Part shown: positions 1 through 64,000 of the stretch, one piece after another
Position numbering within the stretch: position 1 is the first letter of the stretch
Layout: each line of letters starts with the position of its first letter
Origin: a virus
DNA length: 64,000 nt
Direction: 5' to 3' (one strand)
Virus record (IMG/VR): IMGVR_UViG_3300035703_000041
Coordinates: 31,225 to 95,224 of that record
Translations under genes and position numbers: made by a program
The notes under the pieces: generated by a model
What the model saw: the letters and a program-made list of their open reading frames with translations, nothing else
Told to the model about the DNA's origin: nothing
The model's database searches: none

Positions 1-81
1 TCAATTCCAAACAATTTGACTAATGAACAAATTGATTTAGTAAAAAAGATCGTTGACATACAAAACGGTTTAAATACTTAA
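1..81 (+). CDS. 3' end of a gene truncated by the window edge, probably a DnaJ-class chaperone
   Basis: Frame 1 reads SIPNNLTNEQIDLVKKIVDIQNGLNT*, resembling the P-x-x-L-T-x-E-Q C-terminus of DnaJ proteins; directly upstream of clpA. Confidence 0.45.
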   Translation, partial: SIPNNLTNEQIDLVKKIVDIQNGLNT

Positions 82-97
82 TAGTACAATATATCGC

Positions 98-127
98 TTG
101 ACACTGTGTAAATCTGTACTATATTAT
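98..127 (+). promoter_or_regulatory. sigma70-type promoter for clpA
   Basis: TTGACA at 98-103 with TATATT/TATTAT at 120-127; GGAG SD before the TTG start at 156. Confidence 0.55.
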
Positions 128-155
128 ACATAACAACTTTAATGGAGAAAAACAG

Positions 156-2426
156 TTGGCACTTCAAAATAATCCAGAAATTGATCGGATCGTAGCACAT
201 GCTATTGATATTGCAAAAGCCGCTAGCCATAAACTAGTTACAACGGAACATTTGGCACTAGCATTAATTGTCAACGAAGGCTTTAGAAATGTCATTGAAG
301 ATGCCGGTGTTGATCAAAATTCGCTAGTTGATGAGATTTCTAAACACCTAGCACAACAAACTCACCTTATGGGCGATGCAGTAGAACAGCCAAATAAAAC
401 ACATGCACTTGAACGTGTATTCAATCGAGCATTTACACAAGTTCTGTTTAGCAATCGTCAAGTAATGCAACCAGTTGACTTGTATCTAAGTCTTAGCAAT
501 GAGACTGATAGTTGGGCTGCATACTTCTTTACCAAATATGGTATGGAAAAGTCTAAGATTGTAACTTCGCATAATAACAAAAATGCGCGTGGCGGTAATT
601 TAGATTCTTCTGGTGCGGATGCAATTCTAAAAGAGTATTGTACTGATCTAAATGAACTTGCTGAGAATAACGAAATCGATCCAGTTATTGGTCGCGAAAA
701 CGAACTTACTGAGATCGCACAGATCCTTGCACGTCGTAATAAAAACAACGTGCTTATGGTTGGTGATCCAGGTGTAGGCAAGACTGCAATTGCAGAAGGG
801 CTTGCACTTAACATTGTTAATAAAAATGTTCCAAAGTTCTTAAAAGACTGGCGTGTCTATAACTTGGACATTGGTACATTACTTGCTGGATCTAAATTCC
901 GTGGTGAGTTTGAAGAAAAGCTACGTGAAGTAATTAACGCTCTAAGTAAGAAGGGTAAGTCTATTCTATTCGTAGATGAAGCGCACCAAATGCGCGGAGC
1001 CGGTTCAGGCGGACACAGCGATGTTGACTTCTCTAACATGATTAAGCCAGCTCTTGCAAAAGGTAAGATCAAAGTTATTGCCTCAACTACGTGGGAAGAA
1101 TACAGCACAAGCTTTGAAAAGGATCGCGCACTTATGCGTCGTTTCCATAGGCTTACTGTTGATGAACCTACTCCTGTACATGCTAAGGAAATCCTAAAAG
1201 GATTACGTCCTTACTTTGAGAAGTTCCACACTGCTACAATTACAGATGATGCTATTGAAGCAGCAGTTGATCTTAGTGTTCGTTATCAAAGCGATAAGAA
1301 GCTACCAGACAAGGCACTTGACTTAATCGACAGTGCTTGTGCTCGTGAGAAAGTAAAAGATCACAAGAATTTTGCTGTTACACGTGGCATGATTGTTGAT
1401 GAGATTAGTACTGCAACAAAGATTCCAATTAGCCAAATTGATGCTAAGAGTGATGAAGTTGCTGTTGATCTTGAAGGTGCAATTAAGTCTAAGCTGTACG
1501 GACAAGATGCAGCAGTAGACAATGTACTTGAAAAGGTATATGTTGCTAAAGCTGGACTTAAGAGCATCAACAAGCCAATGGGTGTGTTCCTCTTCTTAGG
1601 ACCAACTGGTACAGGTAAGACTGAGCTTGCTAAGTTGCTTGGTGAAAACATGGGCATGAAGCTACTACGCTATGACATGGGCGAATACCAAGAGAAGCAT
1701 AGCGTTGCAAGGCTTATTGGTGCACCTCCAGGATATGTAGGATATGATGACGGTAACTTAGGTGGTGGTTTGCTAATTAGCGAAATTACTAAAAACCCAA
1801 ACGCAATTATCCTCTTTGACGAAGTGGAAAAGGCACATCCTGATGTTATGACAGCACTGCTTGCTCTCATGGACGAGGGTATGGTAACCGGATCAAACGG
1901 TAAGAAAGCTGATGCACGTAATTGTCTTGTTATTATGACAAGCAATCTGGGTGCTCAGGAGAGCGAGAAGAACAGCATCGGTTTTGGATCTCCTGAAAAG
2001 AAGGGAGAGGACGATAAGGCGGTGCAGCAGTACTTCCGCCCAGAATTCCGCAACCGTTTAGATGGTATTGTTAAGTTTGGTAAGCTTGATCAAATGAGCT
2101 TGCGTAAAATCGTAGCTAAGTTCATTGTTGAGATTAATGAACTGCTTGGTGATCGTGGTATTAAACTACGTCTTGATGAACCAGTAGTTGATTTAATTAT
2201 TGAACAGGGCTATGATGCTAAGATGGGTGCGCGTCCTATTAGTCGTAAGATTAATGAACTCGTAAAAGTTCCACTTAGCCGCAAAATTCTCTTTGATAAG
2301 ATCCCTGCAGGTGTTACACTTGTAGCGAAGCTTACTGATGGTAAAATTGAATTTGTACAACATGACGACAACAAAGTGGTAGGAGATGATGGAATTATCC
2401 GCGTTGATGGCTCGGTTACAATCTAA
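156..2426 (+). CDS. clpA: ATP-dependent Clp protease ATP-binding subunit (ClpA type)
   Basis: Clp-N domain, two AAA+ modules (GDPGVGKT, GPTGTGKT; Walker B FVDE and LFDEVEKAH), ClpP-docking IGF loop (NSIGFG), no ClpB middle coiled coil. Confidence 0.93.
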   Translation: MALQNNPEIDRIVAHAIDIAKAASHKLVTTEHLALALIVNEGFRNVIEDAGVDQNSLVDEISKHLAQQTHLMGDAVEQPNKTHALERVFNRAFTQVLFSNRQVMQPVDLYLSLSNETDSWAAYFFTKYGMEKSKIVTSHNNKNARGGNLDSSGADAILKEYCTDLNELAENNEIDPVIGRENELTEIAQILARRNKNNVLMVGDPGVGKTAIAEGLALNIVNKNVPKFLKDWRVYNLDIGTLLAGSKFRGEFEEKLREVINALSKKGKSILFVDEAHQMRGAGSGGHSDVDFSNMIKPALAKGKIKVIASTTWEEYSTSFEKDRALMRRFHRLTVDEPTPVHAKEILKGLRPYFEKFHTATITDDAIEAAVDLSVRYQSDKKLPDKALDLIDSACAREKVKDHKNFAVTRGMIVDEISTATKIPISQIDAKSDEVAVDLEGAIKSKLYGQDAAVDNVLEKVYVAKAGLKSINKPMGVFLFLGPTGTGKTELAKLLGENMGMKLLRYDMGEYQEKHSVARLIGAPPGYVGYDDGNLGGGLLISEITKNPNAIILFDEVEKAHPDVMTALLALMDEGMVTGSNGKKADARNCLVIMTSNLGAQESEKNSIGFGSPEKKGEDDKAVQQYFRPEFRNRLDGIVKFGKLDQMSLRKIVAKFIVEINELLGDRGIKLRLDEPVVDLIIEQGYDAKMGARPISRKINELVKVPLSRKILFDKIPAGVTLVAKLTDGKIEFVQHDDNKVVGDDGIIRVDGSVTI

Positions 2427-3090
2427 GGGAGTCGAGGTCTCCCTTAGACCTAACTTTAAAAAGTACTACAATAGATTTCCTCAAGTTATTCGTTTAAATG
2501 ATAGAATAAATCAAGGCAATAGCCGTAATGGGTATTTGATTCACCAACATTTATCTAAACGTGTCTATGAAGATCTAAACAAAAAATTAACTAAAGAGGA
2601 TTTTCGTTCTCGTCACGAATATTATGAATTAGTTATCTTTTGTTACGATGCAAAAAAGGTGTTATCATCAATAAAAATGGACACACTTAAAGAATTTAAT
2701 ACGATCACTATTGGTATTATGGAAGATAAAGTTTTTGAAGAATCAAAAACTAAAGTTGATCTTCCACGAGCTCAAACTGTAGTAGTTAAAAAACTACCAC
2801 ACAAGGGATATCGTTATCGTGTGTTTTGGCCAAAATCCGGCAAATTTAGAAAAATAGGCAAAGATGCACTTGGCGCAATTGTAGATCAAATTAACAATGA
2901 TCCACATACACGACCACTAAGTGGAGTTGCGACTGATTATTTGAAAAGAGGAAGCTATTATGGGGGCACTTACTTCTATACTAATAGCGAAGATTTGTTC
3001 TCAATTATTAGTTTAATTGATTCTCGCTTCATTGCTAAGATTGAAAAGTTTACTACAATTGAGGAACTAAATGAAAAAACAGCTAGCTGA
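2386..3090 (+). CDS. hypothetical protein
   Basis: 234-aa ORF with AGGAG SD, overlapping the clpA stop. Confidence 0.7.
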   Translation: MMELSALMARLQSKGVEVSLRPNFKKYYNRFPQVIRLNDRINQGNSRNGYLIHQHLSKRVYEDLNKKLTKEDFRSRHEYYELVIFCYDAKKVLSSIKMDTLKEFNTITIGIMEDKVFEESKTKVDLPRAQTVVVKKLPHKGYRYRVFWPKSGKFRKIGKDALGAIVDQINNDPHTRPLSGVATDYLKRGSYYGGTYFYTNSEDLFSIISLIDSRFIAKIEKFTTIEELNEKTAS

Positions 3091-3472
3091 AGCTCTTATC
3101 AATAAGGGTATTATGAAGCCCGGTACACTACTGTATGGTTATACACAAACATCTGGGCTAGGACAAACACTACAAACTCTTCCATTAGAATTAATGATGG
3201 AAGAGTTTGATGGAACTACATTTTATTGCAGAGATAGATTAGGAAAAAATTATACCATGCACATTAACGATGTACAAGAAGTTGATGGCATGGAACCAAC
3301 GCGATTAGCAAGTGTGTTCAATATTAAAGCAAATGGCGAAAATAAAATTGCTGGTAAAAAGCGTGGACGTAAACCTAAAGTAAAAACTACGCAGTTAATG
3401 GAAATAAATACTGTGGAGGGAGAAATCCATGGCAAAGATAAACGAACAGAAGATAACATTCACATTGAGTAA
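3071..3472 (+). CDS. hypothetical protein with AT-hook-like KKRGRKPK motif
   Basis: ORF with GAGGA SD and a basic motif. Confidence 0.7.
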   Translation: MKKQLAEALINKGIMKPGTLLYGYTQTSGLGQTLQTLPLELMMEEFDGTTFYCRDRLGKNYTMHINDVQEVDGMEPTRLASVFNIKANGENKIAGKKRGRKPKVKTTQLMEINTVEGEIHGKDKRTEDNIHIE

Positions 3473-3587
3473 GTTAGTACGCAACGGTGAAGAAAACGAT
3501 GCAATACTAGATGATGAGATGCTCGCAACCTTATTCCAAGCGTTACAGGAAATGGTTGGTAAAGAAGTTCTTATCGAACTTGAATAA
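3429..3587 (+). CDS. small hypothetical protein (52 aa, not in ORF track)
   Basis: MAKINEQKITFTLSKLVRNGEEND...VLIELE*; GGAG SD; fills the gap between neighbouring genes. Confidence 0.65.
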   Translation: MAKINEQKITFTLSKLVRNGEENDAILDDEMLATLFQALQEMVGKEVLIELE

Positions 3588-3597
3588 CAGGTAAACA

Positions 3598-4428
3598 ATG
3601 ACAGAAGAAGTAAATCAAAATCTTTCACCTGAGGAAGCGCAAAAGCAAGCTATAGAAAGATTACAAAAGATTCATATCCATTTTGGTACTCCTTGTTATG
3701 GTGGTAACATTATGGAACCATGCTTTGCAAGCTATTTAAGATTTTCAATGTTAGCAATGAAGTATGGTATTAACTTCAGTGTTGATACTATGGTAAATGA
3801 AAGTCTTATTCCGCGAGGAAGAAATAACTTAGTAGCTAAGTTTTTAGCGAATGAAAAAGCCACACATCTAATGTGGATTGACGCAGACATTCGTTGGGAA
3901 CCAGAAGCTGTGCTACGCATGGCATTGTATAATGCCGGGGTAGTTTGTGGACTTTATCCTATGAAGGGTATCCCAATACGATATGTATTAAACTCGTTGC
4001 CTGGTGGAAGGCGCGTTGGTCCTTTATTAGAAGTATCAACATCTGGCACAGGGTTTATGTTAATTAAAAGAGAAATTATCGAACAGCTTATTGAAAAAAT
4101 GCCTGAAACAAAATACAAGGATAGTTTAAATTTAGGCAAACAATATGAGCCATATATGTATGCGCTGTTTGATACTATGATTGATGAAAATGGACATTAC
4201 TTAAGTGAAGATTGGACCTTCTGCAAACGTGTTCGAGAAAAACTTAATGTTCCAGTTTGGGTTGATACTGAAATTAAATTAGATCATTGCGGCACATACA
4301 CGTTCCCAGGTGATGTTGAAGTGATTAAAAAGCTTGCAGATGAATGGTCTGCAAACTTAAAAGATAATGCTGAACAGCTAAAAGCATATGAAAAAATAGA
4401 GTCAAATGCAAACAACCTTAAATCTTGA
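3598..4428 (+). CDS. GT-A fold glycosyltransferase-like protein
   Basis: TPCYGG, ESLIPRGRN, HLMWIDAD (DxD), GTGFMLIKR and LSEDWTFC motifs. Confidence 0.75.
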   Translation: MTEEVNQNLSPEEAQKQAIERLQKIHIHFGTPCYGGNIMEPCFASYLRFSMLAMKYGINFSVDTMVNESLIPRGRNNLVAKFLANEKATHLMWIDADIRWEPEAVLRMALYNAGVVCGLYPMKGIPIRYVLNSLPGGRRVGPLLEVSTSGTGFMLIKREIIEQLIEKMPETKYKDSLNLGKQYEPYMYALFDTMIDENGHYLSEDWTFCKRVREKLNVPVWVDTEIKLDHCGTYTFPGDVEVIKKLADEWSANLKDNAEQLKAYEKIESNANNLKS

Positions 4429-4840
4429 GCCAATTGAAATATCAATTGTTCTTTCAAGTACTTTTTGGAAGGATCCACCAAAAGTTCGAACGTATATAGA
4501 TGATAATTTAATATTTGATGGTGAAATAACTGATCAAAAAACTATCAAATGGGTTGGAGAACTAACAGAAGATAAGCATAAATTAGTTGTTGAATTATAT
4601 GGAAAAGATAAGTATCAAACTATTTTAGAAAATAATAAAATAGTAAAGGATCAACTTTTAAACATAGAATCTATTGAATTTGATGAAATAGAAATTGGAA
4701 ACTTAAAGCATTCATTATCAAACTATTACCCTGTTGATGTTCAAGAACCAATAAAAAATTGTGTAAATTTAGGATGGAATGGGCGGTGGGAATTTGAGTT
4801 TACTACACCCATTTACATTTGGTTACTTGAAAACATTTAA
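4406..4840 (+). CDS. hypothetical protein
   Basis: 144-aa ORF ending FTTPIYIWLLENI. Confidence 0.7.
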   Translation: MQTTLNLEPIEISIVLSSTFWKDPPKVRTYIDDNLIFDGEITDQKTIKWVGELTEDKHKLVVELYGKDKYQTILENNKIVKDQLLNIESIEFDEIEIGNLKHSLSNYYPVDVQEPIKNCVNLGWNGRWEFEFTTPIYIWLLENI

Positions 4841-4846
4841 TACAAA

Positions 4847-4852
4847 TAAATA
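4847..4852 (+). promoter_or_regulatory. T4-like late promoter core TAAATA
   Basis: Same hexamer lies just upstream of many late-type genes (12467, 14746, 15881, 24083 as full TATAAATA, 43812, 47223, 59546, 63867). Confidence 0.6.
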
Positions 4853-4878
4853 GTCTATATACATTAATGGGCTATTAA

Positions 4879-7800
4879 ATGATCAATAAAACAATACTAA
4901 ATGAGGGCGGCAATGTTGAAATAGATGGCATTGCTGCCCAACGTCTTGATTTAAACAAAGTTTCTCGCAGTGCTGTAGTTGCTGAAATAGATAAAGCACT
5001 ACAAATTATTAACAGCACATTTAATAAAGCATACGGAGTTCCTTTATGGAGCCCAGAATTAATAAAAAACAAAGAGTTTTTAAGTGGTAGTGCGTTTCAC
5101 TTCTTTAACGTAAAAATACCAGATGATCAATTCACTAAAGTTAAGTCTAGCGTTGGTGACATCGACACTATGGTTGATAAAGATTTAGCACAAAAAGCAA
5201 GTGACTTTTTAACTAAAGCAAAAGGCAAGCAGTTTGGACCAGCAAAGTTAGTTGGCTTTAAACCTAACCCAGGAATGGATACACTTATTAGTTTGTGGCA
5301 ATTCAACAATCCACCTGTGAATGTACAAATAGATATGGAACTTGTCGACTACGATAAAGGTAGTCCAACAGAGTGGAGCAAGTTTAGCCACAGTAGCGCA
5401 TGGGAAGATTTAAGTGTTGGTGTTAAAGGCGTATTCCACAAGTATCTATTGCGTTCGCTAACACATAAAGATGCTAAAGATCGCTACATTCAAATGAAAA
5501 CAAAGCTTAAAAAAGTTACAGCAGCGGATTTAGCGTTTGCTGTTTCAGGTGGCGTGCGTAATAAGTTTGAACCAGTAATTGATCCAAAAACTAAAAAAAC
5601 AGCAGTAGCACCAGACGGACTTCCAATATACAAGGAAGTGCCAGCAAGTGAAAGCAAGTATGTAACAGACATTAAAGGTATGTTTACACTTTTAATTGGA
5701 CGCAAACCAGTTAAAGGTGAAGAAAAATTATTGGGTAGTTTTGTTGGCGTACTATCTTTAATCAACAAATATTTTAGCAATGAAGATAAAGATAAAATCA
5801 CAAGTGCATTTATGGCATTAATATTTGGCCCTGCTGCTCAACAACTATACAAAGGTGATCCAGCAACAGATAAAAGAGAAAAAGAAATTGCTCTTAACAA
5901 AATGTTGGAAATTTTAAAAGTTAATGTTGATAAAGCAAGTTTAGCAAAAACTGTTGCAGATTATTATTCTAAGTATAAAGCTGAATCAATTACAGAAGCA
6001 GATGCACCAGACTATAAGCGTCAAGGCATCAAGCACATTTATAATCCTGGCTCAACTGTTGAAATGAAAGATGTTGACTTCTTAGCATTTATTGATGCAA
6101 TTGCTAAGAATGGTGGCACACTTGATAACATACCAATTACACTTAAAGTAGATGGTGCAGGTATACGCTTTGGACGAGATCAAAGTGATAAACCATTTTT
6201 TATGACTAGTCGTGTTACAAATCCAATTTACGCTGATAACGTTGGTATGTTTGAAAAGTACGCTAGAGATAATAATGGCAATGAAGAACAAATTGCTCGT
6301 GCTGAAAAGTATGATCAAGCATTAAGTTTAATTGTTAACAGCGACTTTATTAAAGTATTACCAAAAGACACAATTGTCCAAGCAGAAATGATGTACAATC
6401 CAATGGCTGAAAAGACAAGTGCTGGACTTAAGTTTGTAAACATCCCATATGATCCAAAGTTACTTGGTAAACAAATGACGCTTGTGCCAATTGTCGCAAG
6501 TACATATTCAACTGGCGAAGCATTACCAAACACAATTCTTCAAAAAGTAATAAGCAAGTCTACTCCTCAAATTAAAATACTTGGTACTGAGTTACAGCAT
6601 AGCGATATTGATGTAAAAAATATTGTTGAACCAATTGCTAAGATGGATGATACGCTTCGTGCTGCGTTAGCAAGTAGGAAGAAAAATGATCCAGCAAAAG
6701 CAAAAGCAAAAGAAATACTAACAACAGCACGCAAGGCAATTAGTGATGCAATCATTAATAGCCCTAACATTAAAGGTAAAGATAAGCTAGGTAAGACTAT
6801 TGAAGGTTTAGTTATTGCTATGCCAAATGGTCAACTTGCTAAAGTTACCAGTAGCGAAATGAAAGGTGCAATGGCTGCAAAAGCTATTAAGAAAGCACCA
6901 ACAACAGGCAGCAATAGAACTAAAGCTGCTATTGTTACTGCTGGTAGCTTTGTTGGCCACATAGGTCATCAAAAAGTTGTTGATACTGTTATTAACTTTG
7001 CTAAAAAAGTTGGCGGTGACCCGTACATTTACATTAGCAGTAAAGTGGGACCAGATGATCCTATTCCACCAGAAGTAAAATTAGCTACTTGGAAGAAAAT
7101 GTATCCAGAGTATGCAAAAAGTTTCCAACTAATTGTAAGCCCAGATGGTGTAACTGTTCCAAGTCCAGTTAAAAAGATTGAAAAAGAATTAGTACTACCA
7201 GCAAACAGTCCTTACAAAAAGATTGTATTAATGGTTGGTACTGATCGTTATGAAGGTTTCAAGAAGTGGATGGATACTCTTGAAAAGCGTATGAAGGATC
7301 CAGTAGCATTAGCAAAATATGGTGGAACACAAGATCAAGTTGATTACGAAACTATTGCTATACCACGCGGCGCAGCATTAGGTGGTATTGATGCAAGCTT
7401 CACACAACTACGCAATACATTAAAAGATCCTAATCTTTCACTAAAAGAAAAGTTAGCTGTTTGGTCAAAAGGATTTGGTGGAAAGCTAGACGAAGATTGG
7501 ATCAAAAAGTTAATGATGCTTTCTGCTCAAGGCATGGGAATTAAGTTAGGAGAAGCTAAATCACCATGGGATAAAATGGTTAGAGCTGTTCCCAAACTAA
7601 AAGGACATGAAGATAGAGTTAACGATATATTAAAAGCAATTAAGCAAGCAAATGCAGAATATCAAGCAATACTTGATAAAGAAAAAAATCCATTAAAAGA
7701 AGATGATGATCTAAATGTCCGTTTCCATGATACATTAAATCCAGCACTATTTAGAAATAACAAGATGAGTCCTATCGTAAGAGAAAAGCTGCTAAAAATA

Positions 7801-10800
7801 GCAGAGGACTTTAAGGATAGTTTAGGTGTTAAGTTACCAAATCTAAAAGACATTACTGTAAGTGGCAGTAATGCTGCATTCACTTATACACCAAAAAGTG
7901 ATATTGATCTACACTTAGTTGTTGATTTACCTGAAGCAGATGGCGATGCTACTTATAGGGAATTGTTTGATGCTAAGAAGTTCCAATACAACGAGCAGCA
8001 TGACTACAAGATTAAAGAATACGATGTAGAACTTTATGTGCAAAATGCAAATGATGAACATGTAAGTCAAGGTATCTACAGTGTAATGAATGATGCTTGG
8101 ATTAAAGAACCACAACCAGTAAGTGGCGAGTACGATGAAGACAGCACACGCGCCAAATATGATCAAATAAAGTATCTCATACAAAAAGCATTAACTGTAA
8201 GAGATTATGCTTTAGCAGACAAGCTACGTCGAACTATTAAAAAGTATCGTCAAGTTGGGTTACATTCAACTGGTGAGTTTGGTCCTGAAAATCTTGCATT
8301 CAAAGCATTGCGTGCTAATGGCTACATTAAGAAACTGTATGAGTTATTAAATGATATTAAGGACAAAGAGTTTAGTTTAGAGAGTAACGATCAACGATTA
8401 CTTGAAATTGATATGAGTCCAGGAGCACTCAAAAAGTTCTCAACTACTGAGATTGCAAAGTCAACTAGTGTTGGTTTTGAGTTTGAAATGATCGTACCTA
8501 ACATGATAGATGACGGCAGTGAAAGTGAACCAGATTACGATTATGATGAATATGTAACAGATTCAACTGTTACTGCTATGCAAGATGATTTAATTAGATT
8601 CTTTAGAGATACTGAAACAAGTACAGCAATTAAACGAGCAGTTGAAGAAGTATCAGATGAAATAAATGATTTTATTTTAATGGAGTTTGATGGTGAATTA
8701 GATTCTGTAGATCAGCAGAGACGATTAAGAGAATTGTATAAAGCAGATACTTCACTCGAAGATGATGAAATAGAAAAGAGCATTGAAGATCAAGATAGCA
8801 CTTATGACGAAGTATTAAGTTCTTTGAGAGATGAGTATATGGAAGACTGGGACAATCTAAGTGGATTCTTAGAATATAACAGTCTTGAAATGATGTCTGA
8901 ATGGGCTAGTAGATTTAATTGGGAATGGCCACACTACACTGAAGCTGGCAGCGATGAAGTCGACGAACAAGCAATGCGTGAAGTAGCAGATGAAATCAAA
9001 AACGCTGTTAGTATGTCAGTTAGGTCTTCTCCTAATTATCATGCATTTAAGAAAAATAGAGAATCTGGTGTTTGGTATTTAGAAACTGATAGTTCAATTA
9101 ATGCTGATGAAAGTTCTGGTGAAGGTGGACTAGAATTAGTAAGTCCTCCATTGCCACTTGAGCAAGCATTAGAAAAGTTAGATGCAGTTCTAAATTGGAT
9201 GCAGAGATACGGCGCATATACTGATAGTTCAACTGGGTTCCATATGGGTGTAAGCATTCCGCAAATGGAAAATGTTGACTACATTAAGTTAATATTATTC
9301 CTAGGTGACAAATATGTATTAGATCAATTTGGTCGTTTAGGCAATTCATACACCCGCAGCGCACTAGATAAGATGGAAGTACAAAATGTTCCATATGTTA
9401 TGAAAAACATGCCAACTGTATTTGATGCTCTAAAAGGTGGATTAAACAAAGCAGCATTAAAAATGCTTGAATCAGCTCTTGTACCTCGAGGAGACAAATA
9501 TACTAGCGTAAACATTAAGGGCAGCACAACACCTAGTGGAGACATCAAGGATAATTACATTGAATTCCGTAGTGCTGGTGGAGATTACTTAGAAGCGATT
9601 GAAAAGATTAAAAATACACTATTGCGTTATGTTCGTGTAATGGCGCTTGCTGCTGATCCAAATGAAGCAAAGGAAGAGTATGCTAAGAAACTCTACAAGA
9701 TGCTATACAATGCTCAAAGCAATAAAAATGAAGATAATGTAGTTAGATTGTTTAGTATGTTTGCTAGCGGCAATATTTCAAAAGCAGAACTTGTAATGAA
9801 GCTTAAGGCAAAACAAGAATTAAGATTGGCAAAGAAAAGAGGCCCAATTGATTACGCAGTCTTAGATAGGAATAGCGATCCTATTACTATAGTTAAAGCA
9901 ATTAACAATAGCGAAGCTTTAACAAAAGGAATAGAATGGGAAAGAAGCAACCCAGTATCTGGCGGTGTGAGAGGTGTAAGATTAGCGACACTAGACGATA
10001 TAAAAGCTGTAGCTAATAGAAATACTGAAGGACAATGGCAACGTTGGAATGTTTATGGACACGAAGGACAAATCTTTACTAGTGTTTCAGCTCGCAATCG
10101 TCAAGAAGCAAGTCAACTTGCACTACGCTGGGGAAGAGAAAACGATAGTGTTATTTCTCATGTTACTCCTGAATCTGAGGATGAATTTGCAGCACTACAT
10201 AGAACAGAATCAAAAGAAGTTGTAACTGAACTTGCTAACAAGCCATACCCTTTTAAAACACAAGGCAATAAAAAGCATTTTCAAGCTCGTTTCGTAACAG
10301 ACAACAAACTAGTGTATAATGTTATGATTTTGGTCCCTCTTGAAGATTTTGAACCAAATAAAGCAGAAATAGAATTTTTCTCTGAAAATGAAGATGTTTT
10401 AAGAGGACATAAAATAACTGGAACTGGTGATTCTTTTAAAGTATTTGCGACTGTGTTAGAAATAATAAAAGCTTATCTAACAAAGCACAAAACAATCAAC
10501 GAATTTGAATTTGGTGCTAACAAAAGTGAACCGTCCCGTGTAAAGTTGTATGACACTATGGCAAAAATGTTACCAAAATATATTAATAATTTCAAATTTT
10601 TCAATAAGTATCCAAATAACTATAACGGATTCGCGTACCATTTTGTAAAAGTCAAAAAACCAACTACAGTAAAAGAAAATGAATTTGTAACTGAACTTGC
10701 TAATAAACCATATGAATATGATTTAGAAAGCGATAGCAGAGTTCTTCGTGCTACCTTTAAAACAGATGCTGGTCAACCTTATAGAATTTATATCGTAAAA

Positions 10801-11286
10801 GAGAAAGACGAAGAAGGGGAAGTAAAATATATCTCTGTTGAGTTCTCTGCTCTTAAATATGTAGATGGTCGATTCTTAACTACACAAGCTAAAACCGGAA
10901 CAGGTGACGCATTTAGAATATTTGCAACAGTTGGTGCAGTACTAAAACGCTATTTGGATGAAAATCCAGAAATTACTAGATTTGAATTCTCTGGTGATAA
11001 GGATGAACCAAGTCGAATAAAGCTATATGACACTATGGCTAAAATGTTGCCTAAGTTTATTCCACAATTCAAACTAATTGAAATTGAAAAAGGATTTATG
11101 TTTAATCATTATCAATTTTCAAAAGTAAGTAATGAATCAAAAAATCCAAGTTCATTGAAAGAATATATTGAAGTATCTTACAAACCTTTTATTCGAGAAA
11201 AGAAAGAAGAACCAAAAAAAGAGTTAACAGACATGCAAAAAGCGTGTATACTAGGCGGACAAGAATATACAGGTGAGATAAACTAA
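4879..11286 (+). CDS. 2135-aa multidomain polyprotein: Pol-beta-type nucleotidyltransferase, ligase-like domain, HIGH nucleotidyltransferase, second nucleotidyltransferase, amidoligase, duplicated C-terminal domain
   Basis: SGS...GDID...QIDM; KVDG...QAE...EGLVI...AK; GHIGH...VGTDR; SGSNA...SDIDLH; GFEFE...LELVSPP...GFHMGVS...IEFRS; two VTELANKPY repeats; domains separated by [LIV]xE linkers. Confidence 0.8.
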   Translation: MINKTILNEGGNVEIDGIAAQRLDLNKVSRSAVVAEIDKALQIINSTFNKAYGVPLWSPELIKNKEFLSGSAFHFFNVKIPDDQFTKVKSSVGDIDTMVDKDLAQKASDFLTKAKGKQFGPAKLVGFKPNPGMDTLISLWQFNNPPVNVQIDMELVDYDKGSPTEWSKFSHSSAWEDLSVGVKGVFHKYLLRSLTHKDAKDRYIQMKTKLKKVTAADLAFAVSGGVRNKFEPVIDPKTKKTAVAPDGLPIYKEVPASESKYVTDIKGMFTLLIGRKPVKGEEKLLGSFVGVLSLINKYFSNEDKDKITSAFMALIFGPAAQQLYKGDPATDKREKEIALNKMLEILKVNVDKASLAKTVADYYSKYKAESITEADAPDYKRQGIKHIYNPGSTVEMKDVDFLAFIDAIAKNGGTLDNIPITLKVDGAGIRFGRDQSDKPFFMTSRVTNPIYADNVGMFEKYARDNNGNEEQIARAEKYDQALSLIVNSDFIKVLPKDTIVQAEMMYNPMAEKTSAGLKFVNIPYDPKLLGKQMTLVPIVASTYSTGEALPNTILQKVISKSTPQIKILGTELQHSDIDVKNIVEPIAKMDDTLRAALASRKKNDPAKAKAKEILTTARKAISDAIINSPNIKGKDKLGKTIEGLVIAMPNGQLAKVTSSEMKGAMAAKAIKKAPTTGSNRTKAAIVTAGSFVGHIGHQKVVDTVINFAKKVGGDPYIYISSKVGPDDPIPPEVKLATWKKMYPEYAKSFQLIVSPDGVTVPSPVKKIEKELVLPANSPYKKIVLMVGTDRYEGFKKWMDTLEKRMKDPVALAKYGGTQDQVDYETIAIPRGAALGGIDASFTQLRNTLKDPNLSLKEKLAVWSKGFGGKLDEDWIKKLMMLSAQGMGIKLGEAKSPWDKMVRAVPKLKGHEDRVNDILKAIKQANAEYQAILDKEKNPLKEDDDLNVRFHDTLNPALFRNNKMSPIVREKLLKIAEDFKDSLGVKLPNLKDITVSGSNAAFTYTPKSDIDLHLVVDLPEADGDATYRELFDAKKFQYNEQHDYKIKEYDVELYVQNANDEHVSQGIYSVMNDAWIKEPQPVSGEYDEDSTRAKYDQIKYLIQKALTVRDYALADKLRRTIKKYRQVGLHSTGEFGPENLAFKALRANGYIKKLYELLNDIKDKEFSLESNDQRLLEIDMSPGALKKFSTTEIAKSTSVGFEFEMIVPNMIDDGSESEPDYDYDEYVTDSTVTAMQDDLIRFFRDTETSTAIKRAVEEVSDEINDFILMEFDGELDSVDQQRRLRELYKADTSLEDDEIEKSIEDQDSTYDEVLSSLRDEYMEDWDNLSGFLEYNSLEMMSEWASRFNWEWPHYTEAGSDEVDEQAMREVADEIKNAVSMSVRSSPNYHAFKKNRESGVWYLETDSSINADESSGEGGLELVSPPLPLEQALEKLDAVLNWMQRYGAYTDSSTGFHMGVSIPQMENVDYIKLILFLGDKYVLDQFGRLGNSYTRSALDKMEVQNVPYVMKNMPTVFDALKGGLNKAALKMLESALVPRGDKYTSVNIKGSTTPSGDIKDNYIEFRSAGGDYLEAIEKIKNTLLRYVRVMALAADPNEAKEEYAKKLYKMLYNAQSNKNEDNVVRLFSMFASGNISKAELVMKLKAKQELRLAKKRGPIDYAVLDRNSDPITIVKAINNSEALTKGIEWERSNPVSGGVRGVRLATLDDIKAVANRNTEGQWQRWNVYGHEGQIFTSVSARNRQEASQLALRWGRENDSVISHVTPESEDEFAALHRTESKEVVTELANKPYPFKTQGNKKHFQARFVTDNKLVYNVMILVPLEDFEPNKAEIEFFSENEDVLRGHKITGTGDSFKVFATVLEIIKAYLTKHKTINEFEFGANKSEPSRVKLYDTMAKMLPKYINNFKFFNKYPNNYNGFAYHFVKVKKPTTVKENEFVTELANKPYEYDLESDSRVLRATFKTDAGQPYRIYIVKEKDEEGEVKYISVEFSALKYVDGRFLTTQAKTGTGDAFRIFATVGAVLKRYLDENPEITRFEFSGDKDEPSRIKLYDTMAKMLPKFIPQFKLIEIEKGFMFNHYQFSKVSNESKNPSSLKEYIEVSYKPFIREKKEEPKKELTDMQKACILGGQEYTGEIN
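10220..11130 (+). repeat. tandem duplication of a ~150-aa domain inside the giant ORF
   Basis: TTGTAACTGAACTTGCTAAyAArCCATA at 10220 and 10685; both copies contain TGTGD(S/A)F.(V/I)FATV and EPSR.KLYDTMAKMLPK. Confidence 0.9.
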
Positions 11287-11287
11287 A

Positions 11288-11434
11288 ATGCCAGAGAAAA
11301 AGTTTAATGATGACACTGCTAAAACTATTTGGAACAAACTAAAAGGTAAGGATGTTCCACAAGACTACAGTGATAAAGACAAGGAAGATATTGTTAAACG
11401 ATACTGGCATAAAGCAATGGAAAGCGAACAGTAG
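11288..11434 (+). CDS. small hypothetical protein (48 aa, not in ORF track)
   Basis: MPEKKFNDDTAKTIWNKLKG...AMESEQ*; its TAG stop overlaps the GTG start of the next gene. Confidence 0.6.
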   Translation: MPEKKFNDDTAKTIWNKLKGKDVPQDYSDKDKEDIVKRYWHKAMESEQ

Positions 11435-11964
11435 TGTTATTAACAGATTACTATAAATCTGTTTTAGAAAAAGAACACGCCAACGGAGAATGGGGTATTG
11501 CTTCTGTTCATTATGCACCACGTGTTGCAAATATGATGAAGCGTTATAATCTAAATGAAGTTTTAGATTACGGTTCAGGTGCAGGCAATTTAGAAAAAAC
11601 ACTAAAAACTATATTACCTGATGTAATTGTTTATAATTATGAGCCAGGTATACCTAAATGGAATATTATTCCAGCACCATGTAAAATGGTTGCTTGTATT
11701 GATGTTATTGAACATATTGAACCTGAGTGTATAGATTCTGTATTAGATGATTTAGAAAGAATTATTGAGGGTTACGCATTTATATCAATTTCTACTACAT
11801 TAGCAAATAGAGTATTAAACAATGGATGGAATGCTCACATTTGCCTAAAAGATCCACAAGAATGGAAAGAAATTTTTGAGAGAAGATTTCAAATAATTTG
11901 CCCTGGAATGTATGACGGCGGTGTAGAAATTGAAATATGCAGGAGAGACAATGAAAATATATGA
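11434..11964 (+). CDS. class I SAM-dependent methyltransferase
   Basis: VLDYGSGAG motif I; CIDVIEHIE. Confidence 0.8.
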   Translation: MLLTDYYKSVLEKEHANGEWGIASVHYAPRVANMMKRYNLNEVLDYGSGAGNLEKTLKTILPDVIVYNYEPGIPKWNIIPAPCKMVACIDVIEHIEPECIDSVLDDLERIIEGYAFISISTTLANRVLNNGWNAHICLKDPQEWKEIFERRFQIICPGMYDGGVEIEICRRDNENI

Positions 11965-12469
11965 GTTAGCAGGTAAACCAACAGTTTTCGTAGATATGGA
12001 TGGCGTGCTTGCTGACCTGTTTAACCACGTTGGTGACATTCACGATGTTGAACATTACAATCAAATGACTGATCAACAGTGGCAAGATTTTTTTCAAAAT
12101 ACTAATGCTTATCACTTGTTTAAGGATTTACCCCCATTCCCAACAGCAAATCGTTTACTACGTATGGTAAAAGGAATGGTTGGTGGATACAAAATTCTTT
12201 CAAGTCCACTTAACTTTGACCGTGAAGGCAGCATAAAAGGCAAGCGTGAGTGGTTAAGTAGGCATATATCTGTAGCCCCAGATGGCGTTATTTTCGAGCA
12301 TGAAAAATACAAATATGCTGTTAGTAACGGTAAACCAAACATATTAATTGATGATTACGGTGTAAACATTAAAAAATGGCGTGCTGCTGGCGGTATTGGA
12401 ATTAAGTACCAAGCAGATGAAAACAGTTTAGAAGAATTAGCGGAACAGTTAGCGGCTGCTTTGAAATAA
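11951..12469 (+). CDS. HAD-family 5'(3')-deoxyribonucleotidase-like protein
   Basis: FVDMDGVLAD, ILSSP, LIDD motifs; start moved to MKIYEL at 11951 (AGGAG SD). Confidence 0.85.
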   Translation: MKIYELAGKPTVFVDMDGVLADLFNHVGDIHDVEHYNQMTDQQWQDFFQNTNAYHLFKDLPPFPTANRLLRMVKGMVGGYKILSSPLNFDREGSIKGKREWLSRHISVAPDGVIFEHEKYKYAVSNGKPNILIDDYGVNIKKWRAAGGIGIKYQADENSLEELAEQLAAALK

Positions 12470-12491
12470 ATATTACATAGGAACTTATGTA

Positions 12492-14177
12492 ATGAAAATT
12501 AAAGAATTATTAGAGGGTGTTGGACGCATTACACCATATAATCAAACAGTTGATGTAGGGCCAAACGAAATCAAAAAACAAGCAGCTAAGTTTGGATTTA
12601 AAGTAGACAAGGACGGTTATCCTCCTGTTATAGGCAACGGACGCTACGCTAAAAATTCCACCCCTAACAAACTAATGAATCTTGGACTTACTGAATCAAA
12701 AATTATTGAGGCTAGAGGTGTAACTGCTCGCGTTGCTGGTGAGCGATACATAAATGATAAAGATCCAAATGATTACAGAGTTATCCAATCCATTAAAGTT
12801 ATAAATCCACCAAAAACTCCAGCATACAAAACCGCTGAAGAACTTAAAGCTGCTATCAAGGAATATCTTCCTAGAAATGCTAAAACAGTCGATGACAACA
12901 AACATGGCAGTGATTTAAGAGCTGCAATCATAGCAAAAGTTGCTACACCATCAAATGATGTTGAGTATTGGATAAGGTATATTAAAGCAGTACCTCCAAC
13001 GGGTGTACATCAAATGTGGCAAACACTACGCGGATACAGTTATGATAATCCAAGATCAGCTAGTGAAAAGATTAAACTTAAACCATCTGATTTAATTAAA
13101 GATGAAAGTCCTAAAAATCTAAAACAACTAGCAACAGAAATTATGTCTTCTATCGAAGCAATGGGTGATGAAGAGTTGACAAACGCAATGCGTCAAGCAG
13201 TTAATCATGCCGTACAAGGTAAAGACATTGTAATTAAAGATGGTGTTAAATTTGCTACAGCTATATCTAAATATGCAGGAGAATATTTAGGTGCAATGTC
13301 GCTGATGACCGGTAAGATCATGAAAGGTGATCTTAAAAAAGCTATGGAAGCATTAGACATTAATACATTAAAAGGCAGTAAAATTACTTTCCCACAAGCA
13401 AGATTGCAAGAACTATATGACAGCACTTTAACAACATCAGATGGCAAAATATTACAAATAAGCACCAAGATGCATAAAACCGGTTCTGGATCAAGTTTAA
13501 GCGGTGTAGTAAAGCAACTTAATGATGATATTGAATCACAGTATCCAAAAGGTGCTGCTGTTTTACGTATGCTTGGTGGTGAATCAAGTGGTGCAGCTGG
13601 TGTGTTAAAAGCTGCTCAAGAGTACAAATTAATTAATGCCTCAGATGTAAAAGAAGTAATGAGTATGGATCCTGGTTCTAAAGATCCAACAATTATTAAA
13701 AGTCCAAGATTGCAAAGATTATTTTCAGAACAAAAAGTTAGTGCTGGAGCACCAAAAAGATTTGGTTACACAATACGCAGACATTTAATGGCTGCTATTG
13801 CAAACAGGACAGTTAAAACAATTAATGAAGATAATGAAGTATTAACTGCACTTATGCTCGCTTTAAACAACAACAATTATTTGCAAGTTGTTACTGAAAC
13901 ATCTATAACTGGCAACGATGTTACTATGACTTTTTATACAAAATATCCAACAGAATTTAGTGGCAAACCTAAATTACAAAATGCTGCTTTTTGGAGCACT
14001 GGTGAACAAGGTAGAATAGCATTCTCATTACCTACAACTAATGTTGATGTTGAAGTTGAAGAACCAGAAGTAGAAGTTCCAGTAAAAAGAAAACCAGTAC
14101 CAATTACAGCAAGAAATCCTAAATTAGATAAATCAAAGTCAGCCCCGAAAGGAGTTGGTCGCGGTAAGAGGGATTAA
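12492..14177 (+). CDS. two-part protein with MKIKELLE leader; C-terminal part possibly PD-(D/E)xK nuclease-like
   Basis: TAAATA at 12467; linker LTESKIIE|ARG; LYDS...LQISTK resembles the D...(E/Q)xK nuclease pattern. Confidence 0.55.
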   Translation: MKIKELLEGVGRITPYNQTVDVGPNEIKKQAAKFGFKVDKDGYPPVIGNGRYAKNSTPNKLMNLGLTESKIIEARGVTARVAGERYINDKDPNDYRVIQSIKVINPPKTPAYKTAEELKAAIKEYLPRNAKTVDDNKHGSDLRAAIIAKVATPSNDVEYWIRYIKAVPPTGVHQMWQTLRGYSYDNPRSASEKIKLKPSDLIKDESPKNLKQLATEIMSSIEAMGDEELTNAMRQAVNHAVQGKDIVIKDGVKFATAISKYAGEYLGAMSLMTGKIMKGDLKKAMEALDINTLKGSKITFPQARLQELYDSTLTTSDGKILQISTKMHKTGSGSSLSGVVKQLNDDIESQYPKGAAVLRMLGGESSGAAGVLKAAQEYKLINASDVKEVMSMDPGSKDPTIIKSPRLQRLFSEQKVSAGAPKRFGYTIRRHLMAAIANRTVKTINEDNEVLTALMLALNNNNYLQVVTETSITGNDVTMTFYTKYPTEFSGKPKLQNAAFWSTGEQGRIAFSLPTTNVDVEVEEPEVEVPVKRKPVPITARNPKLDKSKSAPKGVGRGKRD

Positions 14178-14191
14178 AATGGGAGATCAAT

Positions 14192-14434
14192 ATGAAAATA
14201 AAAAATACATTGGAGGATTTTACAATCCCCTTCAAACCAACATCACCCCCTGGAACGATCAAAAGAAAAGCTTTAGAATACTTAGGTAAAAAGCTTGGAG
14301 AAAAACTCTCCAAAAAAGATTTAAAACTTGTGGAATCTAAAGCAGACAAAATAAAGAAATCCACAGTTAAGGCAGATAGGCAAATAAATCATCAATTAGT
14401 AAAACAAGTTGAACTAATTAAAGATATAGAATAA
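14192..14434 (+). CDS. small basic hypothetical protein
   Basis: GGGAG SD; MKIKNTLE leader. Confidence 0.65.
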   Translation: MKIKNTLEDFTIPFKPTSPPGTIKRKALEYLGKKLGEKLSKKDLKLVESKADKIKKSTVKADRQINHQLVKQVELIKDIE

Positions 14435-14748
14435 TGCTAGTTCAAATTAATGTAGATGTATATGCTTATTACAAGCATCAACCCCCAGTTTATAGATTTT
14501 GGGTAAATGATACCCTTTACAACGAAAGAGAATTTTGGGTTGATTGTTTATCAAACTATATAGAAGAAGAAATGTATGTTGAACTAGAACCTGGCAAACA
14601 TACTTTTTTAATAGAAAAAGTAACTACTGACATACATTCTAAAATATGGGTAGAAAAGTTTGTTGTAAAATACAATGAAACTGTAAATACAGTGTTTTTA
14701 AATATAGATCCACAAGATAAACAAATAATTAATTTTGAAATAGGATAA
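14434..14748 (+). CDS. hypothetical protein
   Basis: TAATG stop-start coupling with the upstream ORF. Confidence 0.65.
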   Translation: MLVQINVDVYAYYKHQPPVYRFWVNDTLYNEREFWVDCLSNYIEEEMYVELEPGKHTFLIEKVTTDIHSKIWVEKFVVKYNETVNTVFLNIDPQDKQIINFEIG

Positions 14749-14776
14749 ATAATATTATTATACGGAGACGCAAGTC

Positions 14777-15163
14777 ATGACTAAGAAGAGAATTAAAGAA
14801 GGCCTCAGCGACGAAGCTATGGCAGTTGACCGCGACCATGAGGTACAAATGGCTCGCGCTCAACTTTATCATTTAGCTAATGATGCTGTACGCTTACATA
14901 AGTTGTTAAAGAACGTAACTGAATCAGAAGGACTAGAAGGTTGGATGCAAAGCAAGATTACACTTGCTGCGGACTACATTAAATCAACTGCTGATTACTT
15001 GGAATACGATAAGATTAAAGCACCTAGACCAGTAACAGTTACTCCAGCACCAATGATGCCAACTGCTGGTATGCCTGAAAGTGTAAGCGCAGGTGGTATG
15101 GGTGCTGGATCGGTTGCTACTGCTCCAATGGCTCTTAAAAAGAAACCATTAGTTAGAAGATAA
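14777..15163 (+). CDS. hypothetical protein, probable head-internal protein
   Basis: TAAATA at 14746, GGAG SD; RIKE|G leader; LEGWMQSKITLAADY helix motif. Confidence 0.7.
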   Translation: MTKKRIKEGLSDEAMAVDRDHEVQMARAQLYHLANDAVRLHKLLKNVTESEGLEGWMQSKITLAADYIKSTADYLEYDKIKAPRPVTVTPAPMMPTAGMPESVSAGGMGAGSVATAPMALKKKPLVRR

Positions 15164-15844
15164 TTTCAATATTTCCCAAGTATGCTCCCAGTTTTCAACA
15201 CGGTGAGCAATATCAACACTAACAGCCAGGGGGTAATCATTTCCCCCTGGCAATGTTTTATCACCAAAGAAAATAACTGGGCCTGTAGGTTTAATAAACT
15301 CTAATACTTGGCGCTTATCTTTACCTGTAGGGTAAATGTCTATTCCAGTATCACCACCAATCATAAAGTCAATGTTTTTGAACTGGCGTTCAAGTCTTAA
15401 TGCTATATCAATCCGCTCACCGTGTTCTTCATCATACTTTTTGTATGTGTCTCGCTGTTGGGAATCAGCGCCGCGACCTAATACACTAAAATTTACTAGT
15501 CCAGTTCGAATTTCTATATGATTCCCTGTACGTATGGGAAACTTACTGTTAGTTAATTCTTCATCTAACGCATCAATTAGTTCGTGTGGTGGTTGCCAGT
15601 TTGAAGCATGTGTTATTAGCTTACCTATTCTTACTTCGTTCCCGCAACAGTTAAAGATCATTTTAGCGTTATCTATTACTTCTTCCCCAACTTGTGCTAA
15701 AGTTTTAGGATAATCACTTCCAGTAACAAGATAAGTATTATGTGTTTTTTGCCACTCAACAAACCAATCTTTAAATTTAGGATCCATTTTAGCCCTGCTT
15801 GGTGTTAGTGTACCATCTACGTCAAAAACATAACTTATATTCAT
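15149..15844 (-). CDS. HAD-IIB hydrolase, eukaryotic-type phosphomannomutase-like
   Basis: FDVDGTLTPSR, LVTGSD, IEIRTGLVNFS, FFGDKTLPGGNDY; start at MNISY assumed. Confidence 0.85.
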   Translation of the reverse strand: MNISYVFDVDGTLTPSRAKMDPKFKDWFVEWQKTHNTYLVTGSDYPKTLAQVGEEVIDNAKMIFNCCGNEVRIGKLITHASNWQPPHELIDALDEELTNSKFPIRTGNHIEIRTGLVNFSVLGRGADSQQRDTYKKYDEEHGERIDIALRLERQFKNIDFMIGGDTGIDIYPTGKDKRQVLEFIKPTGPVIFFGDKTLPGGNDYPLAVSVDIAHRVENWEHTWEILKLSSN

Positions 15845-15905
15845 GTTTAAATTTAACATAAGTTATATGTTAAAATCAAATAAATAAACAATATTGGAGA
15901 CTTGA

Positions 15906-16334
15906 ATGTCACGCGGATTAATGAAAAAGTATATAGATATACTAATGGAAGCTTTAAGCTATTCCAGCTTGCAAGATGCAGGAGATGATTATAGTCCTGG
16001 CAATACTCAAATTTGGTATTGGAGAGAAGATCTTGGACGCGATATGATGATGGGATATGATTTCCTTAAAAAGCAAAACAAGCTTCCGGATCCAGCAAAT
16101 TTATCAGCTACACATGTACTAATTGGTAGCATTGCTGAAACTAATTTAGATAAAATTTATTCAATGATGCAATCAGAAAGTTGGAGCCCACAGGGTGAAG
16201 CTAGAGATTTAATTAATAAAAGCGGGGCTGGTCATACAAGTATGAGTGTTGGTGATATTATTGTAATTAATAATGATGCATCTATGGTTGATAAAGTTGG
16301 GTTCGTAAACCTAGCAACAGGGGAAGAAATATAA
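15906..16334 (+). CDS. YodL-like domain protein with MKKYIDILME leader
   Basis: GHTSMSVGDII motif; TAAATA at 15881. Confidence 0.6.
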   Translation: MSRGLMKKYIDILMEALSYSSLQDAGDDYSPGNTQIWYWREDLGRDMMMGYDFLKKQNKLPDPANLSATHVLIGSIAETNLDKIYSMMQSESWSPQGEARDLINKSGAGHTSMSVGDIIVINNDASMVDKVGFVNLATGEEI

Positions 16335-17710
16335 TGTTACTTGAAAGTTTATTAAAAGAGTTTGATGAAGCAGTAAACAAACCTAAATTTACTGGTTATT
16401 GGAAAGCTCAAGATAAAGCACCTCCAGGCAAGAAAATGGTTGGTGAAGAAGAAAAAACTACAGAAGCATCAACTTTGGATACTGACATTGAATATGAACC
16501 AAGTGTAGATCAAGAGTTTGATAAGAAAGAGCTTGCAGCATTGTTAACTCAAAAATTAACAGGACTAGCACCAAAAGAAGAACGAGCAATTAGATTAAAA
16601 ATATTTTATGATTATACTTATGATCAAATTGGTGAAAAATTTGGGGTATCTGGTGATAGAGCAAGAGACATCTTTATGAAGGGAATTAGAAAATTGAGGC
16701 ACCCTTCTCGCGCGAGAGAAATTAGACCTTTCCTTGAGGATGAAAATCCAACAGATAAAATTACAATGGATATACCACTATTTTTACGTATGATGGAATA
16801 TGCTAAAGAAGATGCAAAAACAGATATGGACTTGCATCAAGTAACTGCTCGCGCAATAGAATTAATGCAACAACATGACTACCTATGTATGGATAATTAT
16901 GATACTATCATAAACAATAGCGAACCTATAGATGAAGGTTGGTTAGATAAAGTTTACTCTGCTGGTCGTAACTTTGCTGATACTGCCACTCTAGGTGGTT
17001 ACAAGTATGCACGAGCTGGTGCTGATTACGCTGCTAAGAACATTGGCAATAAATTAGGGTTCGATGTGAAACCTACCACATATCAAAAAGAACTTGATCA
17101 GGAAGTTGAAAAACTTAACAAAGATTGGGAAAAGGAACCAGGTGCAAGTCTAGCTGGCATGGGTGGAGCAATGGCTTTACCTCTAGCCGGTCAATACGGC
17201 GCTGCTGTTAAAGGCGCACAGGGGTTAGGTGGTCAAGCATTAGATGCTTACGGTAAGTTTGTTAAAACATATCCATTGGCTAAAAAAGCTTTAGGTTTAG
17301 AAAACAAAGATGAAGATATAGATGAAGAGAAAAAAGGTCTTTACTATTATGTAAACAAGCGTAAAAAGGCTGGCACAAGCAGACCAGCTAGTCATCCAAA
17401 AGCACCAAGCGAACAAGATTGGAAGAACGCTGCTAAGACTGCAAAGAAAGAAAGTGTGGGCGAAGCGGGTCAATTTTCATATGGAGCTAAAACTCCACGC
17501 AAAGGCACAGTTGCTTACAACGCAGCACAAAAGCGTAAAGAAGATGAAAAAAGACAAAAACCAATTGAGCCAAAAGATCAAATGGTCGGTGTTGCTAAGG
17601 TAACAAAAGAAGGCAAGGAAAAAGGCGCTGATGGCAAAGCTTGCTGGCCAGGTTATCGTTATGCTGGCACAGAGAACGGCAAAGACAAGTGTGTGAAAGT
17701 TAAGAAGTAA
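16334..17710 (+). CDS. mosaic polyprotein containing a sigma70 region-4 HTH module and several short basic modules
   Basis: LAPKEERAIRL...TYDQIGEKFGVSGDRARDI..KGIRKLRHPSR; modules bounded by LKE, VGE, FLE, IDE. Confidence 0.75.
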   Translation: MLLESLLKEFDEAVNKPKFTGYWKAQDKAPPGKKMVGEEEKTTEASTLDTDIEYEPSVDQEFDKKELAALLTQKLTGLAPKEERAIRLKIFYDYTYDQIGEKFGVSGDRARDIFMKGIRKLRHPSRAREIRPFLEDENPTDKITMDIPLFLRMMEYAKEDAKTDMDLHQVTARAIELMQQHDYLCMDNYDTIINNSEPIDEGWLDKVYSAGRNFADTATLGGYKYARAGADYAAKNIGNKLGFDVKPTTYQKELDQEVEKLNKDWEKEPGASLAGMGGAMALPLAGQYGAAVKGAQGLGGQALDAYGKFVKTYPLAKKALGLENKDEDIDEEKKGLYYYVNKRKKAGTSRPASHPKAPSEQDWKNAAKTAKKESVGEAGQFSYGAKTPRKGTVAYNAAQKRKEDEKRQKPIEPKDQMVGVAKVTKEGKEKGADGKACWPGYRYAGTENGKDKCVKVKK

Positions 17711-19315
17711 ATGTTAATTAAAGATTTGCTACAAGGATCTACGCATGTTAATGAGGATGCTATATCAGATCTTGCCAGTAAATTAAAGAGTACTAAAGCA
17801 ACAAGTTATGATAATATCGATGCAATTATGCAAAAGATAGCAAAAGACAATAATATAACAGCTAAAGAATTACACGACATTTGGGTAAAAAAGTACGGTG
17901 AAAAACCAGATGATTGGATTAAAGATCAACTTAATGAAGCATTAACCGCTAAAGATACAGTTGAACGTTGGATTGCTGTTTTTAAAAGTAGTAAGCATCC
18001 AAAGTTTGCAGGTAAAACTCCTGAGCAGCGTGAGAAGATGGCAAGAGCTGCACAATATCGTGCAGTTCATAATAAAAAAATTAATGAAGCAAAAGTAACA
18101 CTATATACTGATCCATCATACTATGGTGCTGAAGTTGCAGACAATGCTGGCGAAGGTATACCCGTACAAGAAATACCATTAGACAATTTAGTTGGGTTTG
18201 AACCTGACGTTAAAATGCAGGACAAAAAGAGTGCAGCCAATATGTCTAAAATGGTTGACCTATTGAAAGCAGGCAAGGGCAAAGAACTACCACCAATACT
18301 AGTACGCAAGTATAAAAATGGTTATCAAGTATTAGATGGACATCATAGATTCCATGCTTACAAGAAAGCTGGAATAAAAACTATTCCAGCTAAACTTGTT
18401 CCTGATGAAGATATCAAAGTTGTTGATAAAATTGAAGAAGGTCCAGTTTGGGATAAAGTAAAGAATACTGCACTTGCTGGAACAATGGCAGGTGCGCTAG
18501 GGTATGGTGCGCTAACAGGGCAGTTACGTGACGAACCAAGGCAAGTGCCAGTTGACAAACCTCCTTTAGAAATTACTATACCAGGTGGTCAAGCAGAACC
18601 TGAAGTTAAAAAAGAACCAGAAAAACTATCACCAAGTACCGCTACAAACGCAAACAAAGAAATGGAAAAACTCGTGCTAACTGTTGCTTATCGCTCTGGG
18701 ATAAGAGGTCAAGAGTTGGCACAATTCATGGGACAAGTTGCTCATGAGACACTAGGATTTCAACGTTTAGTAGAAGTTGGTAGCGCAGAATACTTTAATA
18801 GATATGATCCAGAACATAGTCCTAAAAAAGCAAAGATACTTGGTAATGTTAATCCTGGTGACGGCATACGTTATAAAGGTCGCGGGTTTATACAAATAAC
18901 TGGGCGTGACAACTATAAGCGTGCTGGGAAAGCACTAGGGATTGATTTAGAAAATAACCCAAAGTGGGCAAGCAGTCCTAAAATTGCTGCTAAGATCGCT
19001 GTATGGTATTGGAAAAGTAGAGTAAAACCAGCAGTGGATGACTATACTGATACTATTGGTGTTACTTCAAAAATTAATCCTAGTATGAATGGTCTTGGTG
19101 ATAGAGACATGAACTTTCATCATTATTTAGAAAAGCTTAATTTAAATGAAAATTTTGCTGATGGAAAGAAACCAGGACGCAAGGGATTAGCCAAAAGAGT
19201 TGGTGTTAATTGTAAACAAAGCGTGACAAAGTTAAGAAAAATTGCTAGTAATAGTAGTGGTGAAAAACAGCGTATGGCACATTGGTGTGCAAATATGAAA
19301 GGCGGCAAAAAATGA
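17711..19315 (+). CDS. mosaic polyprotein with a ParB/Srx-like domain and a GH19 (lysozyme/chitinase) domain
   Basis: PPILVRK...VLDGHHR; AQFMGQVAHET...YKGRGFIQITGRDNY; linkers VNE, LNE, INE, IEE, LNE. Confidence 0.8.
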   Translation: MLIKDLLQGSTHVNEDAISDLASKLKSTKATSYDNIDAIMQKIAKDNNITAKELHDIWVKKYGEKPDDWIKDQLNEALTAKDTVERWIAVFKSSKHPKFAGKTPEQREKMARAAQYRAVHNKKINEAKVTLYTDPSYYGAEVADNAGEGIPVQEIPLDNLVGFEPDVKMQDKKSAANMSKMVDLLKAGKGKELPPILVRKYKNGYQVLDGHHRFHAYKKAGIKTIPAKLVPDEDIKVVDKIEEGPVWDKVKNTALAGTMAGALGYGALTGQLRDEPRQVPVDKPPLEITIPGGQAEPEVKKEPEKLSPSTATNANKEMEKLVLTVAYRSGIRGQELAQFMGQVAHETLGFQRLVEVGSAEYFNRYDPEHSPKKAKILGNVNPGDGIRYKGRGFIQITGRDNYKRAGKALGIDLENNPKWASSPKIAAKIAVWYWKSRVKPAVDDYTDTIGVTSKINPSMNGLGDRDMNFHHYLEKLNLNENFADGKKPGRKGLAKRVGVNCKQSVTKLRKIASNSSGEKQRMAHWCANMKGGKK

Positions 19316-19740
19316 GGCAGTGGATTAATTTGTTTGAAGACATTAATGATGAATGGTTCAGTAACGGCGGTTTCCAAGCATGGAAACAACCAGTCCCAGT
19401 AAAGTATACTACAGCAGCAGACTCAGGCACTATTCAAACACTTGAAGGTCCAGTAGCATATGGTGCTGGATTTAAAATTATTACTGGACCAAAAGGTGAA
19501 CAGTATCCAGTTCCTCCACAAAAGTTTGCAGAACTATATGATGATAATGAAGATGGTACTGCTACACCAAAGAAGATTGTTAAGACCGCTAAAGTAGCAG
19601 ATCACAACGGCGCTGTTAAGACAAGCTGGGGCGAGACGCTAAACTATACTGCAGGTGAGGATGTGATTGTACGACATGGACCAGGCGATTATGGTGTAGT
19701 TAAGAAAGATATTTTCGCTAAAACTTATACAACTTCTTAA
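19312..19740 (+). CDS. PGDYG-family protein
   Basis: QTLEG and HGPGDYGVV motifs; start moved to MRQWINLFE (ATGA overlap with upstream stop). Confidence 0.7.
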   Translation: MRQWINLFEDINDEWFSNGGFQAWKQPVPVKYTTAADSGTIQTLEGPVAYGAGFKIITGPKGEQYPVPPQKFAELYDDNEDGTATPKKIVKTAKVADHNGAVKTSWGETLNYTAGEDVIVRHGPGDYGVVKKDIFAKTYTTS

Positions 19741-21170
19741 GTTAATCTTACAAATACCTGCCCACTTACTTGATAGTAAGGATTACCAACAGCAACCCCA
19801 GCTAATGCAGCGGCTGCATCGTCAGCATAAGGACCAGGGATACCTGGCCATGCAGTTGATTGTACAGTATTATCAGGGAAAGTTAAATTACCATCAGTCT
19901 TAAAAGTCCACTCATACGCAGTAAGTTCAATGCCAAGCCCGCCGGTTGTGATTTTTACTTCACCTGAATCAGCCTCATTGAATGTTGCTATTGCTACATT
20001 GCCCATTTCAAAAGCATTTTCGCCCCAACCTAGCTGCATGCCGCCGCCAACGCCTGAGGTTGTAAATACCAAAAGTTCAGCAGGGGCTTGTAGCATCAAG
20101 GTTCCGTTAACAGGAGCATAATTTCCAATAGGAGATATAGTTAAATTCCCTGGTAAACTAAAGGAACCATCCTCACCAAATGTCCAACGTCTTAGTGTGC
20201 TGTCTGTTAGGTTGATGTCTATGTTGATAGCACTTTCGCTACCAATGTTGCCAGGTATGGTTAGATCACCGTCACTACCAAATATCCAAGACTTGCTGCT
20301 TTCACTATTTGCATTGGTTAGAACAGCAAACCCATCGTCGCTGAATACTACCAGTCCAGGTTCGTCTTCACTTATCCTGCCATTGCTGCTTCCAGGAAAA
20401 ATTAAATCACCACTTGAATTAAATGTCCAAGTCTTATACAATGCGCCAAATAAAACTGTTTGTGGCCCATCATCAAATCCTGCGGTAATATCTTGATCGA
20501 CATGTATTTGCCAGTTGCCAGCATCTTGTTGGATATCTGTAATCGTAGCAGTTATCGGTGTTCCCCATGCTGTGGTTACAGCACCACCTATTTGAATATT
20601 TGATCCCAATGCAGGATAGGTGTTGTCGTTGATAAACAAACGCCAAACATTGCCCGGAGGCACAAGTTCATCTACAGTGTGTACCGTGATATTCTCTATT
20701 AATGGATTTCCTATTGATATAAATGCATTAGTTGAGCTATTAATATTAACCGCGCTATTTGTGTCACTTACTTTTACATGGTTTATTTCACCACCGAGAA
20801 ATAGATCGGCTGTGCTTTGATCTATGCTCCCACCTGCTCTGATATGTATGTGACTAGGTTCACCACCAGTAGGTTCTATCACAAGATATTGATCGCTGCC
20901 GTTTCTCCTAAGTTCTTCGTCAGGAACCAGTTTAATAGTATCAAATTCATTGCCGTCACTGCTGTCTGCATCACCACCATAGAAGGTGCCTTTGTTTAGG
21001 ACCTTGCTTTTTACATGTGTTCGAATGCCGTCAAACATCAATAATTCTAATTTACCGTTGTCACCAACATAAAGAGCAAGTTCACCATAGGGACGGATTT
21101 CGTCTGTGCTAGTATTGTTAGCGCCGTCACCTTCAATTTGACTTACATTTATTCTTCTTACTCTCGTCAC
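19737..21170 (-). CDS. tail fibre / virion structural protein
   Basis: Four W.F..DG.L..P repeats; FPDNTVQSTA motif; acidic and Gly-rich. Confidence 0.65.
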   Translation of the reverse strand: MTRVRRINVSQIEGDGANNTSTDEIRPYGELALYVGDNGKLELLMFDGIRTHVKSKVLNKGTFYGGDADSSDGNEFDTIKLVPDEELRRNGSDQYLVIEPTGGEPSHIHIRAGGSIDQSTADLFLGGEINHVKVSDTNSAVNINSSTNAFISIGNPLIENITVHTVDELVPPGNVWRLFINDNTYPALGSNIQIGGAVTTAWGTPITATITDIQQDAGNWQIHVDQDITAGFDDGPQTVLFGALYKTWTFNSSGDLIFPGSSNGRISEDEPGLVVFSDDGFAVLTNANSESSKSWIFGSDGDLTIPGNIGSESAINIDINLTDSTLRRWTFGEDGSFSLPGNLTISPIGNYAPVNGTLMLQAPAELLVFTTSGVGGGMQLGWGENAFEMGNVAIATFNEADSGEVKITTGGLGIELTAYEWTFKTDGNLTFPDNTVQSTAWPGIPGPYADDAAAALAGVAVGNPYYQVSGQVFVRLT

Positions 21171-21185
21171 TTTGTTTGCCCCTAA

Positions 21186-24059
21186 TTAATCGTTGTTGTA
21201 TTCTGAACCGTAGAATATCTTAGCAGTCCATTGTATCTTAAGTGTATTGACCTCACCATCTAATCTACGGTAGCTGATAGTGCCTTCATTCTGCACGAAC
21301 CACAAGTCATCATTTTCGCCATCTGTTGACCCGCTTGATACCTCAGTGTGAGTGATGTTCTCTTCACCATCGTCATCTACTATGTGTATGGTTCCTATGA
21401 TGGTAGCATCGCCAGTAAACGCATGATAATCAATTATTGCACCGCGGAAGTCGTCACTGCCACCTGAAAGATCATTCTTATCCCACCATACAACAGGTTC
21501 AGCACCTGTTGAAACTCTATAATAAACCGTGTCTCCCTGTGTGACGGAAACATAACGATCACCTATGTGGTATAACTGAAGGAAGTTATTTGTGCTGCTG
21601 CCCACTACCTCAGCTGGATACCAAGTGCTGTTATCGAGACTAAATTCCAATTCATAGTCTGTTGGTCCATCGTAGAGAGTGTATAGATCTACATCCCAGT
21701 TTATGAATGTGTAATAATCGTTTCTAGTGTCAAAAGCAGTTGCCGCTACTGATGTTTGAGTTATTCTTTCAGTTACTGATACTTGTTTGTAACCAACAGC
21801 TTCTTCAATCCTGCGTTCGTCTGTTGCTCTAAGTTTAACGCGACCCAACCCTTCTGCGGATTTTAATATAGTACCATCAACAAATTTGATACCTTCATTT
21901 AGTTTAGTTCTATCTATCTCATAACGTAGATAACTAAAACCGCCTCCACCTCCTTGTGTCCAGCTTAACCAATATATACCAAAATATTGATCAGTGTCAG
22001 GAATATACATAATTGCTTTACTACCAGGGACTTTGTTACCTAACCCGCCGTTACCATATGCTTCATAAAAAGGAAGATAAGTTCTATCTTCCAAATTAGT
22101 TAAGTCATCCCACCCAGCAATGTTCCACAATGTTCCTAGAGGGCTTACATCTGAGTCCCATCCGTTTTCTCTGTACGGGTTATAGATGCCGTTGTTGGCA
22201 TCTCTAGTTATACCAATTTGTAAGGTTGAGTCATCGTTTTCTACGAAAGTATCTATCAAATTGCTATTATCAGGTTTTAGGAAATAGTTTGGATTAGTGA
22301 TTTGAGTTCTTGTGTAAGCAAATGATCCACCGTTATTTTGTCCCCAATCAGTAAACTCAAACTTGTAATACTTGTCGTTTATTGTGTCGTGCATTACAAG
22401 CTCAGCTTCAAGAATATTATTACCAACTTGGTTGTTAAGTGCTGAACGGAATGTAGTATAACTTCTAGATTCTAAATTTAATAAGTCTCCCCAACCATCG
22501 TTGTTCCATTCAGTGCCTAGAGGACTTAGATAAGTGTTATTGTCATACTCAATTTCAGCTTCTATATTATACAATGCTTGGTTACTACTGCGAGCGAGAG
22601 TTAAACCTGTATCTATCTCATCAGTTTGAGAACCATCTGCTGTTCTTGTAAATTCAAAAGGTTCACCTAAGACTGCTGCTTGCACAATAAGTGGATTGTT
22701 TGTTAGCTCTAGATAAGGTTGCGAAGTACTGCCGCCTCCTCCAGTAATAACATTGCCATCTACTAATAAATTACCTGTATTATCTATACTTAAAGCAACA
22801 TTGCCCAAGTATATTGTGCTATTGCTTACATATAAATCTTTCCATGGACGATCAATAGTACCTAAACTATGTTGAGGGGTTAAGTCTGGGCCTTCTATTA
22901 CACCTGGTAATAAATCTCCATCAAAATAAACATCCCCAGTTCCATCAAACAAAGTAGTGTGGAATTCATTTGTCGCTCTATCAACACGGGAAATTCTTAT
23001 ATCTTCAAAATTCATATTGATAGCTAATAATCCGTCTTCTGTTGCTATTTTACTACCAACAGTTGGTACTCTTAATTCGCCATCACCTAAAAATCTCCAA
23101 GCTTTACTTGGATTATTTTGCCATTGTGTTTGAATAAATGGACCAACAGCATCAATACCAATAAAGCTATCTAAATCATAACTTGCTAACTCAACATAAC
23201 TATTGGCTGCTGCTCTTATGTCTAAGCTATGTTGTCCTGCGGGATCATTAGGATTGCCTTGTTCTCCGTACCAAATTTCTAAACGTGGCCCGTCATTTAA
23301 ATGTGTTAGATCGTTAAATCTAATAAATCCTCCATCCCCAACATTGTGATCGGGGTCTGTTGAATTGTCTTCAAATATAATACTTTGTGATCTAAATCTA
23401 AATTCTAAAGTATCTAAACTTGTTTCTATTAAATTGTTAGAAACGTTTAAATTACCAATAGTGATATTTGATACCACGTTGCTAAATTCTATTCCATTTT
23501 CAGTGCTATTAACTTTAAGCAACAAACCTGCTTGGCTAGCAAAGCTATCAGGTGTTTCACCAATATTTGTAAATGTTATGTTTGGGACTCCATCTATAGT
23601 AGATGTTGCTGTTGGATTATAGTTCCAAGCATCTTCAATTGTAATTGGAGTAAATGCACCATAGTTATCATCAAGGTATAAAATTTCACCTGAACTTACG
23701 CTACTACCATCATCAGGATCAACTAAACGAGCAATTAGATGATAAAAACGATGTTGAAGATATCTTAAATCTTCTTCAGTAAATGTAATTGTAGCTACAC
23801 CAGAAGCTGGTGCAGTAATAGTAGCAGTTTTAGTTACAAAATGCTCTTTAGTTTCACGATCAACAATTTGAACTTGAACATCATAATTAGTCAAGTTCAC
23901 TACTTTTTGATTTACGCTAAAAACAACTAACCTAAATTGATTAGCAGTTCCTTTGTAAAGCATAATAGGCTGTTGATAAGCCATACGCCAATTAGTACCT
24001 GTTGTATTAGTACCAGTTGCGATTACGGGGTTATAACTGAAGGCATATATAGTTTGCAT
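21186..24059 (-). CDS. tail fibre / baseplate-attached structural protein
   Basis: N-terminal BppU-like beta domain, LGTIDRPWKDLYVSNSTIYLG fibre motif, duplicated SPLGT.WN..GW.DL.NLE.R.Y module. Confidence 0.65.
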   Translation of the reverse strand: MQTIYAFSYNPVIATGTNTTGTNWRMAYQQPIMLYKGTANQFRLVVFSVNQKVVNLTNYDVQVQIVDRETKEHFVTKTATITAPASGVATITFTEEDLRYLQHRFYHLIARLVDPDDGSSVSSGEILYLDDNYGAFTPITIEDAWNYNPTATSTIDGVPNITFTNIGETPDSFASQAGLLLKVNSTENGIEFSNVVSNITIGNLNVSNNLIETSLDTLEFRFRSQSIIFEDNSTDPDHNVGDGGFIRFNDLTHLNDGPRLEIWYGEQGNPNDPAGQHSLDIRAAANSYVELASYDLDSFIGIDAVGPFIQTQWQNNPSKAWRFLGDGELRVPTVGSKIATEDGLLAINMNFEDIRISRVDRATNEFHTTLFDGTGDVYFDGDLLPGVIEGPDLTPQHSLGTIDRPWKDLYVSNSTIYLGNVALSIDNTGNLLVDGNVITGGGGSTSQPYLELTNNPLIVQAAVLGEPFEFTRTADGSQTDEIDTGLTLARSSNQALYNIEAEIEYDNNTYLSPLGTEWNNDGWGDLLNLESRSYTTFRSALNNQVGNNILEAELVMHDTINDKYYKFEFTDWGQNNGGSFAYTRTQITNPNYFLKPDNSNLIDTFVENDDSTLQIGITRDANNGIYNPYRENGWDSDVSPLGTLWNIAGWDDLTNLEDRTYLPFYEAYGNGGLGNKVPGSKAIMYIPDTDQYFGIYWLSWTQGGGGGFSYLRYEIDRTKLNEGIKFVDGTILKSAEGLGRVKLRATDERRIEEAVGYKQVSVTERITQTSVAATAFDTRNDYYTFINWDVDLYTLYDGPTDYELEFSLDNSTWYPAEVVGSSTNNFLQLYHIGDRYVSVTQGDTVYYRVSTGAEPVVWWDKNDLSGGSDDFRGAIIDYHAFTGDATIIGTIHIVDDDGEENITHTEVSSGSTDGENDDLWFVQNEGTISYRRLDGEVNTLKIQWTAKIFYGSEYNND

Positions 24060-24064
24060 ATGAA

Positions 24065-24090
24065 TATTTATTTGAAACTACCTATAAATA
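24065..24090. promoter_or_regulatory. back-to-back divergent late promoters
   Basis: TATTTA at 24065-24070 (TAAATA on minus strand) and TATAAATA at 24083-24090. Confidence 0.7.
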
Positions 24091-24113
24091 CATATAGTTA
24101 TTAGGAACATGCC

Positions 24114-24437
24114 ATGCGAGCAACAGACATTATAAGACAAGTTTTAAATATGATTGACAGCATAGAAACAAACATGGCACAGGGCAAAGAAGAACCTGTT
24201 GTTAGTGTTGAAATTGAAGCTGGTGCCGATGATGAATTAGCTCGTATGAAACAGATTGCAGGTCTACTAGGATCTGGGGAAACTCAATATAGCAATCAAC
24301 CTCAGGAACGTATTGCAAGTATTGAAGCAGTAACAACTGATGCTGGGGGAGGCGTTAATGGTCCAAAACATCCAGCTGATATGAGAGCAGATAGCATAAG
24401 CATGTATCCAAATCATCAACATAAGCCAGGAATGTAA
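24114..24437 (+). CDS. hypothetical late protein
   Basis: AGGA SD; downstream of TATAAATA. Confidence 0.7.
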   Translation: MRATDIIRQVLNMIDSIETNMAQGKEEPVVSVEIEAGADDELARMKQIAGLLGSGETQYSNQPQERIASIEAVTTDAGGGVNGPKHPADMRADSISMYPNHQHKPGM

Positions 24438-24440
24438 AAT

Positions 24441-24860
24441 ATGGCAAATATAACAATAAGCGTACAAAGCTTTTTAAACGCGGCAGACACACTTAGTATT
24501 ACTATTGCAGATACTAATACTGTAGCTCAATTGAAAACTGCTATAAGTTTGCAGGAAGCTGTTCCAACAACTCAGATGAAGTTGTTTTTCAACAATGCAT
24601 TATTGGGTAATACTAGCACTTTAGTTAGTTTAGGAATTGTAAGTGGAAGTTATATTAAAACAGCTAATACAATTGCTCGTTTATCAACAAGAGAAGATAG
24701 ACAAAAAGCTAAATTGGATTTAGCAGCACTTGATCGTGCAGCATATGGTTCTCGTCCAAGCACATACGACATAAACAAACTTCCAAATCCATATAATGGC
24801 AATAGTGTTGATCCTGATGACGGTGCTTCAACACTAACAACAGGCCGTCCCTGGAGTTAA
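24441..24860 (+). CDS. ubiquitin-like (beta-grasp) domain protein
   Basis: ITISVQS...TLSITIADTNTVAQLKTAISLQEAVPTTQMKLFFNNALL...TLVSLGIVSGSYI follows the ubiquitin pattern position by position. Confidence 0.75.
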   Translation: MANITISVQSFLNAADTLSITIADTNTVAQLKTAISLQEAVPTTQMKLFFNNALLGNTSTLVSLGIVSGSYIKTANTIARLSTREDRQKAKLDLAALDRAAYGSRPSTYDINKLPNPYNGNSVDPDDGASTLTTGRPWS

Positions 24861-24863
24861 TAA

Positions 24864-26690
24864 ATGGCAGGCAGAGAAGGCCCTTACAGGCGAGATTACA
24901 ATTCAACTGATTATATCCATCCTAATGAAGAGAATCTGTTCAATCTTCACAAGGCTATGCAATATAATAATGCTGGACAACCTGTTATACGAACTCATGT
25001 GGATGGTATCACTTTAGAAGGCGATGTACTCGTAGATAAAGTTAGAGTTGAAGTTAATGCTGCTGGCGATACTATAACGCCTGATACCCCTGTATCAATA
25101 AGCAAAGATGATAATCCTAACTCGAGCAGCAATCCAATCTATGTTGCAGCTAACATAACAGGTGGTAATGTTAATGCTGCTGTGACCGGCACTGTTACTG
25201 TGAGTAGCATTACTAATACTGCTAATGTTAACATATTAAACATACCAAGTGTGACAATCAATAGTGGAACAATTACTGCTATTACAAACACTGTAAATGT
25301 TAATGTTCTTAATATTCCGAGCGTAACTGTTAACAGTGGAAACATTACATTAGCTACAGGTAGCAATGTCATTGGACAAGTCAATCAAGCTACTGCTAGC
25401 AATCCGTGGCATGTTGATGGAAATGTAAATGCCACTATCACAGGCACGGTAACAACCACCGTTGTTGATGGTGCAGTAGATGCTTTTGGTAGGTTAAGAG
25501 TAAGTGAAGCATTTACACTGGGTGACTACAAACACACCTACGGTATTGATCCTAACTTTAGGGACACACTGTCTAATGGTGGAACCGTGACCCACATTAC
25601 CAATCAAGCCGCTGCAAGATTGGCAACTACTAATAACTCTAGTAGCCGTGTCATTCATCAGACAAAAATGTATCACAACTACATGCCTGGTAAAAGCCAA
25701 CTGGTTAAAAGCACCATAAACTTTTACAGTGCCACAGCAAATGTAACCAAACGCACGGGATACTATGATGATCTGAATGGCATTTACTTTGAGCAGATTG
25801 GCACCGGAGAGTTGGCATTTGTGATCAGGACAGATACCAGTGGCACTGCCAGTGATGCTCGCAGAGCAATTCAATCCAGCTGGAACAAAGATAAGTGTGA
25901 TGGCACAGGACCGAGTGGATTTAACTTAGACATTACAAAAACACAAATTTTCTTTACTGATTTTCAATGGTTGGGTGTAGGTCGAGTTCGCTGTGGATTC
26001 GTTCATGATGGACTAACGATTATAGCGCACGAGTTTTATAACAGCAATAACTTAGCCACAGTGTATATGAGCAATCCTAACTTACCTATTCGTTGTGAAA
26101 TCTTAAACACAGGTGCTACTGCTGGTGGATACTTTGATCAAATCTGCTCCACTGTAATTTCTGAGGGTGGGTATATAGAAAGTGGTATCGACTTTAGCGT
26201 CGACAGTGGTCAAACATCGCAGAGCGTTACTGTTGCTAATGGAATGTATCCTATTGTTGCTATCAGATTGAAGAATACATTTAGAGGATATCCCAACAGA
26301 GTTGTGGTGCGTTCAGGTAATATTAACGTGTATGCTGAAGAATTTCCAGCATACTGGGCATTGTTCAAACTGTCAGGTTTATCTGCTATCACATTGTCTG
26401 ATGCCACTTGGACTTCTGCTAATGCTGATTCGGCAGTGGAGTATAGTTTAAATGCTACAGCATTTACTGGTGGCGACAGATTAGATGGTGGAATTGTAGG
26501 AACAACAAGTCCTGGCGGTTCAGCGAAAGGTACAGGCACTGCACCTGTGAATCAACCAAGCAACGCTAAGAAAAACTTTATCGCACAGAATCAAGACAGT
26601 ACTGATAGTGAGATTTACCTAGTCTGTGCAAAAGCAATAGGTGGAACCAGCAAGCTATGGGTTGACTTTCAGTGGCGTGAGATTTATTAA
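24864..26690 (+). CDS. virion structural protein
   Basis: N/T/V-rich stalk with repeat NT(A/V)NVN(I/V)LNIPSVT(I/V)NSG; DAFGRLRVS motif; beta-rich C-terminal domain. Confidence 0.65.
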   Translation: MAGREGPYRRDYNSTDYIHPNEENLFNLHKAMQYNNAGQPVIRTHVDGITLEGDVLVDKVRVEVNAAGDTITPDTPVSISKDDNPNSSSNPIYVAANITGGNVNAAVTGTVTVSSITNTANVNILNIPSVTINSGTITAITNTVNVNVLNIPSVTVNSGNITLATGSNVIGQVNQATASNPWHVDGNVNATITGTVTTTVVDGAVDAFGRLRVSEAFTLGDYKHTYGIDPNFRDTLSNGGTVTHITNQAAARLATTNNSSSRVIHQTKMYHNYMPGKSQLVKSTINFYSATANVTKRTGYYDDLNGIYFEQIGTGELAFVIRTDTSGTASDARRAIQSSWNKDKCDGTGPSGFNLDITKTQIFFTDFQWLGVGRVRCGFVHDGLTIIAHEFYNSNNLATVYMSNPNLPIRCEILNTGATAGGYFDQICSTVISEGGYIESGIDFSVDSGQTSQSVTVANGMYPIVAIRLKNTFRGYPNRVVVRSGNINVYAEEFPAYWALFKLSGLSAITLSDATWTSANADSAVEYSLNATAFTGGDRLDGGIVGTTSPGGSAKGTGTAPVNQPSNAKKNFIAQNQDSTDSEIYLVCAKAIGGTSKLWVDFQWREIY

Positions 26691-26734
26691 AGTACATGCA
26701 AATTATCATAAATTACTAAAAAGGAGAAATCAAA

Positions 26735-26896
26735 ATGTCTAAAGCAAAAATTGGCGGTCAAGGCGCTGCAAAAAACATGCTTGGCCGCGCAGGAAGTGGT
26801 AAAAAGACTAGCATCGGCGCTAGTAACAATAGCCGACCAAAAAGTCGCAGCGCAAAACTAAGTACAAAAGCTTATCGCGGGCAAGGTCGTCCGTAA
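26735..26896 (+). CDS. small basic protein ending YRGQGRP (53 aa, not in ORF track)
   Basis: AAGGAG SD; K/R/G/S-rich. Confidence 0.7.
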   Translation: MSKAKIGGQGAAKNMLGRAGSGKKTSIGASNNSRPKSRSAKLSTKAYRGQGRP

Positions 26897-26952
26897 TTAA
26901 ATTTTGCTTTTTATCTCTAAGACTGTTAGCTTATGTTATCTAAGGAGCATAT

Positions 26953-27216
26953 ATGACAACTACTCGAAACTTTAATGCTGAAGAAAAGGCCAAGCTTACT
27001 CAGATCATCCGCGAAGGTTCAACCATCCTACAAGAAGTAGAAGACCTTAATGGTAGTCTTAGTGATACAATTAAAGCTGTAGCAGAAGAGCTACAGATTA
27101 AACCAAGCATTCTTAAAAAAGCAATTGCTATTGCTCACAAGGGCGAATATCAACGCCATGCTGAGGACTTTAGTATTCTCGAAGACGTACTCGCTGCTGT
27201 TGGTAAAGCAGAATAA
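26953..27216 (+). CDS. dsDNA-binding protein, T4 DsbA/GapR-like
   Basis: 87-aa helical protein with IKAVAEELQIKPSILKKAI; TAAGGAG SD. Confidence 0.6.
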   Translation: MTTTRNFNAEEKAKLTQIIREGSTILQEVEDLNGSLSDTIKAVAEELQIKPSILKKAIAIAHKGEYQRHAEDFSILEDVLAAVGKAE

Positions 27217-27225
27217 AAATAAGTA

Positions 27226-28302
27226 ATGGCGAGTTTAACCACAGTTGGTCCAAGGATCAAATCAATATGTGGTATGTTGAGCGATATAGGTCGCGATCAA
27301 TCAACAGAAGTTATTGATTTATACTCGCCATTACTTAAAATAAAAAATCAAAAATCAGTTTGGGTTGGGATAAATTTAATATTTCCATCAAAAAAAGAAT
27401 TGTTAGTTCCTGTTACAAAGGAAACTAAATGTTATATTGCAACCTTTCATGGTGATCCTATTGATTCAAAATGGATTAAATCTACTTCAGAAAGACTATT
27501 ACAATATGATAAAAACTTATTAAAAAATTTTATTGTATGCAGCAATTATCCAAATCCACAAATACCACAAAATATCAAACATTTTCAAATTGAGCATTTG
27601 CATTTGTTGCCAAAATTTTATGGTAATAGCAACTTACACTTATCTCGCCCTGCAAAATATAGACAATTTAATTTTAGTTTTTATTCTTTTCGACCAAGTT
27701 GGTATAGGACAGCATTATTCATTTGTCTATACCGTTTAGAAAAAGCAATTTTATCTTTTCCTAACAACCCAGACTTAAACGATAAAGAATTAAGAAACTT
27801 TTTAAAAGAGAATGATATTGAATGCTCATTTGAGGATTTAGAAAGTTTTTTACCACTGCCAGTAGATAATTATTTTGAAAGTAATACAGACTTGCAACAC
27901 GCATGGTCAGTAAATAATATCGCGTATCAAAACTGCCTTATTAATGTTGTAAATGAATCATCTATAGAATATACTGGACATATGAGTGAAAAAAGTTTTA
28001 AACCGCTTATTAGCAAAACTTTACCAATTTATAGTAATCAAGCACAAATTTCTCGTCTTAGAGAATTTGGATTTAAAATAAATTCATCTTTTTATGATAA
28101 TCATCCAAATTCAATTATTAGGCAAGTTAACACACTAAAAAACTTGTTAAAATTACCTAACAGTAAATTAATTGACGTTGTTAACGAATATGCAGATCAT
28201 AATAGAGATTGGTTTTTTAATAATTTTTATGATAAAATTACAGAGGAAAATCAAGGTGTTTTAAAAGAGCTAGTTGAATATGTTAAAAATATTGTAGATT
28301 AA
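27226..28302 (+). CDS. hypothetical protein, possibly glycosyltransferase-related
   Basis: INVVNES...SEKSFKPL...LREFGFK pattern; very AT-rich. Confidence 0.5.
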   Translation: MASLTTVGPRIKSICGMLSDIGRDQSTEVIDLYSPLLKIKNQKSVWVGINLIFPSKKELLVPVTKETKCYIATFHGDPIDSKWIKSTSERLLQYDKNLLKNFIVCSNYPNPQIPQNIKHFQIEHLHLLPKFYGNSNLHLSRPAKYRQFNFSFYSFRPSWYRTALFICLYRLEKAILSFPNNPDLNDKELRNFLKENDIECSFEDLESFLPLPVDNYFESNTDLQHAWSVNNIAYQNCLINVVNESSIEYTGHMSEKSFKPLISKTLPIYSNQAQISRLREFGFKINSSFYDNHPNSIIRQVNTLKNLLKLPNSKLIDVVNEYADHNRDWFFNNFYDKITEENQGVLKELVEYVKNIVD

Positions 28303-28351
28303 TAACAAGAATAATACTATTGTATTCGTGTTAAAAACACATGTAGAGGTA

Positions 28352-28375
28352 GGTCAGCCGCAAGTGACTAGGAGG
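28352..28375 (+). promoter_or_regulatory. hairpin abutting the polymerase SD (candidate autogenous translational operator)
   Basis: GGTCA-GCCGCAAG-TGACT (5 bp stem, 8 nt loop) followed by AGGAGG. Confidence 0.4.
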
Positions 28376-28379
28376 TTTC

Positions 28380-31040
28380 ATGAGTTATGTAGACTGTCTG
28401 TTTGACAGAGAGCGTGATCGCATTCACGTTGTAGAACGAGTTAACGGAGAACGCCGTTACACAGATTATCCCGCACAATATATTTTCTATTACGATGATC
28501 CTAAAGGTAAGTTTAAAACTATCTACGATACTCCAGTAAGTAGATTTAGTACACGTAATAACAAAGAATTCCGCAAGGAACTAGCAGTACGCAAAGGTAA
28601 GACAACATGGGAAAGCGATATGAATCCTGTGTTTCGTTGTCTTGCTGAACATTATTTAGGCAAAGACGCGCCTAAACTACATGTAGCATTTTTCGACATC
28701 GAAACAGATTTTGATCCTGAACGAGGATTTAGTAGCCCAGAAGATCCGTTTACTAAAATTACGGCTGTTACTGTTTATCTACAGTGGCTAGATCAACTAG
28801 TTACACTTGCTATGCCACCTAAATCTATGAGCATGGAAAGTGCAAATGAAATTGCTGCTAAGTTTGATAACACATTTATGTTTGAAGATGAAACAGATTT
28901 AATTAAAACTTTCTTAGATCTAATTGAAGATGCTGATGTATTGAGTGGATGGAACAGTGAAGGATTTGATATTCCTTATATGATTAATCGCACTACAAAC
29001 ATCTTAAGTAAAGATGATACTAGACGTTTTTGTTTGTGGCAACAACTTCCTAAAGGCAGAGAATACGAAAAGTTTGGTGCAACACGTCAAACATATGACT
29101 TAGTTGGTCGTATACATGTTGACTATATGAACTTGTATCGCAAGTATACATATGAAGAACGTCACAGCTATAGTCTCGATGCTATTGGTGATTATGAGTT
29201 AGGTGAACGCAAGGTAATTTATGAAGGTAGTTTGGATGCATTATATAACAAGGACTTTGAAAAGTTTATTGCGTATAACAGACAAGACGTTGCACTACTT
29301 GGTAAACTAGATAACAAACTTAAATTTATGGATTTAAGTAATGTGCTCGCACATGAGAACACAGTGCTTATTCAAACAACTATGGGCGCAGTAGCACTTA
29401 CTGAACAAGCTATTATTAACGAAGCACATAGTCTTGGATTAGTTGTACCTGATCGTAAAAATCATGGCAGCGATACACAAGCTGCTGGTGCTTATGTTGC
29501 TTATCCTAAAACTGGATTACATGAATGGATTGGTGCAATTGACATTAATTCGCTTTATCCTTCAAACATTCGCGCACTAAACATGGCGCCAGAAACTATC
29601 GTTGGGCAATTGCGTCCAATCATGACTGACAAATACATTAACAATAAAATTGATAATGAAAAATGTTCCTTTGCAGAAGCATGGGAAGGACTTTTTGGTA
29701 GTTTAGAATACACTGCGGTGATGGAGCAAAAACGAGGAGTGGAGATCACTGTTGATTGGGTAGATGGCACTGAAGATATTTTTACTGGCCATGAAGTCTA
29801 CAACATGATTTTTAAGAGTAATCAACCTTGGATCCTAAGTGCAAACGGAACGATCTTTAGTTATGAACGCAAAGGTGTTGTACCTGGACTGCTTGAACGT
29901 TGGTATGCAGAACGTAAAGTACTACAAAAGAACTTGAAGGCAGCTATCGCAGCAGGTGACAAAGAACAAATTGAATTTTGGGACAAGCGCCAGCTAGTTA
30001 AGAAAATTAACTTGAACTCACTGTATGGTGCAATTCTTAATCCTGGTTGTAGGTTCTTCGACAAACGCATTGGACAATCAACTACGCTTACTGGTCGTAC
30101 AATTGCAAAGCATATGGATGCTTATGTTAACGAGTGTATTACTGGCAAATACGATCACACAGGTGATGCAATCATTTATGGTGATACAGACTCTGTTTAC
30201 TTTAGTGCATGGCCAATTATTAAAGATGATGTTGAAGCTGGCCGTATGGAATGGAACAAAGAAATTTGTGTGCAGCTATATGATAGCATTGCAGATCAAG
30301 TTAATCAAAGTTTTCCTGCATTTATGGAACAAGCATTCCACTGCCCACGTGAACTTGGTGAAATCATTAAAGGTGGTCGTGAACTTGTAGCTACACGTGG
30401 TCTGTATATTACCAAAAAACGTTATGCTGTTATGATTTATCAAAAAGAAGATAAACGTATTGATGTTGATGGTAAACCTGGCAAAGTAAAAGCTATGGGA
30501 CTTGATCTTAAACGAAGTGATACTCCTAAAGTTGTACAAGACTTTTTAATGAAAGTTCTAATGGATGTATTACAAGGTGCTAACGAACAACAGGTACTAG
30601 ATAAGATTGTTGAATTCCGTAAGGAGTTTAGTGAACGACCTGCATGGGAAAAGGGCACACCAAAGCGTGTCAATAAACTTACATATTATGGAAACATGGA
30701 AAAGCAACACGGTAAATTTAACATGCCAGGACATGTAAGAGCCGCTGTAAATTGGAACACACTACGTAAGATGCATGGTGATAACTATAGTCAAAAGATA
30801 ACTGATGGACAAAAAGTTATTGTATGTAAGCTTAAGGATAATCCACTAGGTTATACTAGTGTTGCCTATCCAATTGATGAAAATCACTTACCTGAATGGT
30901 TCTTAGAAATGCCATTTGATCATAGTTCTATGGAAGGAACTATTGTTGATGGTAAGGTTAAAAACTTGCTTGGTGTTCTTAACTGGAATTTAGCAAGCAC
31001 TGCTGGTGACCAAAACTCATTTAATCTAATGTTTGGATAA
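28380..31040 (+). CDS. family B DNA polymerase (gp43-like)
   Basis: Exonuclease FFDIET, GWNSEGFDIPY, YNRQDV; polymerase DINSLYPS, KINLNSLYG, YGDTDS, KKRY. Confidence 0.97.
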   Translation: MSYVDCLFDRERDRIHVVERVNGERRYTDYPAQYIFYYDDPKGKFKTIYDTPVSRFSTRNNKEFRKELAVRKGKTTWESDMNPVFRCLAEHYLGKDAPKLHVAFFDIETDFDPERGFSSPEDPFTKITAVTVYLQWLDQLVTLAMPPKSMSMESANEIAAKFDNTFMFEDETDLIKTFLDLIEDADVLSGWNSEGFDIPYMINRTTNILSKDDTRRFCLWQQLPKGREYEKFGATRQTYDLVGRIHVDYMNLYRKYTYEERHSYSLDAIGDYELGERKVIYEGSLDALYNKDFEKFIAYNRQDVALLGKLDNKLKFMDLSNVLAHENTVLIQTTMGAVALTEQAIINEAHSLGLVVPDRKNHGSDTQAAGAYVAYPKTGLHEWIGAIDINSLYPSNIRALNMAPETIVGQLRPIMTDKYINNKIDNEKCSFAEAWEGLFGSLEYTAVMEQKRGVEITVDWVDGTEDIFTGHEVYNMIFKSNQPWILSANGTIFSYERKGVVPGLLERWYAERKVLQKNLKAAIAAGDKEQIEFWDKRQLVKKINLNSLYGAILNPGCRFFDKRIGQSTTLTGRTIAKHMDAYVNECITGKYDHTGDAIIYGDTDSVYFSAWPIIKDDVEAGRMEWNKEICVQLYDSIADQVNQSFPAFMEQAFHCPRELGEIIKGGRELVATRGLYITKKRYAVMIYQKEDKRIDVDGKPGKVKAMGLDLKRSDTPKVVQDFLMKVLMDVLQGANEQQVLDKIVEFRKEFSERPAWEKGTPKRVNKLTYYGNMEKQHGKFNMPGHVRAAVNWNTLRKMHGDNYSQKITDGQKVIVCKLKDNPLGYTSVAYPIDENHLPEWFLEMPFDHSSMEGTIVDGKVKNLLGVLNWNLASTAGDQNSFNLMFG

Positions 31041-31048
31041 GTATATGC

Positions 31049-32050
31049 ATGGGACTTCCTCTAAGTGAAATATTCAATCGTCTTATTAAAATAAGAAATT
31101 TGAATTTTGATGGCAATAAACAAGATATCTTAAACAAGATTGATAGTTTTAATAACTACCTTAAAAACGTTAAATTTATAGAATCCAATGAATTAAAAAG
31201 TATTGAAGAAAAGCTAGTTAAAGAATTAAACAATTATAGCGAGTTAATTAAAAAAATTGAACTTAAATTAGAAAAAGCAGTTTTAGATAATGAAGCATCT
31301 TACATTAAAGCAAGCAAAAAAATGTATGTTGAAAATTTAGAAAAAATGTTGTTTGAAGAACATTTAGAGTGGAGTCAACTATGGCCGCCAACTGATTTAG
31401 AATTTGATCATTTTTTAAATCAAATCAAACAATATATTAATTGGCAAGAACCATCTTTAATTTTTGGTGCTAATAATTCTAAAATATTAAAAGCAACGAT
31501 CGGTACTGAGCCAATTTATATTTTAGAACGCTATCCAGAATATTTTAACTTACAAAAAGAAAAATTTAATGTAAGCTTTTCAAGAAAATTACGTTTTTAT
31601 GATATTAACTCAATTAATTTATTACCTAAAAATAGTATTGGGTTATTGATATGCTTTAATGAACTTAACTTTCTGCCGTGGGATATTAGTTCTTATCTAT
31701 TAACTACGTTTTCTCAAATATTATCACCAGGCGGGAAACTTATTTTCAATTATAATAACTGTAAGACACTTAGAGGTTTTGTAGAATTTGAAAACCAAAG
31801 TATGGTATTTTCAACTCCTGAAATGTATATTAAACATTTAAAAAAATATAATTTAAATTGTATACACGAATATACATCAAACAGAGAAACATTTAGTTTT
31901 ATGATTTTTGAAAAAAGCGGAGTTAAAAACTTAGTTAAGAAAAGTCCTAGTGTTGGATATATTAAACAACAGCTAACATTATCAAAACCTGTTGAACACA
32001 AAGCTAGAATTGAACATATTGAAAAATTAATAAACAATAAATTGACCTAG
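31049..32050 (+). CDS. degenerate methyltransferase-fold protein
   Basis: LPKNSIGL...ILSPGGKLIFNYN resembles the C-terminal half of class I methyltransferases; very AT-rich. Confidence 0.5.
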   Translation: MGLPLSEIFNRLIKIRNLNFDGNKQDILNKIDSFNNYLKNVKFIESNELKSIEEKLVKELNNYSELIKKIELKLEKAVLDNEASYIKASKKMYVENLEKMLFEEHLEWSQLWPPTDLEFDHFLNQIKQYINWQEPSLIFGANNSKILKATIGTEPIYILERYPEYFNLQKEKFNVSFSRKLRFYDINSINLLPKNSIGLLICFNELNFLPWDISSYLLTTFSQILSPGGKLIFNYNNCKTLRGFVEFENQSMVFSTPEMYIKHLKKYNLNCIHEYTSNRETFSFMIFEKSGVKNLVKKSPSVGYIKQQLTLSKPVEHKARIEHIEKLINNKLT

Positions 32051-32070
32051 CGATAAATAAAACTTATAAT
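32042..32070 (+). promoter_or_regulatory. sigma70-type promoter with an embedded TAAATA
   Basis: TTGACC-17-TATAAT; TAAATA at 32054. Confidence 0.65.
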
Positions 32071-32096
32071 AATAACATTAACAATAAAGGTAAAAT

Positions 32097-32828
32097 ATGA
32101 AAGACTACTTAATCGACATCGTTAAGCACACTGTCAACATGGGGTGTTTTGAAACACTACGCATTGACGGTACAGATGCTGAAACTAAACTTAGTTCAAC
32201 TGAAAAAGAACGTACAGTTGTTCTAAGAGCAAAACTACATGGTACCATTAAAGAGTTTGAAGGTACTTTTGGTGTACCAAACTTAGCATTGCTTAATACA
32301 ATTTTGAATATTCCAGAGTATCAAAGTGATGATGCTAAGATTACTGTGGAACGTAGAGCTATTAATAACGTAGAACAACCAACTAGCATTAAGTTTGAAA
32401 ATGGTGTTGGTGACTTTAAGAACGAGTTTCGTTTGATGGCATCTAACTTAATTGAAGCTATCGAGCCACTACTCAAGTTCAACGTTACAAGTTGGCCAGC
32501 TACATTTGTACCAACAGTAGCAGCACAAAGCAGACTTAAGTATCAAGCATCTGCACATCCAGAAGAAAAAGCTGTAACTTTCCGTATTGAAAATGGCGAA
32601 GTACGTGCAAATATGGGTGATGGTTCAAGTCACAATGGTAGCTTTGTTTTCCATACTGGCGTAGACAAAAAGATCAAGGAAACAATTGTAGTTCCCGTAG
32701 CGGTTGTAACAAGTGTGCTTGCACTTGCTGGCGACAAAACAATGCAAATGGGTGGACCAGGAATGATGATTAGCGTTGACTCTGGTCTTGCTAATTATGA
32801 TTATATCATTCCAATGTTGACAAAGTAA
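32097..32828 (+). CDS. probable DNA polymerase sliding clamp (gp45-like)
   Basis: 243 aa, near the polymerase; FGVPNL..L..IL and C-terminal YDYIIP patterns. Confidence 0.55.
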   Translation: MKDYLIDIVKHTVNMGCFETLRIDGTDAETKLSSTEKERTVVLRAKLHGTIKEFEGTFGVPNLALLNTILNIPEYQSDDAKITVERRAINNVEQPTSIKFENGVGDFKNEFRLMASNLIEAIEPLLKFNVTSWPATFVPTVAAQSRLKYQASAHPEEKAVTFRIENGEVRANMGDGSSHNGSFVFHTGVDKKIKETIVVPVAVVTSVLALAGDKTMQMGGPGMMISVDSGLANYDYIIPMLTK

Positions 32829-32838
32829 GGAGTAAAAA

Positions 32839-34587
32839 TTGGCAGAGCAATCTAACAAACAATCAAATCATGATTTATATAACTTTCAAAAAGGGGAAAA
32901 ATTAGAAAAGCCAAACTTTGCGGTATTCCTGCCTGCCATTTCTACTTTTTACAATACAACAATTAGCAAGCACAGACATACAGGGAGTTATGTTAATCCA
33001 AACAGAATTCCTCAGTCTTTGCCGCATGGTGTTGAAAGCTTAAACTTTTTAGATCCACAAAAAAGTATATTCTTTTATCCGTGGGCGCTTTACTCAGCTG
33101 GACATGCTAATTTAGATGTGTCTAAACCTATACCTAAGGAAAGCATGACACGCGATCGTCCACGAGATGGAACAACATGGTTGCTTGGTGATTCAGGCGG
33201 GTTCCAAATTGGTAAAGGTAAATGGGAAGGAGAGTGGAGAGATCCAACTGGCCCTGAAGTTACAGCACAAATGGCTGCATATGTAGCACAGGGTATTGAA
33301 ACAAAACCCGTATTAGACAAAAATGGTAATCCTAAACTTGATAAAAATGGCAACCCAAAAACAATCAAAATTGATCATGCTAAAAATTATCAAGCAAAAC
33401 TAGATGCAGCACAAGATAAGCGTAAAGCAGTTCTTGAATGGATGGATGCATATATGGATTATGGCATGATCCTTGATATTCCTGCCTGGGTATCACGTAG
33501 CCCAGCTGGCATTGCAGCAACAGGTATTACTAGTTATCAAGAAGCTGTTAACGCAACCAAGTATAATAACGAGTTCTTTATTAAAAACAGAACAGGTGCT
33601 TGTAAGTTCTTAAACGTACTACAGGGCGAAACACATGCAGATGCAGACGATTGGTATCAACAAATGAAAGATTTCTGTGATCCTAAAAAGTACAGCAATC
33701 ACTTTAATGGTTGGGCAATGGGTGGACAGAACATGTGTGATGTACACTTAATTCTCAAACGTTTGGTAGCATTACGGTTTGATGGTTTACTTGAAAAAGG
33801 ATTGCATGATTGGATGCACTTCTTAGGCACAAGCAAACTTGAGTGGGCGCTACTGTTAACTGATTTACAAAGTGCTGTACGCAAGTATCATAATGAAGAT
33901 TTTACTATTAGCTTCGACTGTGCAAGTCCATTCTTAGCAAATGCTAACGGATTAATCTACACTTTTACAAAAGTTGAAGATAGAGAAAAGTGGATTTATA
34001 AGATGGAACCAAGTGTTGATGATCGCAAATACAGCACAGACACAAGACTATTACGTGATGCAATGATACAAGATAAAATTGTTCCTGTATTTGAAGATAG
34101 TTTAGTATCTTCATTATTACAAGTTAAGGATATTTGTACTTATCAACCAGGTGCAGCAAATAAGATGGGCATTGTGTCTAAGACAAGTTGGGATAGCTTT
34201 AGTTACACATTGCAAATGGCTCATAATGTTTGGATGCACTTAGATGCGGTACAAAAAGCTAATGATGCTTATGCAAACAAAAATATGTCACCAAATATGT
34301 TAGTAGATGAACGATTTGATCGTATCTATTTTAGAGATATTATTAATAGTATATTTGAAACAAGCGACAGAGCTGTAGCGGAAGCTAGGATTGAGGAATG
34401 GAATAGCTTTTACTTGCGTATTATTGGACAACGTGGTGCTGTTGGTAAGAAAACTCTAAATAGCAAAACTGCATTTAATGAAATGTTTGATATACCGCCA
34501 GTTAGTTTTGATACAGTTACTATTGAAGATGAATATGTATTAGATCAAAGCAAAGCAGATAAATTAGATGAGGACGAAGATGTTTAA
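32839..34587 (+). CDS. dpdA: 7-deazaguanine DNA transglycosylase (TGT-fold, DpdA family)
   Basis: LGDSGGFQ, MILDIP, LNVLQG, WMHFLG, SFDCASP TGT-barrel motifs; clustered with folE/queD/queE and the polymerase. Confidence 0.8.
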   Translation: MAEQSNKQSNHDLYNFQKGEKLEKPNFAVFLPAISTFYNTTISKHRHTGSYVNPNRIPQSLPHGVESLNFLDPQKSIFFYPWALYSAGHANLDVSKPIPKESMTRDRPRDGTTWLLGDSGGFQIGKGKWEGEWRDPTGPEVTAQMAAYVAQGIETKPVLDKNGNPKLDKNGNPKTIKIDHAKNYQAKLDAAQDKRKAVLEWMDAYMDYGMILDIPAWVSRSPAGIAATGITSYQEAVNATKYNNEFFIKNRTGACKFLNVLQGETHADADDWYQQMKDFCDPKKYSNHFNGWAMGGQNMCDVHLILKRLVALRFDGLLEKGLHDWMHFLGTSKLEWALLLTDLQSAVRKYHNEDFTISFDCASPFLANANGLIYTFTKVEDREKWIYKMEPSVDDRKYSTDTRLLRDAMIQDKIVPVFEDSLVSSLLQVKDICTYQPGAANKMGIVSKTSWDSFSYTLQMAHNVWMHLDAVQKANDAYANKNMSPNMLVDERFDRIYFRDIINSIFETSDRAVAEARIEEWNSFYLRIIGQRGAVGKKTLNSKTAFNEMFDIPPVSFDTVTIEDEYVLDQSKADKLDEDEDV

Positions 34588-34834
34588 GATTGAGGGTGAT
34601 TATATGTATATCAGTACATATGCACAAAACGATTACAGCACTACAAACAACGGGCAACCAGGAATAAAAGTCCAAGTATCCCTAATGCCAAGCATTGCAG
34701 ATTTACTAAGACGTTTAGAAACAATGGAGCGCGAGTGGCAGGAACAGAAGAAACTTATTGACTCAAATCCTGCTGTTAAAGCAAGTTATGATCAATTTCA
34801 ACAAATGATAGCTTTAGCTAAAGAGGCTGCTTAA
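34580..34834 (+). CDS. hypothetical protein
   Basis: GAGGA SD; C-terminal NPAVKASYDQF motif. Confidence 0.65.
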   Translation: MFKIEGDYMYISTYAQNDYSTTNNGQPGIKVQVSLMPSIADLLRRLETMEREWQEQKKLIDSNPAVKASYDQFQQMIALAKEAA

Positions 34835-35346
34835 TGTTAGAGAACAGACAAACTCGTACATTCTTTACTGGTGTTGAAGTTGAACATACAGTTGCGTATG
34901 GTTCTAAAACACTTTTTATTATAGGCACACCATCTATAGATATGATCAACACTGAGATACGTGATCTTGCAGAAGATAACTTTATTACTCAACATTTGTA
35001 TTTTGGTACAAGTCAAACGTATAAAAATATTGATATGGAAACTGCAAAAACTTTTGAACATTTGATCATACATTATCTCGATAATAGTAACTTCTGGGTT
35101 ACACTAGATTTTGATGTAGCAGATATTAATCGTATACATGAAGCTGGCTATTGCAAATATAATCGTTTTATACCAATGATTAGTGTTAAGCTGCCTTATA
35201 TTAATTTGCTTAACTATCATGCTACGCTTAAGCTAGATGATACGCAGTGGGGACACAGTAATCCAGGAGTATGGACACATCACTTGCAAAGCTTGCTTGG
35301 TAAGAATGTCTATACTGATTGGAGCGCATATAAAGGCGATAAATGA
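34834..35346 (+). CDS. hypothetical protein in the dpd cluster
   Basis: Stop-start coupled ORF; FFTGVEVEHT and SNPGVW motifs. Confidence 0.7.
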   Translation: MLENRQTRTFFTGVEVEHTVAYGSKTLFIIGTPSIDMINTEIRDLAEDNFITQHLYFGTSQTYKNIDMETAKTFEHLIIHYLDNSNFWVTLDFDVADINRIHEAGYCKYNRFIPMISVKLPYINLLNYHATLKLDDTQWGHSNPGVWTHHLQSLLGKNVYTDWSAYKGDK

Positions 35347-36236
35347 AAAGTTTAGTTGTTGGGTTAGGTATTGGGCGTTTATATGTAGACGTGTTAGCAA
35401 AGATGGGTGCTGATGTTGTAACTGTTGATACAGATGCAAATAAAAATCCATCTTTCACCAACTTTGCAGAAGCATGTGCTAGTGCTAAGTTTGATACTGT
35501 TCATATTTGCACACCAAACTTTACACATGAAGATCTATTTTATGATTATGTAAAGTCAAACCCAAAAGAAAACAGCATCGTATTTGTTGAGAAACCTGGA
35601 TTTAAAACAGCACAACGTTGGCAAAAAGCTACTGATGCACCTGTTAGACTTATGATGGTTAAAAATAATCAATATAGATCTAATATCAAAGATATGGAAA
35701 ATGATGCAAATAAATCATTAGCGATTTATGGTCGTTGGATAAACTACAATCGTGTTCCAAATCCTGGTACTTGGTTTACTACAAAAGAACTTGCATGGGG
35801 CGGTGTTAGCAGAGATTTAATGCCACATATGTTAAGTTATATTCCCATATTTGTTCCAGATTATAGAAATAGTAAAATAGTTACAAAAATTGTACAACAG
35901 CGTTCTCGCTTATCAGATTTGACGTCAAGCGATTATGGTGTTGTTAAAGAAGATGGAATTTATAATGTTGATGACTATTGTTCGTTACAACTAACTTACA
36001 ATGGTATAAATGTCTTTTTAACTACAGATTGGCGCAGTATGCGTGAAGATGATGTATCAATTGGTATGAATAAAGGATCCATATATACATTAGGACTTTG
36101 TCCAGAAGAAGCGTATGCTACTATGATAAAGACTGCTGTTGAAAAACAAAACAATGCTAATTTTTGGTTTTCACAAAAACTGCAAGATATTTGGATACAC
36201 AAAATACTAGAGGAATTAGATGCAACGAACAGTTAA
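35343..36236 (+). CDS. Gfo/Idh/MocA-family NAD(P)-dependent oxidoreductase
   Basis: VVGLGIG, ICTPNFTH, VFVEKP, GGVSRDLMPH. Confidence 0.88.
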   Translation: MKSLVVGLGIGRLYVDVLAKMGADVVTVDTDANKNPSFTNFAEACASAKFDTVHICTPNFTHEDLFYDYVKSNPKENSIVFVEKPGFKTAQRWQKATDAPVRLMMVKNNQYRSNIKDMENDANKSLAIYGRWINYNRVPNPGTWFTTKELAWGGVSRDLMPHMLSYIPIFVPDYRNSKIVTKIVQQRSRLSDLTSSDYGVVKEDGIYNVDDYCSLQLTYNGINVFLTTDWRSMREDDVSIGMNKGSIYTLGLCPEEAYATMIKTAVEKQNNANFWFSQKLQDIWIHKILEELDATNS

Positions 36237-37131
36237 ACTACTCACTACAAAAGGCGATGGCAAGTTTATTGAAGTAGACTGGGTAAAACCAGAGATTACA
36301 CCGTATGAGATTGAAGTAGCCGCACTTATGACTGGTGTTTGTCGCAGTGATATTGATATGATGAACGGACAGTTTAACTTGCCAATGGAAATGCATGGAC
36401 ACGAAGGACTCGGTGTTGTCACTCGAGTTGGTAGTAGCATTCCAGACGTATTTGTCGGCGACTACGTTGCTACACGCGGCGAACCAGCTTATGCAGACCT
36501 TTATAATGTAGCAGTCGGCTCGTATGTTAAAGTTCCTAAACCAGATCCAAAATACATTGTAGAACCAATCGCTTGCGGTATCAATGTGTTTAGCGAAGCA
36601 ATGCTACGCTCGAATATTTTTAATGGACAACGTATTGCTATTATTGGCACTGGTTTCTTAAGTCATGTTGTTTACACTAATTTTAACATACGTGGTGTAT
36701 GGTCTGGTATTGATATAATTGGAAATCACAATAAAGAATTTTGGGAAGAAGAACATAGCATTGTCGTACAAGAAAAATCAGATGGCAAATATGACGTTGT
36801 AATTGATTTAAGCAATAACGACATTTCATTAACGCAGGACATATACAAACCAAACGCATTGCTAGTATTTGCAAGTTCAAAGCATCCAAGCATTACGAGC
36901 ACGTTTGATCACATTCTTTGGAACGCTGTAACTATGATATGCCCTAGCCCACGTTCACCAGGATTTCATTCGTGTATGCTTGAAGCAGTACATCAAATTG
37001 AAGCTGGTAAATTGGACGTTAGTAACTTTTGGACACGTGGATACAATCGTCATACGCAAGAATGGCGTTTGGCATTTGCGGATAGTTTGGATCGCCCACC
37101 AGGATTCAACCGCGCATACATTTATTGGTAA
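36220..37131 (+). CDS. zinc-dependent medium-chain (sugar/alcohol) dehydrogenase
   Basis: GVCRSD, GHEGLG, VEPIACG, IIGTGFL. Confidence 0.88.
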   Translation: MQRTVKLLTTKGDGKFIEVDWVKPEITPYEIEVAALMTGVCRSDIDMMNGQFNLPMEMHGHEGLGVVTRVGSSIPDVFVGDYVATRGEPAYADLYNVAVGSYVKVPKPDPKYIVEPIACGINVFSEAMLRSNIFNGQRIAIIGTGFLSHVVYTNFNIRGVWSGIDIIGNHNKEFWEEEHSIVVQEKSDGKYDVVIDLSNNDISLTQDIYKPNALLVFASSKHPSITSTFDHILWNAVTMICPSPRSPGFHSCMLEAVHQIEAGKLDVSNFWTRGYNRHTQEWRLAFADSLDRPPGFNRAYIYW

Positions 37132-37145
37132 TACCAATTTAACCT

Positions 37146-37174
37146 TTGACAAAACATTCTTTTTACAGTAGGAT
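37146..37174 (+). promoter_or_regulatory. sigma70-type promoter, probably leaderless transcript
   Basis: TTGACA-17-TAGGAT; ATG 6 nt downstream. Confidence 0.6.
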
Positions 37175-37180
37175 ACGAAA

Positions 37181-37594
37181 ATGCACACAACAGCAGTTGA
37201 CAAAATGATTTGGGTAACATTTAGCAGGGAAGGTATTCACCGTTATCCTGCTGCACTTGAAGATCCCAAACTGAAGACAGGCGATGAATATGATGTAAGT
37301 TTTCTTGGTCATCCCCATAGACATATCTTTCATTTTAAAGTATATATTGAAGTATTCCATGATGATAGGGATATTGAGTTTATCCAATTTAAGCGTTGGC
37401 TCAATAACCTCTATGGTCAAGGTGAATTGCAACTGGATTACAAGTCATGCGAAATGATTGCAAACGACTTGTATCTTAAAATCAACTCCAAGTATCCAAG
37501 GAGAGAAGTATGGATCGAAGTTAGCGAAGATAACGAAAACGGCACTTTTATTAAATTTGAAAACATTGAAATTAATGAGGATGAAGTACAATGA
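37181..37594 (+). CDS. QueD paralog, DpdL-like (proposed CDG decarboxylase)
   Basis: LGHPHRHIF matches the LxxxHRHxF signature; SCEMIA and VSEDNENG T-fold motifs. Confidence 0.7.
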   Translation: MHTTAVDKMIWVTFSREGIHRYPAALEDPKLKTGDEYDVSFLGHPHRHIFHFKVYIEVFHDDRDIEFIQFKRWLNNLYGQGELQLDYKSCEMIANDLYLKINSKYPRREVWIEVSEDNENGTFIKFENIEINEDEVQ

Positions 37595-37782
37595 AGGAAC
37601 AGCTAACTAAAATTTTCGACGACCTTGATAACTATCGCAAGTTTTGCGTAGAGTATGGGTATGTGTTTAATGAAGCACATCTATACAAGGGTGATACCCC
37701 TTGGGGCCAGTATTCACGCTGGCGTAGGGGAGACCGTGTAGTTGACAATTGGAAGAAGGATAGCCGCTATGTTATGGAATAA
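37591..37782 (+). CDS. hypothetical protein
   Basis: ATGA-coupled 63-aa ORF. Confidence 0.7.
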   Translation: MKEQLTKIFDDLDNYRKFCVEYGYVFNEAHLYKGDTPWGQYSRWRRGDRVVDNWKKDSRYVME

Positions 37783-38194
37783 GCTGCTAGCGGCTGCGCT
37801 GTTTACATTTGCGTTTATTGCTCCTGCCCAAGCAGGTTGGGTAGCCGTAACTGTAGACATTAGCGAACAAAAGATGATTGTACAAACAGAAGATGGAAGC
37901 AAAGAAGTCTATCCTGTTAGTACAGCAGCAGGTCGTAAGGTAACCCCAACTGGAGAGTTCCAACCATACCTTATGCGTAGGATGCATTATTCAAGTCGTT
38001 ACAATAATGCGCCAATGCCGTTTAGTATTTTCTACAGCGGCAACTATGCAATCCATGGAACTGAGCATATTAAAAAGCTTGGGCGACCAGCAAGTAAGGG
38101 CTGTGTGAGATTGCATCCAGAACATGCAGAACGATTGTTTAGCATGGTAAAAGCAGTAGGTATGGATAATACCTACATTAGGATCGTACCCTGA
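37769..38194 (+). CDS. L,D-transpeptidase (YkuD family) with signal peptide
   Basis: YAIHGT...LGRPASKGCVRL catalytic motif; signal peptide ending AQA; start moved to 37769 (AAGGA SD). Confidence 0.9.
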   Translation: MLWNKLLAAALFTFAFIAPAQAGWVAVTVDISEQKMIVQTEDGSKEVYPVSTAAGRKVTPTGEFQPYLMRRMHYSSRYNNAPMPFSIFYSGNYAIHGTEHIKKLGRPASKGCVRLHPEHAERLFSMVKAVGMDNTYIRIVP

Positions 38195-38466
38195 ACGAAA
38201 TAGAATACATTATTGAAGAAACTCCAGTCGAGGCCAATTGGTTTCGGCTGGAGTTGCCATTTAAACGTGCAGAAGGTCTATACAAATGGCGCCAAGGAAA
38301 TGATAGGCTACACAAAATTAAAGAATTTATGACTAATGAAGGTTATCGCATTAATATAGATTTCAAGATAGAACCCATGTATTATTACGACAGTATTGTA
38401 ATATTTCTCTCCCCAAGGATTGAGAAGTATGCAAGTATGATAATTTTAAAATGGGATCCTAAATGA
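38191..38466 (+). CDS. hypothetical protein of the short LRW/LKW-ending family; probable CTG start
   Basis: Open frame extends back to CTG at 38191, which overlaps the upstream TGA and has AGGA 7 nt upstream; ends ASMIILKWDPK. Confidence 0.55.
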   Translation: MNEIEYIIEETPVEANWFRLELPFKRAEGLYKWRQGNDRLHKIKEFMTNEGYRINIDFKIEPMYYYDSIVIFLSPRIEKYASMIILKWDPK

Positions 38467-39506
38467 GCAAAGTATATATCGTAGACATTGAAGCAGTAGA
38501 CACACGTTACACTAAGCAATGGAAAGAACACTTACCTAAACAAATGCGTGAAGCAGGGTTGGATGTTGTAAAAATATCTGGTGGTGATGTGCCAATGGCA
38601 ACTACCCCAGGTGCGTTTTTAAACTTTGCTGGTACTAACAACTACAAAGCACAGCAAATGATTGAAATTAGCCGTGAGTTTGCATTTGGCAATATCAAAG
38701 ACGGCGATTATTTTCTTTACACAGATGCATGGAACCCAACTGTAATACAGCTTAAGTATATGGCTGAACTGCTTGGTGTTAAGATCCGCATTGGTGGTAT
38801 GTGGCATGCCGGTAGTTATGATCCACATGATTTCCTAGGACGACTAATTGGCAATAAGCCATGGGTGCGTAGTGCTGAAAGCAGCATGAAATCTTGTTAT
38901 GATGACAATTTCTTTGCTACACAGTTTCACGTTGATTTATTTAATACTGCATTTACATTAGACGACAGTGTTAAGATTGTTGGTTGGCCAATGGAATATC
39001 TAGTTCCACTTTTAACGCCATATAGCAACCTAGTAAAGAAGAACAAGATTATCTTCCCGCACAGACTTGCACCAGAGAAGCAATTAGACATCTTTAAGGA
39101 TCTTGCTGCAAGTATGCCAGAATATGAATGGTTTATTGCACAGGAGCATGAACTAACGAAGGACGAATATCACAAGCACATGGCTGAGAGTAAGGTCATG
39201 TTTAGTGCTAACTTGCAAGAGACACTTGGTATTAGCGCATACGAAGCTGCACTAGTTGGTACATATCCAATGGTACCAAAACGTCTTAGCTATACTGAGA
39301 TGTGGGATGAAACATATCCAGAACGTTGGGTTACAAGCTTTAAAGCATACCAAGACAACAAAGGTTATTTAATGCAGTTCATTCGTAATACAATGGAACG
39401 CAATGATTTGTATGAGGTATCAAAAGATATGGCTGCTAAGGCTAATAAACAGTTCTTTAGTGGTGCAGCATTATACTCGACTATTAAACAATACATGGTC
39501 GCCTAA
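38463..39506 (+). CDS. GT-B fold (GT4-like) glycosyltransferase
   Basis: FPHRLAPEKQ and QETLGISAYEA (E-x7-E) motifs. Confidence 0.85.
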   Translation: MSKVYIVDIEAVDTRYTKQWKEHLPKQMREAGLDVVKISGGDVPMATTPGAFLNFAGTNNYKAQQMIEISREFAFGNIKDGDYFLYTDAWNPTVIQLKYMAELLGVKIRIGGMWHAGSYDPHDFLGRLIGNKPWVRSAESSMKSCYDDNFFATQFHVDLFNTAFTLDDSVKIVGWPMEYLVPLLTPYSNLVKKNKIIFPHRLAPEKQLDIFKDLAASMPEYEWFIAQEHELTKDEYHKHMAESKVMFSANLQETLGISAYEAALVGTYPMVPKRLSYTEMWDETYPERWVTSFKAYQDNKGYLMQFIRNTMERNDLYEVSKDMAAKANKQFFSGAALYSTIKQYMVA

Positions 39507-39556
39507 ATATTGCTTATAGTTGCAACAAACTATATTATACACATTAGGAGTTAACA

Positions 39557-40231
39557 ATGAAAGTTTCAGAACAGATTCGCCAACGAATATTGAATGCTGG
39601 CGCAAAGTTTCACAGCAATGACAACATTGCAGATTTTATCAATGAAGGCGAACTTGATCAACTTGTAGATGAAGTTGCCTTAGAGTTTCAAGATGTATTA
39701 CAGTCGCTTGTAATTGATACAGATCATGATCATAATACACAAGACACTGCAAGGCGTGTAGCCAAGATGTTTGTCTTAGAAACATTTAATGGTCGCTATC
39801 GCCCAGTACCAAAAGTAACAGCATTCCCTAACATGGGTTACAAGAGTTTATATACTACAGGTCCTATTTCTATTCGCAGCACATGCGCTCATCACTTTCA
39901 AAACATTGTTGGACGTTGCTGGGTTGGTATTGTCCCAGAAGATGAAGTAATTGGATTAAGCAAGTTCAATAGGCTTGTGCATCATATTTGCGAACGTCCT
40001 CAGATTCAAGAGGAAATGACTACGCAAATTGCAGAGGCGTTAAAGAAGTATGCAAAGACAGAAAACATTGCAGTGCTGGTTAAAGCAGAACATCACTGCA
40101 TGACAATGCGTGGTGTGCGCGAACATGAAAGCGATATGACTACGGCTATTATGCTTGGTGCGTTTGATACACATGCCCCACTTAAGAAAGAATTTTATGA
40201 CATCTGCTTAAGCATGAAAGGTCATGGTTAA
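39557..40231 (+). CDS. folE: GTP cyclohydrolase I
   Basis: DTARRVAKM, STCAHH, IGLSKFNR, PQIQE, AEHHCMTMRGV. Confidence 0.96.
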   Translation: MKVSEQIRQRILNAGAKFHSNDNIADFINEGELDQLVDEVALEFQDVLQSLVIDTDHDHNTQDTARRVAKMFVLETFNGRYRPVPKVTAFPNMGYKSLYTTGPISIRSTCAHHFQNIVGRCWVGIVPEDEVIGLSKFNRLVHHICERPQIQEEMTTQIAEALKKYAKTENIAVLVKAEHHCMTMRGVREHESDMTTAIMLGAFDTHAPLKKEFYDICLSMKGHG

Positions 40232-40581
40232 TGGCAACAAACGTACCAAATATTACAGTATCAGGTACAGGCGCTGTTGGAGCATCATCTGGATTATACC
40301 TAACTGGTACAGGGGGTGGTGGAGTTCAATTTATAAATGCTGCTAGTACATATACAACATATGCGAACGCTGTACCTTCTTTTTCAAATGACATCATAAT
40401 ACATAGAGATGGTAAACCTAATATCAAAGTAGCAGAAACATTAGAAATGCTGATGGATAGACTTTGCATTATACTGCCAGCAATGGAGTTAATTGAGAAA
40501 TATCCTGCATTACGAGATGCATACGAAAATTACAAACTTATTGAAGCAATGGTAAAGAACGGAAATGAAGATAATGAATAG
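40231..40581 (+). CDS. hypothetical protein
   Basis: Low-complexity N-terminus; KYPALRDAYENY motif. Confidence 0.7.
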   Translation: MATNVPNITVSGTGAVGASSGLYLTGTGGGGVQFINAASTYTTYANAVPSFSNDIIIHRDGKPNIKVAETLEMLMDRLCIILPAMELIEKYPALRDAYENYKLIEAMVKNGNEDNE

Positions 40582-40945
40582 AAGTAGAAAAAAATCATAC
40601 GGTTCATCGCCTGGTGTTTATATTGATTATGATGACGCACCTAAAAGAAAAAATCGTCGATCATTAAAACAATGGTTGCGTGATTATTTAAAGGAAGAAC
40701 CTGAAAAGGTATACCCAGCAGAAGCAATACCACAATCACACGTTTCATTTGCTAAAAGTTTTGAAGGTTGGAATATTAGATTGCATCGTGCTAATGGCGG
40801 TCACATTGTTGAGGCATGGAAAAATGAAGATGGCCCAATGTCTTCAAACTATAAACCTCCACATGAATTGTTTATGGTACAAGACAGCGAAGACATGGGC
40901 GAAAGATTAAATAGCATTTTAGTTCAACTAATGCTACGAGGTTAA
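40574..40945 (+). CDS. hypothetical protein
   Basis: ORF in operon; RLHRANGGHIVE. Confidence 0.7.
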   Translation: MNRSRKKSYGSSPGVYIDYDDAPKRKNRRSLKQWLRDYLKEEPEKVYPAEAIPQSHVSFAKSFEGWNIRLHRANGGHIVEAWKNEDGPMSSNYKPPHELFMVQDSEDMGERLNSILVQLMLRG

Positions 40946-40946
40946 C

Positions 40947-41237
40947 ATGGAACCAGATGAAAATAAAGTAACTTGGACTGTCGTTGCAGATCAAACTGAG
41001 GACGAAGTTTTTTACGATTATGATTCTAGCGATTTTAAAATTACTTTTGCAAACATAGATATTAATTATGATAATGACAGCACTTATGGTGTAGTGCCGG
41101 AAGAAAATAATCCTTTACTATATACAAGCTATGAGCAACGGGAGCAACATGATAAATATCCAGCGTTGAAAAAAGCGTGGGAAGATTATGTTAAAATGTT
41201 TAATCTAACTAAAGGAGAACCTCCAGTTGTCGACTAA
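40947..41237 (+). CDS. acidic hypothetical protein
   Basis: GAGG SD; KYPALKKAWEDY motif. Confidence 0.7.
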   Translation: MEPDENKVTWTVVADQTEDEVFYDYDSSDFKITFANIDINYDNDSTYGVVPEENNPLLYTSYEQREQHDKYPALKKAWEDYVKMFNLTKGEPPVVD

Positions 41238-41436
41238 TGATTTTGAAAATAGATATAAGGATTGGCATCAAAAAATCAGTTTCTTAAAAAGTGGCATTCG
41301 TATTGCTGCTTGTCTAGGAACCATTATAATTTTAATGTTGTATGGAGTTCATGACATCATATCAATTTCAGTACTGTTACTATCTATTGGACTATTGTTA
41401 GCTGAAATTCTTGGAATTTTTGAGGAATGGATTTAA
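41227..41436 (+). CDS. small membrane protein
   Basis: Two hydrophobic segments; AAGGAG SD. Confidence 0.7.
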   Translation: MSTNDFENRYKDWHQKISFLKSGIRIAACLGTIIILMLYGVHDIISISVLLLSIGLLLAEILGIFEEWI

Positions 41437-41789
41437 GCAATAAAATTCGCTATATTTCTCATTTCGATGAATTAACATGGCGACCACATTTACTTGAACG
41501 CCCATTTAATGAAATAAAAGTTCCGTATATGGGTCGCCCATCTTTTGTTACTTGGATAAACACAAATGTAGAATCATATGTATACATTTGGTCTGGTGTA
41601 ATTACCCCTGAGCCTAACGAGAGCAATTGGGGTAGATTAATTGCGCCAGACAAAGAAACTACATTTTTAATTTTTAATAATGAAGGTGATCAAACACGTT
41701 ATACATTAGAGTTTGTAGGTAGTGATAATACTATACATGTCAAAATTCACAAAAACGGATTGGATGCTTATCACAGCAGAAGAAAATAA
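41427..41789 (+). CDS. hypothetical protein
   Basis: ORF overlapping the upstream stop. Confidence 0.65.
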   Translation: MDLSNKIRYISHFDELTWRPHLLERPFNEIKVPYMGRPSFVTWINTNVESYVYIWSGVITPEPNESNWGRLIAPDKETTFLIFNNEGDQTRYTLEFVGSDNTIHVKIHKNGLDAYHSRRK

Positions 41790-41831
41790 ATATTGTTGCT
41801 AATGCAACGTTAGCTTATAATCATAGCTATA

Positions 41832-41883
41832 AGAGGTCTTAACACTCACCCCTCTCAAAGAATTCTGCGTGTTAAACAGAAAG
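41832..41883 (+). ncRNA. candidate preQ1-I-like riboswitch variant in the queD leader
   Basis: AGAGG/CCTCT stem, loop ending CAC(C), A-rich tail; TTAACAC (41839-45) complementary to GTGTTAA (41869-75); TATAAT at 41816. Confidence 0.55.
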
Positions 41884-41890
41884 ATTTATT

Positions 41891-42391
41891 ATGGCGAATA
41901 TACCTGTAACTTACAAATATACATCTACAAAAGAATATCACGATGCATTCCCATGTGCATATAGACAATGGCGTGCAGACAGTCATTGCAACATGATCCA
42001 TGGATACAGCTTCTCTATGAAGTTTTACTTTGGCACTAACGATCTCGATGTACGCAATTGGGCAGCAGATTATGGTGGTTTAAAAGAACTTAAGAAGGTA
42101 TTAGAAGATCAGTTTGATCACACGTTACTTGTTGCAGAAGATGATCCAGAGATGGAAACATTTAAGATGCTGCAAGACAAGAAACTTGCAAAGCTAACTA
42201 TACTTCCCAAATTAGGATGTGAAGGTTTAGCTGATATGCTTTACAAATATGTAAATGGTGTATATATTCCTGATATGTGGGGACCAAGCGAAGCTGCAAG
42301 GCTTTGGTGTTATAGAGTTGAAGTGCGTGAAACACAAGCTAACATGGCATTTAGAGAAGGTCACCGAGAGTGGAATGAGGAACTGTTTTGA
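41891..42391 (+). CDS. queD: 6-carboxy-5,6,7,8-tetrahydropterin synthase
   Basis: HCNMIHGY (CxxxHG), DYGGLK, FDHTLL, GCEGLA, VRET. Confidence 0.9.
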   Translation: MANIPVTYKYTSTKEYHDAFPCAYRQWRADSHCNMIHGYSFSMKFYFGTNDLDVRNWAADYGGLKELKKVLEDQFDHTLLVAEDDPEMETFKMLQDKKLAKLTILPKLGCEGLADMLYKYVNGVYIPDMWGPSEAARLWCYRVEVRETQANMAFREGHREWNEELF

Positions 42392-42564
42392 AAACAGCAA
42401 CTGGTGTAGCACTAATTATTATAGCCACAATCACATTATTCTATTTCATTGTTAGTAAGGAAATGGAATTTATTGATCGTTGTGAAAAGGCTGGTGGTGC
42501 ACCAGTAGTTGGAAAAGGCATACAAGCTTGTTTAAAACGAGACATGGTGGTACCAGTACAATGA
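42388..42564 (+). CDS. small membrane-anchored protein (58 aa, not in ORF track)
   Basis: TTG start overlapping the queD stop with GAGGA SD; N-terminal TM helix; CEKAGG...C. Confidence 0.6.
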   Translation: MKTATGVALIIIATITLFYFIVSKEMEFIDRCEKAGGAPVVGKGIQACLKRDMVVPVQ

Positions 42565-42752
42565 CACAGTATCCAAAAGATCTAGGTAACAATCGTTGGA
42601 TTGTTGAAGTAAGAACGCAGGGCGGGAGCGATGAACTATACATTGAACTCCCGCCCCGTGCGCTAAACCAAATGGGATGGGACGTTGGTGACATTATTCT
42701 CTGGGAAGAACAAGAAAATGGTTCTTACATAATAAGGAAAAAAGATGAGTGA
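42561..42752 (+). CDS. AbrB/MazE-like swapped-hairpin DNA-binding protein
   Basis: LYIELP...LNQMGWDVGDIILW...GSYIIRK. Confidence 0.65.
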   Translation: MTQYPKDLGNNRWIVEVRTQGGSDELYIELPPRALNQMGWDVGDIILWEEQENGSYIIRKKDE

Positions 42753-42945
42753 ACAACTTACATTATACTTTGTTGGACTTAGAGATAAGAATCATAGAGT
42801 AACAATTCAATCTGCTGCTGCGATGACGTATGATGAAGCAATTGAGAAAGTTCTTGCAGCGCCAATAATGGAAAACATAGTAGCATATACTAGAATGTCA
42901 AACGCAGATGAATTAGTATGGATAGATATAGATGAACAAAATTAA
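42745..42945 (+). CDS. hypothetical protein
   Basis: ORF in operon with AAGGA SD. Confidence 0.6.
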   Translation: MSEQLTLYFVGLRDKNHRVTIQSAAAMTYDEAIEKVLAAPIMENIVAYTRMSNADELVWIDIDEQN

Positions 42946-43780
42946 AATTAGTGAAATTTTTTACAGCCTACAAGGTGAAGGACAATATGTTGGTGTACCT
43001 TCCATCTTTATGCGAACGTTTGGATGTAACTTTACTTGCAGTGGATTTGGTATGCCTGCAGGAGAACTTAGCACAGAAAGGGATAATGTAGATGCTAAAT
43101 CGTTTATTGACTACCGTGACTTACCATTGGTATCGACTGGTTGTGATAGCTATGCTAGTTGGGATCCTCGCTTTAAGCATCTTTCACCACTACTCGATAT
43201 AAGCGCAATTATTGAACGTTTTAAAGACCTATTACCAGATGGTAAGTTTGGACGCGACAAACACTTAATCATTACAGGTGGTGAACCATTACTTGGATGG
43301 CAACGTAGCTATCCAGAGCTACTTAAAGAATGCATGAAGATGGGGCTTACACATCTTACATTTGAAACAAATGGCACACAACCTATATCAGATGAACTTT
43401 GGGGTTTTCTAAATAGTCAATCAGTATGGCCTGGACTTGAAGTAACATTCTCTATCTCAGCTAAACTACCATGCAGTGGTGAAAAGTGGGAAGAAGCAAT
43501 ACGCCCTGATGTTGTTAAGGGTTACGTAAACATTAAGGATCATCGTAGTTACTTTAAATTTGTTGTAAGCACACAACAAGACGTTGAAGATGCAATGCGA
43601 GCTAAAGCAGAATATGAAGCTGCTGGCATTAAAATTCCAGTATATCTAATGCCTGTTGGCGGTGTTAATAGCGTATATGAATTAAACGAAAGACAAGTAG
43701 CAGATTTTTGCAGGGATAATGGTTTACGTTTTAGCCCACGTATTCAAGTACCTTTATGGAAAAACCAGTGGGGTACCTAA
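42932..43780 (+). CDS. queE: 7-carboxy-7-deazaguanine synthase (radical SAM)
   Basis: EIFYSLQGEG, RTFGCNFTC...CDS (expanded cysteine motif), ITGGEP, FETNGT. Confidence 0.93.
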   Translation: MNKIKISEIFYSLQGEGQYVGVPSIFMRTFGCNFTCSGFGMPAGELSTERDNVDAKSFIDYRDLPLVSTGCDSYASWDPRFKHLSPLLDISAIIERFKDLLPDGKFGRDKHLIITGGEPLLGWQRSYPELLKECMKMGLTHLTFETNGTQPISDELWGFLNSQSVWPGLEVTFSISAKLPCSGEKWEEAIRPDVVKGYVNIKDHRSYFKFVVSTQQDVEDAMRAKAEYEAAGIKIPVYLMPVGGVNSVYELNERQVADFCRDNGLRFSPRIQVPLWKNQWGT

Positions 43781-43783
43781 AAA

Positions 43784-43838
43784 ATTACCCCAAGTATTTT
43801 AGTTAAAATGCTAAATAAACTATAATGCTTGGGGTAAT
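43784..43838 (+). promoter_or_regulatory. long hairpin sequestering the endonuclease RBS, with a late promoter in its loop
   Basis: ATTACCCCAAGTATT pairs with AATGCTTGGGGTAAT; TAAATA at 43812. Confidence 0.7.
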
Positions 43839-43841
43839 AGA

Positions 43842-44597
43842 ATGACAAATCCAAAAAATAAAAAAACACATGAAGAATTTGAAAAAGAGCTAAAAAATAA
43901 ACACCCAACAATAATGCTATTAGAAAATTATATAAACACCGACACTAAACTTAGATATAAATGTGATCACGGAGAGAACTCTGCTCGTCCTTGGCAACTG
44001 CTTACAATGAAGCATTGTTGTAGGAAAGGATATTATTCTTCAGGTGTTATGTGGGATAAACGCACGTTGACTTTAGAGCAAGTTAAAGAAAAAGCGTTAA
44101 AAACTCGAAAAAACATTGATGTAAGTGAATGTTATATTGAAACAGAAAAATATAAAAAAATACTGAATATTAAATGTACCGTGCATAACGTTTATTATTC
44201 AAGTTATGTAAAAGGTAAAATTGGACTTTGTCCAAAATGTAATGAAGAAAGAAATTTAGCACAATTAGCAGTAGCTATGCCGTTAGCTTGGGCAAGTCAA
44301 AAAAATGGTAGTTTTGTCTCTAAAAAAGAAACAAAATGGTTAGATTCTCTTGGAATAGAAAACAGACAAGTCTGGTTAGAAGATGTAAAATATAAAGTAG
44401 ATGGATACGACCCAAATACTAATACTGTATATCTATATCATGGAAAATTTTGGCATGGTTGTCCTGAAACATTTGATCCTGAAATGATACATCCAGTTGT
44501 AAAAATTCCAATGAAAGATTTGTATCAAAAAACTTTATTTTATGAGAGAAAGATTAAAAGTGCAGGATACAACTTAATAATAAAATGGGAAGAATAA
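43842..44597 (+). CDS. free-standing putative homing endonuclease (Zn-finger repeats plus Vsr/DUF559-like PD-(D/E)xK domain)
   Basis: KC.H and CPKC; KVDGYD...YLYHGKFWHG...GYNLIIKWE; AT-rich. Confidence 0.75.
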   Translation: MTNPKNKKTHEEFEKELKNKHPTIMLLENYINTDTKLRYKCDHGENSARPWQLLTMKHCCRKGYYSSGVMWDKRTLTLEQVKEKALKTRKNIDVSECYIETEKYKKILNIKCTVHNVYYSSYVKGKIGLCPKCNEERNLAQLAVAMPLAWASQKNGSFVSKKETKWLDSLGIENRQVWLEDVKYKVDGYDPNTNTVYLYHGKFWHGCPETFDPEMIHPVVKIPMKDLYQKTLFYERKIKSAGYNLIIKWEE

Positions 44598-44598
44598 T

Positions 44599-45015
44599 AT
44601 GTCATTGTGGAATAAATTTTTAGAAGCACTTGCGCCGCCTGAGGCTCAATTAAAGTTTAAGCAGGAAAGTAAATCAAAGAAACCACGCAAACCTAAAGTA
44701 ACTAAAACTCCAAAAGAGATTGCTAACGAAAAAGGTGAACCATATATTTCTGTAGTTTCAGTTGATTTAGACAAAGCAAATGTTGGCAACGGTTCTTTTG
44801 AACTTGATTGGAACGACACATTTATTAAGCAACTACGTGCCGCTGGTTATCCTGGTAAAACAGATGAAGATGTAGTTGACATGTGGTTTAGAAGTGTATG
44901 TCGTAATGTATTAGCAGAAGCTTATGAACAAGAAGTTGCTCAAAAATCTCCACCAGATAATGTACGATACATTAATCGTAAAACTGGGGACGATGGTAAA
45001 ACAGAAGTTTCATGA
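44599..45015 (+). CDS. hypothetical protein
   Basis: GSFELDWN...VVDMWF. Confidence 0.75.
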   Translation: MSLWNKFLEALAPPEAQLKFKQESKSKKPRKPKVTKTPKEIANEKGEPYISVVSVDLDKANVGNGSFELDWNDTFIKQLRAAGYPGKTDEDVVDMWFRSVCRNVLAEAYEQEVAQKSPPDNVRYINRKTGDDGKTEVS

Positions 45016-45542
45016 TCCTCTACGTAAATGGCGAAAGTTTTAGTGCTGGTGCTAAAGCAGTAAATGATTTTTCATTTGCTAATGATGACTTTAGATATGT
45101 AGCATTAGGAAATAAACCACACCCAGATAATTTAAAAGTAAGTTATGGCATGCATTTATCTAAAATGCTTGCGCTTGCACTGGTGTGTAACGCAGAAAGC
45201 AATGCTACAAATGAACAAATACTGCTTACTACCTATGAGTATTTAGAATCTATTTCTCCAAAACAAAAAACACTTATTGTAATTGGATGGTCAGCAATTA
45301 ATAAAAAAACGTTAGAAGATCACAATAACATTTATCAATTGCACCAATACTTATCAAACAATAGTGTGCCACATTTATTTTTTAACGCAACTGATCCATT
45401 TACTTTGGTTCCTCAAAAACTACACAAGAATTGGGGTGTGAACTTTGTTCATCCATATATTAAAAGCGCAAACGGACATACCCATTTAAATTGGGCACAA
45501 TACTTGTTTAACTGGTTGACTACAAATAACATTAGTGTATAG
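45012..45542 (+). CDS. SGNH-hydrolase-like hypothetical protein
   Basis: LYVNGESFSAG, IVIGWS, C-terminal GH...WA. Confidence 0.5.
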   Translation: MILYVNGESFSAGAKAVNDFSFANDDFRYVALGNKPHPDNLKVSYGMHLSKMLALALVCNAESNATNEQILLTTYEYLESISPKQKTLIVIGWSAINKKTLEDHNNIYQLHQYLSNNSVPHLFFNATDPFTLVPQKLHKNWGVNFVHPYIKSANGHTHLNWAQYLFNWLTTNNISV

Positions 45543-45549
45543 TGAACGT

Positions 45550-46560
45550 ATGAAATACTTACTCGTAGATGCATCAAACACATTCTTCCGTGCTCGACAT
45601 GTTGCGGCACGTGGAACTGATCAATGGACCAAACTTGGTTATGCTATTCACCTTACGCTAGGTAGTATACATAAAGCCCAACGTGATTTAGGCGGTGACC
45701 ATGTTGTTATTTGTTTAGAAGGACGCAGTTGGCGCAAAGATTTCTATCCGCCATACAAGCGCAATCGCAGTGCTGCTCGTGAAACTATGACAGCGGAGGA
45801 AAGCGAAGAAGATAAGCTTTTCTACGAAACATACGATGAAATGAACAAGTTCTTCCGTGAGAAGACTGCTTGTACTGTACTACGCCATCCACAAGGTGAA
45901 GCAGATGATATGATTGCGCGTTGGATTGCACTGCATCCCGACGACGAACATATTATTATTTCCAGCGACAGCGACTTTCATCAACTTATTAGCGAACGTG
46001 TTACACAGTTTAATGGTGTAACTGGGGAATGGACTAACCTGCACGGTGTGTTTAACGATAAGATGAAACCAGTTAAGGATAAAAAGACTGGTGAACAAAA
46101 GACTATTGGTGATCCAAAGTTTGTGCTATTTGAGAAGTGTATGCGTGGTGACCCAACTGACAACGTGTTTAGTGCGTATCCAGGCGTGCGTGTAAAAGGT
46201 ACTAAGAATAAAGTTGGACTTACTGAGGCTTTTGCTGACATGGGTAAGAAAGGTTACGCATGGAACAATATGATGTTGCAGCGTTGGACTGATCACGACA
46301 ATATTGAACACCGTGTTCTTGACGATTACGAACGCAACGTAAAACTAATTGATCTTACTGCACAACCAGATGACGTTAAGTCACTGTTTGATGCTGAGAT
46401 CAAACATCTTGTTAACGTTGATGTACCAAACCAAATTGGCACACAACTACTCAAGTTTTGCGGCAAGTATGATCTAGTTAAAATTGCTGAACAAGCAAGT
46501 TCATATAGTGAATGGATGAAGAAAGAATATCGCGGAGCATTGCTAAATGTTAAAAGCTAA
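45550..46560 (+). CDS. rnh: RNase H / 5'-3' exonuclease (T4 Rnh-like)
   Basis: LLVDASN, SWRK..YPPYK.NR, EADD, SSDSDF.QL, GDPTDNV; TTGACT-16-TATAGT promoter with ATG 6 nt downstream. Confidence 0.9.
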   Translation: MKYLLVDASNTFFRARHVAARGTDQWTKLGYAIHLTLGSIHKAQRDLGGDHVVICLEGRSWRKDFYPPYKRNRSAARETMTAEESEEDKLFYETYDEMNKFFREKTACTVLRHPQGEADDMIARWIALHPDDEHIIISSDSDFHQLISERVTQFNGVTGEWTNLHGVFNDKMKPVKDKKTGEQKTIGDPKFVLFEKCMRGDPTDNVFSAYPGVRVKGTKNKVGLTEAFADMGKKGYAWNNMMLQRWTDHDNIEHRVLDDYERNVKLIDLTAQPDDVKSLFDAEIKHLVNVDVPNQIGTQLLKFCGKYDLVKIAEQASSYSEWMKKEYRGALLNVKS

Positions 46561-47029
46561 AACTGTAATGCCAAACAAGTTTTGGATATTAGAAAACAAT
46601 GCAGGTGTGCGTCAAGGTACACTCAGTATCCAAAACAAAAAAGCAAAAGTAGTCCTCGATAATGTTGAAAAAACATATGAGGATGTTAATCAAGCATGTT
46701 GGGATCTTGCAATTAATCTGGATAATGAATCCCCAACTGAAGTAAAAGAAGAAAAGGAAGATGCAGTACTTGGTTATCCAACTAAGTGCGCTGCTTTTAA
46801 CCCAATTTGGGATATCAAACGTAAAATTCCAGTCTTTACTAAAACAGCAAAAAGCAAAACTCTACATGCGGCTGGATATTATATTGTTGAGTTTGAAACT
46901 GGATGGGTCCCAAGCTTTTGTCCAAAAGTATCAACATTAGACTTAAATCAATTTCAAGGTCCCTACAAGGATAAACTTGAAATGCGAGCACAATTAAGGA
47001 AAGCAGTAAATGACAATGCCTTCGACTAA
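46547..47029 (+). CDS. hypothetical protein
   Basis: GGAG SD; AAGYY...FCPK. Confidence 0.75.
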   Translation: MLKAKTVMPNKFWILENNAGVRQGTLSIQNKKAKVVLDNVEKTYEDVNQACWDLAINLDNESPTEVKEEKEDAVLGYPTKCAAFNPIWDIKRKIPVFTKTAKSKTLHAAGYYIVEFETGWVPSFCPKVSTLDLNQFQGPYKDKLEMRAQLRKAVNDNAFD

Positions 47030-47216
47030 CGCTATTCGTAACTTTGCTGACCGTGTGCGTGGATTAGCTGGACATAATAAAGAGATTACGCTAAATGCTG
47101 CGGAAGCACGTAACTTAAATCACGAAATCCAACAGCTATTAGCACGGTTAGTTGAGCTGCAAGATCAAATGGAAACGGGTAAAATCCAAGTGGAACTTTC
47201 TTCCAATAAGTTCTAA
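47016..47216 (+). CDS. small coiled-coil hypothetical protein
   Basis: ORF in operon; start at 47010 or 47016. Confidence 0.65.
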   Translation: MPSTNAIRNFADRVRGLAGHNKEITLNAAEARNLNHEIQQLLARLVELQDQMETGKIQVELSSNKF

Positions 47217-47258
47217 TTGGGATAAATAACTGTGTATATAATTAGAAAGCACAGTTCA

Positions 47259-47561
47259 ATGAGTAGACCAAAACCAAATGTATTGTTAGAGTTCACAGAT
47301 AAAAACACTTATAAAAGTGAGCAAGTTTTAGCCAGCGAAGGCATCTGGGCAGTTTACTATCAAAACAAACCAATTAATCTAAAAAGTTTTAATAGCTTAG
47401 TTGGGTATCCAGGACCCAAGTATAAGAAAGTGTCATTTTCTAATCAAGGCCATGCAATCAATTTAGCTAAAAAACTAAACAAACTTTTTAAAACTGAAGA
47501 ATTTTCCGTTGTATTATTGACAGCCGGCAAACAGATATTTCCAAATGGATCTGAAGCGTAA
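47259..47561 (+). CDS. hypothetical protein
   Basis: MSRPKP...GPKYKKVSFSN.GHA; TAAATA at 47223. Confidence 0.75.
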   Translation: MSRPKPNVLLEFTDKNTYKSEQVLASEGIWAVYYQNKPINLKSFNSLVGYPGPKYKKVSFSNQGHAINLAKKLNKLFKTEEFSVVLLTAGKQIFPNGSEA

Positions 47562-47907
47562 GTTAGCTTTTGACGTTTGCTCATATTTAGGATTAACAGA
47601 TAATAGTTTTGACTCTGTATATCTAAATATGTGGCGTAATATAAGGGAAGATGGCGGTTATCGTTTAACTGAACGTGGACACGAATGGTTGAATGAACTT
47701 GGGTTGAAGTGTCACACGATCAAATTGGATTATGATTCTCACAAAACAAACGTAACAACTGGCAACATCTTACTTGGATTAGACCGCCATTTGAAGGCGC
47801 CATATTTTCTAAAAGGTGGAAAGCTTAGTATTTTTGATGATAGTATCAGCACACAATTGTTGCTGTATGGCGGGGATATCAAAGCTTATATTGAAGCTAA
47901 CAGTTAG
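47545..47907 (+). CDS. hypothetical protein
   Basis: GGYRLTERG; ends in TAG. Confidence 0.7.
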   Translation: MDLKRKLAFDVCSYLGLTDNSFDSVYLNMWRNIREDGGYRLTERGHEWLNELGLKCHTIKLDYDSHKTNVTTGNILLGLDRHLKAPYFLKGGKLSIFDDSISTQLLLYGGDIKAYIEANS

Positions 47908-48524
47908 TGTAAGCTTGGGTTATATATTGGATCTATAATTACACCAGTATCACCTCTAAACAAGAAATTTCCAAAATGCAAATCTAGCTGATCTCCTTTT
48001 CCTCTTATCTTGTTAATTTTCATAAGTGTATCATAAAGAAGTGGGTCTACTTTTTTAAGTCTTATAGCTCTATTTTTGATAGTAGCTGGAGAGTAAATGT
48101 CCTCAACTGCATCTTTAAACATTTTATGTTTTGGATTATCTCGGTTGATATAATCAAGTTTTTCTAAACGAACAACATAAACACCCTTTGCTATTTTAAT
48201 ATACTTTCCTTTAATTTTTGGAAGATATGGATTACCTTGATTAGCTCTAACAAATTCAAAGAACTTAAAATATGATGGATCATTATAGAAAAGCTTAAAC
48301 ACCCAAGGGTACTGAGGATGAGTAAATGTTGCACCAAACGAACCTTGGCCTAATTCCTTAAACCCTTTTTTCTTTAGATATTTAGAAAAGGTAATTAATG
48401 CATTGTTACGTCCATAATTCCATTCTGTGCCTAATTCATCCCTAGAACCAACTGGAGGAAACTTTTTTTTAGCTTTCTTATAGATTAGATTGCTTTTGTA
48501 TGGGGTAAGTTCACTAATTTTCAT
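47904..48524 (-). CDS. protein-kinase-like protein with MKISEL leader
   Basis: LGQGSFG glycine loop, VFK lysine, DLHFGN catalytic loop, IIDP; TAAATA 7 nt upstream on the minus strand. Confidence 0.8.
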   Translation of the reverse strand: MKISELTPYKSNLIYKKAKKKFPPVGSRDELGTEWNYGRNNALITFSKYLKKKGFKELGQGSFGATFTHPQYPWVFKLFYNDPSYFKFFEFVRANQGNPYLPKIKGKYIKIAKGVYVVRLEKLDYINRDNPKHKMFKDAVEDIYSPATIKNRAIRLKKVDPLLYDTLMKINKIRGKGDQLDLHFGNFLFRGDTGVIIDPIYNPSLH

Positions 48525-48581
48525 AACCAATTATTTATTTGTTTTCTTAGTTTCATGTTGCTATAATGACAATATTAAACA

Positions 48582-48657
48582 GCCTGGTTAGCTCAGTGGC
48601 AGAGCGGAAGACTCTAAATCTTCGCCAGCGTGGGTTCAATCCCCACACCGGGCACCA
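48582..48657 (+). tRNA. amber suppressor tRNA, anticodon CUA
   Basis: Cloverleaf: GCCTGGT/ACCGGGC acceptor, GCTC/GAGC D arm, GAAGA-CT-CTA-AA-TCTTC anticodon arm, GTGGG-TTCAATC-CCCAC T arm, encoded ACCA; TGCTATAAT upstream. Confidence 0.93.
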
Positions 48658-48672
48658 ATTTTTAGGATTGAT

Positions 48673-48825
48673 ATGTACGATAAACGTTCACAATTTAAAT
48701 ATGACCTTGAACGCACACTGTATGCGCTCAAACATGATATTAAAAATGTTCCAACAACAAGTAATCAACGTATCATACAATTATTAGAATATTCAAAGGA
48801 AAACAATGCACAGCGTAAAGATTAG
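48673..48825 (+). CDS. small hypothetical protein (50 aa, not in ORF track)
   Basis: AGGA SD; MYDKRSQFKYDLERTLYALKHD...; ends TAG ACG TAA. Confidence 0.5.
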   Translation: MYDKRSQFKYDLERTLYALKHDIKNVPTTSNQRIIQLLEYSKENNAQRKD

Positions 48826-49165
48826 ACGTAACGAACTATTAGAAATTGTTCGTGGAAACAAAGAAAAGCATATTAAGGAATTCAACGAAGCAGTTGAAGA
48901 TTTCAAGAGAGCTGTAATTAAAATTAGCGAAGAAAACCTAGCACTAGCTAATAGTGGTGATCTTAAAGAAATCGCTAAGATTAAGTCTGTTCCACAAAAG
49001 CCAATTAGTTATGAATCAAGCTACACACGAGCAATTCGTATGCTTGAACTAAGTGTTGAAACTGAGATTGAACTTGAGCTTCATGATTTTGATCAGCTAG
49101 TACAAGATGAGTGGCAGTGGAAGCAATCGTTCACAACATCAAACAGCACATATAAGAGCTTCTAA
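48806..49165 (+). CDS. hypothetical protein
   Basis: AAGGA SD; YTRAIRMLE...FDQLVQDEWQW. Confidence 0.75.
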   Translation: MHSVKIRRNELLEIVRGNKEKHIKEFNEAVEDFKRAVIKISEENLALANSGDLKEIAKIKSVPQKPISYESSYTRAIRMLELSVETEIELELHDFDQLVQDEWQWKQSFTTSNSTYKSF

Positions 49166-49169
49166 AGAA

Positions 49170-49362
49170 TGCGCCTGCCTCCTATACCCACAGGCCCAGT
49201 CGCGAGGGTAGGTAACGTTGTGGTGATATTGCATCTACTGCGGAGGACTAGGGGTGGAGATCAAACCCTCACGTAGGTGGGAAGCCTACAACTAAATAGA
49301 AATGTGAACGCGGTGTTCACATCCAACAGAGTTTAAATTTGGGTACTTACTCTGTGTACCGT
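49170..49362 (+). ncRNA. unassigned GC-rich structured intergenic RNA
   Basis: About 200 nt without a long ORF, with multiple complementary segments (see findings). Confidence 0.5.
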
Positions 49363-49377
49363 TAAAAAGGAAACAAA

Positions 49378-50184
49378 ATGATGTATAACGCAGGCTTCGC
49401 TGTAGCCATAAAAAATAACGGCAAAGTTCTCAGAGAATTTAACAAAGACACAGTATTCCTACCATTTGGTAGCGAGTATACAATACTTGTTAAGAACCTC
49501 AACACAAAGCGAGCAATAGTAAACATTACTATTGATGGTCAAAACATGACTAAAGATGGATTAGTTGTTAATGCTGGTAGCGAAGTTGAACTTGAACGTA
49601 AGATTACTGACAACCTATCAAAAGGCAATAAGTTTAAGTTTATTGAACGCACTTCTCAAATTGAACAACATCGTGGCGTAAAGCTTGAAGATGGTGTTAT
49701 ACGTATTGAATATCAGTACGAAAAAATCTACCATTATCAACCACTCTACTATGTCGCACCAAATGTTTGGTATGGCGGTGGTTCAACTTGGAATGACATA
49801 GTTGTTGGCGGTACAACAACCTCAACTAATTCAGTTCTACGTAGTGCAGCTATCAATAGCATACAATGTTCTGCAACATCAAGCATGAGCGAACATCCTG
49901 GTGTAGCTTGTAGCGACTTTGTGCAACAAGGGTTTAACGATGCAGGCATTACTGTGCCTGGTAGTGAAAGCAATCAGAAGTTTAACACTGTTTCAAGTTT
50001 CCCGTTGGAATACGAGAAGCATGTAATGATCCTTAAGTTGGTTGGTGAAACGCCAGATAACGAACCTATCCGTAAACCTGTTACTGTTAAGGCAAAACCA
50101 AAGTGTGTAACGTGCGGCAAGCAAAACAAAGCACACGCTAAGTTTTGTAGCCATTGCGGCACTGCACTTACAGTAATCGCATAA
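49378..50184 (+). CDS. hypothetical protein with C-terminal zinc ribbon
   Basis: CVTCG...FCSHCG. Confidence 0.8.
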   Translation: MMYNAGFAVAIKNNGKVLREFNKDTVFLPFGSEYTILVKNLNTKRAIVNITIDGQNMTKDGLVVNAGSEVELERKITDNLSKGNKFKFIERTSQIEQHRGVKLEDGVIRIEYQYEKIYHYQPLYYVAPNVWYGGGSTWNDIVVGGTTTSTNSVLRSAAINSIQCSATSSMSEHPGVACSDFVQQGFNDAGITVPGSESNQKFNTVSSFPLEYEKHVMILKLVGETPDNEPIRKPVTVKAKPKCVTCGKQNKAHAKFCSHCGTALTVIA

Positions 50185-50244
50185 TAAATTGCTCTTAAAT
50201 AGTGTTGGTGCTTTAATAGCATCAACACTATCAATAAGGAAATT

Positions 50245-50421
50245 ATGATGAGTGATAAAAAGATGGTCAAGCTTAATGTAGAAGGCATTAATGCTGAGAT
50301 TGAAGAAGATCTAATACAAGATGCAATGGCAATTCATGGTATTGACATTGTTAAAGAAATGACCGAAGTATTACAAAAAGAAACCGCTATTGAAAAGGAA
50401 AGAACAAATGAGCTAGGTTGA
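50245..50421 (+). CDS. small protein resembling a fragment of a gp23-type major capsid protein (not in ORF track)
   Basis: TAAGGA SD; LIQDAMAIHGIDIVKEM. Confidence 0.55.
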   Translation: MMSDKKMVKLNVEGINAEIEEDLIQDAMAIHGIDIVKEMTEVLQKETAIEKERTNELG

Positions 50422-50977
50422 AATTGGTTGTCGTGAATTAGTATTTCACTTCAACAAAAAGCATTTAGAAGATCCCACAATACCTATGTGGGTAGTAAAG
50501 ACAAAAGGCGAAAGTTACTACGTACACCACGTAGACTGTACAGTTCCTTGGAGCACAAAGGAAACGCCAAATAACTCGCACACCAAAGGCAGCATTAAGG
50601 TAAAGAACTGTCTACTCGTTATTGACGAGGAAAACTGTGCTACAATACAAAAACTAACATCCTCAGACTTATTGCGTTTAAAGAAGAAGAACAGCGTTCG
50701 TGTCATCACACATTTTGGCACAGAGTTGCGTTCTGCTTTACACAATATCAAGCATGGCGACATAAAGATGTTTTATGGTTCATGCAGCACCACATATTAC
50801 GTAGTTGATCTTTTCAGTAAAGATGATTTACCAATGTTGCTGTTGGGTTGGCCTAAGCCCCATAACGCTATACGTGTATTAATGCCCAATGAGGAATACT
50901 ATAAGTTGTACGATTCTACAACTAAAGATAGTATTAATATTGATGAAGAGGATTGGGCAGATCTATATGAGGACTAA
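50408..50977 (+). CDS. hypothetical protein interrupted by an in-frame TAG at codon 3 (amber readthrough candidate)
   Basis: AAGGA SD, then ATG AGC TAG GTT GAA ATT..., open and in frame with the ORF-track start at 50486. Confidence 0.7.
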
Positions 50978-51027
50978 GTCCTTGTTTTCATTACGGAATC
51001 TTTTTTGCGAATTTGAGCACTTTTTGG

Positions 51028-51055
51028 TTGACGTTTCCTAGTTTGGCACTATTAT
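51028..51055 (+). promoter_or_regulatory. sigma70-type early promoter
   Basis: TTGACG-16-TATTAT with upstream T-tracts; ATG at 51062. Confidence 0.65.
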
Positions 51056-51061
51056 GTGAAT

Positions 51062-51397
51062 ATGGAACAAAAGAAGCGCAAGCGTAGGACTGACCGCAAC
51101 CATGCAATTTACAAAATTGTAGTGGGCAAGGAGTTTTACATTGGCGTGACCGTTGTTGACAGCGGCAAAAAGGCAGAGGTTAGTGTTAACCGCCGCTTTG
51201 TTAAGCATTGGAGCCGGCGCAACGATGCTGACCGTTGGGCTTGGAAAATTTATGAGGCTCTTCGCCGCGTTGAGCGTGAAACCGTTAAGCTTGAAGTAAT
51301 CGAGGTTGTGCGCGGCAAGGCTGCTGCCCACGAGCGTGAACGTGAAATTATCAAGCGCAAGAAGCCCACCCTTAACAGCGATGTGCGAGGAGCATAA
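51062..51397 (+). CDS. GIY-YIG nuclease-like protein
   Basis: AIYKI...FYIGVT...RF.KH...ERE.I...LN. Confidence 0.75.
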   Translation: MEQKKRKRRTDRNHAIYKIVVGKEFYIGVTVVDSGKKAEVSVNRRFVKHWSRRNDADRWAWKIYEALRRVERETVKLEVIEVVRGKAAAHEREREIIKRKKPTLNSDVRGA

Positions 51398-51398
51398 A

Positions 51399-51647
51399 AT
51401 GGGAACATATATTTACAAGACAAAGTCTGCATACAATCCAAATACGTTGGAGTTGACAATTACAGAAACAGATGAAGGTGGATATACAACTTTTCTTTTT
51501 GAGGGTTTCTACAACCTCAAAGAGGCAAACGCCTATGCTACTAAGTGGCAGGACAATTGGGAGTTTGGATACTTTGGGTCAGCATACGCAGAGGAAACAC
51601 CTAAAGGTCCAATTGTTCGTGCGCGGCGCCGAAATAGCTGCGATTAA
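51399..51647 (+). CDS. hypothetical protein
   Basis: GAGGAG SD; start moved to MGTYIY. Confidence 0.65.
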   Translation: MGTYIYKTKSAYNPNTLELTITETDEGGYTTFLFEGFYNLKEANAYATKWQDNWEFGYFGSAYAEETPKGPIVRARRRNSCD

Positions 51648-51699
51648 CAGTTGACATTATAAACGTAGGCTGTATAAGCAACATATGAGTGAGGGACAC

Positions 51700-51861
51700 A
51701 TGAACGATAAACTTGCTAAGGCAATAGAACTACTTGCAGAGGCAAACACACTCGTACAGGAAGTTTTTCCTGCAGATGATGAGTTGTATGACTTGCATTG
51801 TGCAATTGAAGATGTAATCTCAACAATTGAAGATATGGCTGGAGAAATTGAAAATGGCTAA
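51700..51861 (+). CDS. small acidic protein (53 aa, not in ORF track)
   Basis: TTGACA-16-TATAAG promoter at 51651; GAGGG SD; MNDKLAKAIELLAEANT... Confidence 0.6.
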   Translation: MNDKLAKAIELLAEANTLVQEVFPADDELYDLHCAIEDVISTIEDMAGEIENG

Positions 51862-52135
51862 CCTTTCCATTAACGAAGTAAATTCCGCTATTATGCATCA
51901 GGACTGGACAAACGACCAGCTTAACAGCATGGCAATGGCAGTTAAGTATGCGCGTGAGCGTCTTACCAAGCGTACCGTTTGGACACTTACTCTTGGTGCT
52001 GATGTTAAGTTTACCAACAGCCGCACTGGTCGCGTTCATGTTGGTAAGGTCACAAAGATTAACCGTAAGCGTGTTATTGTGCGTGAAGGTTTCACCAATT
52101 GGACTGTGCCCGCTGCAATGCTTAGTGCGGCGTAA
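51854..52135 (+). CDS. small protein with SH3/KOW-like C-terminal barrel
   Basis: GADVKF...GKVTKINRKRVIV...WTVPAAML; GGAG SD. Confidence 0.7.
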   Translation: MANLSINEVNSAIMHQDWTNDQLNSMAMAVKYARERLTKRTVWTLTLGADVKFTNSRTGRVHVGKVTKINRKRVIVREGFTNWTVPAAMLSAA

Positions 52136-52219
52136 GGTCCAATATAATCTATTGACATTGTCTGTAGATGTGTTAAAAGTGTAATTGTTAATTAGCTAAC
52201 TGATTGGGAGATACAAAAT

Positions 52220-53341
52220 ATGGCTAAGACTGATAAGAACGCTAATGCTATTAGCGAAGTACGTACCGTTACGTCTGCAGAAGCGCGTAACCTTATTAAG
52301 ATTGCCGCAGTGCGGCGTAAGCGTCCCATTTTCCTTTGGGGACCTCCGGGTATTGGTAAGTCCGAACTTGTTGCCGATATCGGTACTGAGATTGATGCGC
52401 TTGTAATTGACTTGCGTATGGCACTACTTGATCCAACTGACCTGCGTGGTATTGGTTTCTATAACCCCAACACCAACACAATGGATTGGGCGCCGCCTGT
52501 TGACCTTCCTACTGCGGAAATGGCAGCTAGGCACAAGTATGTCATTTTGTTCCTTGACGAAATGAACTCTGCTCCGCCTGCTGTACAGGCTGCTGCATAC
52601 CAGCTTATTCTTAACCGGCGTATTGGTCAGTATCGTCTGCCCGACAACGTGGTAATTATTGCTGCTGGTAACCGCGAGACTGACAAGGGTGTTACTTACC
52701 GTATGCCTGCTCCGCTTGCTAACCGTTTCGTTCACTTCGAGATGCGCGTTGACTTTGAAGCTTGGCACACTTGGGCAGTTACGCATAACGTTCACTCGGA
52801 CGTAATTGGTTATCTGTCCCAGCACAAGGGCGACCTGTTCGACTTTACTCCAACTAGTTCTTCTCGTTCGTTTGCTACTCCGCGTAGCTGGACGTTCGTT
52901 AGCGACATCCTGCAGGAGCAGATGTCAGACAAGGAAGTGACCGACGTTATTGCTGGTACCGTAGGCGAGGGCATTGCCCACAAGTTTATTGGTCACCGCA
53001 AGTTCTCTGGTCAGCTTCCAAAGGCTGAGGACGTAGTTGAAGGTAAGGTTAAGGACCTTAAGGTGCAGGAAATTTCCGCACATTACACCCTTATGATCAA
53101 TCTCTGCTACGAGCTTAAGGAGCGTTTCGAGAACAACTCCAAGAAGGCTGACGACAAGTGGCACTCTAACGTAGACAACATGCTGCGTTACATTATGGAC
53201 AACCTCAGTGCTGAGCTGACCATTATGGGTATGCGTACTGCGGTAATGACCTACCGTCTGCCAATTGCTGCTCAGAAGCTTAAGAACTGGGATGAGTTCA
53301 ACAAGAAGTACGGCAAGTACATTCTCGCCGCTGCTGAGTAA
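52220..53341 (+). CDS. MoxR-family AAA+ ATPase
   Basis: WGPPGIGKS, LFLDEMN, AAGNR, PAPLANRF, TPRSW; TTGACA at 52152. Confidence 0.92.
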   Translation: MAKTDKNANAISEVRTVTSAEARNLIKIAAVRRKRPIFLWGPPGIGKSELVADIGTEIDALVIDLRMALLDPTDLRGIGFYNPNTNTMDWAPPVDLPTAEMAARHKYVILFLDEMNSAPPAVQAAAYQLILNRRIGQYRLPDNVVIIAAGNRETDKGVTYRMPAPLANRFVHFEMRVDFEAWHTWAVTHNVHSDVIGYLSQHKGDLFDFTPTSSSRSFATPRSWTFVSDILQEQMSDKEVTDVIAGTVGEGIAHKFIGHRKFSGQLPKAEDVVEGKVKDLKVQEISAHYTLMINLCYELKERFENNSKKADDKWHSNVDNMLRYIMDNLSAELTIMGMRTAVMTYRLPIAAQKLKNWDEFNKKYGKYILAAAE

Positions 53342-53356
53342 GCATCCACAATAGTT

Positions 53357-53383
53357 GGAGCGGGGTACCCAATCCCCCGCTCC
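53357..53383 (+). terminator. GC-rich hairpin after the MoxR gene
   Basis: GGAGCGGGG / CCCCGCTCC; no U-tract. Confidence 0.5.
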
Positions 53384-53461
53384 TGGTAAGTTGTCCTTGG
53401 GAGGTTTGGGACGACAGTGGTGAGGCGATTGGTTGGGGCTATTCATCACAAGGTATTCATA

Positions 53462-53827
53462 ATGGCAAACAGGTATAAAAAAATTACTGATCCAGATGGG
53501 AATCACATAGATACCTTCTCTACTAGAGAACAAGCCTTTCTAGAAAAACTAGATGGTCGTAATCCACTTTACAAACATTATAAGTATCGTTTCACTGTTA
53601 GTGGCAAAGAGTTACCTTCTAAATTTTTAAATTGGATGGTAAACAACTTTGGTCCACCAACAAGTTATGGAATGGCTAAACATTATGTTAAATGTGGACA
53701 AGGTTTAGAAAATGTACCTTGGGTTCATTATAACGAAAGAAGTTATTGGAATCACCACCACATTTATTTCAATCAGGATTGCGAAGTATTAGTTCGTCTT
53801 AACTTCATGCAAGGCAGGACGTTTTGA
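53462..53827 (+). CDS. hypothetical protein (short paralog array)
   Basis: WMVNNFG...HIYFNQDCEVLVRL; start at ATG 53462 assumed. Confidence 0.65.
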   Translation: MANRYKKITDPDGNHIDTFSTREQAFLEKLDGRNPLYKHYKYRFTVSGKELPSKFLNWMVNNFGPPTSYGMAKHYVKCGQGLENVPWVHYNERSYWNHHHIYFNQDCEVLVRLNFMQGRTF

Positions 53828-54051
53828 GACTTGTCCTCAATAGTGATCTTTGGAATAAAATTTACTACACTTTAGGACGCGATGCACTTAACAGTCGTAC
53901 CGGCAGGTATGAAATGGAAAAGTGGTTTAAAGAAAATCACAACATAACAATCAACACATTTCCAGATGGTCGTTGGAAAAGTGTTGATATTGATGACGAA
54001 GACCTTGTAATGATAATGCTTAAAATAGGAGCACCACATGACGTTATTTGA
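53824..54051 (+). CDS. hypothetical protein (short paralog array)
   Basis: EKWFKE...DEDLVMIMLK. Confidence 0.65.
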   Translation: MRLVLNSDLWNKIYYTLGRDALNSRTGRYEMEKWFKENHNITINTFPDGRWKSVDIDDEDLVMIMLKIGAPHDVI

Positions 54052-54274
54052 AGATTTTGATATTTGGTGGAAGATGCCTAAGTATAAGGACGTTGAAATT
54101 CCTGCAAAGGAGTTTAGTGATGTTGAGATTAAACAGCGCAATGGATCCAACAAAGGATGGCCTGGTCCCGAGGATAATGTTCACTATTGGGTTGAACTTG
54201 AAAATGGCATGGCTGTTGGTATTATTACTCCAAAGAAGAAACCAGCTACGTTTCCATTTTATAGAATGGTGTAA
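54038..54274 (+). CDS. hypothetical protein
   Basis: AGGAG SD; WPGP..NVHYWVELENG. Confidence 0.65.
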   Translation: MTLFEDFDIWWKMPKYKDVEIPAKEFSDVEIKQRNGSNKGWPGPEDNVHYWVELENGMAVGIITPKKKPATFPFYRMV

Positions 54275-54738
54275 TGACAAACAACCACAGAGATAATCGT
54301 GGGGCTGGCACAGGAGTTATCCTTGCTGGCTCCAAACCATTTGCACGTGGTATTTGGGACGTTTACGAAACAACCAATAATCATATTGGATTATTTGAAC
54401 GTAGCTTTTGGTTACAAGGGAATGATAAATGGCCTAGCAACGTTGGTACCCGCAATATTTTAAGTGAAGCACTGGATGACTTTGCTCGGTTTGTTGATGA
54501 AAATTTCCAAGACAATTTGATAATGCTAGAATGGACTAATATTCGTGTTATGGGCGGTATCGGATCTATTGATGGTAAACAAATTGCTGGCTCAGTATAT
54601 TTAGAAGAAAAAGCAAGAAAAGCTAAAGGCATTGTTGACGCTTATGAAGATACCCCAAGAATAATGGGCTATGAACTACGAGTTAGCGAACGCGATGCGT
54701 TTACTTTTCTAACTTTATGGAAGGGTTATGATGGATGA
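54274..54738 (+). CDS. hypothetical protein (short paralog array)
   Basis: Ends ERDAFTFLTLWKG. Confidence 0.7.
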   Translation: MTNNHRDNRGAGTGVILAGSKPFARGIWDVYETTNNHIGLFERSFWLQGNDKWPSNVGTRNILSEALDDFARFVDENFQDNLIMLEWTNIRVMGGIGSIDGKQIAGSVYLEEKARKAKGIVDAYEDTPRIMGYELRVSERDAFTFLTLWKGYDG

Positions 54739-54982
54739 GTATATATCAACGGAAGATGAATTAAATCGAGTTTGGCGTAGATATTACATGCAACGATTCT
54801 ACGAAGAACCTACTCTATGGAATCTTAATTATGCTCAAATTGATCGCAGAGGGTATAAGGCACGTTGTTTTGAAGATTGGTTATATGATCAAGGCATTAG
54901 TGTAATTCAACGAAACAGAAAACGTTATATGCGATTTTTTGATCGCAACGAAGCAACAATGTTTATATTGACATACCTATGA
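54728..54982 (+). CDS. hypothetical protein (short paralog array)
   Basis: Ends FFDRNEATMFILTYL. Confidence 0.7.
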   Translation: MMDEYISTEDELNRVWRRYYMQRFYEEPTLWNLNYAQIDRRGYKARCFEDWLYDQGISVIQRNRKRYMRFFDRNEATMFILTYL

Positions 54983-55200
54983 CAGAAGACATGTCGTTAA
55001 ACGATTACCTTAAAGGTATTAAGCGTATGCATTGGCATATTGTTCGTGTACCATCTGGTAACAGTTATCATCTAATGGAAAGATGGCGAGAAGAAAATAA
55101 TTTTGGAGATTGTATATTCTTAGGAATGCATGGTGAGAACGTTACATACTTATTTGAAAGAGATCAGGACGCAGTTATGTTTGCGTTGAGGTGGGGATGA
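54979..55200 (+). CDS. hypothetical protein (short paralog array)
   Basis: Ends FERDQDAVMFALRWG. Confidence 0.7.
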   Translation: MTEDMSLNDYLKGIKRMHWHIVRVPSGNSYHLMERWREENNFGDCIFLGMHGENVTYLFERDQDAVMFALRWG

Positions 55201-55514
55201 TCTGGCCTTTCTCTCTGCCACCAAGAATAGATGCTACCAGGCAATTAAACATTCCAATTGATTGGGCGTATAGTGAGTACAAATATGTTTTTCGTATAAA
55301 CTGGAATTATCGTTTTTTATTTCGTGCTAACGATCTAAGACAAGAATTAGAGCAAGCATGTATGCAAAACTTTGCATATTATGTATTTGATCGTGTAATT
55401 TATGATTATTGGAGCAAGCGTTGGTTCTCTAATTCAATTGGTGGCGGAGACGAAATTTTTATCGTTACAAATTATGATGCTGGTGTTACATTATTACAGT
55501 TGAGGTGGTCATGA
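55197..55514 (+). CDS. hypothetical protein (short paralog array)
   Basis: ATGA-coupled; ends VTLLQLRWS. Confidence 0.7.
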   Translation: MIWPFSLPPRIDATRQLNIPIDWAYSEYKYVFRINWNYRFLFRANDLRQELEQACMQNFAYYVFDRVIYDYWSKRWFSNSIGGGDEIFIVTNYDAGVTLLQLRWS

Positions 55515-55708
55515 AAGAATTGCCATTAGGATTGTACGGAAAAAACGATGCTGTTGCTACAAAAGCAAATAGGGATGAAGTCGTTGCATGGTGTGTAGAA
55601 AATAAAATTGGTGCTTTTTTCTATGGCAAGTATTTGGTCAACGGGAATGATTATTGGATTGTATCCGATGATGAACACCGTGTAATGTTTATGTTGAGGT
55701 GGTCATGA
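55511..55708 (+). CDS. hypothetical protein (short paralog array)
   Basis: ATGA-coupled; ends DEHRVMFMLRWS. Confidence 0.7.
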   Translation: MKELPLGLYGKNDAVATKANRDEVVAWCVENKIGAFFYGKYLVNGNDYWIVSDDEHRVMFMLRWS

Positions 55709-55959
55709 TACATCACTGGCGTCGAGACGAAGGCGGCGGTTATTTTGAGCCAAACGTAAAAACTGCTTGGCGTTGCATCATCTATGCTAGAGATTTCAAT
55801 TTGGATTTAGAGCGATGGTTCTTGGATCAAGGAGCCGTAGATGAGGTTGACTACGATTTCAATAAACGCTATAATTCAGGAGACCCAGCATATTTTATTT
55901 CAATTTATCGAGAAGATTTAGCAACTGCATTTTTGTTGAGATGGAATAATGAAAATTGA
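55705..55959 (+). CDS. hypothetical protein (short paralog array)
   Basis: ATGA-coupled; ends EDLATAFLLRWNNEN. Confidence 0.7.
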   Translation: MIHHWRRDEGGGYFEPNVKTAWRCIIYARDFNLDLERWFLDQGAVDEVDYDFNKRYNSGDPAYFISIYREDLATAFLLRWNNEN

Positions 55960-56293
55960 AGTTAAAGAATTTGAATTTAATGGTCTACGATTTTTTATAT
56001 CTAAGCATCCTATCAACACGAATCACCGTAAAATTTGGTCCGAAAGTAATGTTAGTCCAACTGAAATGAAAATAGTATGTAAAGATTTAGGCGACAAACG
56101 TTGGATGTGTAGAGCAGAAGTGCCGGCAGAGCAAGCTCGAGAGTTTGAGTCTTGGGTAGAGGAAACTATGAGTGAACGTTGCCTAATCAGCAAAGAATTT
56201 GAACATGATCCAGATGGCACACTAAGACGTATCTACGAAGTTCGTGGCGGAGATGTTAGTGACAGAACAATGTTAATGTTGAGGTGGAAATGA
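55949..56293 (+). CDS. hypothetical protein (short paralog array)
   Basis: Ends SDRTMLMLRWK. Confidence 0.7.
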   Translation: MKIEVKEFEFNGLRFFISKHPINTNHRKIWSESNVSPTEMKIVCKDLGDKRWMCRAEVPAEQAREFESWVEETMSERCLISKEFEHDPDGTLRRIYEVRGGDVSDRTMLMLRWK

Positions 56294-56610
56294 AATTAGA
56301 TAAAGTAAAAGTTGAAGCAAAGACGAGAACGTTATCAGCCAATTACACTGTTGAACAGTCTGAAGAGATTGAACACATTCTTGGTGACGAATTACAAAAA
56401 GAGATTGATAATGAAGTAATGAATTCAATTCTTGGACCTACACTAAGAGAAAGAGGTTGGTATCCTATTGTATTAAAAGATACATATTGGGCGGATATTC
56501 CAAAAGAATGGATTGCAGGAAATATTCAATACGAATATAGTTGCTTTGGTAGTTATTGGTATTTTGCAAATCAAGCAGACGCTACTGCATTTGCATTAAA
56601 ATGGACATAA
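56290..56610 (+). CDS. paralog-array protein with an N-terminal gp23 major-capsid-like fragment
   Basis: KLDKVKVEAKTRTLSANYTVE...ILGDELQKEIDNEVM; ends DATAFALKWT. Confidence 0.7.
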   Translation: MKLDKVKVEAKTRTLSANYTVEQSEEIEHILGDELQKEIDNEVMNSILGPTLRERGWYPIVLKDTYWADIPKEWIAGNIQYEYSCFGSYWYFANQADATAFALKWT

Positions 56611-56611
56611 C

Positions 56612-56815
56612 ATGGCACTTTGGACTTTCTGTGATGATTTGGACACACCAGAACTTGGCATTTGTTTAAGCATGGATTGGTGGGACAAAAATGGCAACAC
56701 TGTAAAAGAGTGGTTCCAAAATGAAGGAGAAGGTGTTGGTTCCGTTGTAAGCGATCACATGATTTTTGTTTACCCAAATAAAAGAACGCTTTTTTTGCTA
56801 AGATTTGGACCTTAA
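56612..56815 (+). CDS. hypothetical protein (short paralog array)
   Basis: Ends KRTLFLLRFGP. Confidence 0.65.
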   Translation: MALWTFCDDLDTPELGICLSMDWWDKNGNTVKEWFQNEGEGVGSVVSDHMIFVYPNKRTLFLLRFGP

Positions 56816-56854
56816 ATTGATTAATCAAATCAAACACTTAGCATGGTGCTGGAT

Positions 56855-56882
56855 TTGACATTTTAACAGTTGATGCTATAAT
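56855..56882 (+). promoter_or_regulatory. sigma70-type early promoter
   Basis: TTGACA-16-TATAAT; AGGAG SD downstream. Confidence 0.8.
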
Positions 56883-56907
56883 TACTACATTAATTAGGAG
56901 ATATCTA

Positions 56908-58176
56908 ATGCACGTTTATATGGCTAAGAAGAAGAAAGATATTGCAAAGTGCCTGCCTTATGACGCGAAGCGTGACGCACAGGCACGTGACCGTCTTATC
57001 CAGGCGCGCGTTAAGATGCTTATGACCCAAGACTTTTGGGGTAAGATTGCTACACGTATGAAGCTTATCAATGCTGACGAATGGTGTGCTACACTAGCCA
57101 CTGATGGTCGTAATTTTTATTACAACTCCGCATTTGTTCTATCGCTTAAGCACATTGACAAAGTAATCTTTGGTTTTGCTCACGAAGTGCTGCATTGCGT
57201 ATATGATCACATTGCGCGTACTGGCAGCCGTGATCGCCAGCTTTCCAACATTGCACAAGACTATGTAATTAACGCTGATCTTGTTCGTCACCGTATTGGT
57301 CAGAAGATTGATGAAATTGACATCATCTATGACGACAAGTATTATGGGTGGGCATGGGAAGCGGTCTATGATGAACTAATGAAGAATGTTAAGTTCATCA
57401 ACGTTGAAGACCTTGCTGACATGCTACTTGACGATCACCTTGAGGAAGGTGAAGATGATGGTGATGGCAAAGAAGGTGACAAGGATAGCGTAAGCCGCAA
57501 GCGTCCTGTTATCAGCCGTGAGGAGCGTGAGAAGCTTAGGGACGAGTTCCGTGAAGCTATCCTGCAAGCTGCACAGGGCGCAAAGCCTGGTTCGCTGCCG
57601 TCAGGTGTTGAACGCATGGTAAAGAGCATGACTGATCCCAAGCTGGATTGGCGTTCGCTTATTACTATGAAGATCCCTTCGCTTGCTAAGAACGACTATA
57701 GCTACCAGCGCCCCAACAAGAAGTATCAGTACTCCGGTATTGTTATGCCTGGTCTACAGCGTGAAGAAGCAATTGACGTTTGTATTGCTATTGACACATC
57801 CGGTTCTATCAGCCAGCAGCAGCTCGAAGAAGTGTTGAGCGAGATTGTTGGTCTTATGGACATGTATGCGGAGTTTACGCTACGCATTTGGCAGTTTGAT
57901 ACTGGCATTTACGGTTACGAAACTTTCACTAAGGACACTGCTGGTGACCTTATGCGTTATGAAATTAAGGGTGGCGGTGGTACTAGCTTTGCTGCTAACT
58001 GGGACTTCATGAAGAATGAAGGTATCGAACCCAAGCTGTTCATTATGTTTACGGACGGTGAAAGCTTTGATGGTTGGGGTGATCCAGACTATCAGGACGA
58101 TATGCTTTGGATTATCAACAATCCGTATAACAAGAGCATTGAACCTCCCTACGGTGCGTGGGCATACTACGAGTAA
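56908..58176 (+). CDS. metallopeptidase-vWA protein (DUF2201-like), probable MoxR partner
   Basis: TLATDG, HEVLH (HExxH), AQDYVIN; vWA DTSGS, GGGGTSF, FTDG. Confidence 0.9.
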   Translation: MHVYMAKKKKDIAKCLPYDAKRDAQARDRLIQARVKMLMTQDFWGKIATRMKLINADEWCATLATDGRNFYYNSAFVLSLKHIDKVIFGFAHEVLHCVYDHIARTGSRDRQLSNIAQDYVINADLVRHRIGQKIDEIDIIYDDKYYGWAWEAVYDELMKNVKFINVEDLADMLLDDHLEEGEDDGDGKEGDKDSVSRKRPVISREEREKLRDEFREAILQAAQGAKPGSLPSGVERMVKSMTDPKLDWRSLITMKIPSLAKNDYSYQRPNKKYQYSGIVMPGLQREEAIDVCIAIDTSGSISQQQLEEVLSEIVGLMDMYAEFTLRIWQFDTGIYGYETFTKDTAGDLMRYEIKGGGGTSFAANWDFMKNEGIEPKLFIMFTDGESFDGWGDPDYQDDMLWIINNPYNKSIEPPYGAWAYYE

Positions 58177-58182
58177 GCAACA

Positions 58183-58206
58183 GGGCGGGGTAGAAATATC
58201 CCGCCC
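58183..58206 (+). terminator. GC-rich hairpin after the vWA gene
   Basis: GGGCGGG / CCCGCCC. Confidence 0.55.
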
Positions 58207-58224
58207 AAACTTTATGAGGATGAA

Positions 58225-58464
58225 ATGAAAAACGAAGTTTGGTCAGCAGTACTTGATGACATTTACGAGTGCAAGGTTATTAGAACTGAAGACAATCGAG
58301 GAGTGCTATCTATTCGACGTAAGGGTAAATCAACCGGTACACTACTTTGGGAAACTGGAGTTAATCTAAGCTACGGTGCAGCATTTGGCCCTGACGTTTT
58401 TGACGTTGCTGAATGGGAAGCAATGTGTTTGGATTTTGTTGATAACATTGATAAGGTAAAGTAA
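58225..58464 (+). CDS. hypothetical protein
   Basis: GAGGA SD; LSYGAAFGPDV.DV..W. Confidence 0.7.
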   Translation: MKNEVWSAVLDDIYECKVIRTEDNRGVLSIRRKGKSTGTLLWETGVNLSYGAAFGPDVFDVAEWEAMCLDFVDNIDKVK

Positions 58465-58734
58465 ATGAAGACTTACTGGACAGGTTGGTATAAGGACGGT
58501 ACTTCAGATAAGATTTGGGGTATCCTAAAAGTAAATGATGGATATTATAACTTTTGGTGCCGTCGTGGTGCTAAAATGCAGTTCAAAGCTATTGATTATC
58601 CAAAGTATGGTCACAAGGAAAAGAAAGGATATCGTGCAATTAGCGATGCTCAACTTGAAACAATTTATCCTGGATTCTTTGATGAAGCACAAAGCAATCT
58701 TGTGTTTGCACTAATGGCGGATAAGGTGCGATGA
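58465..58734 (+). CDS. WGR-like domain protein
   Basis: GTSDKIW...FWCRRG...KEKKGY. Confidence 0.6.
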   Translation: MKTYWTGWYKDGTSDKIWGILKVNDGYYNFWCRRGAKMQFKAIDYPKYGHKEKKGYRAISDAQLETIYPGFFDEAQSNLVFALMADKVR

Positions 58735-59186
58735 ACCCTGCTCCAGTAAGTTTTATGTTTGCCTACGGCATGAATACTAATCTAACAAGCATGATGCTTA
58801 GATGTCGTAATGCAAAATGTCTAGGGAAAGCTTACCTTCCCGATCACACATTACAATTTCGCTACCACTTGGATATTGCTCCAAGCAAGTTTGATGTTGT
58901 ACAAGGAGTTCTTTGGCAACTTGATTACGAAGATTTCAAAGTGATCGATCAACTTGAAGGATACCCAGATTACTACAGTCGTTACATTTATCAACCCTAT
59001 ATTGATAATTACTATAACACGTTTCCTGCTTGGACTTATGCAATGTGGAACAAGGACTCATTTGAATATCCTGATGAACGTTACTTGGATTTAGTAATTG
59101 AAGGGTATCGTCAAAATGATATCGACGTGCAGCAACTTAATAACGCGCTACAACAAGTTGAGAAGTATAAACAGGAGACAATGTAA
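58731..59186 (+). CDS. gamma-glutamylcyclotransferase (AIG2-like)
   Basis: FAYGMN, VQGVLW, IDQLEGYP..Y. Confidence 0.85.
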   Translation: MNPAPVSFMFAYGMNTNLTSMMLRCRNAKCLGKAYLPDHTLQFRYHLDIAPSKFDVVQGVLWQLDYEDFKVIDQLEGYPDYYSRYIYQPYIDNYYNTFPAWTYAMWNKDSFEYPDERYLDLVIEGYRQNDIDVQQLNNALQQVEKYKQETM

Positions 59187-59524
59187 TGGCAACTAACATG
59201 CGTAGTTGGGGTATCCTTGGAAACCCCTCAAAAGAAAAAATTGAACAATACAAAAACATGCCCGTTGGCAGTTTTAGAAACATGGTGAAGAACCTTAGCC
59301 GTACCAAGAAGGGCAAAGTACTACAGGAATTTACTGTTTATGTGACTAAGCGGGACGTTGATATGACCCGTGGCACCATCAAAGTTGAATCTTTTGAATG
59401 GGCAGATGCTGTGCAAATTGCACGTGAGCGCAGTGACCAAGTTGCGTGGGATACAGATCCTTACGCTACAAACAAAGAAGAATACGTGTATTCAAACATG
59501 GATCCTTTAAAGTACAAAGTTTAA
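59186..59524 (+). CDS. hypothetical protein
   Basis: AGGAG SD; TAATG coupling. Confidence 0.7.
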   Translation: MATNMRSWGILGNPSKEKIEQYKNMPVGSFRNMVKNLSRTKKGKVLQEFTVYVTKRDVDMTRGTIKVESFEWADAVQIARERSDQVAWDTDPYATNKEEYVYSNMDPLKYKV

Positions 59525-59558
59525 CCAAAAAGCTGTTCAACATAATAAATATGATATC

Positions 59559-60443
59559 ATGTTGAACAGTAAACAAAAAGCATTCTTAACTCTTTGCGAA
59601 GCAATAGTAAACGAAGCTAGTTCACTCCCAGCAGTTATTGGAACGGGAATGGCAGCTACTGCTATTATGAAGCATATACACAGCAAAATGGAGAAAACCC
59701 ATGATGTTGCTGTTAAATCTATACCTTCTATAGAGCTAGCTGACATAAAAAAATATGGTGGTTTTTATATAATCCAAGGTGAATTAGGTTATGTAGCTAT
59801 TACTGGTGGTCGCTATGGAATGCAACTAGGTGGTGTTAAAAAAGGCCAACAGCAAGTAGTTTCCGTTGAAGTTACAGGTGTCCCACAGCTAAGAAAATTT
59901 GTAAAAGAATACGCTGGTAAACTAGAAAAATACTGGAGAGGCACTGACAGATATGGCGGCGATAACCGAGATATTAAAGGCAAACGCGCTCAACTTAGAA
60001 CAGTTAATCGTGCAGTAGTCAATACTGATTCTTTGTTTGAACGATTTAGACCTCTTTTCACAAAAGCAGCACAGTTAGCAGTAAACGATATACGTGGTAT
60101 TGCTTCAAACATGATTAAAACTGGTAACTACAGCGATGCAGAAAGAAAACTAAGAGTTTTGGCTAGATTAGATAATCACCTACAAACTCTTGAAATAAAC
60201 CCAAAGCTTGCCAGTAAAGATCGAGATTACACTATTCGTGGTACTAAAGATTTTTTCTCTGAAAAAATACAAGATGCAATTGAAACAACTGCACATCATT
60301 TTTATGGACAGCATGATGATCCAACTGCAAAAGTAAGTGTTAGTCAAGAGCACGTAAATCAATTGTTTTCAGACATACAAAATGGTGATACTAAAAAGCT
60401 TTCAGCATTACTTGCATATTTTAAGAGTGGATTGGTAAGATGA
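59559..60443 (+). CDS. hypothetical late protein with a cleavable-type leader (AIVNE|ASS)
   Basis: TAAATA 7 nt before the ATG. Confidence 0.7.
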   Translation: MLNSKQKAFLTLCEAIVNEASSLPAVIGTGMAATAIMKHIHSKMEKTHDVAVKSIPSIELADIKKYGGFYIIQGELGYVAITGGRYGMQLGGVKKGQQQVVSVEVTGVPQLRKFVKEYAGKLEKYWRGTDRYGGDNRDIKGKRAQLRTVNRAVVNTDSLFERFRPLFTKAAQLAVNDIRGIASNMIKTGNYSDAERKLRVLARLDNHLQTLEINPKLASKDRDYTIRGTKDFFSEKIQDAIETTAHHFYGQHDDPTAKVSVSQEHVNQLFSDIQNGDTKKLSALLAYFKSGLVR

Positions 60444-61510
60444 TTATCGAAGAATTATTTTTAGTTGAAGGTCCAGTTGAAGATAGGATCATGAATGATC
60501 CAAAATATGGCAAGATGCTTGCCCTTGCATTTAAGCATGACAACACTATACCTAACGCTGTACATGCAGCGTTAGGCCCTAAACCAGATCCACGCAAAGC
60601 TGCTGAAATTTGGCTTAAGCTTCTTGATAAAGCAAACAACAATTCCCAGTTAGGTGTAATTAGTCCAGAGAAAAAGTTTTATGATTGGGCTACAAAAGTA
60701 TATACCAACCAAGGTATGAGTTGGGAAAATTTTATATCACGTGGCGTTGATAATTTACATTCCTATTATCTACTAAGCAGACGTAACTTATTAAAACCAG
60801 CTGATCAAGACGTTAATCGTTTCCCTTCATTATCTACATTTGAAAATGCGATGGCTAAATATCGCGAGCAATTACAAAAAATTAAAGAAGAAGAGCGTCT
60901 AAAGCAAATGGCTAAGGACGCTAAGATTGTTACTATTGTGGACAACGATACATTTACTGCATGGGTTCCATTAAATTATGGTGGTAGTTGTACGCTATCT
61001 CGTTCAACTGGTGAGTTCGCTAATTGGTGTACAGGTACTCTTTCAAGCGATAACTATTTTAATATGTATAGCAAAAAAGGCCCACTTATTGTTTTCCAAA
61101 GTAAGGTTCGTCCAGAAGACAAATTCCAAATGCACGCCCCAACAAATCAATTCAAAGATAAAAAAGATGAAGAGATTGATCGCGATGCGTTTGCCAAAAA
61201 GTATCCAAATGCAATGGTTGAAATTCAACAGGGACTAATTGCTAGCGGTGAAAAGTTTGCAGAGATATATCCAAATATTGAGAACCATGCTACTCAACTT
61301 AAAAATACATTAAGAGCTGCATTTGGTAAAGAACAAGAAGCTCAAAAAACTTGGCAAATTACTGGATTTAACGAACGAGGAGCAATTGATCGTAATGTAG
61401 TTCTTCACAGATTTAATGCTCCAAATAGAGAAGCAGCAGCAGAAATCGTTACCCAATGGCGTCGTGAAAATCCAGGTGTTATGTCTGCTGGGCTCGACGA
61501 AATAACATAG
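60440..61510 (+). CDS. hypothetical protein with MIIEELFLVE leader
   Basis: WCT...YFNMY...GPL...KFQMH core; C-terminal W.I...A.NR..A......W.REN module shared with the 2135-aa protein. Confidence 0.75.
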   Translation: MIIEELFLVEGPVEDRIMNDPKYGKMLALAFKHDNTIPNAVHAALGPKPDPRKAAEIWLKLLDKANNNSQLGVISPEKKFYDWATKVYTNQGMSWENFISRGVDNLHSYYLLSRRNLLKPADQDVNRFPSLSTFENAMAKYREQLQKIKEEERLKQMAKDAKIVTIVDNDTFTAWVPLNYGGSCTLSRSTGEFANWCTGTLSSDNYFNMYSKKGPLIVFQSKVRPEDKFQMHAPTNQFKDKKDEEIDRDAFAKKYPNAMVEIQQGLIASGEKFAEIYPNIENHATQLKNTLRAAFGKEQEAQKTWQITGFNERGAIDRNVVLHRFNAPNREAAAEIVTQWRRENPGVMSAGLDEIT

Positions 61511-61539
61511 TTGACACTTAAAAACTCTCATGCTAAACT
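61511..61539 (+). promoter_or_regulatory. sigma70-type promoter, probably leaderless transcript
   Basis: TTGACA-17-TAAACT; ATG 6 nt downstream. Confidence 0.65.
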
Positions 61540-61545
61540 AAATGC

Positions 61546-61728
61546 ATGGAAATTAATAATAACGAATTAGGACTAGACGAAGTGGTAATGGAAAAATGTC
61601 ATTTCCATATTGAACGCATGAGCGATACTAGTTTTTGGATTGGCGTTAGTAACAACAAAGATGGGTATTATCACATCAACTTGCATATTGAAAAAGGCAA
61701 GTTAATAGCAAGGATTGAAAAACAATGA
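61546..61728 (+). CDS. hypothetical protein
   Basis: LDEVV...HIERMS...WIG. Confidence 0.65.
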   Translation: MEINNNELGLDEVVMEKCHFHIERMSDTSFWIGVSNNKDGYYHINLHIEKGKLIARIEKQ

Positions 61729-62438
61729 AAATTTATTTAGGTCCATACGTTTATCATATTGGTACTTATCAAATTGCCAATAAAATTTTATTTTGGAAAG
61801 ATGTAGATAGTGATGCTGTAAAAAAGCTTGTTTCTATTCTAGAAAAACTAGGAGTTAGAAAACTTACTGATTGGGTAAACACAAAGCAAAATCGTAAAAT
61901 CAAAATACGCATTGACAAATATGATACTTGGGGTATGGATCACACCCTTGCTCTTATTGTACTTCCCATGCTTAAGCAGCTTAAGGCTACTAAACATGGC
62001 AGTCCCTGTGTAGATCAAAAAGATTTACCAGTCGAGCTACGCTTTACTAAACGTGAACAGCTTGTATTTGATAAAGGGTATTTGGGCGAAAAAATCAAAA
62101 CAAACGACGAAGAACTCGATGCAGTTCACAAAAAGTTTCATTCCCAGTGGGCATGGATACTAGATCAAATGATTTGGTCATTTGAAAATCACGAAGATGA
62201 TAAAGAAGAATATCATCATTACTATGACCCATATATGCCAGGTGAACTTCTTGAGGAAGAACCAAAATCTTATGTAATTAAAGAAGATGGTACACGAGAA
62301 GAAACTGAACCTCTTTTTGACGAAAACTTTCGCCGTAAAATGGGTAAGTTTAATCAAGAAAAATTTGAAGCATACACAGAACGCAAACAACGCGGGTTTG
62401 TATTGTTTGGAAAATATTTTCAAAACTTGTGGGATTAA
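61725..62438 (+). CDS. hypothetical phage protein
   Basis: DTWGMDHTLA.I..PMLKQL...HG.P; W.WILDQMIWSF; LFGKYFQNLWD. Confidence 0.8.
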   Translation: MKIYLGPYVYHIGTYQIANKILFWKDVDSDAVKKLVSILEKLGVRKLTDWVNTKQNRKIKIRIDKYDTWGMDHTLALIVLPMLKQLKATKHGSPCVDQKDLPVELRFTKREQLVFDKGYLGEKIKTNDEELDAVHKKFHSQWAWILDQMIWSFENHEDDKEEYHHYYDPYMPGELLEEEPKSYVIKEDGTREETEPLFDENFRRKMGKFNQEKFEAYTERKQRGFVLFGKYFQNLWD

Positions 62439-62771
62439 ATGGCTGGCTATAATTTTAAATGGTATGAAGACATGCCAACCCCATGGGATATAGATTGCAG
62501 GGGTAAATTTTGTATTCACGAAATGACTTTTAACGAGGACGAATATCGTTCTAAAAGCGCAGAACACAAGTATGAGGTATTTCATCGGCTTAGAAAAGAA
62601 ATGGAAGAATCTGGTAAACTTGAGTTTTTTAAGAATCAAGGAATTGACTATTTTCAATCAGCCAAATATGCTGTAGTTAGAAATCATACTACATATGAAG
62701 TGACACTCACAGTTTTAGTTGACATGCCGCATAGTTTGCGTACACTATACAAATTAACATTTACGGAGTAA
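62439..62771 (+). CDS. hypothetical protein
   Basis: ORF in operon. Confidence 0.65.
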   Translation: MAGYNFKWYEDMPTPWDIDCRGKFCIHEMTFNEDEYRSKSAEHKYEVFHRLRKEMEESGKLEFFKNQGIDYFQSAKYAVVRNHTTYEVTLTVLVDMPHSLRTLYKLTFTE

Positions 62772-62773
62772 AA

Positions 62774-62980
62774 ATGAGAAACGATCTAATTGAAGCAAGC
62801 CGCAAGCATTTTGAGGCTCACATTGAAAAGCATAGAATGAATGTTGAAGTTATTCTAAGCAACCCAACTGCTATCCATGGACATGTAGATGTTATGGATG
62901 CAATTGAAAAAGAACTAGCTGAAATGGCGGATTACGCAGATAAGCTAGAAATGCTCACTACATATTTTAAGGTAAGCTAA
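62774..62980 (+). CDS. hypothetical protein
   Basis: GGAG SD; 68-aa helical hairpin. Confidence 0.75.
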   Translation: MRNDLIEASRKHFEAHIEKHRMNVEVILSNPTAIHGHVDVMDAIEKELAEMADYADKLEMLTTYFKVS

Positions 62981-63573
62981 TGCCAAACTTAGTTCCAATT
63001 GTACTAGAGAAAACTGCTAACGGAGAACGTAGCTATGACATTTATAGCCGACTGCTTAAGGATCGTATTGTCATTATGGATACGGATGTTAACGAGCACA
63101 GCGCCAGTCTCATTGTGGCACAAATGCTTTTCCTTGAAAGTGAAGGCCCTGGTGATCCAATTAACTTTTACATTAACAGCCCAGGTGGTAGCGTAACAGC
63201 AGGCATGGGTATCTATGATACCATGCAGTTTATTAAGAGCCCAGTACACACATATGTCTTTGGACAAGCTGCAAGCATGGGATCGCTACTTGCACAAGCA
63301 GGTGAACCTGGACACCGTTATATGATGCCACATGCGCGACACATGATCCATCAGCCAAGTGGCGGTGCTCGTGGTATGGTAAGTGACATTGAGATTACTT
63401 ACAAGGAAATCCAACGTCTTAAGGAAGAGCTTACACGTATCTATGTAACACATAATAGTGCAGGTAAAACTTTTGAGCAGCTTACAAAAGATATGGATCG
63501 CGATACTTGGATGACTGCTGAACAAGCAGTTGAGTATGGATTAGTAGATCAAATTGTAAAGAAAAGAGTATGA
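62980..63573 (+). CDS. clpP: ATP-dependent Clp protease proteolytic subunit
   Basis: ERSYDIYSRLLKDR, YINSPGG, AASMG (Ser), MIHQP (His), DRD (Asp). Confidence 0.97.
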   Translation: MPNLVPIVLEKTANGERSYDIYSRLLKDRIVIMDTDVNEHSASLIVAQMLFLESEGPGDPINFYINSPGGSVTAGMGIYDTMQFIKSPVHTYVFGQAASMGSLLAQAGEPGHRYMMPHARHMIHQPSGGARGMVSDIEITYKEIQRLKEELTRIYVTHNSAGKTFEQLTKDMDRDTWMTAEQAVEYGLVDQIVKKRV

Positions 63574-63860
63574 GCTTATACTTAGATAACAAAGTTGATC
63601 CAATCGCAGCAGCAGGTGGAAGAGAGTTGGACTTCATTCCAAAACACTTCCATTGTGTGTCCCTATCTAATGGCTATTATGATCAAAGATCTATACGAAA
63701 TTGGATTTGGAAAAATCAAAGTGGTAGATTTGCTATTGCTACTAAAGTATCAGAGGACATGCGTAACGAGCTATTTGCTGCTTTTGAAGATTCAGGCGAA
63801 GCAATTATGTTTACACTTATTTTACCTACACTAAAGTCAGACTTTTTTGATGACTTTTAA
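63570..63860 (+). CDS. hypothetical protein
   Basis: IRNWI...GRF...FEDSGEAIMFTL, similar to the short-paralog family. Confidence 0.7.
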   Translation: MSLYLDNKVDPIAAAGGRELDFIPKHFHCVSLSNGYYDQRSIRNWIWKNQSGRFAIATKVSEDMRNELFAAFEDSGEAIMFTLILPTLKSDFFDDF

Positions 63861-63899
63861 TTAAGCTAAATAAAGTTAGCATATTATTAAGAGGACAAT

Positions 63900-64000
63900 A
63901 TGGAAAAACAAGAATCTTTAAATTTAAATGATTTAAAACTAATGGCGCAACTTATTAAAGTTGTGTCTACAAGAGGTGCTATTCAAGCAGAAGAAATGGC
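63900..64000 (+). CDS. 5' end of a hypothetical protein truncated by the window edge
   Basis: TAAATA at 63867, GAGGA SD; MEKQESLNLNDLKLMAQLIKVVSTRGA. Confidence 0.65.
   Translation, partial: MEKQESLNLNDLKLMAQLIKVVSTRGAIQAEEM

Follow-up and report, generated by a model that had tools for sequence, protein, structure and literature searches.

The leader of a QueD-like gene in an uncultured phage raises the question of whether a virus encodes a metabolite-sensing RNA of its own and whether this RNA belongs to the preQ1-I riboswitches, as the original prediction made from this DNA had proposed. The DNA analysed here (the window, 64,000 nucleotides) comprises bases 31225-95224 of a 95-kb IMG/VR record with an estimated completeness of 26%. 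Given that the genomes of its relatives reach 353-355 kb and are 98-100% complete, the window is a piece of a giant uncultured phage, and the phage group from which it comes has been seen mostly in freshwater metagenomes. The window contains the gene for GTP cyclohydrolase I (folE, 39557-40231), the candidate regulated gene, which is on the plus strand (41891-42391) and encodes a QueD-like PTPS-family protein of 166 aa (Pfam PTPS, 57.9 bits; PHROG QueD-like, 5e-37), and a gene for a QueE-like radical-SAM protein (42932-43780). A megablast search with 39500-44600 against GenBank phages gave no match.

The absence of queC from the window, on which the original prediction remarked, is borne out, as no queC was detected in the whole 95-kb record. 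Similarly, no TGT/DpdA family gene was detected in this record with the Pfam TGT and PHROG models, which divergent DpdA families may escape, and in five near-complete relatives there was no TGT match and QueC-like matches were only partial or weak. The complete 353-355-kb relatives (the records behind L099, L142 and L159) carry FolE, QueD-like and QueE-like genes with no Pfam TGT/DpdA match and at best a partial QueC-like match, one 100%-complete genome having none. Upstream of folE, the region 32839-39506 encodes an unannotatable protein of 582 aa, a Gfo/Idh/MocA-like oxidoreductase, a Zn-ADH-like protein, a protein with a YkuD L,D-transpeptidase domain and a weakly GT1-like ORF; no DpdA is recognisable among these ORFs by Pfam or PHROGs.

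The window protein scores 34.6 bits with the NCBIfam QueD model, the cut-off of which is 89, and the PTPS-family proteins linked to the RNA motif described below all lie in the same range (31-37 bits for the window, L088, L096, L100, L151 and L159). All motif-linked proteins share an RQWR..SHC..HGY signature, in which HGY stands in place of the HGH of QueD and thus puts a tyrosine at the third zinc-binding histidine. Their cultured-phage homologues, with identities of up to 51%, are annotated as QueD or PTPS.

The pseudoknot and its conservation

An H-type pseudoknot lies at 41832-41875, 16 nt upstream of the ATG of the QueD-like gene, and every element on which the original prediction was built is present in the DNA (TATAAT, AGAGG, the loop, CCTCT, CAAAGAA, TTCTG, GTGTTAA, CAGAA and the ATG). 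Read along the plus strand, a -10-like hexamer TATAAT (41816-41821) stands 10 nt upstream of helix P1, the 5' strand of which (AGAGG, 41832-41836) pairs with CCUCU (41851-41855). The loop between these strands, TCTTAACACTCACC (41837-41850), is divided into L1 (UC, 41837-41838), the 5' strand of helix P2 (UUAACAC, 41839-41845) and L2 (UCACC, 41846-41850). P1 is followed by L3 (41856-41868), which consists of the A-rich CAAAGAA and the invariant UUCUGC, and then by the P2 3' strand GUGUUAA (41869-41875), which is a perfect complement of 41839-41845, as had been proposed for the 7-bp TTAACAC/GTGTTAA pairing.

The original prediction placed this second strand in the loop of a TTCTG/CAGAA hairpin. 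The complementarity exists in the window (UUCUG, 41863-41867, within L3; CAGAA, 41877-41881); as a family feature, the hairpin was rejected, as among the closest relatives L207 alone has it in full, L206 and L209 retain UCU/AGA and L208 has none of it, and as TTCTG lies within the invariant single-stranded YUCUGC. The window-specific hairpin would therefore compete with this invariant element and not belong to the aptamer. Two small palindromes lie between the stop codon of the upstream gene and the knot: GTTGC-TAAT-GCAAC (41795-41808), which is terminator-like on the minus strand, and TAGCT...AGCTA (41811-41829), which brackets TATAAT. A late-promoter-like element, AATAAATA, is located at about 41785-41793.

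Single-sequence folding of the window leader was no better than chance, with z = -0.22 for 41829-41905 and z = -2.3 for 41825-41900. Because the thermodynamics of the single sequence are unremarkable, the case for the pseudoknot rests on comparison between sequences. A viral search with the QueD-like protein returned more than 593 loci, the best 80 of which were taken; among the 81 leaders obtained with the window included, 78 have the stem-loop-tail arrangement. Pooling of the loci found through the QueD-like protein with those from a pattern search that was blind to the gene gave at least 168 distinct leaders from IMG/VR contigs in which the same knot precedes a QueD-like gene. In the consensus, AGCGG (P1 5' strand) is followed by N-C-U-U and a variable insert (L1), 4-7 nt of the P2 5' strand, UCAYC (L2), CCGCU (P1 3' strand), WUAMAAA-YUCUGC (L3) and the P2 3' strand. 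The last C of L2 is present in 168 of 168 leaders, preceded by U in 138, C in 27 and A in 3. In L3, A3, A7, U9, C10 and G12 are each found in 168/168 and the next C in 167/168, an invariance that was partly imposed by the search pattern and that model-based matches show likewise. L1 is looser at its first position (C 81, U 56, A 31) and has C at its second in 157 of 168.

Both helices covary, which is the check that had been proposed for the original prediction. In a model-derived alignment of 90 distinct rows, P1 is paired in 99.8% of cases, the first list of instances having required P1 pairing, and four of its five pairs covary (AGCGG, AGAGG, AGUGG, ACCGG, UGCGG). The P2 columns are paired in 78.7% of cases and all five pairs change on both sides, so that nine of ten pairs, including those of the pseudoknot helix, show compensatory changes. 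The covariation score of 0.388 was reached in none of 500 shuffles (0.146 +/- 0.011), a test that overstates the independence of the sequences because most of them come from one related phage group; with the partners slid against each other, the score was at most 0.107. For P2, an in-register permutation test (mean 4.39 bp versus 3.06 +/- 0.20; none of 2000 permutations reached the observed value, with the same overstatement of independence) was used in place of an unconstrained best-helix test (4.7 versus 4.2 bp). An alternative register of P2 with an L2 of 6 nt is paired in 35% of cases and suits a minority of sequences. More than 20 different P2 helix sequences occur in the family, and the window differs from the common GACAC/GUGUC by one compensated change from G-C to A-U (AACAC/GUGUU).

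These data bear on the simplest alternative, that the complementarity arose by chance or that the element is a promoter or operator acting at the DNA level without an RNA structure. Such an explanation would account for the weak single-sequence z-scores and for the promoter-like hexamers that overlap the element in relatives. Because of the covariation in nine of ten pairs, the pseudoknot helix included, we regard it as effectively refuted, with hardly any probability left to it; the strictly conserved orientation of the element relative to the gene also speaks against it. With the arrangement shared by 168 leaders and both helices covarying, we take the pseudoknot to be almost certainly real despite the weak fold of the single sequence.

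Association with QueD-like genes

A covariance model built from the phage motif (R1) finds exactly one copy in the window and in the 95-kb record (44.3 bits), one copy per related locus, always on the strand of the gene, and one copy in each of five genomes of 286-355 kb, including complete genomes of about 354 kb. Independently of the gene, a 23-nt degenerate pattern derived from L2, P1 and L3 matched at least 120 viral stretches. Among 80 viral loci found in this gene-blind manner, 76 have a PTPS-family gene within 900 nt and one is ended by the edge of the contig. In L122 and L133, the queD-like gene, already picked up by the first search, lies behind an extra ORF (113 aa and 243 aa, respectively), and in L162 it lies just past the 900-nt limit behind an inserted ORF of 293 aa; in these three loci, the knot heads a two-gene unit. 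The motif is thus exclusively associated with QueD-like genes, and given that the downstream proteins diverge to 33% identity (33-94% identity to the window protein), the RNA is tied to an enzyme family and not to one allele. We conclude with considerable confidence that the knot is a cis-regulatory element of the QueD-like gene.

Only one of 100 loci has, besides the main copy of the motif, a further and degenerate one, which scores 27 bits. It is located at L087:6-53, about 1 kb upstream of the main copy, and precedes an ORF of 309 aa resembling class I methyltransferases (L087:68-997); in this copy, P1 has moved (ACCAG/CUGGU), UUCGC stands in place of UCUGC and the P2 5' strand instead finds its partner within the loop.

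Outside uncultured phages, the motif is essentially absent. The 23-nt pattern had three matches in 32 million bacterial and archaeal contigs, and 185,579 bacterial species genomes are practically free of the motif. The two matches in Lachnospiraceae were dismissed as chance matches that have no P2. The one genuine match is on an 8-kb contig (CAZXGO010000106.1; L082) in a Chitinophagales MAG bin, where queD follows the motif. This is probably a mis-binned phage contig, and the bin provides at most a weak hint at a Chitinophagales host; the strong AGGAG Shine-Dalgarno (SD) sequences of the phage would be unusual for a Bacteroidota host. Among cultured phages, R1 finds nothing in the leaders of the nearest QueD homologues (at most 51% identical; Acidovorax ACP17, Xanthomonas X1, Sinorhizobium Phosso and Achromobacter Motura), no cultured phage in GenBank carries the motif, and blastn with a type-1 leader (see below) against cultured phages returned nothing.

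Comparison with the preQ1-I class

The original prediction described the element as a variant resembling preQ1-I and proposed a search with the Rfam PreQ1 model (RF00522). This model gave no match at its gathering threshold (39 bits) or at E<=10 on 41700-42000, and none in the 95-kb record or in nine relatives; across Rfam 15, no relevant family was found in the window or the nine relatives at gathering or at E<=10. As a control, a genuine bacterial preQ1-I aptamer in locus L214 scores 51.6 bits with the PreQ1 model. In the reciprocal test, R1 scores this genuine aptamer at 5.2 bits, and this best match, insignificant as it is, does overlie the aptamer. Judged by these sequence models, the phage motif is not a member of preQ1-I or of another Rfam 15 family.

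The architecture is nevertheless closely similar. For comparison, we used the features described for preQ1-I types I-III, known for example from B. subtilis queC, T. tengcongensis, C. antarcticum and E. coli (PMC11625349). In this class, a conserved G-C pair closing P1 forms the floor of the binding pocket, a specificity C immediately precedes the P1 3' strand and itself follows a U in type I and an A in types II and III, a conserved U in L1 (U6) after the P1 5' strand reads N9 of preQ1, and the last A (A30) of an A-rich L3 adjoins the P2 3' strand (PMC11625349). As expression platform, SD nucleotides are buried in P2 or a terminator is formed, both giving an OFF switch. Like these aptamers, the phage motif forms a small pseudoknot of the H type; its P1 has 5 bp, each of the two pairs that close it being G-C in 89-90 of 90 rows; it has the invariant C before the P1 3' strand (168/168), mostly preceded by U as in type I (in the window, C41850 is preceded by C); an A-rich L3 follows P1; and the motif lies in the leader of a gene of the 7-deazaguanine pathway. 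Unlike them, the phage motif has no conserved U in L1 (C 81, U 56, A 31; the window has U41837), its A-rich stretch is separated from the P2 3' strand (P2') by the invariant 6-nt YUCUGC, its P2 is longer (4-7 bp), its P2 3' strand is complementary to the ribosome-binding site (RBS) instead of containing it, with a predicted ON instead of OFF response, and it is essentially confined to uncultured phages.

The similarities allow that the motif is a true, if divergent, preQ1-I member, one that represses queD upon binding of preQ1 or preQ0. Motif and class have in common the A-rich L3, the G-C pair that floors P1 and a specificity C following U, which is the type I arrangement; the candidate regulated gene belongs to the 7-deazaguanine pathway, and the best match of R1 in the L214 locus overlies the genuine aptamer. 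We consider such membership very unlikely, as neither the window nor nine relatives yield a PreQ1 match at E<=10 and the reciprocal score is 5.2 bits, as the L1 U is not conserved and six invariant nucleotides are inserted between L3 and P2, and as P2' is an anti-RBS strand with ON wiring. What stands of the original prediction is a real, conserved and covarying extended pseudoknot in a phage queD leader with the architecture of preQ1-I (a 5-bp P1 ending in G-C, the invariant C and an A-rich L3); what does not stand is membership in the class. We suggest that the phage motif operates in the manner of the preQ1-I fold, from which it may be descended.

Predicted control of translation and the candidate ligand

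Folding of the expression platforms of the 168 leaders, for which only the segment from YUCUG to AUG+15 was used, provides a clue to what the knot may do. In 144 of 168 of these platform-only folds, nucleotides of P2' pair with the region from the SD sequence to the AUG, and they do so in several designs (CCUAUG/CAUAGG, UGUCAUC/GAUGGCA, CCAUUG/CAAUGG, UGUCUU/GGAGACA). In type 1 (94 leaders), NGCC shares 2 nt with the 5' arm of an SD-covering hairpin (CCUAUG...CAUAGG). In type 2 (56 leaders), a helix spanning the start codon is formed by UGUCAUC or UGCCAUUG with GAUGGCA or CAAUGGCA, such that the AUG is paired at 2.98 of 3 positions, and compensated variants occur (CGUC with G.U; a GUG start with U.G). 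In a third design, UGUCUU pairs with GGAGACA. P2 and the sequestering helix are mutually exclusive in silico, and because they need the same nucleotides, formation of the knot should expose the ribosome site. These folds thus point to ON wiring in most relatives. To our knowledge, every characterised preQ1 riboswitch is a bacterial OFF switch.

The subtype of the window is a rare one, with four contigs as its other members. Its P2 of 7 bp has -7.2 kcal/mol compared to a mean of about -5.4 in the other types, the competing helix has -1.6 to -4.3 kcal/mol and is no better than in shuffles, and the leader has no strong SD sequence. With a strong P2 and a weak competitor, the knot probably stays folded for most of the time and switching is probably shallow. 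The window element is a genuine member of the family, the switching part of which is shallow or differently built. A candidate for a different design is the 5' flank GCUAUAA (41826-41832), which is complementary to UUAUGGC (41889-41895) spanning the start codon; the two pair in the minimum-energy folds of 41825-41900 and 41800-41905, and a complementarity of 7-8 bp between flank and start codon is present in L206-L208. As this flank is present only in transcripts starting upstream of about 41826, its pairing could mask the start codon on longer read-through transcripts.

Where transcripts start is suggested by the hexamers. Of 157 distinct relatives, 138 have a hexamer of the TAAATA/TAAGTA/TATAAT type with its end 4-13 nt upstream of P1, and TATAAT is the likely promoter of the window leader; a sigma-70 consensus scan did not call it because the -35 element is poor. 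The position of the hexamer suggests that the knot is at the very 5' end of the mRNA. In type-1 relatives, the sequence itself also suggests a second start. The last base of P1 together with L3 reads TTTACA or TATACA in 87 of 92 cases, the SD hairpin loop 17-18 nt downstream contains TAnnnT, with TGn in front of it in 84, and position 4 of L3 is C in 81/92 type-1 leaders versus 14/70 others (examples of such embedded promoters are seen in the type-1 leaders L026:2950-3000, L031 and L086). As read from these matches, the type-1 element is a near-consensus sigma-70 promoter overlaid on the candidate aptamer, and transcripts from this promoter would contain neither the knot nor the hairpin's 5' arm. 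No promoter within the hairpin is present in the leader of the window.

The embedded promoter, which in 87 of 92 type-1 relatives would give short transcripts without knot and 5' arm, makes it conceivable that the knot is a structural element that works without a ligand by occupying the anti-RBS strand, stabilising the 5' end of the mRNA or sensing temperature or Mg2+. Its aim could then be different levels of translation for long and short transcripts, and the strong knot and weak competitor of the window are compatible with such a constitutive fold. We judge both the structural role and this aim to be unlikely, given that they leave unexplained why about 15 unpaired nucleotides (UCAYC, A3, A5-A7, UCUGC) are invariant in more than 160 leaders and why the element is exclusively associated with one enzyme family.

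The arrangement in type 1 has a parallel in phage T4, in which the e, soc and I-TevI genes have RBS-sequestering hairpins with an internal promoter. As in T4, the type-1 SD sequence is in the 3' arm and a -10 element in the hairpin loop. Unlike the T4 hairpins, the 5' arm in type 1 also belongs to the covarying pseudoknot helix, and the leader of the window has no embedded promoter. The shared 5' arm possibly adds a second, ligand-dependent route to opening of the hairpin in type-1 relatives.

T4-like phages also use protein-bound RNA operators, as in autoregulation through a pseudoknot in the gene 32 mRNA and in repression by RegA-type proteins. The gene 32 knot nucleates cooperative binding of the protein on an unstructured leader. 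By analogy, a phage protein, either a dedicated regulator or the QueD-like enzyme itself, could bind the knot and control translation of queD. The T4-like context with late-promoter-like TAAATA before P1 and promoters within RBS hairpins, the position of the knot at the 5' end of the leader and the lack of a match to a known riboswitch family all fit this alternative, and like the gene 32 knot, the phage knot is predicted to be an H-type pseudoknot at the 5' end of an mRNA leader that controls translation. The two have no sequence resemblance, and the queD-leader knot, unlike that of gene 32, is in direct competition with a helix that sequesters the RBS, and its conserved unpaired bases are like those of preQ1-I. 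The unpaired RNA is nearly invariant while the encoded proteins diverge to 33% identity, which argues against autoregulation by the encoded enzyme; moreover, the conserved unpaired nucleotides lie exactly where preQ1-I forms its ligand pocket, and there is one site per 354-kb genome as opposed to the many targets of RegA-type regulators. We give a protein-bound operator a small but real chance.

Combining the comparative data with the folding data, we favor on balance a metabolite-sensing riboswitch that turns translation on, in which ligand binding, the identity of the ligand, the direction of control and the 5' end of the transcript are what we infer. Against this reading, the window leader has no convincing RBS-sequestering competitor and its single-sequence fold is not significant. 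In the proposed mechanism, the leader of the QueD-like gene would fold into a compact H-type pseudoknot with a 5-bp P1, a P2 of 4-7 bp and the unpaired UCAYC and WUAMAAA-YUCUGC elements. This knot, most likely the aptamer of a riboswitch specific to phages, would act in cis on translation of the gene. It is presumably stabilised by a ligand resembling guanine, which the invariant C beside P1 would read. In most members, the P2 3' strand would double as the 5' strand of the helix that covers the SD sequence or the start codon, so that formation of the knot would release the ribosome site and allow translation. In the window, the knot may be formed most of the time and act as a shallow switch, or it may work against the helix between 5' flank and start codon on longer transcripts.

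The invariant C suggests that the candidate ligand has a guanine-like Watson-Crick face. This face is common to 7-deazaguanines, guanine nucleotides and pterins including the substrate of QueD. CDG or 7-deazaguanine, put forward in the original prediction, are possible ligands. Control of a biosynthetic gene by the product of its pathway would be unusual for an ON switch, and the predicted ON wiring is a better fit to induction by substrate than to feedback by an end product. Candidate ligands could therefore be 7,8-dihydroneopterin triphosphate, another pterin or a GTP-derived compound, and not the end product. More tentatively, and aware that it may well prove wrong, we propose that the motif is a phage-only riboswitch class, derived from or convergent with the preQ1-I fold, in which the YUCUGC insert enlarges the pocket, the logic is reversed and a ligand with a guanine face, which could be the substrate of the enzyme, activates translation of the QueD-like gene. 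In that case, it would be a feed-forward, phage-encoded metabolite sensor for hypermodification of DNA bases.

We essentially know of no riboswitch class that is confined to viruses. If validated, the motif would be an ON-type relative, confined to phages, of the smallest riboswitch fold known, a natural experiment in which a minimal pseudoknot pocket has been re-tuned by a 6-nt insert, and a compact ligand-activated translational switch for synthetic biology. In the type-1 relatives, a candidate RNA aptamer and a DNA promoter are encoded in the same 45 bases. Validation would also imply that phages evolve their own metabolite sensors to time the enzymes of the 7-deazaguanine pathway.

What the first reader, a model, noticed from the sequence alone, without database searches (positions are those of the whole stretch)
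48582..50977. Amber-suppressor tRNA plus a nearby gene gated by an in-frame TAG at codon 3
Seen: a complete 76-nt tRNA with anticodon CUA (48614-16) and encoded CCA. 1.8 kb downstream, an SD (AAGGA) and ATG at 50408 read ATG AGC TAG GTT GAA ATT GGT TGT CGT GAA TTA GTA TTT CAC TTC AAC..., open and in frame into the 163-aa ORF; the ORF-track start at 50486 has no comparable SD. The long genes here contain no in-frame TAG and several genes still stop at TAG, so this is not genome-wide recoding. Inference: the phage uses its own suppressor tRNA as a selective on-switch or timer, with an amber placed right after the start so the protein is made only once the tRNA is expressed and charged.
Basis: partly seen in the sequence, partly recalled or inferred. 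Interest (0 to 1): 0.92.

Follow-up and report, generated by a model that had tools for sequence, protein, structure and literature searches.

The report
Phage gene gated by own amber tRNA
A large freshwater phage that otherwise uses the normal genetic code keeps a UAG stop as the third codon of one conserved gene and carries its own UAG-reading tRNA 1.8 kb upstream; 123 of 130 distinct relatives keep the same stop, so the protein is very probably made only when that tRNA overrides it.

Summary
ARAGORN and Rfam (61.4 bits) both find a tRNA with anticodon CUA at 48582-48657. The gene at 50408-50977 reads SD-ATG-AGC-TAG and then runs in frame into a conserved body.

This is neither an error nor a pseudogene. 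Of 130 distinct homologous gene starts from viral and metagenome contigs, 123 have SD-ATG-(1-4 codons)-TAG. Seven start with a plain ATG. None has TAA, TGA or CAG at that place.

The 23 codons between the TAG and the Met at 50486 are conserved at protein level, with many synonymous changes. They form the first beta-strand of a confident fold. An SD precedes that Met in only 1 of 64 distinct sequences.

A coherent CUA-tRNA family lies on the same strand as the gene. ARAGORN found it in 60 of 82 loci, at a median distance of 858 nt, and it missed further copies.

The contig is not recoded: 95% is coding under code 11, TAG ends 10 of 149 ORFs, and there is no other gated gene.

The protein has no known family or fold, and the inserted amino acid is unknown. 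One clade, including a genome estimated 93% complete, keeps the TAG with no CUA tRNA found. A timer role is inference.

This scan reported the same module before on other genomes. I found no published description.

The parts
48559..48567 (+). TGcTATAAT, an extended -10-like promoter element 15 nt before the tRNA 5' end
   Evidence: Read directly from the sequence. The consensus scan did not list it because no -35 hexamer is present. Its function is inferred.
48582..48657 (+). Amber-suppressor-type tRNA: anticodon CUA in loop CUCUAAA, G1-C72, A73, encoded CCA
   Evidence: ARAGORN and Rfam tRNA at 61.4 bits. It belongs to a family of 48 aligned distinct CUA tRNAs with compensatory stem changes and invariant U33-CUA-A37.
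50245..50421 (+). Upstream 58-aa ORF in another frame, whose last 14 nt overlap the gated gene's start
   Evidence: Weak Pfam Gp23 match, E 0.00097, below the cut-off. A related strain (run X5) lacks it but keeps an AGGAG SD followed by ATG-xxx-TAG.
50395..50399 (+). Shine-Dalgarno AAGGA, 8 nt before the ATG
   Evidence: An SD precedes the leader ATG in 59 of 61 distinct TAG-bearing relatives, against 1 of 64 before the internal Met.
50408..50416 (+). Leader ATG AGC TAG: start codon, one sense codon, then the amber gate at 50414-50416
   Evidence: The same design occurs in 123 of 130 distinct relatives, never with TAA or TGA.
50417..50977 (+). Body of the gated gene (186 codons plus TAA). N-terminal all-beta domain (residues 4-82 of the 189-aa read-through product) and C-terminal ferredoxin-like domain (about residues 95-175)
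   Evidence: 1218 homologs, with no Pfam, PHROG, NCBIfam or PADLOC family. AlphaFold models have pLDDT 85.8 (full length) and 92.6 (N-domain).
50967..50985 (+). Terminator-like hairpin plus T-run overlapping the gene's stop codon
   Evidence: This is a consensus match only.

Best explanation
The gene at 50408-50977 starts at the ATG at 50408. Its third codon is UAG. The full 189-residue protein is made only when the phage's own tRNA(CUA) at 48582-48657 is expressed and charged by a host synthetase, and outcompetes release factor 1 at that codon. Otherwise the ribosome releases a dipeptide and the body, which has no start codon of its own, stays untranslated. The tRNA and the gated gene form a conserved, usually same-strand and closely linked, two-part module in many large phages that use the standard code. 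Placing the stop right after the start makes the gate cheap, because no truncated protein is produced, and makes output proportional to suppressor activity. Shown here: the anatomy, its conservation, the TAG specificity, the protein-level constraint across the gated stretch, and the linkage to the tRNA. Inferred: charging of the tRNA, the residue inserted, and the purpose (a delay or sensor of suppressor activity).
For: (1) Of 130 distinct gene starts, 123 are SD-ATG-(1-4 sense codons)-TAG-body, 7 are a plain ATG, and none has TAA, TGA or CAG there. TAA is the commonest stop in this contig (97 of 149) and TAG the rarest (10).
(2) The 25 codons just before and including Met27-Trp28 are conserved as protein with heavy synonymous turnover: 16,282 synonymous against 11,626 non-synonymous pairwise codon differences, and F, N, K, D and P invariant across 2-4 codons each.
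(3) These residues form strand E4-15 of a confident fold. They are also present where the same domain sits in the C-terminal half of 173- and 176-aa proteins of Atu_ph07 and Phosso, so Met27 is structural and not a start.
(4) An SD precedes the leader ATG in 59 of 61 sequences, and precedes Met27 in 1 of 64.
(5) ARAGORN finds a tRNA(CUA) on the same strand in 60 of 82 loci, at a median distance of 858 nt and within 300 nt in 18. A covariance model and a pattern search found more that ARAGORN missed.
(6) By a looser pattern, 90 of the 123 distinct gated starts have a CUA tRNA in the short stretch of DNA held.
(7) The CUA tRNAs form their own coherent family. Their median profile score is 52.8 bits, against 37 or less for every other isotype, and their stems show compensatory changes.
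(8) The cultured Rhizobium phage RHph_I1_18 has the same design (M-S-E-F-M-TAG-...IFHFNK, unannotated) 33 nt before its annotated tRNA(cta).
(9) The base after the TAG is a purine in all 61 cases (A in 58, G in 3). From textbook knowledge this context favours amber suppression, although the point is confounded by the conserved Ile/Val codon.
Against: There is no expression, charging or proteomic evidence. One clade (L005, L008, L009, L022, L047, L048, L056, L057) keeps the TAG although no CUA tRNA was found in the DNA held. This clade includes a 330-kb record estimated 93% complete, whose listed tRNA-model hits (3 of all matches in that search were not listed) I checked with ARAGORN or a pattern. 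Four of the seven TAG-less relatives still have a CUA tRNA nearby, so the tRNA is not kept for this gene alone. The isotype of the tRNA could not be assigned. Seven or so real genes of this contig end in TAG and would be read through.
Confidence: 0.8

Rival explanations
1. Attenuator rather than gate. The UAG mainly keeps the protein at a very low level through leaky read-through by host near-cognate tRNAs. The phage tRNA(CUA) is kept for other reasons and at most raises that level.
For: A clade including a genome estimated 93% complete keeps the TAG with no CUA tRNA found. TAG-less relatives keep a CUA tRNA. The tRNA has other targets elsewhere: a PTH2 gene of phage Phosso starts M-K-Y-TAG.
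Against: An attenuator could use any stop codon, or a weak SD or start codon, yet 123 of 123 gates are TAG behind a strong SD. The tRNA is tightly linked on the same strand in most loci. The missing tRNA may lie in unassembled DNA or have escaped detection, since ARAGORN missed 11 loci that a model or pattern then recovered.
Confidence: 0.1
2. Minigene or termination-reinitiation. ATG-AGC-TAG is a separate two-codon ORF (like lambda bar minigenes), and the body is translated by ribosomes that reinitiate at the next codon.
For: The strong SD plus a 2-codon ORF matches the minigene pattern (minigene literature, e.g. PMC2490762). The codon after the TAG is ATT or ATC (a near-start) in most relatives.
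Against: In this window the next codon is GTT. In other relatives it is ACT, AAA, AAT, AAC or GTA, none of which is a start codon. Reinitiation would work with TAA or TGA, which never occur. It also leaves the linkage to a CUA tRNA unexplained.
Confidence: 0.05
3. The real protein is the 163-aa ORF from the Met at 50486, as gene callers annotate it, and the upstream frame is a relic.
For: It is the first ATG after the stop. Databases hold many 161-163-aa versions.
Against: There is no SD before it (1 of 64). The upstream 23 codons are under protein-level constraint and form a core strand of the fold. The Met is internal in the Atu_ph07 and Phosso proteins.
Confidence: 0.03
4. Sequencing or assembly error, or a recent nonsense mutation (pseudogene).
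For: It would take only a single base, CAG to TAG.
Against: The TAG is in contigs from three other studies and in 123 of 130 distinct relatives at 47-78% identity. No relative has CAG.
Confidence: 0.01

Closest known systems
Stop-codon-recoded phages with phage-encoded suppressor tRNAs (code 15, TAG read as Gln; crAss-like, Lak and others; bioRxiv 10.1101/2021.08.26.457843, PMC9523058)
   Same: A phage-encoded tRNA(CUA) in a standard-code host. In-frame TAG is proposed to hold back translation of certain genes until the tRNA is available. TAG is the rarest stop codon.
   Different: Recoded phages have many TAGs scattered through many late genes and a clear loss of coding density under code 11. 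Here one codon sits in one gene, always 1-4 codons after the start. The contig is 95% coding under code 11, and TAG still ends genes. The tRNA body is not Gln-like.
Suppressor tRNAs of standard-code phages whose targets are reported as unknown (XacN1, PMC5852040; Stenotrophomonas phage Summit, PMC9022506)
   Same: CUA tRNAs in large phages that use the normal code.
   Different: Those reports looked for C-terminal extensions after amber stops and found no targets. Here the target is an N-terminal gate hidden in front of an annotated, truncated ORF.
prfB (RF2) autoregulation through an early in-frame UGA
   Same: An early in-frame stop makes the gene's output report on the balance between termination and an alternative decoding event.
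   Different: prfB uses a +1 frameshift and senses its own product. Here the codon is read through in frame by a dedicated tRNA, and no feedback is shown.
Lambda bar-type minigenes (SD-ATG-one codon-stop)
   Same: A strong SD with a two-codon ORF. Without suppression the product is a dipeptidyl-tRNA or a dipeptide.
   Different: Minigenes stand alone. Here a conserved 186-codon body follows in frame, and the stop is always TAG.

Membership tests
tRNA (Rfam RF00005), amber-suppressor type | Cloverleaf that scores above the family threshold | tested here: met
   61.4 bits against a gathering score of 29. ARAGORN also calls it.
tRNA (Rfam RF00005), amber-suppressor type | Anticodon CUA in a 7-nt loop with U33 and a purine at 37 | tested here: met
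   The loop is CUCUAAA. T32-C33-T34-A35-A36 (first-sequence numbering) are invariant in 48 relatives.
tRNA (Rfam RF00005), amber-suppressor type | Kept by selection, shown by compensatory stem changes among relatives | tested here: met
   The alignment of 48 distinct sequences shows varied stems that stay paired. The model has 19 base pairs.
tRNA (Rfam RF00005), amber-suppressor type | Aminoacylated and active in read-through | not testable with these tools
   No RNA run was listed. The isotype is unresolved, with Lys, Trp, Arg, Val and Thr bodies the nearest and Gln distant.
Code-15 (TAG-recoded) phage | Many genes interrupted by in-frame TAG, with coding density rising under TAG=sense | tested here: not met
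   95.4% of the contig is covered by ORFs under code 11. Only one convincing gated gene was found.
Code-15 (TAG-recoded) phage | TAG not used as a terminator | tested here: not met
   10 of 149 ORFs (about 7 of them real genes) end in TAG.
Code-15 (TAG-recoded) phage | Phage-encoded tRNA(CUA) | tested here: met
Programmed stop-codon read-through giving a C-terminally extended second product (Q-beta A1 type) | Two functional products, a short one and an extended one | tested here: not met
   The short product here would be a dipeptide.
Known protein family for the gated gene | Significant match to Pfam, PHROGs, NCBIfam, PADLOC, PDB sequences or a solved fold | tested here: inconclusive
   There were no family hits and no PDB sequence hit below E 0.7. 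The best fold Z-scores were 5.8 for the C-domain (ACT/RRM-like) and 3.3 for the N-domain. BFVD returned only uncharacterised relatives.

The most novel reading that the evidence does not exclude
The module is a self-monitoring translation circuit. The gated protein, a two-domain protein of unknown fold that is usually embedded among phage tRNA genes, itself acts on the suppressor tRNA, on other tRNAs or on termination. Its amber gate would then close a feedback loop that reports whether the phage's tRNA supply is intact, for example after attack by host tRNA-cleaving defences. This would also name the long-unknown targets of suppressor tRNAs in standard-code jumbo phages.
Probability: 0.15. 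Interest if true: 0.9.

Novelty: new variant of a known kind. Interest (0 to 1): 0.75.

Why it matters
Papers on standard-code phages that carry suppressor tRNAs state that no target genes could be found (XacN1, PMC5852040; Summit, PMC9022506). This finding points to a target class that gene callers hide, because they start the ORF at the next Met or translate the TAG as Gln. It shows a minimal natural one-codon translational gate, which may be the first step toward full stop-codon recoding. It is directly testable in cultured phages such as Rhizobium phage RHph_I1_18. It also flags a systematic annotation error, since many database entries for this family begin at the internal Met.

Tried and rejected
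I therefore could not check directly that the 'MAQIE/MSQIE' database proteins come from TAG translated as Gln. I infer it, because none of 130 distinct DNA loci has CAG there.
- No RNA holder was listed by the look-up of sequencing runs, so nothing can be said about expression.
- Function of the protein:
  - Pfam, PHROGs, NCBIfam and PADLOC gave nothing.
  - The PDB sequence profile gave nothing.
  - Foldseek against PDB gave no match at E <= 0.001, for the full model or the N-domain.
  - VIA-align gave only generic ferredoxin-like matches (Z <= 5.8) and weak OB-like or ART-like matches (Z <= 3.3).
  - BFVD gave only uncharacterised phage proteins, and the ESM Atlas gave no usable hit.
- Fused forms: only one longer protein turned up, and it looks like a homing-endonuclease insertion. 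The N-terminal halves of the Atu_ph07-type architecture have no informative Pfam family: only sub-threshold or isolated hits in 4 of 10 proteins.
- tRNA isotype: neither nearest-neighbour scoring nor anticodon-masked profile scoring gave a consistent isotype.
- A second gated gene in this 95-kb contig: none found.
- The GC-rich spacer at 49166-49377 has no Rfam match and folds no better than shuffled sequence (z 0.5).
- Cellular genomes: only 4 short MAG contigs carry the family, so there is no host clue.
- Literature: six full-text searches found no description of an N-terminal amber gate paired with a phage tRNA.
Full report
**What is there.** The window is bases 31225-95224 of a 95,224-bp virus contig with 38% G+C. 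By DNA similarity it matches jumbo phages only in an ATPase gene. ARAGORN finds one tRNA in the whole contig, at window 48582-48657 on the + strand, with anticodon CTA. Rfam scores it as tRNA at 61.4 bits. Its anticodon loop is CUCUAAA, the acceptor stem starts G1-C72, the discriminator is A73 and the CCA end is encoded. A TGcTATAAT element lies 15 nt upstream (read).

1.75 kb downstream, the sequence reads AAGGA, 8 nt, ATG AGC TAG GTT GAA ATT and so on. It is open and in frame to the TAA at 50975-50977. The first canonical start after the TAG is the ATG at 50486, 23 codons further on.

**Is it an accident?** No. The protein read from just after the TAG has 1218 relatives in the large protein collection and no Pfam or PHROG family. 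Many relatives are 186-192 aa long and align over the whole stretch before Met-50486. The closest ones are 161-163 aa and begin at that Met.

I fetched the DNA of 80 relatives from viral contigs, 80 from metagenome contigs and 4 from MAG contigs, and read the starts directly.

- Of 130 distinct gene starts, 123 are SD-ATG-(1-4 sense codons)-TAG followed at once by the conserved I-E-[YIL]-A-C-K-D-x-VFHFNKKHLED..PMW.
- Seven have a plain ATG in place of the leader.
- None has TAA, TGA or CAG at that position.
- The leader is usually M-S-TAG or M-A-TAG: 52 of 61 distinct TAG-bearing sequences have two codons before the TAG.

The 'Q' at position 3 of database proteins (MAQIE...) is therefore almost certainly TAG translated by a code-15 gene caller.

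Contigs from three other studies cover 50414 with no difference among the 40 rows shown (75 less-supported rows were not printed). One strain (X5) lacks the upstream 58-aa ORF, having 27 nt containing AGGAG in its place, but keeps ATG-xxx-TAG.

**Is the stretch behind the TAG translated?** Four lines of evidence say yes.

- Across 64 distinct sequences, the 25 codons up to and including Met27-Trp28 keep F, N, K, D and P invariant while using 2-4 codons each. Pairwise codon differences are 16,282 synonymous against 11,626 non-synonymous.
- In AlphaFold models (pLDDT 85.8 for the full length, 92.6 for the N-domain), residues 4-15 form the first strand of the N-terminal beta domain.
- In Agrobacterium phage Atu_ph07 and Sinorhizobium phage Phosso the same domain, including the residues before the Met, forms the C-terminal half of a 173- and a 176-aa protein. 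The invariant Met27 is therefore a structural residue, not a start.
- An SD-like motif precedes Met27 in 1 of 64 sequences, and precedes the leader ATG in 59 of 61.

**Link to the tRNA.**

- ARAGORN found a CUA tRNA on the same strand in 60 of 82 loci. The median distance is 858 nt, 18 lie within 300 nt, and some lie only 29-37 nt before the SD.
- A covariance model built from 48 distinct CUA tRNAs and a pattern search found more that ARAGORN had missed. These form a subfamily with a 3-bp anticodon stem, in L007, L010, L025-L028, L032, L039, L042, L043 and L046. One further copy lies 50 kb away in the contig of L021.
- By a looser pattern search, 90 of the 123 distinct gated starts have a CUA tRNA in the limited DNA held.
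- The CUA tRNAs are a family of their own. With the anticodon masked, their median profile score is 52.8 bits, against 37 or less for any other isotype. Gln bodies are distant, with a median of 19 bits. Nearest-neighbour scoring gave no consistent isotype either, so the residue inserted is unknown.
- The cultured Rhizobium phage RHph_I1_18 carries an unannotated short homolog starting M-S-E-F-M-TAG, 33 nt before its annotated tRNA(cta).

**Not recoding.** Under code 11 a greedy ORF set covers 95.4% of the contig. Stops are TAA 97, TGA 42 and TAG 10. Treating TAG as sense does not lengthen the long genes. 50408 is the only convincing SD-ATG-few codons-stop-long ORF case in the contig. Four of about seven real TAG-terminated genes have another stop within 0-1 codons.

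Across 1.3 Mb of related loci, the same scan found 66 TAG cases against 6 TAA and 1 TGA. 59 of the TAG cases were this gene. The rest were two PTH2-type genes, leader copies carried by inserted homing endonucleases, and noise.

**Mechanism.** The most economical reading is that translation starts at 50408 and that the full-length protein needs UAG decoding by the phage tRNA in competition with RF1. A gate at codon 3 costs only a dipeptide when closed.

All 61 gates are followed by a purine (A in 58, G in 3). From textbook knowledge this context favours amber suppression, but it is confounded by the conserved Ile/Val codon. Whether the purpose is delay, dosage or sensing is inference.

**Caveats.**

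- One clade (L005, L008, L009, L022, L047, L048, L056, L057) keeps the TAG inside dense tRNA arrays, yet I found no CUA tRNA. This includes a 330-kb record estimated 93% complete.
- Four of the seven TAG-less relatives still have the tRNA. One of them (L031) has another gene starting M-A-TAG 300 nt upstream.
- Phosso's PTH2 gene starts M-K-Y-TAG (PF01981, E 3.3e-20) and that phage has two CUA tRNAs. The tRNA therefore serves more than one gated gene across phages.

**The protein.** It has two domains. The N-terminal beta domain (residues 4-82) has no convincing structural relative: best Z 3.3, with weak OB-like rows. The C-terminal domain is ferredoxin-like, of ACT or RRM type, with Z at most 5.8. 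The N-domain family occurs in three architectures: with this C-domain, alone, or as the C-terminal half of other proteins. The partner halves have no informative Pfam family. 61 of 82 loci have some tRNA gene within 2 kb. A tRNA- or translation-related role is a guess.

**Known or new.** Regulation by in-frame stops together with phage suppressor tRNAs is established as a hypothesis for recoded phages (10.1101/2021.08.26.457843). For standard-code phages, the papers I read say the targets of the suppressor tRNAs are unknown (PMC5852040; PMC9022506). Six full-text searches found no description of this N-terminal gate.

This scan has reported the same gene family and module on other genomes, and related PTH2/HD modules as well. 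My independent checks agree with those notes and add five things: the combined count of 130 starts, the evidence from cultured phages, the ARAGORN false negatives, the clade with no tRNA found, and the non-Gln body of the tRNA.

Noticed in passing
L017:4470-5138, L058:3125-3793, L015:1582-2256: A homing-endonuclease-like ORF (NUMOD3 motif) is inserted exactly at the start of the gated gene and carries a duplicate of its leader (M-A-TAG-I-E-Y). In L015 the duplicated leader has TAA instead of TAG. The conserved gene start appears to be a homing site.
   Followed up: partly
L083:2884-3378 (Sinorhizobium phage Phosso PV764938): The annotated 'peptidyl tRNA hydrolase' is called from an internal Met. 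The frame continues upstream to SD-ATG-AAA-TAT-TAG, and the read-through product matches PTH2 at E 3.3e-20. Phosso has two tRNA(CUA) genes, near record positions 172,000 and 446,750.
   Followed up: partly
L031:8880-9257: In a relative whose focal gene has no TAG, a neighbouring 125-codon ORF starts M-A-TAG. It has no Pfam hit.
   Followed up: partly
L007, L010, L025-L028, L032, L039, L042, L043, L046: ARAGORN misses a subfamily of CUA tRNAs whose anticodon stem has only 3 G-C pairs flanked by mismatches, and a 72-nt type. A covariance model scores the ones it was run on at 64-67 bits. Surveys of suppressor tRNAs that rely on ARAGORN alone will undercount them.
   Followed up: yes
L091 (Agrobacterium phage Atu_ph07, record 430713-430787): Atu_ph07 has a tRNA with anticodon UCA (opal-suppressor type), and no CUA tRNA was found. 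Its copy of the N-domain has no TAG.
   Followed up: no
window 50245-50421: The 58-aa ORF overlapping the gated start has a weak sub-threshold match to T4 Gp23 (E 0.00097). It is absent from a related strain in run X5.
   Followed up: partly
window 49166-49377: A G+C-rich intergenic spacer in an A+T-rich genome. It has no Rfam match and folds no better than shuffles. Strain X5 has 449 other letters at 49133-49166.
   Followed up: partly
window 47904-48530 (-): The divergent gene next to the tRNA matches PHROGs for phage protein kinases (phrog_15752, annotated as an inhibitor of host transcription; E 3.6e-13).
   Followed up: no
window 31049-32050, 40231-40581, 45012-45542; contig 28878-29447: Four of about seven TAG-terminated genes have a second in-frame stop 0-1 codons later. 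These may be back-up stops in a phage that carries an amber suppressor, but the numbers are too small to test.
   Followed up: no

Follow-up and report, generated by a model that had tools for sequence, protein, structure and literature searches.

A row of small genes with dual-coded junctions between the MoxR and vWA genes of an uncultured freshwater jumbo phage

The region described here belongs to a giant uncultured freshwater phage (jumbo phage), IMG/VR record IMGVR_UViG_3300035703_000041. The window is the 64,000-nucleotide stretch of that record that was analysed, and positions are those of the window unless genome positions are given. Twelve consecutive ORFs, B1 to B12, run head to tail on the + strand from 53462 to 56815, between a gene for a MoxR ATPase and that of its DUF2201/vWA partner. 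Both flanks had been named by a sequence-only reading of the window and were borne out by Pfam. The features are as follows.

52220-53341, + strand: MoxR-type AAA+ ATPase, upstream flank (Pfam AAA, AAA_3, AAA_5; 53% amino acid identity to the PA5oct ATPase)
53357-53450, + strand: conserved structured leader 5' of B1, with three hairpins; hairpin 1 (53358-53385), a GC stem-loop, has no T-run
53462-53827, + strand: B1, 121 aa, framework gene present in four of four relatives; similar to the family at motif level only (NWMVNNFGP ... DCEVLVRLNF; 1.5 bits)
53824-54051, + strand: B2, 75 aa, TTG start; variable gene, missing in relatives L006 and L007, and probable divergent family member (15.6 bits)
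54038-54274, + strand: B3, 78 aa, small protein unrelated to the family, with the highest conservation in the array (83-87% at the amino acid level)
54274-54738, + strand: B4, 154 aa, C-terminal end DAFTFLTLWKGYDG; motif-level similarity only (hhalign E 0.018 over 13 columns); orthologs in relatives 39-40% identical
54728-54982, + strand: B5, 84 aa, family member by profile, C-terminal EATMFILTYL
54979-55200, + strand: B6, 73 aa, family member by profile; relatives have no ortholog at this slot
55185-55200, + strand: dual-coded junction B6/B7; same design at 55499-55514, 55693-55708 and 56278-56293, variant at 55935-55952
55197-55514, + strand: B7, 105 aa, family member by profile, framework gene
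55511-55708, + strand: B8, 65 aa, minimal family member by profile; a 194-nt cassette between identical 16-mers (55499-55514 and 55693-55708)
55705-55959, + strand: B9, 84 aa, family member with the tail RWNNEN; the next ATG lies 4 nt past the Trp codon
55949-56293, + strand: B10, 114 aa, family member by profile, framework gene
56290-56610, + strand: B11, 106 aa, gp23-type capsid fragment (residues 1-48) fused N-terminally to the family domain
56612-56815, + strand: B12, 67 aa, last member, framework gene with a family profile match, 75-77% at the amino acid level in relatives; terminus LLRFGP, using an AGA codon, with no coupled gene downstream
56855-56882, + strand: perfect sigma70-like promoter, TTGACA-16-TATAAT with TG, 5' of the vWA gene
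56908-58176, + strand: DUF2201_N metallopeptidase-like plus DUF2201/vWA protein, downstream flank (Pfam)
63570-63860, + strand: weak divergent family-like ORF directly 3' of ClpP (62980-63573); 13.1 bits

The sequence-only reading had counted about 11 paralogs in this row. The 12 ORFs are real, but the count of paralogs was statistically too high. When the genome alone was searched with the family profile, B5 to B12 matched at E 1e-7 to 5e-16 and B2 at E 0.004; B1 and B4 showed motif-level similarity only (the hhalign E of B1 being 0.06), and B3 was not significant. Profile comparison thus assigns eight or nine of the 12 genes to a very large unnamed family. The profile matches 16 places in the 95-kb record. 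A second array upstream of the window (L003, genome positions 11368-12691) has five clear members, and its junctions are of the same style. The dispersed members proposed earlier fared less well: the ORFs at 63570 and 41427 (12.5 bits) are weak candidates, that at 38191 (ORF 38254-38466) scored 1.8 bits, and none of the three reached E <= 0.1 in the genome-wide profile search.

Among 1.84 billion proteins the profile retrieved 1,998 cluster representatives (50% identity), nearly all of them 55-115 aa long and carrying the domain C-terminally. The family is found in viral records, and the Atlas clusters nearest to it are 88-100% viral. Neither the array members nor canonical metagenome members have a family in Pfam, PHROGs or NCBIfam. 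In GenBank phages no match came from megablast with the array or from tblastn with a canonical member, nor did the profile match T4, RB43, KVP40, P-SSM2 or Aeromonas phage 65; a literature search on the motif or on arrays of this kind found nothing relevant. Two members occur in a cultured jumbo phage, PA5oct, where EST35_0247 and EST35_0274 matched at E 3e-7 and 0.009 in a search of that one record. They share with the array family the W..EN helix and the F.F..(E/D)..(D/E)ALMF.L ending but are single genes with YF or QF ends and no AGG TGG junction. For gp247 and gp274, the text of the omics paper on PA5oct reports no timing at the level of single genes.

AlphaFold models and alignments describe the family domain as a ferredoxin-like beta-alpha-beta-beta-alpha unit of about 60 aa at the C-terminus. 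The two models, of a canonical member (pLDDT 86.9, pTM 0.73) and of B11 (81.6 and 0.66), agree in this order. In both, the DAxxFxL(R/K)W motif forms the packed last helix and not a free tail, and its conserved residues are hydrophobic. The top structural matches were ACT (Z 7.2, rmsd 2.3, 61 residues aligned) and RRM domains (Z 5-6.6), and even the best of these, Z 7.2, is within the range that the tool calls an uninformative, common arrangement; B11 also gave KH-like matches at Z 3-4. ACT and RRM domains have the same two-layer alpha/beta sandwich and element order, but the LRW domain shows no sequence similarity to them and no final strand, ligand motif or RNA motif.

In front of this domain, B11 has a stretch copied from the P-domain strand and spine helix of the capsid protein, which is described here for the first time. 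Residues 1-48 match Pfam PF07068 (Gp23) with 28.7 bits (cut-off 24.4; E 1.1e-6), over profile positions 136-195 of 376 only and so short of a complete HK97-type capsid fold; they align to T4 gp23 253-298, and comparison of B11 with eight capsid proteins gave an hhalign probability of 96%. The model of B11 consists of a single long helix (residues 25-54) and the family domain, with block-mean pLDDT of 88-98 from about residue 31. Six further members of the subfamily match over the same region, as do B11-type genes from three related contigs, and a separate 58-aa ORF (50245-50421) carries the same fragment. Derivation of the whole LRW domain from the capsid A-domain was rejected, the minimal family giving an hhalign probability of 1% against capsid proteins; no capsid proteins were among the structural matches listed.

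The position of the array has the marks of an insertion. In most of the related loci fetched that carry both genes the MoxR-vWA gap is below 400 bp and the two genes are directly adjacent; therefore, the array is an insertion. The spacer of these relatives holds a stem-loop with a T-run followed by TTGACA-17-TATAAT, and in the window the array sits between the stem-loop and the promoter. Family genes between MoxR and vWA were found only in the window's clade and in L023 and L026, a distribution without the conserved co-occurrence and position that an accessory component of a MoxR-vWA system would show. The array thus appears to have been inserted into this terminator-promoter spacer in one clade of uncultured freshwater jumbo phages, which are distant relatives of PA5oct, a phage with a gp23-type capsid protein. 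L006, L007 and L008 keep the promoter 5' of the vWA gene, which is also conserved between MoxR and vWA in distant relatives. No sigma70-like promoter was found between MoxR and B1, no stem-loops or repeated promoter were found at the gene junctions inside the array, and the late-promoter motif TATAAATA is not present in the region. The leader upstream of B1 has no match in Rfam; its hairpin 1 occurs in three different compensatory versions (the window and L008, L006, L007) around a constant loop, CCCAATCC.

The junctions between array genes carry two messages in the same letters. All five quoted in the sequence-only reading are exact: GTTGAGGTGGggATGA at 55185, GTTGAGGTGGtcATGA at 55499 and 55693 (16 nt, identical), GTTGAGATGGaataATGA at 55935 and GTTGAGGTGGaaATGA at 56278. 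As that reading had noted, one stretch of about 16 nt holds the last residues of the protein, an SD-like GAGGTG(G) and an ATGA stop/start overlap. The pattern TTGAGRTGGNNNTGA occurs four times in the window, always within the array, against 0.00 expected from 100 shuffles. Translational coupling at ATGA or TAATG stop-start overlaps, with the SD inside the upstream gene, is classical in bacterial and phage operons. The array junctions have this layout: stop and start overlap, an SD-like sequence lies 4-9 nt upstream within the preceding gene, GAGGTG stands 5 nt before the ATG, and the rare AGG codon is used where genes are coupled. They differ from the classical case in that the SD lies not in arbitrary codons but in the family's three most conserved residues, and therefore the same 15-16 nt recur at every array junction and form direct repeats.

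Codon choice follows the junctions, as the earlier reading's call for comparison with genome-wide usage had anticipated. AGG accounts for 7.7% of Arg and TTG for 13% of Leu codons in the genome, whereas family genes of the window's genome use AGG at the motif Arg in 6 of 10 cases (p 3e-5) and TTG at the preceding Leu in 8 of 12 (p 2e-5). Among non-redundant members, AGG encodes the LRW Arg in 14 of 18 genes with an NN(A/G)TGA overlap and in 3 of 17 otherwise (Fisher p 6e-4), a strong bias to the rare codon where the next start is coupled; orthologs are among the genes counted, and the counts are not independent. At four coupled junctions the codon is AGA, making the SD weaker. Of the non-family genes, 47% have an SD core between -18 and -5, compared with 12% in the background. 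The family protein stops 1-4 residues past its last helix, so the Leu-Arg-Trp codons fall where the next gene needs a ribosome-binding site. Spelled TTG AGG TGG, they supply GAGGTG(G), followed by two bases and ATGA; because the start then overlaps the stop, ribosomes finishing one gene would re-initiate on the next. The array genes are probably co-transcribed and translationally coupled; a search for RNA runs that contain the stretch found none.

Gain and shuffling of genes, which the sequence-only reading had proposed, are seen both among relatives and among near-identical strains. In four relatives MoxR is 91-92% identical, yet the maps of array orthologs differ in content and order, and identity ranges from 36 to 90% for array orthologs, compared with 83-88% for vWA. 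In run X2, a 5,421-nt contig from a near-identical metagenome strain lacks precisely B8: the joint runs from 55498 to 55693, 16 letters fit either side, and exactly the 194-nt unit is gone, with the joint inside the identical 16-nt repeat. In run X3, also a near-identical strain, about 157 and 626 extra letters stand at the two junctions flanking B8, and the junction is matched on both sides of each insertion. B2 is missing from the main strain of X2 (joint 53809 to 54037, at depth 25, the B2-bearing form having 6.5); as this indel is bounded by junctions without the LRW sequence, genes can be gained or lost without the junction repeat. Four other joints (X6 55200 to 55684 and 52707 to 57055; X9 55524 to 55681 and 55709 to 56404) were disregarded as unreliable, having sides of fewer than 30 letters. 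While the indels themselves are observed, recombination or slippage between the 15-16 bases recurring as direct repeats may be what removes or adds whole genes, and the remaining genes would keep an intact end, ribosome-binding site and start after each event.

Several phage systems resemble parts of this arrangement. Spontaneous deletions between short direct repeats are known from the rII region of phage T4, and the B8 joint likewise lies inside a perfect 16-nt repeat with exactly one repeat unit lost; the array differs in that its repeats are functionally maintained at every gene boundary and therefore each event yields an intact operon. The T-even internal-protein (IP) loci, which Repoila et al. 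are said to have described in 1994, are reportedly polymorphic, with hypervariable small proteins that share only a terminal targeting motif. They have in common with the array fast evolution of small proteins with variable bodies, one short common terminal motif and replacement from strain to strain, but the IP motif is N-terminal, directs proteins to the capsid and is cleaved, whereas the array motif is C-terminal and a structural helix. In the hyperplastic regions of T4-type phages, modular shuffling is attributed to PeSL (promoter-early stem-loop) terminator/promoter cassettes (PMC2839356, PMC4122927). Like a PeSL, the array junction is a brief recurrent regulatory element at sites where close relatives gain, lose or replace small non-essential genes, the repeat-bounded indels being those of B8 and X3, and the MoxR-vWA spacer that hosts the array is itself a composite of stem-loop and sigma70-like promoter. 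The array cassettes, in contrast, have no such composite at their borders; their repeat spans only about 16 nt and is made of coding and translational elements, namely protein end, SD and start.

As a whole, the locus is probably best explained as a polycistronic accessory row placed in the MoxR-vWA spacer, with dual-coded junctions and repeat-based turnover of whole genes. Its proteins evolve fast and differ between strains, and most likely would be dispensable binders, built on a common scaffold, for host takeover or counter-defence. It is possible, though clearly less probable, that the junction is a by-product and no selected device for recombination or cassettes, kept through conservation of the helix and a general phage habit of placing the SD inside the end of the upstream gene, turnover then being ordinary illegitimate recombination plus selection; selection alone, in a gap-free array, would leave whole-gene indels only. 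AGG is indeed commoner at gene 3' ends overall (within the final six codons it encodes 14 of 46 Arg, elsewhere 86 of 1,252, family genes supplying at most 6 of the 14), gene overlaps are common across the genome, the B2 indel lies at non-LRW junctions, and about 2,000 clusters keep the protein motif irrespective of the neighbouring gene. The position of the B8 joint and of the X3 insertions at the same perfect repeat argues against this explanation, as do non-orthologous genes whose 25-28-nt ends are 92-96% identical while their bodies, at the protein level, are only 35-50% identical. We regard as unlikely the stronger proposal that the LRW junction is a selected, integrase-free cassette device of jumbo phages and the family a diversifying counter-defence scaffold, some members having decoy fragments taken from structural proteins of the phage, for instance the capsid spine helix. 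The same 15-16 nt would then serve as protein end, ribosome-binding site, start/stop and recombination site, and any family member dropped into any array would be expressed immediately.

Other explanations concern what the proteins do. Action of the members, at least of the B11 subfamily, on the major capsid pathway as modulators of assembly or as decoys against a host defence that senses the capsid protein, through a copied spine-helix segment, is suggested by the Gp23 match above the Pfam cut-off, by its recurrence in the subfamily, in the three contigs and in the separate ORF, and by the hhalign probability; it seems improbable, given that about 50 residues only are matched, that the fragment is confined to one array gene of the 12 and that no likeness to capsid proteins is seen in the family domain. 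Somewhat less favoured again is a regulatory role resembling that of RRM or ACT modules, in which the domain would bind RNA or a small molecule and so reprogram the host: these are its best structural neighbours (Z 5-7, with KH-like folds for B11), but the scores are those of a common arrangement, the domain lacks the final strand of a ferredoxin fold, and the conserved residues are core hydrophobic ones, with no RNP-like or ACT ligand motifs. The sequence-only reading had suggested a C-terminal tag that docks variable N-terminal adaptors, which might bind different host targets, onto a common machine, MoxR/vWA or ClpAP, and this we consider the least probable of all. The array does lie between MoxR and vWA, a weak family-like ORF directly follows ClpP in the window, of the 34 ClpP-bearing related contigs fetched, 4 have a clear member after ClpP, and a PA5oct member stands two genes after ClpP. 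The motif, however, is a packed terminal helix modelled with high confidence, most relatives have MoxR and vWA adjacent with no family gene between, and members occur elsewhere in the genome and in PA5oct, other arrays and single members lying in unrelated contexts and most ClpP neighbourhoods having no member.

The junctions of this array fuse a coding constraint and a translational signal in one short sequence, which, repeated at gene boundaries, would let phages add, drop and swap small accessory genes while expression remains unbroken. The natural deletion of a single cassette within a 16-mer makes this idea about evolvability directly testable. Naming the family and finding its function would annotate many genes of jumbo phages now listed as hypothetical, and the fusion with a capsid fragment in B11 provides the first concrete lead to that function.

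The window takes up the final 64 kb of the source record, a jumbo phage fragment of 95,224 bp that is 26% complete by CheckV, and the DNA datasets containing this stretch are mostly freshwater metagenomes. By its MoxR protein, the nearest named relative is Pseudomonas jumbo phage PA5oct (53% amino acid identity). A gamma-glutamyl cyclotransferase-like (GGACT/AIG2) protein is encoded at 58731-59186, a few genes 3' of the vWA gene. The array locus comprises:

52220-53341: MoxR-type AAA+ protein, upstream flank of the array
53358-53385: stem-loop without T-run, directly 3' of MoxR
53462-56815, + strand: twelve head-to-tail ORFs (B1 to B12)
56855-56882: perfect promoter, directly 5' of vWA
56908-58176: DUF2201_N (metallopeptidase-like) plus DUF2201/vWA protein, downstream flank of the array

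Several junctions between these ORFs, of about 16 nt, combine the Leu-Arg-Trp (LRW) codons ending one protein, a Shine-Dalgarno (SD)-like GAGGTG and an ATGA stop/start overlap. All junctions quoted in the sequence-only reading proved exact on re-reading of the window, and the two 16-mers at 55499-55514 and 55693-55708 do not differ from each other. The 64 kb contain four copies of TTGAGRTGGNNNTGA, every one within the array, against an expectation of 0.00 from shuffles; the array observed earlier is real and far beyond chance. A profile (A2) built from 36 members of the family, small phage proteins with a C-terminal LRW domain, upheld the proposed set of about eleven paralogs strongly for B5-B12 and weakly for B2, but not for B1 and B4, whose look-alike motifs are non-significant in profile-profile comparison, nor for B3, which is unrelated and is the most conserved of all array genes. 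Dispersed members had also been proposed; these match the profile weakly (63570, 13.1 bits; 41427, 12.5 bits; ORF 38254-38466, 1.8 bits), and in the genome-wide profile search all fail E 0.1. A second array is found upstream of the window, in genome record L003:

Genome 11368-12691: five clear family members, with TTGAGGTGG / TCGTGA junctions as in the window array

It is broken by one unrelated 57-aa ORF, and two more weak family matches lie at genome 20837-20956 and 21638-21697.

The junction was read earlier as coding both for the protein end and for the next SD, and codon bias at LRW supports this. In this genome, AGG encodes the family Arg in 6 of 10 cases (p 3e-5) and TTG the preceding Leu in 8 of 12 (p 2e-5), against genome-wide use of 7.7% of Arg and 13% of Leu codons. 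A non-redundant set of members, drawn from this genome and from fetched relatives, with orthologs included and counts not independent, used AGG in 14 of 18 cases with an overlapping next start (NN(A/G)TGA) and in 3 of 17 otherwise (Fisher p 6e-4). In each array, the final gene ends in LLRFGP, has no coupled gene and uses AGA at this Arg. SD-led starts are general usage in this phage; an SD core lies at -18 to -5 in 47% of non-family genes against a background of 12%. AGG accounts for 14 of 46 Arg codons in the last six codons of all genes versus 86 of 1,252 elsewhere, so embedding of the next SD in a gene end is a general habit here; the family takes it furthest, since the SD happens to be spelled out by residues that the family conserves.

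The array and its flanks were compared with four IMG/VR contigs (MoxR 91-92%, vWA 83-88% identity). Orthologs within the array are 36-90% identical and thus evolve faster than the flanks. Gene content and order in the clade are not fixed but vary.

Gene order in the window array and three relatives of its clade. Numbers, B1 to B12; u, gene without counterpart in the other arrays; 8', distant B8-like gene (37% identical); X, gene EFPSEEDATLFLLRWG, whose nearest counterpart in this genome is in the other array.
Window: 1-2-3-4-5-6-7-8-9-10-11-12
L006: 1-3-4-8'-7-X-10-11-12
L007: u-1-3-4-5-X-7-8-u-u-9-10-12
L008: 1-2-3-4-5-X-7-u-10-11-12

Contigs from four DNA metagenome runs (four studies) were aligned to 52200-58200, and natural single-cassette indels at the junction repeat support the cassette reading proposed earlier. 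In a 5,421-nt contig of run X2 (depth 27.5), 55498 is joined to 55693, and the missing 194 nt coincide precisely with the B8 unit. At the joint, sixteen letters can be assigned to either side, so it lies within the identical 16-mer. A 4,973-nt contig of run X3 (depth 25) matches 55144-55516, 55498-55708 and 55695-56438, in that order. These pieces are separated by about 157 and about 626 letters without a match, so both junctions flanking B8 hold extra DNA, with the junction matched on either side each time. With ATGA overlaps as the links, the unit lengths of 176 and 640 nt would correspond to a single cassette and a pair of cassettes, respectively. B2 is absent from X2 (53809 joined to 54037, depth 25) and kept in a minor X2 contig (depth 6.5); this indel lies at junctions without the LRW sequence, and the junction repeat is therefore not needed for every event. 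B11 lacks its 3' half (56438-56601) in runs X3 and X6, where 156 other letters, of similar length, take its place; this looks like a segmental replacement inside one cassette.

A word-indexed search for the family returned 33 metagenome proteins, and an exhaustive profile search 1,998 cluster representatives (E <= 0.001). Nearly all members are 55-115 aa long, with the domain at the extreme C-terminus and the canonical form W(A/C)KENCPSY ... hxFxF..EKDATLFALRW, and the closest Atlas clusters are 88-100% viral. The family is covered by no model in Pfam, PHROGs or NCBIfam and is undetectable in T4, RB43, KVP40, P-SSM2 and Aeromonas phage 65; PA5oct has two members, each a single gene annotated as hypothetical. 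AlphaFold with the family alignment predicted a confident beta1-alpha1-beta2-beta3-alpha2 domain (pLDDT 86.9, pTM 0.73), and the model of B11 has the same domain from about residue 31 (block-mean pLDDT 88-98), so a canonical member and B11 share a predicted fold. As modelled, this is a ferredoxin-like sandwich without the last strand. Its structural neighbours, ACT (Z 7.2) and RRM (Z 5-6.6) domains, have a similar two-layer arrangement, at scores in the range of a common arrangement, and differ from the family in having the last strand. The B11 model matched known structures weakly, with KH-like and secretin-N-like folds at the top (Z <= 4.4).

The C-terminal motif was previously suggested as a docking tag for the MoxR/vWA machine or for ClpAP. 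In the family model, the conserved Trp lies within alpha1 and the DAxxFxLRW motif forms alpha2; because of this placement, and because the conserved positions are hydrophobic, the motif is best taken to belong to the core rather than to be a free tag. Among 80 fetched metagenome loci whose MoxR is 33-76% identical, the MoxR-vWA distance is <400 bp in most of those containing both genes, and family genes lie between the two only in the window's clade and in loci L023 and L026. No evidence links the family to MoxR/vWA in function, and a tag for these proteins is unsupported, given the core reading and the adjacency of both genes in most relatives. As to ClpAP, a weak family-like ORF (63570-63860) lies directly 3' of ClpP (62980-63573) in the window, one PA5oct member is two genes after ClpP (EST35_0272/0274), and of 34 related contigs fetched with ClpP, 4 have a clear member after it:

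L126-L128 and L130 at 3615-3932: family genes 3' of ClpP, in four related jumbo contigs

Most ClpP neighbourhoods are without a family member, which leaves docking to ClpAP unsupported and the adjacency a lead only.

The MoxR-vWA spacer is instead an insertion hot spot. Usually it holds a GC stem-loop with a T-run, followed by TTGACA-17-TATAAT, a terminator-promoter composite that is conserved across distant jumbo phages and resembles the PeSL composite of stem-loop and promoter (PMC2839356, PMC4122927). The window array sits between its stem-loop and promoter, and PA5oct carries three membrane-like ORFs and a homing endonuclease at this spot. No sigma70-like promoter was found between MoxR and B1, and the array is probably transcribed by read-through from MoxR. 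Spacers of about 100 bp with an intrinsic-terminator-like stem-loop and a near-consensus promoter were observed in L019, L029, L034, L037, L039, L041, L044, L045, L048, L050, L051 and L056, and different insertions in L057 (6.7 kb) and L047 (1.1 kb).

A leader of about 95 nt 5' of B1 (53357-53450) is conserved and has three hairpins. Hairpin 1 occurs in three compensatory stem versions (window and L008, L006, L007) around a constant loop, CCCAATCC, and hairpin 2 has one compensatory pair; an Rfam search of the leader gave no match. L007 has an extra gene between MoxR and the leader, which therefore travels with B1. The leader may be a cis-regulatory RNA or processing site.

A capsid-protein fragment in B11 (56290-56610) is a new lead. 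The first 48 residues match Pfam Gp23 (28.7 bits versus the curated cut-off of 24.4, E 1.1e-6, profile positions 136-195), and six other members with a B11-type N-terminal extension match the same region weakly. In the PDB, the fragment matched only T4 gp23 (residues 253-298), and when the B11 subfamily was aligned, profile to profile, with eight gp23/gp24-type capsid proteins, the match had a probability of 96% and was confident across the initial ~55 residues. This part is modelled as a disordered stretch and then a 30-residue helix, which in our reading take the positions of the P-domain strand and the spine helix in the HK97 fold. No similarity was found between the core family domain and capsid proteins. 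The fragment is also present in B11-type genes of three related contigs and in a separate ORF:

50245-50421: 58-aa ORF, almost wholly a gp23-like fragment (Pfam Gp23 positions 140-185, 19.1 bits, below cut-off)

Its counterparts, 65-aa frames with the same fragment, occur in the related contigs G001 and G003. What this analysis newly brings to the array is its insertion into the spacer, the joints seen at strain level and the fusion to a capsid fragment.
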